Assembly: GCA_039024555.1 (NCBI GenBank)
Contig: JBCCQQ010000084.1
Location: forward strand, 1-21,132
DNA from: Cyanobacteria bacterium P01_D01_bin.156
GTDB taxonomy: Bacteria; Cyanobacteriota; Cyanobacteriia; Phormidesmidales; Phormidesmidaceae
DNA: 21,132 nt
Direction: 5' to 3'
Part shown: positions 1-21,132 of the stretch, in pieces
Position numbering within the stretch: the first letter of the stretch is position 1
How the letters are laid out: every line of letters begins with the position of its first letter
Notes under the pieces: generated by a model
What the model was told of the DNA's origin: nothing
Seen by the model: only the letters and a program-made list of their open reading frames with translations
The model's database searches: none
Translations under genes and position numbers: made by a program

Positions 1-356
1 TGTTGTTGATCAGCGCTGGTCAGGTCCCACTGCCACCATGGCTGGTGAGGAGACCGCCCCAAACTAACCAGCTGATAAACACTCAGACCTGCTGGCAATA
101 CCTGTTGCTGGGGCAGTAACGCGAGCTTGCGGGCCACAGCTATGGGCGATAGCTGCTGGATATCTTTTCCTGACAAAGAAACAACACCTTGCTGGGGGGC
201 TAAAATACTCCCCATCAGCCGTAGCAGAGTGGACTTACCAGAACCATTGGCCCCCAAAATACTCAGCCATTCTCCTTCTCCTACGGCCAAGGTAACTTGT
301 TCGACAATGGTTTTCTCGCCGTAGCCGCCCTGCAGATTCTGTGTTTCTAAGACCAT
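1..356 (-). CDS. Iron-siderophore/chelate ABC transporter ATP-binding subunit (FecE/FhuC-like), 5' part only, runs off the window start
   Basis: Not in the ORF track. Manual translation from ATG at 356 gives MVLETQNLQGGYGEKTIVEQVTLAVGEGEWLSILGANGSGKSTLLRLMG...ARKLALLPQQ...VYQLVSLGRSPHQPWWQW, with Walker A GANGSGKST, a Q-loop and the FecE-typical GRSPH. It starts 2 bp after the permease stop. Confidence 0.93.
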   Translation of the reverse strand, partial: MVLETQNLQGGYGEKTIVEQVTLAVGEGEWLSILGANGSGKSTLLRLMGSILAPQQGVVSLSGKDIQQLSPIAVARKLALLPQQQVLPAGLSVYQLVSLGRSPHQPWWQWDLTSADQQ

Positions 357-358
357 GG

Positions 359-1414
359 CTACCCCCCTGTAATGGCTCCACTACGACGATAGAGCAACCA
401 CATAAATACAGGGGCTCCCATAATTGATGTAACAATGCCGACCGGTAACTCAATGGGACCAAGGCGAGCCAATAGGTCAGCAATACAGAGCACTAAGGCA
501 CCCCCGACAGCGGAAAAGGGCAAAACCACTCGATAGTCGTTACCTACCAGCAATCTGACACCGTGGGGAACCAGTAGGCCAATAAAGCCCACCAAGCCGG
601 CAATGCTGACGGCCCCAGCTGTAAGTAGAGTCGCTACGGCACCAATTAAGAGGCGAGATCGCACCAGCGATGTCCCTAAACCAACCGCCAAATCGTCCCC
701 TAGGTTCAACAAATTTACCTGGCGAGCCAACAAACAGCCTAATACTAAGGAAACCACCACACTGGGGCCAACAATATTGACCTCTTGCCAACCACGACCG
801 TTGAGACTGCCCGTCAACCAAGTGAGTGCCGCCTGCACCCGACCATCGGCAGAAAGCAGCAGCAACATGGTTTGCACAGCCGCAAATAGAGTACTGACTG
901 CAACGCCTCCTAAAATCAGACGTTCCACCGACACTTTTCCTTTAGTTTTAGCTAGAGCAAAGACGATGACCATGGCAATCACTGCCCCCAGCCAGGACCC
1001 CAGCGGTAGCCAGATATCCCAAACTTGTAGCCCTACAATCAGCACCGCTGCCAGCCCCGCTCCAGAGGAAATTCCTAACAAAAATGGACTAGCCAACCCA
1101 TTGCGCAGCATGCCCTGAAGTAAAGACCCTGACATTCCCAAAGCCGACCCCACAATAATGGCTGCAATTACCCTGGGCAAACGCAGATCCCACACAATGG
1201 TTTGATGCATGGCACTGCCTTCCCTAGTCAATGCCGCCCATAACTCCGCTTGCGAAAGCGAAACAGAGCCAAAGGATAGGGAGATGGCAATAGCCAAAAA
1301 CAATCCGAGTGACAACATCAGGCTTACCGCAAGTAATTTGGAGTACCTACGTTGGGCCGCAAAGGAGCGGCGAAGCGGATGCACAGGTTTCTTCTTTGGC
1401 AGAACTGATCCCAT
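359..1414 (-). CDS. FecCD-family iron chelate ABC transporter permease
   Basis: Motifs IVWDLRLPR, LQGMLRNGLASPFLLGISSGA, WLTGSL, LNLGDDLAVGLG, GLVGFIGLLVPH, ELPVGIVTSIMGAPVF. The ATG at 1414 (MGSVL) is preferred over the track start at 1447. Confidence 0.93.
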   Translation of the reverse strand: MGSVLPKKKPVHPLRRSFAAQRRYSKLLAVSLMLSLGLFLAIAISLSFGSVSLSQAELWAALTREGSAMHQTIVWDLRLPRVIAAIIVGSALGMSGSLLQGMLRNGLASPFLLGISSGAGLAAVLIVGLQVWDIWLPLGSWLGAVIAMVIVFALAKTKGKVSVERLILGGVAVSTLFAAVQTMLLLLSADGRVQAALTWLTGSLNGRGWQEVNIVGPSVVVSLVLGCLLARQVNLLNLGDDLAVGLGTSLVRSRLLIGAVATLLTAGAVSIAGLVGFIGLLVPHGVRLLVGNDYRVVLPFSAVGGALVLCIADLLARLGPIELPVGIVTSIMGAPVFMWLLYRRSGAITGG

Positions 1415-1504
1415 TCTCAAGGTTGAATTTCCACAAATGCATTCCACGGAGAACCGCGAAATTACGTTAGGACAAAGAGACTCCGAGTTAAATAATTCAA
1501 CTAA

Positions 1505-1519
1505 TGAGAATAAATGTCA
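1505..1519. promoter_or_regulatory. Putative Fur box upstream of the ABC transporter operon
   Basis: TGAGAAT-A-AATGTCA, 2 mismatches to the TGAGAATnATTCTCA palindrome, ~90 bp upstream of the permease. Confidence 0.65.
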
Positions 1520-1604
1520 AGTAAAACTGATTACAAAATCAGTGATCCTACGGAAGGATGAGAACCATAAGTAGCTGGATGCCTTGCTGATTTTCAAGAT
1601 CGTT

Positions 1605-1862
1605 TTAGTTCTCAGGCCCTTCCTTTTGAAAGGTCTCGCAGATCGGTTTATCCCCTAAATCAGTTGCAACAGTTGGATAGTATCGTTCACGACGGAGTTG
1701 CCATCCAGTTATACACTGTAAATAATCATGGGTGCTTAGACCCATTAGCTTTGCATTAAGGGCTTCTGCTTTATAGTTGAGTCCGAGGAAATCACACAGT
1801 TCTCTCTGACGTAATCCCCTTTGTACGATGTCAGGCGGTGGCCAAGGCGCATCACTCTCCAT
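1605..1862 (-). CDS. Hypothetical protein (85 aa)
   Basis: ATG with a good AGGAG RBS on the minus strand; 12 bp downstream of the co-oriented 151-aa ORF; no family recognised. Confidence 0.7.
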   Translation of the reverse strand: MESDAPWPPPDIVQRGLRQRELCDFLGLNYKAEALNAKLMGLSTHDYLQCITGWQLRRERYYPTVATDLGDKPICETFQKEGPEN

Positions 1863-1874
1863 GTAGGTAACTCC

Positions 1875-2330
1875 TTAATCCAGAATTGACTGGGACAGGG
1901 CCGTTGGATAATTAAACAAATTTAGAATTTGCTGTAGCAAATGAACAAATCGTTCTCGCTGATGCAGGTCTTGAGGAGCATGGATACCGGCAAACTGCCA
2001 CTCAGACTTGGCTGATGACAAATTCCAGCATTGTCCTTGATGATCATGCCCAGAGGCAGCAATACCCACTAAACGACACCCTGGTTGCAAAAGGGGTTCT
2101 GAAAACAGAATCTGCACCAAAATGCAGCGACAGTCGAGCAGCCCAGAGGGCTTTAAGGAGGTAAAGCTTAAGTCAATCGATTCTGGCTTCATTTCTTGAT
2201 GGCTAAAGTCATCCGTAAGCCATGGGCTTAAATCGGGAATAGCCGACGGAAATTCAGCCCTAAACATCACTGCAACGTTGGCAATCTTACGAGTCAGACT
2301 AATGGAAAGCGCTTGGGCACTGGCGTTCAT
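1875..2330 (-). CDS. Conserved cyanobacterial hypothetical protein (151 aa)
   Basis: Clean ORF. The pattern MNA..QA...KIA.V..F..EFP.A..DL.PW..D...P.SID..F...ILVQI.F resembles an uncharacterised cyanobacterial family (from memory, unverified). Confidence 0.8.
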   Translation of the reverse strand: MNASAQALSISLTRKIANVAVMFRAEFPSAIPDLSPWLTDDFSHQEMKPESIDLSFTSLKPSGLLDCRCILVQILFSEPLLQPGCRLVGIAASGHDHQGQCWNLSSAKSEWQFAGIHAPQDLHQRERFVHLLQQILNLFNYPTALSQSILD

Positions 2331-2374
2331 AGAAAACTTGTTTTTATTTTCAGACTAACAGATTTTCTGATTAT

Positions 2375-2389
2375 TGAGATTACATGTCA
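2375..2389. promoter_or_regulatory. Degenerate Fur-like box upstream of the 151-aa ORF
   Basis: TGAGATT-A-CATGTCA with AT-rich flanks, 4 mismatches to consensus, 45 bp upstream of the start. Confidence 0.4.
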
Positions 2390-2794
2390 TTAACGATATT
2401 GCACTCACTTTAATGCTGCTCAGACTTTTTTCTTTCTCTGACCTCTAAATTAGAACACTCAAAACCCAAACAGCTTTTGAGCAGCCTAGAAAAGAAATTA
2501 CTTCCATTTTCTAAAAGAACGGTTGTTATGTGGACATCGCGATTAGAGAGTTTTAGCCATACCTCTGAGGAAGAACCCTAGAGGCATGCATCTAAATTGA
2601 CGATATTGTCAGCAATTGAATGAACTATTGCACGCTAATTTTTTAGCAAAATTGTTATCTGGCTAACCAAATAACTGTTATCCGTCACATTTTGTAAGCT
2701 GCTATTGCTGAGTAATAGGGGCTCACATGGCCTTCAGTTGTTTATATTGTTAGAGAATGCTCCTGAGTTATGGGTAGCTTCTTGTCAAGTCTCG

Positions 2795-2826
2795 ACAACC
2801 TGGAGTGCGTCTCCAGGTTGTTTCCT
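2795..2826 (+). terminator. Perfect 11-bp hairpin upstream of cpcL (terminator- or attenuator-like)
   Basis: ACAACCTGGAG-tgcgt-CTCCAGGTTGT followed by a weak T-rich tail (TTCCTT). Confidence 0.45.
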
Positions 2827-2929
2827 TACTTATATTTGACTATTTCTGACAACCGCTTTTAGAGCAAACTGACCAGATTACTGGCTGTTCTGTGGTGGCC
2901 ATACAGCAACGACTTTAGGAGAATAACAA

Positions 2930-3655
2930 ATGACTATTCCTTCACTTGCTTATAATCCCACATCCCAAAATGTTAGGGTCATAGCCCTCGATGTTGCTAA
3001 TGAAGAAAGCCCTAAAATTTTTTCCAGCAGTAATTTGTTGCAAGCCCAGGAGATGGATACGCTGATTTATGCAGCCTATCGACAAATTTTTAACGAGCAG
3101 CAAACGATTGCATACCATCGTCAGCAGTTTTTAGAGTCCCAACTAAGAAATAATCAAATCACAGTCCGCGACTTTATTCGAGGACTGGTAACTGCCGACA
3201 GTTTTCGCCGTTGCGTCTACGACTGCAATAACAACTACCGGTTCGTCCAACTGTGTGTACAGCGAATTTTGGGGCGAGATGTCTACAGTCAAGATGAAAC
3301 CCGTGCTTGGTCAATTGTGTTGGCGACTAAGGGATTATCCGGTTTTGTCGATGAACTCTTGGAAAGTACCGAATATTTAGAAGCATTTGGGGATGATATT
3401 GTGCCCTACCAGCGACGACGGATATTGCCCCAGCGAGCTGAGGGAGAGTTGCCCTTTGCTCGTATGGCTCGTTATGGCCGTGAGCATTTAGAACAACTAT
3501 CAGCATTAGGTTACAACTACAGCGCATGCCCATTAGTCCCCAACTGGTGGGAGTTTCCTAAGGCTCCCACATCCCCATTAGCCTATGTGGCCGTTAGCCT
3601 GACGGCCTTTGCTGTCCTGTACTTGATTGTGTTCGTGCCTATCGTTTCTCCATAG
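2930..3655 (+). CDS. cpcL: Phycobilisome rod-membrane linker CpcL (CpcG family with C-terminal transmembrane helix)
   Basis: PBS linker domain (LIYAAYRQIFNEQQ, LESQLRNNQITVRDFIRGL, NNNYRFVQLCVQRILGRDVY, EYLEAFGDDIVPYQRRRILPQR) plus the hydrophobic tail LAYVAVSLTAFAVLYLIVFVPIV, which distinguishes CpcL from CpcG. AGGAG RBS. Confidence 0.9.
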   Translation: MTIPSLAYNPTSQNVRVIALDVANEESPKIFSSSNLLQAQEMDTLIYAAYRQIFNEQQTIAYHRQQFLESQLRNNQITVRDFIRGLVTADSFRRCVYDCNNNYRFVQLCVQRILGRDVYSQDETRAWSIVLATKGLSGFVDELLESTEYLEAFGDDIVPYQRRRILPQRAEGELPFARMARYGREHLEQLSALGYNYSACPLVPNWWEFPKAPTSPLAYVAVSLTAFAVLYLIVFVPIVSP

Positions 3656-3685
3656 TCAACTAAACATACGACACAAAACTTAAGA

Positions 3686-3723
3686 CGAGAAATATTCTCA
3701 ATAAATTGAGAATGCACTAGAGT
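3686..3723 (+). promoter_or_regulatory. isiA promoter with overlapping Fur-like boxes
   Basis: CGAGAAA-T-ATTCTCA (3686-3700), a perfect inverted repeat ATTCTCAAT-aa-ATTGAGAAT (3694-3713), and candidate -35 TTCTCA / 17 bp / -10 TAGAGT (3718-3723). Confidence 0.75.
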
Positions 3724-3788
3724 TGACTTGATCTTTGTTGACTTTCAGTATCAATAAGGATCGCTTTTTGACTACAGGACTCATAACT

Positions 3789-4853
3789 ATGACAACGTCT
3801 GTTGCGACCAGTGCAGCGGGCTCTCCGCCCTGGTGGGCCGGTAATGCTCGACTGGTGGACTTATCGGGGCGATTGCTTGGTGCCCACGTAGCTCACGCAG
3901 GGTTAATTGTGCTCTGGGCAGGGCTAATTACGCTTTTTGAGGTCAGTCGTTTAGATGCAGCGCGTCCTCTCTATGAGCAAGGATTTATTGTGCTGCCAAA
4001 CCTAGCCCGCTTAGGCTACGGACTAGGAGACGGTGCCACGATCGTTGATAGTCACCCCTACTTCGTGGTGGGGGCTGTGCACCTGATCAGCTCTGCTTTT
4101 CTTGGGTTTGGGGGTATTTTCCATGCCCTTAAGGGGCCTGAGACCTTAGGGGGTAGCTATGCCTACGATTGGAGCGATGGCAACAAGATGACCCAGATTT
4201 TGGGGTCCCACTTGGTACTGCTAGGGGGTGGTGCATTGTTATTGGTGGCAAAGGCCACAGCTTTAGGCGGTCTCTATGACCCGTTGACCCAAACAGTACA
4301 CACGGTGGCTCCCAATACCAACCCTGCTGAGATTTTTGGCTACCTATTTGCTGGTAAGTTTTGGCTGGCTGGGGTGGACAATTTAGAAGATGTGGTTGGT
4401 GGCCACCTATACATTGGTATTCTTCTAATTGCCGGTGGCTTTTGGCATATTGCAACCCAACCCACTGCCTGGGCTAAAAAGCTCTTTGTCTTCTCAGGAG
4501 AGGCCTATTTGTCTTACAGCCTAGGTGCCCTGAGCCTAATGGCATTTGTGGCGACCTTATTCGTATCCGTCAATTCCCTGGTGTTTCCCACGGAATTCTT
4601 TGGTCCCACACTAACCATTGAATTTGATCGGGTGCCCTACTTTGTTAGCACTACGCCTGTGGATGGCTACTCATCGCGGGAGTGGCTCGCCAATGCGCAT
4701 TTCTGGCTTGGATTCTTTTTCTTGCAAGGGCACCTTTGGCACGCCCTAAGAGCGGCAGGCTTTGACTTTGGCCAGGGTCAGGTAACTAAGTCTGTGGGTG
4801 GTCGCGTTGCATCACCTACTGAGCAAATGGCCATTGGTCAACTCAAAGGTTAG
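3789..4853 (+). CDS. isiA: Iron-stress-induced chlorophyll-binding protein IsiA (CP43' family)
   Basis: [69 protein letters not shown]; lacks the large lumenal E loop of CP43. The ATG at 3789 follows an AGGA RBS. Confidence 0.95.
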
Positions 4854-4892
4854 GCCCAAGACGCCTTCCATTGGTAACACAGACTATTTTTA

Positions 4893-4985
4893 CCGTTGCT
4901 GATCCTCATGATGGATGACTGTATCTGCCATGTTCAGGTCTTTAGTCAGAATGACGGGGCATTTTATCCCTTAAATCAGCAACGG
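4893..4985. repeat. ~90-bp terminal-inverted-repeat / hairpin element, copy 1
   Basis: CCGTTGCTGAT (4893-4903) ... ATCAGCAACGG (4975-4985) is a perfect 11-bp inverted repeat; internal blocks are shared with copy 2 at 10064-10152. Confidence 0.8.
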
Positions 4986-5022
4986 CATATTTTTTGCAAT
5001 ACGTGAATTAAAAAGGTAAATC

Positions 5023-6474
5023 ATGACTGCAAGTGCAATTAGTAGTCGACCTGTTTCCCAGCGAGTTGGCTGGTGGGCCGGTAACGCTAGATTTATAGAC
5101 TTTTCTGGCAAACTTTTGGGAGCCCATGTGGCCCATGCTGGGTTGATTACCCTGTGGGCTGGGGCCATGACTTTGTTTGAATTGTCTCGCTATAGCCCCG
5201 ATATTCCCATGTACGATCAGGGCTTAATTTTGCTACCTCACCTAGCCACCTATGGTTTAGGCATTGGTGAAGGCGGCGTAATTGTAGATGCCTATCCATT
5301 TCTAGCCATTGGCATGTTCCACTTAGTGGCGTCTGCCGTACTAGGGGCTGGGGGCATTTACCACTCCTTTTTAGGTCCCGATCAGCTCAAGCAAGATAAG
5401 ACATTTGCGGGATTTTTTGGCTACGACTGGCAAGATGACCGCAAGATGACCACTATTATTGGTATTCATCTGTTCCTACTGGGTTTGGGGGCCTGGTTGC
5501 TAGTGGCGCAGGCCATGTTTGGTACCGGGCTATACGACCCCGACCTGGGCGCAATGCGAGTGGTTGAGAATCCAACCCTAGGGGCTGGGAAAATTTTTGG
5601 CTACCTGATAGGTTCCCACGGTGAAGCTGGTATGGCTGCAGTGGATAACTTAGAAGACATTGTTGGTGGCCACATTTGGGTTGGCCTTATGTGTGTGCTA
5701 GGTGGCATATGGCATATGGCAACCCATCCCTTTGGCTGGGCTAAACAGGTGCTGGTATACAACGGCGAAGCTTATCTGTCCTACAGCCTGGGCGCGTTAG
5801 CCTACATGGGTATTTTGGCCGGTTACTTTGTCACGGTTAACGACACAGCCTATCCAGAAGTGTTTTACGGTCCCCTCGGCTTTTTAGGTAATGCGGATGT
5901 GATTCCGGTTCGTACCTGGCTAGCAGCTTTCCACTTTGCATTTGGTGGCCTATTGCTGGCAGGTCATTTGTGGCATGCGGTTCGAGCCAGGGCTGAGGCC
6001 CAGGGCTATAGCTTTGGACGGGGCGACTTTGTCTTGAGCTACAACCCAGAGGTGGGGAATATGAACACCCCCTTGAACAGCTCTGATCTAAGCCTGCTGT
6101 GGATTAACAATCTGCCTATTTACCGCAGTGGATTATCTCCGTTTTCCCGTGGTCTAGAGATCGGCATGGCCCACGGTTACTTCTTGTTTGGTCCCTTTGC
6201 GCTTTTGGGTCCCCTGCGCAATACCGACTCAGCAAATTTAGCCGGTTTGCTATCGGCCTGTGGCTTAGTGATCATTCTGACCCTGGGGCTTTCCCTGTAC
6301 GGTCGAGCCACATTTTCATCTAACAAGCCTGCAGGTGGTGAATTGCCGGAAAACCTTAAGTCCGCTGAGGGCTGGAGCCAGTTTGCCACCAGCTTTTTTG
6401 TCGGTGGCACTGGGGGCGCACTGTTTGCCTATCTCCTAATCAGCAATGGTGATTTGCTGCTAACCACTGTTTAG
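5023..6474 (+). CDS. isiA: IsiA-PsaL fusion protein
   Basis: Residues ~1-325 are IsiA-like ([33 protein letters not shown]). From ~nt 6040 the sequence is PsaL-like ([77 protein letters not shown]) in one reading frame. Confidence 0.95.
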
Positions 6475-6535
6475 GCCAAAACACGGTCCATAGTGTTCCC
6501 TAGAGCTGGTCTTGTTTAAAGGCTAAACGATGCCT

Positions 6536-6569
6536 CAATGCCTTCATGCCCTACCGCATGAAGGCATTG
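6536..6569. terminator. Perfect 14-bp stem-loop downstream of isiA-psaL
   Basis: CAATGCCTTCATGC-cctacc-GCATGAAGGCATTG. No U-tract, so it may be a 3' stabilising hairpin rather than an intrinsic terminator. Confidence 0.55.
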
Positions 6570-6627
6570 CTAGGTATGGCCTGGGGTTTAATCGCAATTT
6601 CTAATGAATCTTCCAAAGTTCCTTTAA

Positions 6628-6699
6628 AAAGAATTATTCTCAATAAGTGAATTCCATGTATACTTTTTGGGAGACAAGTCTAATTGACTTTAATTATCA
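6628..6699 (+). promoter_or_regulatory. isiB promoter with two Fur-like boxes
   Basis: AAAGAAT-T-ATTCTCA (6628-6642), sharing ATTCTCAATAA with the isiA promoter; -10 TATACT (6659-6664); second box TGACTTT-A-ATTATCA (6685-6699). Confidence 0.7.
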
Positions 6700-6799
6700 A
6701 TTGGACGGGAATTCGCCAGGGGAGGCTATAACTCCGTCGCGTTGTAGTCTCCACTTTCTTTCACCAATTATCTTCTTTTACTGAACTAAGGTAATCGTT

Positions 6800-7309
6800 A
6801 TGGCCAAAGTAGGTTTGTTTTATGGTTCCACTACAGGAAAAACTGCTGATGCTGCAGAGCAGATTCAAGCAGCTCTGGGTGGAGATTCTGTTGTTGATCT
6901 TGTCGAAATCGAGGACGCTAGTGCCTTAGCTGAGTATGAATATCTGATTGTTGCTTGTCCCACTTGGAACATCGGTGAACTTCAGGATGACTGGGCCGCT
7001 GTGTTTGATGATTTGGACGACATGGACTTTAGTGGCAAGACCGTAGCCTACATGGGTACAGGCGACCAGGTGGGCTATTCCGACAACTTTATGGATGCCA
7101 TGGGTCAGCTAGAAGAAAAGATCGCTGGCCTAGGTGGTAAAACTGTTGGTTACTGGTCTGCAGATGGCTATGACCATGAGGCATCTTTAGCTATTCGCGA
7201 TGGCAATAAGTTTTGCGGGTTAGCCTTGGATGATGATAACGAGCCTGAAAAGACCGAAGATCGAATTAAGGCTTGGACCACTCAAATTAAGCAAGAAATG
7301 GCTCTTTAG
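6800..7309 (+). CDS. isiB: Long-chain flavodoxin IsiB
   Basis: GLFYGSTTGKT FMN phosphate loop, CPTWNIGELQDDW, GTGDQVGYSDNFMDAMG, FCGLALDDDN. Confidence 0.97.
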   Translation: MAKVGLFYGSTTGKTADAAEQIQAALGGDSVVDLVEIEDASALAEYEYLIVACPTWNIGELQDDWAAVFDDLDDMDFSGKTVAYMGTGDQVGYSDNFMDAMGQLEEKIAGLGGKTVGYWSADGYDHEASLAIRDGNKFCGLALDDDNEPEKTEDRIKAWTTQIKQEMAL

Positions 7310-7342
7310 GCTGTCTGAACTCCTCTCTCAAGACAGCTTTTT
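7310..7342 (+). terminator. Intrinsic terminator-like hairpin after isiB
   Basis: GCTGTCT(GA)...(TC)A-AGACAGC followed by TTTTT, immediately after the stop codon. Confidence 0.55.
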
Positions 7343-7521
7343 CTCTTCACAGACCAGTGGTCTGGGTTTCAGCTATATAGTCCCAACAGCCCAGTCTCTA
7401 GCCATAACGCCACTGGTTTTTTCTAATGTGTGTTCAGGATTTACAGTTACTTGCTAAAGCACGTATTTAAGTCCTGGGCACATCTAAAGTTTTGGCTTTG
7501 TGTTTTCTCTCTTTTTGTTTC

Positions 7522-7848
7522 ATGAATGTTATCGCCCTGGTTCTATATGGAATAGGCCATGTGGGAGTAACAATTGGGATTTGGAGTATTGTGCTGTTAT
7601 GTGCGTGGCAGCTGTTTCATACATTGAGGCAGGGCATTAGCTATGTGAGACGGTTACACCAGATTCCCTGTAGTCGTTGTGCTTATTTTACTGGAGACTA
7701 TCGTTTGAAGTGTACGGTCCATCCATTCTCTGCTCTCACTGAAGAGGCCATAGGTTGTATGGACTATAAATCTAGAGCTCCAATATGCGAAGGAACATGT
7801 TCTCAGAGCCTATCTCCATGGCCTGTTAAGGATTTGTTGAAGCAGTAG
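7522..7848 (+). CDS. Small Cys-rich membrane protein, conserved cyanobacterial hypothetical
   Basis: N-terminal hydrophobic segment, then LHQIPCSRCAYFTGDYRLKCTVHP...EEAIGCMDY (Cx2C-x10-C-x13-C). The ATG at 7522 is preferred over the TTG at 7492. Confidence 0.8.
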   Translation: MNVIALVLYGIGHVGVTIGIWSIVLLCAWQLFHTLRQGISYVRRLHQIPCSRCAYFTGDYRLKCTVHPFSALTEEAIGCMDYKSRAPICEGTCSQSLSPWPVKDLLKQ

Positions 7849-7914
7849 GTCTAGAAGGCGATAGGTTTTCTCCTTAGGGAAATTGAGTTAGGTGAATTAG
7901 TAGGAGCTTGGATT

Positions 7915-8949
7915 ATGCAATCTCAGCCAACTGTGGGCAATGTGACTAGAGATTTCTCTTGGTTACAGGGAAATGCTCGTCTTATTAATCGAACAGAAAT
8001 GCTGTTAGGGGCTCACTTAGCCCATGCTGGTTTGATTATGTTTTGGGCGGGGTCTTTCACCCTATTGGAGCTATCGCGCTACAGCCCAGACATTCCCATT
8101 GCTCAGCAAGGTTTGCTGTTATTGCCCCGTCTGGTCAACCTAGGCTGGTGGGATATGGATGCTTGGTTTGCGATCGCTATCTTGCACTTGGTCTCATCTG
8201 CTGTACTTGCCGCAGGTGGTTTTTTCCACACATTTAACCAGCAGCGCTCCACTGACTATGCGGTGGGAAATGACGTAATTATGGCCAAGGAAGAAGGTTT
8301 ATGGAGTAATCCTGCTACCTTGAGCTTTATTCTGGGCCAGCATCTAATTGTCCTAGGGTTTGCCGCCTCGTTCTTTGTGCTTAAAGCAACTCAATTTGGT
8401 GGTATCTACGATCCAACGGTGGGAACTGTTCATATCGTTGATCAGATCACCACTAATCCAGCTGTGATCTTTGGTTATCTCTTTGGATTCACTCCCCATG
8501 GTTGGGACCCAATGGGAATGGCAGCTGTTGATAATATGGCCGATTTGATTGGTGGCCATGTGTGGATATCTGTTATCTGTATTTTGGGTGGTATTTGGCA
8601 CACGGTTCGTGCTCCATTTGGCTGGTTTAAGGACAGGTTTATCTATGATGGCCATGTTATTTTGTCCTACAGCCTGGCCGGTGTTGGCCTAATGGCATTA
8701 ATTTCTATTTTCTTCGTTTTCAACGAAATGATTTATCCTGTCGAAATTTTTGGTGCCAATCGCCTAGAAACGATTGCCCTGCAGACCCTATTGGGAGTTA
8801 CCTTTTTGGGCGGGCATGTTTGGCATAACTTGCTTGGCCAGAAGAACAGTGGTCGTCTCAGTGACCTATCCTATTACGAAGCAGCCATGGCAGGATTCGC
8901 AACTATTTTGGTTGCAGGCGTTGCTATCGGACTTAACAGTGTTGCCTAG
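7915..8949 (+). CDS. isiA: Divergent IsiA/Pcb-family chlorophyll-binding protein with extra C-terminal hydrophobic helix
   Basis: GNARL, LLGAHLAHAGLIMFWAG, HLVSSAVLAAGG, VDNMADLIGGHVW, ILSYSLAG, GGHVWH; shortened loops; AGGAG RBS. Confidence 0.9.
   Translation: MQSQPTVGNVTRDFSWLQGNARLINRTEMLLGAHLAHAGLIMFWAGSFTLLELSRYSPDIPIAQQGLLLLPRLVNLGWWDMDAWFAIAILHLVSSAVLAAGGFFHTFNQQRSTDYAVGNDVIMAKEEGLWSNPATLSFILGQHLIVLGFAASFFVLKATQFGGIYDPTVGTVHIVDQITTNPAVIFGYLFGFTPHGWDPMGMAAVDNMADLIGGHVWISVICILGGIWHTVRAPFGWFKDRFIYDGHVILSYSLAGVGLMALISIFFVFNEMIYPVEIFGANRLETIALQTLLGVTFLGGHVWHNLLGQKNSGRLSDLSYYEAAMAGFATILVAGVAIGLNSVA
8170..8177. repeat. HIP1 octamer GCGATCGC (first of 7 copies spotted)
   Basis: Copies read at 8170, 11359, 15252, 16424, 17446, 20171 and 21013. 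HIP1 is a known cyanobacterial genome signature. Confidence 0.85.
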
Positions 8950-8984
8950 CGGTCTCTAACTATGGATTCCTCTAGATCCATGCC

Positions 8985-9019
8985 GACTCATCTCTGCTTT
9001 GTGGAGATGAGTTTTTTTT
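8985..9019 (+). terminator. Intrinsic terminator after the third isiA
   Basis: GACTCATCTCTGC-ttt-GTGGAGATGAGTT followed by a T run. Confidence 0.8.
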
Positions 9020-9070
9020 GCCCATCAGCCATGGGCCTTGATATATCTTAAAAAAATTGATTTTAGAACA

Positions 9071-9403
9071 ATGCGCTGGTTTAAGGTTACTTTTCAAAAT
9101 TCTCGTCTAGATCAAAAAACGACGGTAAATGTTGCAGAAGATGACTCTGTTTTAGATGCGGCTAAAGAAAAGGGTTTGAATTTCCCCATGCCCTGCCGTA
9201 CCGGCAACTGTGATGCCTGTGTGGGTCGGCTTTTAGTTGGCAACCTGGATCAGACAGAACAGTCACTTTTGGACGACGCTCAAATTGCCGATGGACATGC
9301 ATTGCTCTGTCGTTCCTATGCACTTTCTGATTGCACCATTGCTGTCGATTGGGACGGGGGGCTTTTAGAACAGAACGAGCACTTTTTTTTCCTTGATAAG
9401 TAA
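9071..9403 (+). CDS. Divergent plant-type 2Fe-2S ferredoxin
   Basis: CRTGNCDAC...LLC cluster ligands, DQTEQSLLDDAQI, SDCTI; extended C-terminus. The ATG at 9071 is preferred. Confidence 0.9.
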   Translation: MRWFKVTFQNSRLDQKTTVNVAEDDSVLDAAKEKGLNFPMPCRTGNCDACVGRLLVGNLDQTEQSLLDDAQIADGHALLCRSYALSDCTIAVDWDGGLLEQNEHFFFLDK

Positions 9404-9417
9404 GGCTTTCTGCGACT

Positions 9418-10023
9418 ATGACATCCTCACTTCCCTACAGTCACACCCTACATGTAAGCCCCTATGGAAAGTCAATTCCATATGCCGAAAACAGTCATGC
9501 CAATCACGGATTTAAGAATCTCAAACACTATCCTGAACTAATCGATGATATTCCAGAATTATCAACGGATAGCAGTTTGAGGTCTTTGGTTGTTTCTCTA
9601 AACACCTGTAACAGTAGCTTTTTTAGTATTGGTTGTTTTAGTGGCATAAGAGAAACATTACATGGGGCGCGACACCGGGGGTATGTAGAATTTGCATGGA
9701 ATTGTAGAAACTGTGTACGGGATGCTATCCATTATTTTTCTTTATATTTTCACTTTGACCAATTCTTACGCACCCATGGGTTCAACCATAGGGTAAAGTT
9801 AGACTGGCTAATTGAAGAAGCTCAGTTTTGTGATATCGATCTTTGTGGTTTTTGCTGTGCAATTTTTATCGATACAGCCCCCTGTGAATTGACCGCTGAT
9901 GCCATAAATGCATGGCAAATATCGCTTCAAACAATCGATTCATTTCTCGCAGCTATTCCCCAATCGTCTTCTAATGCGATTTATGGAAACACAGAGAACA
10001 CTTTAAATGGAGTAACTGCTTGA
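9418..10023 (+). CDS. Hypothetical protein (201 aa, Cys/His/Phe-rich)
   Basis: Long ATG-started ORF 14 bp after the ferredoxin; no family recognised. Confidence 0.75.
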   Translation: MTSSLPYSHTLHVSPYGKSIPYAENSHANHGFKNLKHYPELIDDIPELSTDSSLRSLVVSLNTCNSSFFSIGCFSGIRETLHGARHRGYVEFAWNCRNCVRDAIHYFSLYFHFDQFLRTHGFNHRVKLDWLIEEAQFCDIDLCGFCCAIFIDTAPCELTADAINAWQISLQTIDSFLAAIPQSSSNAIYGNTENTLNGVTA

Positions 10024-10063
10024 GATAAGCTATCGCGCGATATTCAGCAGGTTTAAGTTTTAG

Positions 10064-10152
10064 CCGTTGCTGATTTATGGGATGGATCGATCTGACGACG
10101 CTAGACTGTGCCAGACTCTCTCAGAAAAAATTATCCCGAGGATCAGCAACGC
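10064..10152. repeat. ~90-bp terminal-inverted-repeat / hairpin element, copy 2
   Basis: CGTTGCTGAT (10065-10074) ... ATCAGCAACG (10142-10151), extended by GGGAT/ATCCC and inner TCTGA/TCAGA pairs. Confidence 0.8.
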
Positions 10153-10185
10153 CAAGTTTTAACTATTTTTGAGAGGAGAGCGTCT

Positions 10186-11139
10186 GTGGAAACCCATGAG
10201 TTTGATGTTGTTATTATTGGTGGCGGTCCAGCAGGATGTGCCTGTGCTCTCTACACGGCCCGTGCCGATCTCAAAACAATTATTTTAGACAAAAACCCAG
10301 CCGTGGGTGCCTTAGCAATCACTCACAAAATTGCCAACTACCCTGGTGTAGGTGGTGATATTAGTGGGACTGCTTTGTTGGATATGATGCGTGATCAAGC
10401 AGTGGATTATGGCGCGGTGTATCAGCGTTCCCAGGTCTTTGGCATTGATGTGGAAGGCCCCCTCAAAAAGGCCTATACCCCTGAAGGAATTTTTGCTGGA
10501 CGGGCGATGGTACTCGCTACCGGAGCCATGGGTCGAAAAGCCTCTTTTTCAGGTGAAACAGAATTTTTAGGACGAGGTGTAAGCTACTGTGCCACCTGTG
10601 ATGGTGCGTTTTACCGCAATCGAGAGGTGGCTGTTGTGGGTATTAATCAAGAAGCAATTGAAGAAGCCCAGGTACTGACTAAATTTGCCTCTACAGTTCA
10701 CTGGATCACGCCTAAAGTTCCCAAGCCAGAAGACGTACATAGTCAGGAACTGTTGCAGCGAGACAATGTTAAACCCTGGAACCGTGCTCGATTACTTACG
10801 GTCCAAGGCGACAATACCGGTGTCACTGGTATTGAAATTAAGCCTTTGGATCAAGCGGCTGTAGAACTTCCAGTGGAAGGGGTGTTTATTTATCAAAGTG
10901 GTTCTAAACCGATTACCGATTTTATTAACGGTCAAGTTGCCCTCAACTCTGATGGGGGAGTGCGGGTCGACGAGATGATGAATACGTCAGTAGATGGGGT
11001 ATGGGCCATTGGAGATATTCGTAATACTCCCTTTAAACAGGCAGTAGTTGCCGCAGGAGATGGCTGTGTTGCGGCAATGTCCATTGATCGTTTTCTCAAC
11101 AGCCGTAAGTCTATTAAGCCTGACTGGGATCATAAGTAG
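10186..11139 (+). CDS. trxB: FAD-dependent thioredoxin reductase, TrxB-like, probably the ferredoxin-dependent FFTR/DTR type
   Basis: FAD motif DVVIIGGGPAG, ANYPG, LATGA, redox GVSYCATCDG, TSVDGVWAIGD. NADPH motifs are replaced (GINQEA for GGGxxA; ITPK for HRR) and there is a C-terminal KPDW tail. GTG start at 10186 after a GAGAGGAG RBS. Confidence 0.92.
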   Translation: METHEFDVVIIGGGPAGCACALYTARADLKTIILDKNPAVGALAITHKIANYPGVGGDISGTALLDMMRDQAVDYGAVYQRSQVFGIDVEGPLKKAYTPEGIFAGRAMVLATGAMGRKASFSGETEFLGRGVSYCATCDGAFYRNREVAVVGINQEAIEEAQVLTKFASTVHWITPKVPKPEDVHSQELLQRDNVKPWNRARLLTVQGDNTGVTGIEIKPLDQAAVELPVEGVFIYQSGSKPITDFINGQVALNSDGGVRVDEMMNTSVDGVWAIGDIRNTPFKQAVVAAGDGCVAAMSIDRFLNSRKSIKPDWDHK

Positions 11140-11141
11140 CA

Positions 11142-11996
11142 TCAGGCCACTGGAAGATATTCAGGCAGTACGGTCAGACAGGCTAGGGCAGTATAGGTAA
11201 GGGCAAAGTAGGTTTCAAAGCGGGCAATGTGGCCAAAGTGACAGTTGCAGTACCAGTCTCGAAAGAGAATAACAACCACTAGTTTGATTAAAACAACGCT
11301 TAATGTGAGAGCTGTAAACAGCGATAGCCAGCCTAGTAGATAAAGTGTTGTGGTTAGCGCGATCGCAACACTATGAAACACGAAGCTACCCTTTAATGAG
11401 CTGGTTCTGGCCTTGCGTAATTTGATGGTAAAAACTGCACTGGCAAAAAAGCAGGAGTTCAACAACCACAAACCCAGAGCCTGTACGGTAATGGTGTCAG
11501 TATTGGTGCCATATACAAACAATGTGGCCATACAAATGGCTGAGAACATAAGAATTTCAGTAGCGATAGCCTTTTGCTGTCGTTGCAAAACCGCTACCAT
11601 GTCAATGCCCATGGCGATGGCAGCCGCACCGCAAACCCAAAGCAGTACCGGATGTCGATAGGCCAGATAGGCTGCAATAATTAGTGCACTGCCACCATAC
11701 ACACTAGCCCATAGGACATATCTGGGCTTCCAATGGCGTCGCCGTTTTAGTTGAACAATTAGGGGATGTTCCGCCTGTAACCCCAAAAAGGCAACAACAC
11801 AGGCCAACGTCGTTTCCCAAGTCCAGGTCTGAGCCAGGGAAGCTCCTGTAAGCAGAGCTCCCATCAAAACTAGGAGAACACCATGTTCAGGAGAAAACGT
11901 TGGCAAATAAATGGACTTGCTATTTTCTGAAATGTTTATGGGCTTGGCATTTCCTGAAATATTTGTTGGAGGAGCAACCACTGGAGAACTAATCAT
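11142..11996 (-). CDS. YwiC-like integral membrane protein
   Basis: N-terminal PEHG..V..GA..GA motif typical of the YwiC-like family and about 8 hydrophobic segments. The start is uncertain (TTG 12002 or ATG 11996). Confidence 0.8.
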   Translation of the reverse strand: MISSPVVAPPTNISGNAKPINISENSKSIYLPTFSPEHGVLLVLMGALLTGASLAQTWTWETTLACVVAFLGLQAEHPLIVQLKRRRHWKPRYVLWASVYGGSALIIAAYLAYRHPVLLWVCGAAAIAMGIDMVAVLQRQQKAIATEILMFSAICMATLFVYGTNTDTITVQALGLWLLNSCFFASAVFTIKLRKARTSSLKGSFVFHSVAIALTTTLYLLGWLSLFTALTLSVVLIKLVVVILFRDWYCNCHFGHIARFETYFALTYTALACLTVLPEYLPVA

Positions 11997-12046
11997 TGCC
12001 AAAGAGATTAAAAACCACTCGCACTTGTATGCAGACGCTTGAATAT

Positions 12047-12061
12047 CAAGAATAATTCCTA
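12047..12061. promoter_or_regulatory. Degenerate Fur-like box upstream of the ywiC-like gene
   Basis: CAAGAAT-A-ATTCCTA (core GAAT-n-ATTC kept), ~50 bp upstream of the start. Confidence 0.45.
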
Positions 12062-12301
12062 TTAAAGAATACCCTGATATGGCCTAAGAGTATTTAAGTT
12101 TCTCAAAAATTAATCTCAGTTAAAGGGTGTTATTTTCTCTCAAGACATTCATATATTTGCTTGAAAGTATCTCCCTAAGACATTTATATAGTCTTGGCTG
12201 CACTAGTCAAACCCATATCCTTCGAACGTATTTAGTTGCAAAAACAATGTGACGCGCAAACGTCCTACGCATCAGCACGTTTGCTATATCTAAGTCAAAC
12301 T

Positions 12302-12316
12302 TGAGACTAAGTCTTA
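12302..12316. promoter_or_regulatory. Fur-like 7-1-7 palindrome upstream of the TPR gene
   Basis: TGAGACT-A-AGTCTTA, ~40 bp upstream of ATG 12358. Confidence 0.45.
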
Positions 12317-12357
12317 ATAACTGCTATCCTTAACAAGCTCTTCTATAAAATCTAATA

Positions 12358-13011
12358 ATGTGGCTCCATAAGTCCTTTTCCCTTGTTCTGTTGGCATTAC
12401 TGACAACTTCGTTACCGGCTAGGGCACAGTCCTTAAATGAGCTATCTCGACAAGGAATAGATGCATATCGTGCTGGCGATTATCAGACAGCCGCATCACT
12501 CTGGCAGCAGATAATAGAGCAGGATCCAGAAAATGCAGATGCCTATAACAATTTAGGGGCAACTCTCTATCAGTTGGGTCAGTCAGAAGCCGCAGAAGAT
12601 GCCTATCGCAATTCTCTAGAAATTAATGGTGACAGCGCAGATACTTACAATAATCTAGGGGCTGTGCTGGTACAGCGAGAAAAGTACGAGGACGCTGTTG
12701 TTGCCTACAGGCAAGCTATCGAACTAAATCCAGAACTGCCCGAAGCCTACGTGAATTTGGGCAATTTACTGCCCGCCGAACAAGCTGTAAGTGCATACAC
12801 AAAAGCAATAGAGTTGAACCCTAGCTATGTACAGGCCTACAACAATTTAGGATCTGTTCTTTTTGAGTTAGAAGATTATGAGAACGCCATCCTAGCCTAT
12901 AACCGTGCCCTAGAAATCGCTCCTGACTTTCAATCCGCTCGTGACAATTTGGCTCTAGCGGAAACCGCCATTGAATCTAGAGAGAATACGAATTCTGAGC
13001 CCGCACAGTAG
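12358..13011 (+). CDS. Tetratricopeptide repeat protein with N-terminal signal peptide
   Basis: Signal-like LVLLALLTTSLPARA-Q; repeated AYNNLG...A...Y..A.E..P units (~5 TPRs). Confidence 0.92.
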   Translation: MWLHKSFSLVLLALLTTSLPARAQSLNELSRQGIDAYRAGDYQTAASLWQQIIEQDPENADAYNNLGATLYQLGQSEAAEDAYRNSLEINGDSADTYNNLGAVLVQREKYEDAVVAYRQAIELNPELPEAYVNLGNLLPAEQAVSAYTKAIELNPSYVQAYNNLGSVLFELEDYENAILAYNRALEIAPDFQSARDNLALAETAIESRENTNSEPAQ

Positions 13012-13058
13012 TGATGACGCCAAAGCCTGCTTAATGCACTGTGTAGCAGAGTTTATTC

Positions 13059-13358
13059 CTAATATAGGTCGTCTTCTGCATGGGTTTCAATCGTGCAATC
13101 CGACATAGGATAGGTAACACAGAGCAAAGCATAACCGGCCCCAAGCTGATCGTCATCTAAAAACGATTGATCTGACTGATCCACCTCCCCCTCTAAAATC
13201 TTGCCAGCACAGGATGAACAGGCACCAGCACGACAAGAGAATGGTAAATCTACACCCTGGTCTTCTGCAGCATCCAAAATATATTCATCATCCGGCACTT
13301 CGATTGTGGCATCAACGCCATGGGTCTCACTAATCAAGGTGACTTTGTAGGTTTTCAT
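13059..13358 (-). CDS. petF: Plant-type ferredoxin (2Fe-2S)
   Basis: [70 protein letters not shown]. Confidence 0.96.
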
Positions 13359-13404
13359 AAGTGCTGTTTCTAGTTAAAGAATGGTTGCTGTCTTCTAAAG
13401 CAGT

Positions 13405-13845
13405 CTAGAATGGAGCTAATGTCTCAGAATGCTGGGTCCTGATTAGAGCAATTCTTCCATAGCGGGGATCAATATCCAGTCCCATAATCTCTAATTGAGT
13501 AGGGTGATTTTGATCCCTATTTTGCAGGGTGTAACAAGCTAAATCTCCAGGGGGCAACGTCAGACACTGTTGAAAAATATGCTTTCTATGTTGCAAGGGT
13601 AAAAAGAGAGTATCACCAACGGCTAAGGCCGCATGATTTTGAAAGGTAACCTGCCCATCGTGGGTGAGAATACCGGCCGGGGTAGGATACTGATCGCACC
13701 AATGTACAGCCAGAAACCAACGAGCATCGGCAATGCGATTAAATAGATGATCTTTCTTAGGATGTTGCAGTACGCGATAGCCACCTTCAACGGAGAGAAT
13801 AGTCCCGCCTAAAAAAGCAACCGCAACATTAATGGAATAACTCAT
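13405..13845 (-). CDS. Hypothetical protein (~146 aa) upstream of petF
   Basis: Clean ORF co-oriented with petF, 46 bp upstream. ATG 13845 is preferred over TTG 13857. No family recognised. Confidence 0.75.
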   Translation of the reverse strand: MSYSINVAVAFLGGTILSVEGGYRVLQHPKKDHLFNRIADARWFLAVHWCDQYPTPAGILTHDGQVTFQNHAALAVGDTLFLPLQHRKHIFQQCLTLPPGDLACYTLQNRDQNHPTQLEIMGLDIDPRYGRIALIRTQHSETLAPF

Positions 13846-13921
13846 GATTTGGTTCAATAATTGTATAAATCCATGGGCAATAACAAATCAGTTTAACAAC
13901 AAGTTAACGTGCTCTTGAAGA

Positions 13922-14014
13922 CTAGAAGTCCGATATTTCAGAAGAAATCAGCATAGTCCAAGCAATAGCTGCCGTAACTGGTGATAAAACCAACAGAAAA
14001 TCCAGATCAATCAG
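13922..14014 (-). CDS. Candidate PsbY-like single-helix small protein or relic (30 codons, non-canonical start)
   Basis: Manual translation LIDLDFLLVLSPVTAAIAWTMLISSEISDF*, which resembles the PsbY pattern D..(hydrophobic)VL.P...A..W. No ATG or GTG precedes the helix. Confidence 0.3.
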   Translation of the reverse strand: MIDLDFLLVLSPVTAAIAWTMLISSEISDF

Positions 14015-14140
14015 GCTAGAAGAAGCCCACCTGGTCAGGTTGCCCTATTTGCGTTTAGTGTTGTCTAACCGGGACAGCGCAACATTACGGTTACGTCGTG
14101 CATTCTCATAATCAGGATAATGACCTTAGTTTGATTTAAT

Positions 14141-14155
14141 CAAGAACTATTGTCA
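14141..14155. promoter_or_regulatory. Fur-like box upstream of the sORF-hypothetical-petF unit
   Basis: On the minus strand, TGACAAT-A-GTTCTTG with TAT/ATT flanks. Confidence 0.5.
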
Positions 14156-14383
14156 ATAGTGTACGCCAAAATAGGCTATTAATTTAACCTTGTATCCAAA
14201 CTTTTACCGTGCCCCAACAAAATGTAGTCCCGACAACAAAAGGCATTATGTTGGTTTTTAGATATTGTTTTAACGCTGGTTATTAGGAGTTTACAAGGAC
14301 GGGAGAAATCGCATAGTTACAGCCGCCCTTCAACATATCCAATGCTGTCTTGAGTAACTTTAGGTAATTGCCTAAAGTTAACT

Positions 14384-14402
14384 AATAAGAATCATTCTTA
14401 TT
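14384..14402. promoter_or_regulatory. Perfect 9-1-9 Fur-like palindrome between the petF unit and araC
   Basis: AATAAGAAT-C-ATTCTTATT. Confidence 0.65.
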
Positions 14403-14528
14403 TGGATGACAATCTGAACTATTTTGGATTAATTACGGTAATTGGCGTTGTGTAAATGCCGTTGTTTAGATAGCAGGATCCGTAATGCCGATAAAATTAG
14501 GCTGGGTAGCAGAAACATTTATTTATTA

Positions 14529-15368
14529 ATGGTCAGATCGTCCGACTTAGCTAAGCTTTGGAAGCCAAATCTGTCTGGTATCGAGCTATTTGAAGCGAGA
14601 TTGCACCGGCATCGGTTTGGGAAGCACTTTCATGAGGCTTACACCATTGGTTTTAATGAATCCGGTCAGGGCTATTCCCGGCATCAGGGAGTGAACCAGG
14701 TGCTAATACCTGGCAACTTTAATCTGATCAATCCAGGAGAAATGCATACGGGCCAAGTAGCCTCTCCAGACGGTTGGACGTTTCGCAATATCTATATTGA
14801 ACTGCCGCTGATGGAGCAGGCCATAGAGCAGTTGGAATGGTTGGGCAAAGGACAGCCCTATTTTAACGCACCGATTTTTAACCATCGCTCTCTGGCGTCG
14901 CTGTTCTACAGTTTGTTTGAGAGTTTAGCCAGCTCCACCGATCTACTTAAGCAACAGTCTCTTTTGCTAGAGCTGCTGTCACAGTTGTTTCAAGTTAATG
15001 GAGAAAAATCTTTTAGTTTACGACCAGCCAAGTCAGAATCTAGGACGGTAATGCAGGTCCGCACCTATTTAGAAGAGTACTACAGCAAAATTATATCTTT
15101 GGACGAGCTGGCTCAGCTGGTTAACCTGAGTCCGTACTATCTAATTCGCTGTTTTCGTCAGCAAATAGGATGCGCTCCCCATCAGTATCAGCGCCACTGT
15201 CAGCTTCTACAGGTGAAACAAGCCTTACAACGTCAGGAAGAATCCTTGGCTGCGATCGCAACCACCCACGGCTTCTATGACCAAAGCCACCTTAATCGAG
15301 CCTTCAAACAAACCTACGGCGTTACCCCAGGCAACTATCAAAAGGACAATTCTGTCCAATACGGCTAA
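14529..15368 (+). CDS. AraC-family transcriptional regulator
   Basis: Cupin-type N-domain (FGKHFHEAYTIG, LINPGEMHTG) and double HTH (SLDELAQLVNLSPYYLIRCFRQQIGCAPHQY; GFYDQSHLNRAFKQTYGVTPGNY). ATG 14529 is preferred. Confidence 0.95.
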   Translation: MVRSSDLAKLWKPNLSGIELFEARLHRHRFGKHFHEAYTIGFNESGQGYSRHQGVNQVLIPGNFNLINPGEMHTGQVASPDGWTFRNIYIELPLMEQAIEQLEWLGKGQPYFNAPIFNHRSLASLFYSLFESLASSTDLLKQQSLLLELLSQLFQVNGEKSFSLRPAKSESRTVMQVRTYLEEYYSKIISLDELAQLVNLSPYYLIRCFRQQIGCAPHQYQRHCQLLQVKQALQRQEESLAAIATTHGFYDQSHLNRAFKQTYGVTPGNYQKDNSVQYG

Positions 15369-15445
15369 TCCCAAGCACTTTTATCCTGAAAACCACCGCT
15401 GTTGATAAGGCTCAGCAACGGTTACAAATATTCAGGGGAAAGGTC

Positions 15446-16624
15446 ATGGCCGCAGCAAACACTATTTTGAGAGATGTTTCAATCTCTGCAGTCATTGCCG
15501 GATTTGTCAGTATTTTGGTGGGCTTCACCAGTGCCGGAGTGATTGTCTTTCAGGCAGCTCAGGCCGTAGGGGCATCGTCTACAGAAATTGGCTCCTGGCT
15601 GTGGGCCTTGGGCTGGGGTCAGGGATTGCTCAGCATTGTACTTTCCCTGCGCTACCGTGCCCCCATTGTGATGGCCTGGTCCACCCCCGGTGCGGCCATG
15701 TTAGTCACTACCACCGCCGATATTAGTTTGCCGGAAGCTACTGGAGCCTTTATGGTCTGTGGCGGATTAATTGCCCTGTTTGGGTTTACCGGTTGGTTTG
15801 AGCGACTAATGGATCGATTGCCGCTCTCTTTGGCCGCTGCCATGTTAGCTGGGGTGTTATTACAGTTTGGTCTAGATGTCTTTACCTCTATGACCACACA
15901 GTTTGTCATGGTGTTTGCCATGTTTTGTGTGTATCTCGTAGTACGCCAGCGTTCTCCCCGCTACGCGGTGATCGCCGCTTTACTGATCGGCATTCTTTGG
16001 GCCGGTGTGCAGGGGCTACTGCCCGCAGAAACCCTGCAGATACAGTGGGCCAAACCTACATTTGTCGCACCAAAATTCTCCATCACGGGACTGGTGGGCA
16101 TTGCCCTGCCCTTGTTTGTGGTGACCATGGTTTCCCAAAATGTGCCAGGGGTGGCGACTATTCGCGCTTTTGGTTATCAGGTGCCCACCTCTCCACTGAT
16201 TAGCTGGAGCGGCATGGCCACCTTACTATTGGCTCCTTTTGGTGCCTTTGCCATTAATCTAGCCGCCATTACTGCCGCCATTTCCATGGGCCAAGAAGCC
16301 CACGAAAATCCAGATAAACGCTACATTGCCGGAGTTACGGTGGGAGTGCTGTATGTCGTAGTGGGTCTTTTGGGTGCAACGGTGGTGGGCCTGTTTGCCG
16401 CACTGCCCCAGGAGCTGGTGGTTGCGATCGCAGGTTTGGCCTTACTCAACACCATCGGCAAAGGTTTAGTGAACGCTTTGGAGCCAGAAACCGAACGGGA
16501 AGCCGCCCTCATTACCTTTCTAGTCACTGCCTCTGGCGTCAGTCTTTTAGGGATTGGTTCAGCGTTTTGGGGCCTATTAGCAGGTGGATTTGCCACCCTG
16601 GTTACACAGCTTCGCCAAAAGTAG
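15446..16624 (+). CDS. benE: BenE/YdcO-family (benzoate:H+ symporter-like) membrane transporter
   Basis: LSLRYRAPIVMAWSTPGAA, LAAAMLAGVLL, ALPLFVVTMVSQNVPG, INLAAITAAI, REAALITFLVTASG..LLGIGSAFWGL. Confidence 0.93.
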   Translation: MAAANTILRDVSISAVIAGFVSILVGFTSAGVIVFQAAQAVGASSTEIGSWLWALGWGQGLLSIVLSLRYRAPIVMAWSTPGAAMLVTTTADISLPEATGAFMVCGGLIALFGFTGWFERLMDRLPLSLAAAMLAGVLLQFGLDVFTSMTTQFVMVFAMFCVYLVVRQRSPRYAVIAALLIGILWAGVQGLLPAETLQIQWAKPTFVAPKFSITGLVGIALPLFVVTMVSQNVPGVATIRAFGYQVPTSPLISWSGMATLLLAPFGAFAINLAAITAAISMGQEAHENPDKRYIAGVTVGVLYVVVGLLGATVVGLFAALPQELVVAIAGLALLNTIGKGLVNALEPETEREAALITFLVTASGVSLLGIGSAFWGLLAGGFATLVTQLRQK

Positions 16625-16860
16625 GCGAATTCACTCGTAAATGACGGATTATGATCCTAGTTCAGTCACCTATCAGCTTTCCTTAATGGCTTGCCCACAG
16701 TGCTTTTGAGCAACCCAATCTCCAAAAATACCTTGTATACTAGAGCTGGCTACGTAAAATCACTTAATTATTATTTTATGTGATAACAATCCTGATGCTG
16801 TGACTTCCTGCTGGTGTTGGGATCTAGGTCTATAAAGTTACCCTGTATTCATCTATCGTC

Positions 16861-18279
16861 ATGGCACCCAATATTGAAGACCGCATTCAGACAACCGAGC
16901 GGGACAAGAATCAGGACCTGTTTAATATCAAAGTTTTCCTCATTGCCGCTGGTGTTTTAGGCATTGCATTTTTGGGACTTACCTGGTTAAGCCGTGGCGA
17001 GTTGGGCATTGGTAGCGAGCCGACAGAAACTGAAGAACTGCAAGCCGAGCTGATTGAACCTGCAGAGCCAGACGTTCCCCCCAGTAAATTGAGCCAGGGG
17101 CAACAGATTTTACGGCCCACGTCGGCCATGCCTCTTAAGGAAAATGGGGCAGAAGCCATGGCCTCCGGTGACTATGAAGCTGCAATTTCTGCATTTGAAC
17201 GCGCCCGCACCGTTGATAAGTCTGATCCAGAAGTATTGGTTTATCTCCATAACGCTCGTATTGGTGAACAGGATGCCCATGCCCTGGGGGTGGTTGCTCC
17301 CCTGACGACCGATCCGGTAGCCGCAACCGGTATCCTGCGAGGGGTAGCTCAGGCCCAGGACGAAATCAACCAGGCAGGTGGAATTCAAGGTAAACCACTA
17401 CGGGTATTTTTAACGGACGATCAGGGAAACGTTGACCTAGCCCAAGCGATCGCAACAGAACTTAGCCAAATACCTGCAATGATTGGTGTGATCGGGCACC
17501 ACACCACAGAAACAATTCAAGCCACTGCTGAAACCTATACAAACGCGGCACTGCCACTTATCTCTACAAGCCCCGAGAGAGAAACCGATGCTACATCCCT
17601 GCTATCAACCGATCTACCGATTGCAGAGGCGTTGGCATTCTATATGGATAAGCTGAACCACAAAACAGTTATCCTCTTCTACGATGGCACTAGTGGCTAC
17701 AGTCAAACATTTAGAACCAATTTCCAACCTGCTCTTGAGGGGGTTCAAGGAAAAATGAATGCTGAGATAGATCTATCAGCTATTCCTGCAGATCTAGCCA
17801 GTAATCCACCAGAAGCCGAGATATTTCTCCTTTCTCCGGGCTACAGTTCGTTGGAAACGGCAAAGGATTCCATTGAAATCATTCCCAACGATAAGGTAGA
17901 TCATTTTTACCGCCATATTTTTGGTAGCCATGAGCTATTTCAACCCGAAGTACTCCAGCTGTTTGGTTCTATGGCAACGGGCACTATTTTGGCGGTGCCA
18001 GATAGCATTTACCAAAGTGCAGCTTCTCCGTTTAATGAAACAGCCCGCAGTCTATGGGATGCCCCCATTGATTGGAAAACAGCCGCTAGCTACAACAAAG
18101 TAAAAAGTATTGCTGGAGCTCTAGAAGAGGACGTAAATGGCGGAACGGTGCCGCAGGCCATCGATAGCAGTAACGATACAGTTCGTATTTTGAGAGTGCG
18201 AGTTAATCCTGAAGCACCTTCAGGCTATGAGCTTGTCTCAGCTGGCACCATGACCAAGGACGGATTCAAGGCGAACTAA
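16861..18279 (+). CDS. Membrane-anchored branched-chain-amino-acid-type (LivJ/PBP1) substrate-binding protein with a TPR-like segment
   Basis: N-terminal TM helix; GDYEAAISAFERA...DPEVLVYLHNAR; ILRGVAQAQDEINQAGGIQGKPLRVFLTDD; IGVIGH. The C-terminal half looks divergent. Confidence 0.85.
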   Translation: MAPNIEDRIQTTERDKNQDLFNIKVFLIAAGVLGIAFLGLTWLSRGELGIGSEPTETEELQAELIEPAEPDVPPSKLSQGQQILRPTSAMPLKENGAEAMASGDYEAAISAFERARTVDKSDPEVLVYLHNARIGEQDAHALGVVAPLTTDPVAATGILRGVAQAQDEINQAGGIQGKPLRVFLTDDQGNVDLAQAIATELSQIPAMIGVIGHHTTETIQATAETYTNAALPLISTSPERETDATSLLSTDLPIAEALAFYMDKLNHKTVILFYDGTSGYSQTFRTNFQPALEGVQGKMNAEIDLSAIPADLASNPPEAEIFLLSPGYSSLETAKDSIEIIPNDKVDHFYRHIFGSHELFQPEVLQLFGSMATGTILAVPDSIYQSAASPFNETARSLWDAPIDWKTAASYNKVKSIAGALEEDVNGGTVPQAIDSSNDTVRILRVRVNPEAPSGYELVSAGTMTKDGFKAN

Positions 18280-18732
18280 ACGTCGTCAGTTTGTAGCCAT
18301 TGCTGATGAGGTTTACTCGGGGACCTGCCAATACCTCCCCACTTAATTGGGCTGCAGGAAAATAAGCGGCTGCTAGACGCTATCGCGCTATGACCAAAGC
18401 AGACTCTGCCCTTACTGGCCCTTAGCTTAAAGACCTTTGCTAGAAGATTAGCTAGACATATCCAGACAACGGCATTCTTCTAGAAAAGGTAGTATCCAAT
18501 AAATTGATCCATTCTCACTGTTGTCTTCGATACACTCTAAAGAAATTTGATACTTATGTAAGGAAACTGTAGGGCTTAGCCCCTTGATGGGTCTAACCAG
18601 TTCATATCGGCATACATTGAACACATAGAGAAAACGCTTATTGCATAACACTCTATTTCTAACCTTATATTCAAGTAGACAGACCCCTGTATTACTTGCC
18701 TAAGTTTATTAGGCCCCCTTTATATCTAAGCC

Positions 18733-18777
18733 GAAACCCTCTGTGCCCCGTGTACAGGGGGTTTCTTATAGTTTTTT
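18733..18777. terminator. 14-bp stem-loop with T-rich tail
   Basis: GAAACCCTCTGTGC-cccgt-GTACAGGGGGTTTC (two G-U pairs) followed by TTATAGTTTTTT. Confidence 0.5.
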
Positions 18778-18852
18778 GCTTCTAGACACAAACAAGCTCC
18801 TGCATTTGTATCAATACGTAAAGGTTTATCGATTTCGTGGGTAAGGCAATGA

Positions 18853-18930
18853 TGTTGAGGGCAATTTAACTCCATCAGAGCTTTCCTCAACACACACTTC
18901 AGGCTTCTGTCCTAGGGCAGGGGCTTTTTT
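18853..18930 (+). ncRNA. Candidate small RNA with Yfr1-like core and intrinsic terminator
   Basis: TGTTGAGG/CCTCAACA stem, CA-rich segment TCCTCAACACACACTTC, then the terminator GCTTCTGTC-ctag-GGCAGGGGC-TTTTTT. Confidence 0.4.
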
Positions 18931-19044
18931 ATCGGCTCGGCTGTGGTGTCGCTGTAGATTATTTCCTAGAATATATCTCGGTGCAAATGGTTGAATGCAT
19001 TCAGCAGTTTGCTAGATAGAAGCTCTAAAGCGCTTTGTAAAGCT

Positions 19045-21039
19045 ATGGGTCTGGTTCCCCTACCCCACCTTTCAAAAATTGTTCACCTGCGTCAGGCGCT
19101 GGCTGTTCAGCTGGAGCTGATGGCGGAGAGCCTTGAACTTTTGCAGTCGCAGTTAGATTTGACCCAGCTGTTTGCAGATGTCTCCACAGCCAGTGACCGT
19201 CTGCGCCATGGAGTTTTTCGTATCCTGGTACTGGGGGATATGAAGCGGGGTAAAAGTACCTTTCTCAATGCGCTGCTGGGAGAGCGATTATTGCCCAGCA
19301 ATGTAAATCCGTGTACGGCGATATTGACGGTACTACGCTACGGGGAAAGCCCTGTAGTAACAGTGCATTTTGTCGATGGCACATCTGAGCAGCTGGATAT
19401 GGACACATTTAGCCAGCGCTATACTATTGACCCAACAGCAGCCCGCGATACTGCCACCAGTCCGTTTGGCCACGTGAGCCATGCTGTTATTGCCTATCCT
19501 CTGGAGTTACTAAGAGAGGGGGTGGAAATTGTGGATAGTCCTGGTTTAAATGACACGGAGGCTCGTAACCAGCTCTCCCTAGGTTATATCCAAAACTGTC
19601 ATGCCATTTTGTTTATGTTGCGGGCAACCCAGCCCTGCACCTTGGCAGAACGACGCTACTTAAACAACTATTTACAGAATAAGGGGCTATCGTTATTTTT
19701 CCTACTCAATGCCTGGGACCACATTAAAGATAGTCTGTTGGACCCGGACGATCCAGAGGAACTCGCCCAGGCAGAAACGCGCTTACATAAAGTATTCCGT
19801 AGTACCCTCAGTGACTACTGTGGGGATGCGGTTAACAGCTACGACCAGCGGGTATTTCCCATTTCGGCGTTAGAAGTGTTGCGACAACGAATCAAAACCC
19901 CTGAAGCACCCATCCAAGATCCTGGATTTGCTCGATTTCTGACCACCTTAGATACGTTTTTGACCCAGGAGCGAGCCAGGGCTGAGTTTGAGCCGGTAGT
20001 GGCTCTATCGCAACGCACGCTATCGGACCTAGAAGAAAAGGTCCAGCTGCGGCAGGCGCTTTTACATCAAAGTATCGCGGAGCTAAAACAGTCGATTTTG
20101 ACCCTGGCTCCGGCCTTTGAACAGCTTGTGCAAATTCGCAATGACTTTCAACAAGAGATTCGAGTTAGCTGCGATCGCAATGCCACCGCCATCACCACCG
20201 CTTTTCGAGACTTTATCCTCAATCTAGAAACCACCTTTGAAAAAGACTTTGCCCCGTATCAGCCCGATCTTTCCATCATTGACCTGGTCAGCCCAGCTGG
20301 ACGACAACAGTTTAACCACACATTAGAAACCGCATTTCAGAGTTACCTTAACGAGCAACTATTGCGCTGGAGCCGCACCCTGGAACCCACACTGAGCAGT
20401 AGCTTTCAGGCATTATCCCAACGGGCGGCCCACTACGGGGCCTCTTACCATCGCGTTACCCAACAGATTCTTTCCACACTGAGCGGTCAATCGGTAGCGG
20501 TACCTTTAGACAACAGCCAGCCCAGCTGGGCCGCCTGGGCGGTGGATGCCCTAAATCAGCCCACCGATACGCCAGAAATTAAGGCGGTACTTACCAGTAT
20601 TGATGTGCAAAGTATTTTGATCAACCTAGTGGCGGCGGTTGGGGCCAGTTTACTGGCCTCTAGTTTGATTAGCTCCATCGCGGGACCGATTACCCTAGGC
20701 ATTGCCACCCTAGGTATTGGCGCATTTCAGATCGACCAAACCCGTCGTGCGCTGGTAAAAGCGGCTCGACAGGAACTGAGTACCCACCTACCCCGCATTG
20801 CGGCGGAACAACAGCAGCCCATTCATTCTGCCATTGTGGATTGTTTTCGAGAGTATGAACAGGCGGTAATTAGTCGTTTAGATGGAGATATTCAGGCCCG
20901 CAAAGGTGATTTAGAAACGTTGCTAACCCAGAAACAATCCCAGGAATATGAGGGACAGCATGAGCTAGAGAAATTGAAGGCGGCGTTGGCCAAGGTAAGA
21001 GAGGCGGATGGTGCGATCGCGAAACTCTACACCTTTTAA
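19045..21039 (+). CDS. Bacterial dynamin-like GTPase (BDLP family)
   Basis: G1 LGDMKRGKSTFLNALLG, G2 LPSNVNPCTA, G3 IVDSPGLND, G4-like LNAWD, long helical stalk and hydrophobic paddle (ILINLVAAVGASLLASSLISSIAGPITLGIATLGIG). The start is uncertain (18991 TTG or 19045 ATG). Confidence 0.93.
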   Translation: MGLVPLPHLSKIVHLRQALAVQLELMAESLELLQSQLDLTQLFADVSTASDRLRHGVFRILVLGDMKRGKSTFLNALLGERLLPSNVNPCTAILTVLRYGESPVVTVHFVDGTSEQLDMDTFSQRYTIDPTAARDTATSPFGHVSHAVIAYPLELLREGVEIVDSPGLNDTEARNQLSLGYIQNCHAILFMLRATQPCTLAERRYLNNYLQNKGLSLFFLLNAWDHIKDSLLDPDDPEELAQAETRLHKVFRSTLSDYCGDAVNSYDQRVFPISALEVLRQRIKTPEAPIQDPGFARFLTTLDTFLTQERARAEFEPVVALSQRTLSDLEEKVQLRQALLHQSIAELKQSILTLAPAFEQLVQIRNDFQQEIRVSCDRNATAITTAFRDFILNLETTFEKDFAPYQPDLSIIDLVSPAGRQQFNHTLETAFQSYLNEQLLRWSRTLEPTLSSSFQALSQRAAHYGASYHRVTQQILSTLSGQSVAVPLDNSQPSWAAWAVDALNQPTDTPEIKAVLTSIDVQSILINLVAAVGASLLASSLISSIAGPITLGIATLGIGAFQIDQTRRALVKAARQELSTHLPRIAAEQQQPIHSAIVDCFREYEQAVISRLDGDIQARKGDLETLLTQKQSQEYEGQHELEKLKAALAKVREADGAIAKLYTF

Positions 21040-21132
21040 TGTATTGGATGTTTCGTGGTGTGGTGGGGGGGGCGGCCCCCCCCCCCCACAACCCCAAAAC
21101 AAAACACAAAAAATTTTATAGAATTGAAAAAA

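Follow-up and report, generated by a model that had tools for sequence, protein, structure and literature searches.

The window analyzed here is a 21,132-nucleotide stretch of contig JBCCQQ010000084.1 from Cyanobacteria bacterium P01_D01_bin.156. The original prediction had read nine consecutive + strand genes from it, and open reading frames and family searches confirmed all nine in their places. The first gene, cpcL (2930 to 3655), encodes a CpcG-type phycobilisome linker (PF00427, E = 6.5e-46) whose hydrophobic C-terminal membrane helix (residues 221 to 239; Kyte-Doolittle, 2.5) identifies it as CpcL. It is followed by isiA (3789 to 4853; TIGR03041, 406 bits against a cutoff of 335) and by an isiA-psaL fusion (5023 to 6474), which matches PF00421 and PF02605 (E = 5e-58 for the latter), exceeds the TIGR03041 cutoff, and has counterparts of at least 90% identity among 13 of the 21 congeners. 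isiB (6800 to 7309) encodes a long-chain flavodoxin (TIGR01752, 210 bits; cutoff, 147). The small Cys-rich protein encoded behind it (7492 to 7848) matched no Pfam or NCBIfam family and belongs to an unnamed cyanobacterial family; its look-alikes are cyanobacterial hypothetical proteins, and its homologs stand after isiB or isiC-like genes in other loci. A further isiA (7915 to 8949) is divergent, with a PF00421 match (E = 3e-41), a TIGR03041 score of 251 bits that falls below the cutoff of 335, and an extra C-terminal hydrophobic stretch. Alignment with PsbC of this genome showed that the CP43 lumenal E loop is absent from all three IsiA proteins. Rfam matches to IsrR at the three isiA genes represent the antisense of coding sequence and gave no evidence for an antisense RNA.

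The last three genes encode a divergent plant-type [2Fe-2S] ferredoxin (9071 to 9403; TIGR02008, 88.6 against a cutoff of 81.2) that keeps the four cluster cysteines, a hypothetical protein (9418 to 10023), and a thioredoxin reductase (10186 to 11139). The hypothetical protein matched no family in Pfam or NCBIfam searches and is absent from 2 of the 11 linked loci described below; a counterpart also stands ahead of the reductase gene in genome G292. The starts of isiA and the reductase gene were corrected to ATG 3789 and to GTG 10186, the latter replacing 10108 on the basis of homolog alignment and a Shine-Dalgarno-like stretch. Clusters with several isiA copies, IsiA-PsaL, and cpcG2/cpcL occur in Leptolyngbya JSC-1, Trichodesmium, and Anabaena, where they are strongly iron-induced (summarized in PMC12090762). 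The present locus shares with these the multiple isiA copies, the PsaL fusion, and the linker gene but differs in gene order, in having isiB inside, in its unusually divergent last IsiA, and in the reductase module that follows; the section of that report on such clusters mentions no reductase.

Judged by its sequence, the reductase has the low-molecular-weight thioredoxin reductase fold and is a cyanobacterial FFTR, a flavin-only thioredoxin reductase, as the original prediction had proposed. It matched the FFTR (formerly DTR) of Gloeobacter violaceus (PDB 5J60/6XTF, E = 2.5e-155; PMC8154056, PMC12796991), sharing with it the CxxC (residues 135 to 138), the Trp tail, and the absence of an NADPH motif, and is 71 to 72% identical to homologs in family f15. 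The FAD-binding GxGxxG motif (G12 to G17) and the redox cysteines C135 and C138 were invariant in 28 of 28 sequences, as was W314, the tail tryptophan that stacks on FAD and aligns with Gloeobacter W315. In alignments, the NADPH motif of NTRs (GxGxxA/G) and the basic residues following it were replaced. An NTR or NTRC identity was rejected, given a TIGR01292 score of 285 bits (cutoff, 343) and the lack of both an NADPH motif and a thioredoxin domain. In G. violaceus, thioredoxin reduction by FFTR is ferredoxin dependent; in vitro it can reduce both Trx-m and CP12, and it chooses among ferredoxins, binding Fdx1 but not Fdx2, with a C-terminal extension suggested as the block to Fdx2 binding (PMC8154056). 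The FAD of FFTR lies at -448 mV. The same study named the coexistence of FTR and FFTR as an open question (PMC8154056).

Fur-like boxes, as predicted binding sites, were called by their mismatches to a 19-bp consensus. One box precedes isiA (3684 to 3702, + strand; 4 mismatches), and 5 of 6 relatives have one at the matching place. Two precede isiB (at 6626 and 6683, spanning 6626 to 6701, + strand; 3 and 4 mismatches), and the one at 6626 is kept in all 7 relatives whose sequence covers the spacer. The window holds 7 sites with ≤4 mismatches to the consensus, compared to 0.115 expected from 200 shuffles. The boxes originally noted before isiA and isiB were thus confirmed by consensus, conservation, and shuffling. 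The accompanying caveat, that no clear Fur box precedes the last three genes, also stands, since no site with ≤5 mismatches to the consensus lies between 6702 and 12044. Further Fur-like boxes at 1503, 2373, 12045, 12300, 14139, and 14384 flank fecD, ywiC/TPR, and araC. With boxes on both sides, the FFTR module therefore sits inside an iron island, larger than the 2930-to-11139 run first proposed, and not at its edge.

Between the divergent isiA and the ferredoxin gene lies a conserved two-hairpin RNA element (8961 to 9020, + strand), whose consensus fold comprises a CU-loop hairpin and an intrinsic terminator. The strong terminator reported earlier was confirmed at 8985 to 9013 plus the T run, and all 11 relatives in which FFTR is linked retain it. 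In relatives, only about 13 to 28 nt separate the T run from the next start. The element is 87 to 95% identical in 11 of 21 congeners, compared to 33 to 45% at FFTR four-fold sites (8 congeners). It had no Rfam match, and 10 sequences yielded no consistent alternative fold that could act as an antiterminator. Comparison with relatives revealed no conserved promoter ahead of the FFTR module. Two or more distinct promoters with Fur-like boxes, and the terminator kept ahead of the FFTR module, suggest that the nine genes form several transcription units; the single co-regulated run of the original prediction was not supported. IsaR1-type iron-stress sRNAs are about 68 nt long and have their own iron-regulated promoter and validated targets. 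The element at 8961 to 9020 is similar to these in size and two-hairpin layout, no Fur box stands in front of it, and a target scan was uninformative. In that scan the main petF, whose ribosome site matches the loop, ranked 223 of 5,420, but that ribosome site also occurs in 4 of 4 genomes without the element, and ftrC ranked 4269; the scan was therefore rejected as support for a regulatory role.

The original prediction offered the divergent ferredoxin, as an alternative to flavodoxin, as a dedicated donor to FFTR. In favor of this role, 9 of 11 congeners have the ferredoxin gene co-oriented with FFTR and beyond the terminator, and 5 of 9 picocyanobacterial loci have an unrelated PetF paralog ahead of the module. 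However, this ferredoxin belongs to a long-branch clade found in congeners only and is missing from 2 of the 11 linked loci. It is ~70% identical among congeners, compared to 85 to 91% for FFTR, and it departs from PetF (encoded on contig C31, 25726 to 26025) in net charge (about -10 versus -17). Its cluster loop is altered, and it carries a C-terminal extension of the kind proposed to keep Fdx2 from binding. It also costs two irons. A role as dedicated donor was not supported for this genus-restricted, fast-evolving protein, and we regard a strict circuit, in which one co-regulated run supplies FFTR with this donor, as highly improbable. Flavodoxin gives electrons to FNR and FTR (PMC5322553). 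Given the ferredoxin discrimination of FFTR and its FAD potential, flavodoxin may nonetheless be a poor donor to this enzyme; a predicted complex of IsiB and the FFTR dimer (score, 0.23; mark, 0.32) was evidence neither for nor against.

Both ftrC and ftrV, for which the original prediction recommended a search, are present in this genome. No NTRC was found in it, and its other TrxR-like genes encode a response-regulator fusion without CxxC and a DDOR-like protein. In G. violaceus FFTR is the sole reductase, a permanent replacement, whereas the present genome keeps FTR and has FFTR within the iron-stress island, a context that points to a conditional swap.

Synteny of FFTR with isi genes, on which the original prediction had staked itself, survives: FFTR stands behind the divergent isiA in 11 of 12 FFTR-bearing congeners, and linkage recurs in four further families. 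The close relative G002 has deleted FFTR while keeping its isi genes, a clean loss that marks the module as accessory. In a sample of the class, FFTR occurred in 64 of 401 genomes, and 22 of 53 examined loci (5 of 12 families) had isiA, isiB, or an isiC-like hydrolase gene within 9.5 kb. The other 31, some with short flanks and including 14 of 35 ftrC-positive genomes, were not beside isi genes. The name isiC is backed here only by homologs directly behind isiB; literature searches on isiC and on JSC-1-type clusters returned nothing relevant. ftrC is retained in 21 of the 22 genomes with linked FFTR. Linkage was seen in 21 of 35 ftrC-positive versus 1 of 18 ftrC-negative genomes, but with kinship removed this relation was not significant (3 to 5 independent pairs; sign test, P = 1). 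On the FFTR tree the iron-linkage label changes 5 times, at least 3 of them forced by well-supported branches.

The genes around linked FFTR (isiA, isiB, isiC-like, and fec/TonB uptake genes) are arranged differently across the five families. A long-chain flavodoxin gene lies within 10 kb of FFTR in 15 of 57 genomes and of ftrC in 0 of 31 (read by eye). A Fur-like box stands no more than 400 bp ahead of the FFTR unit in 7 of the 10 linked loci from outside the picocyanobacteria, versus 3 of 21 unlinked ones, and the motif is seen in 0 of 8 linked picocyanobacterial loci. The isiC-like hydrolase gene is tightly paired with FFTR in 17 of the 22 linked loci; in family f18 the two are 9 bp apart behind a Fur-like box. 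A class I aldolase gene adjoins FFTR in genomes G292, G200, and G181. A genome-collection scan (30 of 64 parts) listed at least 11 cyanobacterial FFTR loci among 80.

In marine Synechococcus, low iron raises transcript levels of thioredoxin reductase (PMC9723758, PMC11970481), and we infer that the induced "trxB/trxR" is FFTR. In Trichodesmium, ftrC decreases at low iron (log2FC high/low, +1.08; padj, 9.6e-7), and Tery_1699 (trxB) shows no low-iron induction (log2FC high/low, +0.49; padj, 0.21). Tery_1699 is FFTR-like by annotation and length and lies ~48 kb from isiB, so it is unlinked. A flavodoxin and thioredoxin reductase cluster, labeled "NTR system," is enriched in low-iron ocean regions (PMC10119275). 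The marine Synechococcus cluster Syn-eCAG_011 of that study comprises trxB, isiB1, a hydrolase gene, and isiB2, and its trxB-isiB-hydrolase trio recurs around FFTR in 9 picocyanobacterial loci. Syn-eCAG_011 is arranged tail to tail, has no IsiA-PsaL/CpcL cluster, and was given no mechanism; in the present locus FFTR follows the antenna genes in the same orientation, and the hydrolase gene is on another contig (C57). The earlier statement that the linkage had not been described was thus half right, as FFTR had already been proposed as a low-iron replacement of FTR (PMC8154056) and the flavodoxin-trxB cluster was on record (PMC10119275). We found no demonstration of FTR and FFTR as an inducible pair in the literature located.

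Could FFTR be a mere passenger that came to lie next to isi genes a single time per lineage, with its own transcription and no iron regulation, so that synteny reflects inheritance of the island? The conserved terminator, the absent Fur box, the majority of unlinked loci, the uninduced Trichodesmium trxB, the clean loss in G002, and the nonindependence of congeners all fit such a history. We nevertheless consider it unlikely, because differing iron genes in differing layouts surround FFTR in five families, the ftrC control shows no flavodoxin neighbor, a Fur-like box in f18 precedes an isiC-like gene and FFTR only 9 bp apart, and thioredoxin reductase transcripts respond to low iron in marine Synechococcus. 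Alternatively, FFTR might be iron induced and yet serve mainly an antioxidant or iron-regulatory role, supplying thioredoxin for peroxiredoxin or Fur under the oxidative load of iron stress, with no replacement of FTR in light signaling. The lack of a detectable NTRC in this genome and the isiC-like hydrolase pairing, which photosynthetic signaling leaves unexplained, speak for it, as do reports that trxR groups with peroxiredoxin under oxidative stress (PMC11970481) and that TrxA can reduce Fur (PMC9025218). Against it, the Gloeobacter enzyme acts on Trx-m and CP12, and we think such a main role improbable; the antioxidant and light-signaling roles overlap, since thioredoxin serves both outputs.

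On balance, FFTR is probably a conditional low-iron backup for FTR that would keep thioredoxin reduced when FTR declines; its place in an iron-starvation cluster of a genome that retains FTR, a pairing recurrent in five families, points this way. Loss of Fur repression would turn on the antenna genes and flavodoxin. We think it fairly likely that FFTR is itself iron induced. Because it has no conserved promoter, it would probably be expressed at a lower level, by transcription that begins at the isiB promoter and reads through the terminator. As in the homologous Gloeobacter enzyme, electrons would pass from a one-electron donor to FAD, the CxxC, and thioredoxin. The donor may be any photosystem I acceptor present in abundance, here flavodoxin hydroquinone plus residual PetF, and the adjacent divergent ferredoxin would not be required; flavodoxin hydroquinone is a plausible candidate that we hold at somewhat less than probable. 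Known iron-sparing swaps include ferredoxin/flavodoxin, cytochrome c6/plastocyanin, and class II/class I aldolase. As here, the iron protein is kept and its iron-free counterpart lies in an iron-stress locus.

A broader, more speculative reading, doubtful as a whole, is that FTR-keeping cyanobacteria have repeatedly wired FFTR into the iron-starvation regulon. At low iron, an iron-free route from photosystem I through flavodoxin and FFTR to thioredoxin would take over light-driven thiol regulation, and the low-iron "trxB" of ocean Synechococcus would be FFTR; in this genus, the same transcript would end in the conserved 60-nt RNA, perhaps an iron-sparing sRNA. If the conditional swap holds, thiol-redox control would join the processes re-plumbed under iron limitation, and a marine Synechococcus iron-stress marker would be re-annotated from NADPH dependent to photosystem I dependent. 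Gene context offers a testable answer to why some cyanobacteria hold both FTR and FFTR, namely, a conditional iron-sparing swap like that of ferredoxin and flavodoxin.

All nine co-oriented ORFs of the original prediction (cpcL to the reductase gene, 2930 to 11139, + strand) are present in the window. In Pfam and NCBIfam searches, the linker is of the CpcG type, three proteins match PF00421 (one as a PsaL fusion), and the set further includes a flavodoxin of the long-chain type, a plant-type ferredoxin, and a flavoprotein with the TrxR fold; the Cys-rich ORF and 9418 to 10023 gave no family. The linker has a CpcL-like hydrophobic helix at its C terminus, none of the three antenna proteins has the CP43 lumenal loop, and isiA and the reductase gene start at ATG 3789 and GTG 10186, respectively. 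With a 19-bp Fur consensus, seven sites with ≤4 mismatches were found in the window, versus 0.115 expected (200 shuffles); all are intergenic, before fecD, isiA, isiB (two), ywiC/TPR, and araC. The boxes predicted before isiA and isiB were thereby recovered, and their promoters are conserved. The caveat that no Fur box precedes the FFTR module (divergent ferredoxin, 9071 to 9403; hypothetical, 9418 to 10023; reductase, 10186 to 11139) also held, with no site at ≤5 mismatches within 6702 to 12044. Since Fur-like sites also precede fecD, ywiC/TPR, and araC, the module lies inside a larger iron island. The iron-stress island is real, of a known type, and contains a known enzyme.

The divergent IsiA (7915 to 8949) wholly lacks the E loop, its first loop is shortened, and an additional hydrophobic stretch at its C terminus may form a seventh helix. 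The isiB leader (6703 to 6765), which lies downstream of the Fur-like boxes, is conserved in relatives and contains a hairpin and T-rich tail (6721 to 6752), possibly an attenuator or short RNA. Unnamed ORFs and a YwiC-like gene (1605 to 2330, 11142 to 12002, and 13405 to 13857) recur near isi/FFTR loci of other families (L097, L110, L118, and L132) and are likely uncharacterized members of the iron regulon.

By every sequence criterion, the predicted reductase is a cyanobacterial flavin-only thioredoxin reductase (FFTR). Among solved structures, the Gloeobacter enzyme is the closest (5J60/6XTF; E value of 2.5e-155, runner-up 7e-59). The CxxC motif and tail Trp are invariant in 28/28 aligned homologues, and other residues stand in place of the NADPH motif. 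A check for the iron-sulfur enzyme FTR found both ftrC and ftrV in the genome; therefore, FFTR supplements FTR here and does not replace it. The genome has nine thioredoxin-domain matches. Of the two further TrxR-like genes examined, one encodes a response-regulator fusion that lacks CxxC and the other a DDOR-like protein; no NTRC was found.

FFTR was detected (E value of ≤1e-80) in 12 of 21 congeners and follows divergent isiA in 11 of these 12; the intervening genes are optional, with ferredoxin missing in 2/11 and the hypothetical gene in another 2/11. A different, unlinked FFTR (75%) occurs in G003 and, as a second copy, in G015. Two of the 13/21 congeners with the isiA-psaL cluster are without FFTR. 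In G020 the contig stops within divergent isiA, and in G002 one deletion took the terminator element and ferredoxin and another the FFTR interior, leaving a short remnant (L150:14185-14420), so that G002 is a natural FFTR knockout beside G009, where the module persists. Those related records that carry names are MAGs of marine-type Leptolyngbyaceae. The second G015 copy lies behind CBS/CP12 genes and other unlinked FFTRs behind sulfate-assimilation genes (ATP sulfurylase and PAPS reductase), in both cases next to other thioredoxin clients (L149:8351-9467 and L024:7862-9902).

The synteny survey covered 401 genomes across the class, 64 of them with FFTR. We inspected 53 FFTR loci with ≤9.5 kb on either side; the 11 left out (ten small-genome f2 members and one f15 member) have their flavodoxin far away. 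FFTR lies beside isiA, isiB, or an isiC-like alpha/beta hydrolase, whose homologues elsewhere directly follow isiB, in 22/53 loci (linked loci), from 5 of the 12 FFTR-bearing families (f1, f2, f10, f16, and f18). In 17 of the 22, the isiC-like gene is directly upstream of FFTR, co-oriented and ~9 to 240 bp away, and the best-scoring 8 members of this paralogue group all precede FFTR. Examples include L109:10497-11285, L118:10608-11414, and L138:8748-9512; within f2, the paralogue was found only in the 9/41 genomes with flavodoxin-linked FFTR. Other FFTR neighbors include fec/TonB uptake genes and genes for futA-like binding proteins, ferritin, class I aldolase, and heme oxygenase. By distances read by eye, FFTR lies ≤10 kb from long-chain flavodoxin in 15/57 flavodoxin-bearing genomes, versus 0/31 for the control, ftrC. 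In the 62-row FFTR tree, the label for linkage needs five changes, at least three of them forced, with gains and losses not separable; no bootstrap tree gave a single change. Linkage occurs in 21/35 ftrC-positive versus 1/18 ftrC-negative genomes, a comparison with too few independent pairs for significance, and several of the 14 unlinked ftrC-positive genomes have short flanks. Upstream of the FFTR unit, a Fur-like box was seen within 400 bp in 7/10 linked loci outside the picocyanobacteria (in two of these the box may be that of a divergent isiA), 0/8 linked picocyanobacterial loci, and 3/21 unlinked loci.

Four of four genomes of genus g84 (family f34; L101, L102, L103, and L117) carry FFTR ~200 to 300 bp from ftrC, co-oriented; the sister genus g117 retains the adjacent DUF309 gene (L114), with no ftrC found. 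A 10.6-Mb, 99% complete genome without an ftrC match (G191) has FFTR among isiB, fecD, TonB receptor, and petF genes (L125).

The proposal of a single co-regulated run was not upheld: with conserved Fur-box promoters before both isiA and isiB, the nine genes form several transcription units. The predicted terminator after divergent isiA is kept in 11/11 linked congeners, and in relatives only ~13 to 28 nt separate its T run from the next start. The congener comparison showed no conserved promoter in the spacers ahead of ferredoxin and FFTR. The simplest reading is that transcripts from the isiB promoter would read through the terminator into the FFTR module; the module may instead be driven from an unconserved or internal promoter. 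This terminator lies within a 60-nt two-hairpin element (8961 to 9020) that is 87 to 95% identical genus-wide, versus 33 to 45% at FFTR four-fold sites, with substitutions that mostly preserve pairing (one compensatory pair of 21). Searches of 151 family genomes found it in this genus only, with one weak outside match (E value of 0.008); neither an Rfam match nor a conserved antiterminator was found. Because it is retained in a degraded, FFTR-less second isi copy (L187, G019:C49; isiA broken, isiA-psaL and isiB intact, divergent isiA almost gone), the element is a feature of the isi transcript's 3′ end. It is possibly a 3′-end-derived small RNA or a stability element, and a target scan gave no support for the small-RNA role. 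Its first loop is rich in C and U and shows complementarity to ribosome-binding sites.

The semiquinone/hydroquinone couple of flavodoxin, ~−430 mV, is close to the potential of Fdx1. Because of this proximity, and because flavodoxin donates to FNR and FTR (at an efficiency below ferredoxin's; PMC5322553), flavodoxin is a plausible candidate donor for FFTR; PMC12796991 gives −424 mV for Fdx1 and −448 mV for the FFTR FAD. A literature search covering few subscription papers found none testing flavodoxin in this role. The divergent ferredoxin, originally proposed as a dedicated donor, keeps four cluster cysteines and falls in a long-branch clade made up of congeners alone; compared with PetF, it is less acidic and has a C-terminal extension. 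Gloeobacter FFTR bound Fdx1 and not the extended Fdx2 (PMC8154056); given this extension and the absence of the gene from 2/11 loci, the divergent ferredoxin is unlikely to be a dedicated donor. In this genome, several PetF paralogues are located within or behind Fur-like boxes (window 13059 to 13358; G000 C48:39475-39834 and C103:6963-7321), so low iron may induce some of its ferredoxins.

The novelty claimed for the linkage stands only in part: it recurs across lineages and is partly in print already. PMC8154056 suggests that FFTR could stand in for FTR at low iron and does not settle the coexistence of the two, PMC9025218 treats FFTR distribution, and PMC12090762 covers multi-isiA clusters. 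PMC10119275 describes a flavodoxin-thioredoxin reductase cluster in low-iron Synechococcus (trxB, isiB1, hydrolase, and isiB2), with trxB in almost every Prochlorococcus and in some Synechococcus; since the same trio occurs in 9/9 picocyanobacterial FFTR loci here, we infer that this trxB is FFTR. Thioredoxin reductase rises in Synechococcus at low iron (PMC9723758 and PMC11970481). As a counterexample, low iron lowered ftrC and did not raise the unlinked Tery_1699 (PMC12090762). The same search, with few subscription papers, found none on FFTR in filamentous isiA clusters. We lean somewhat toward FFTR being an accessory enzyme that would back up FTR at low iron.
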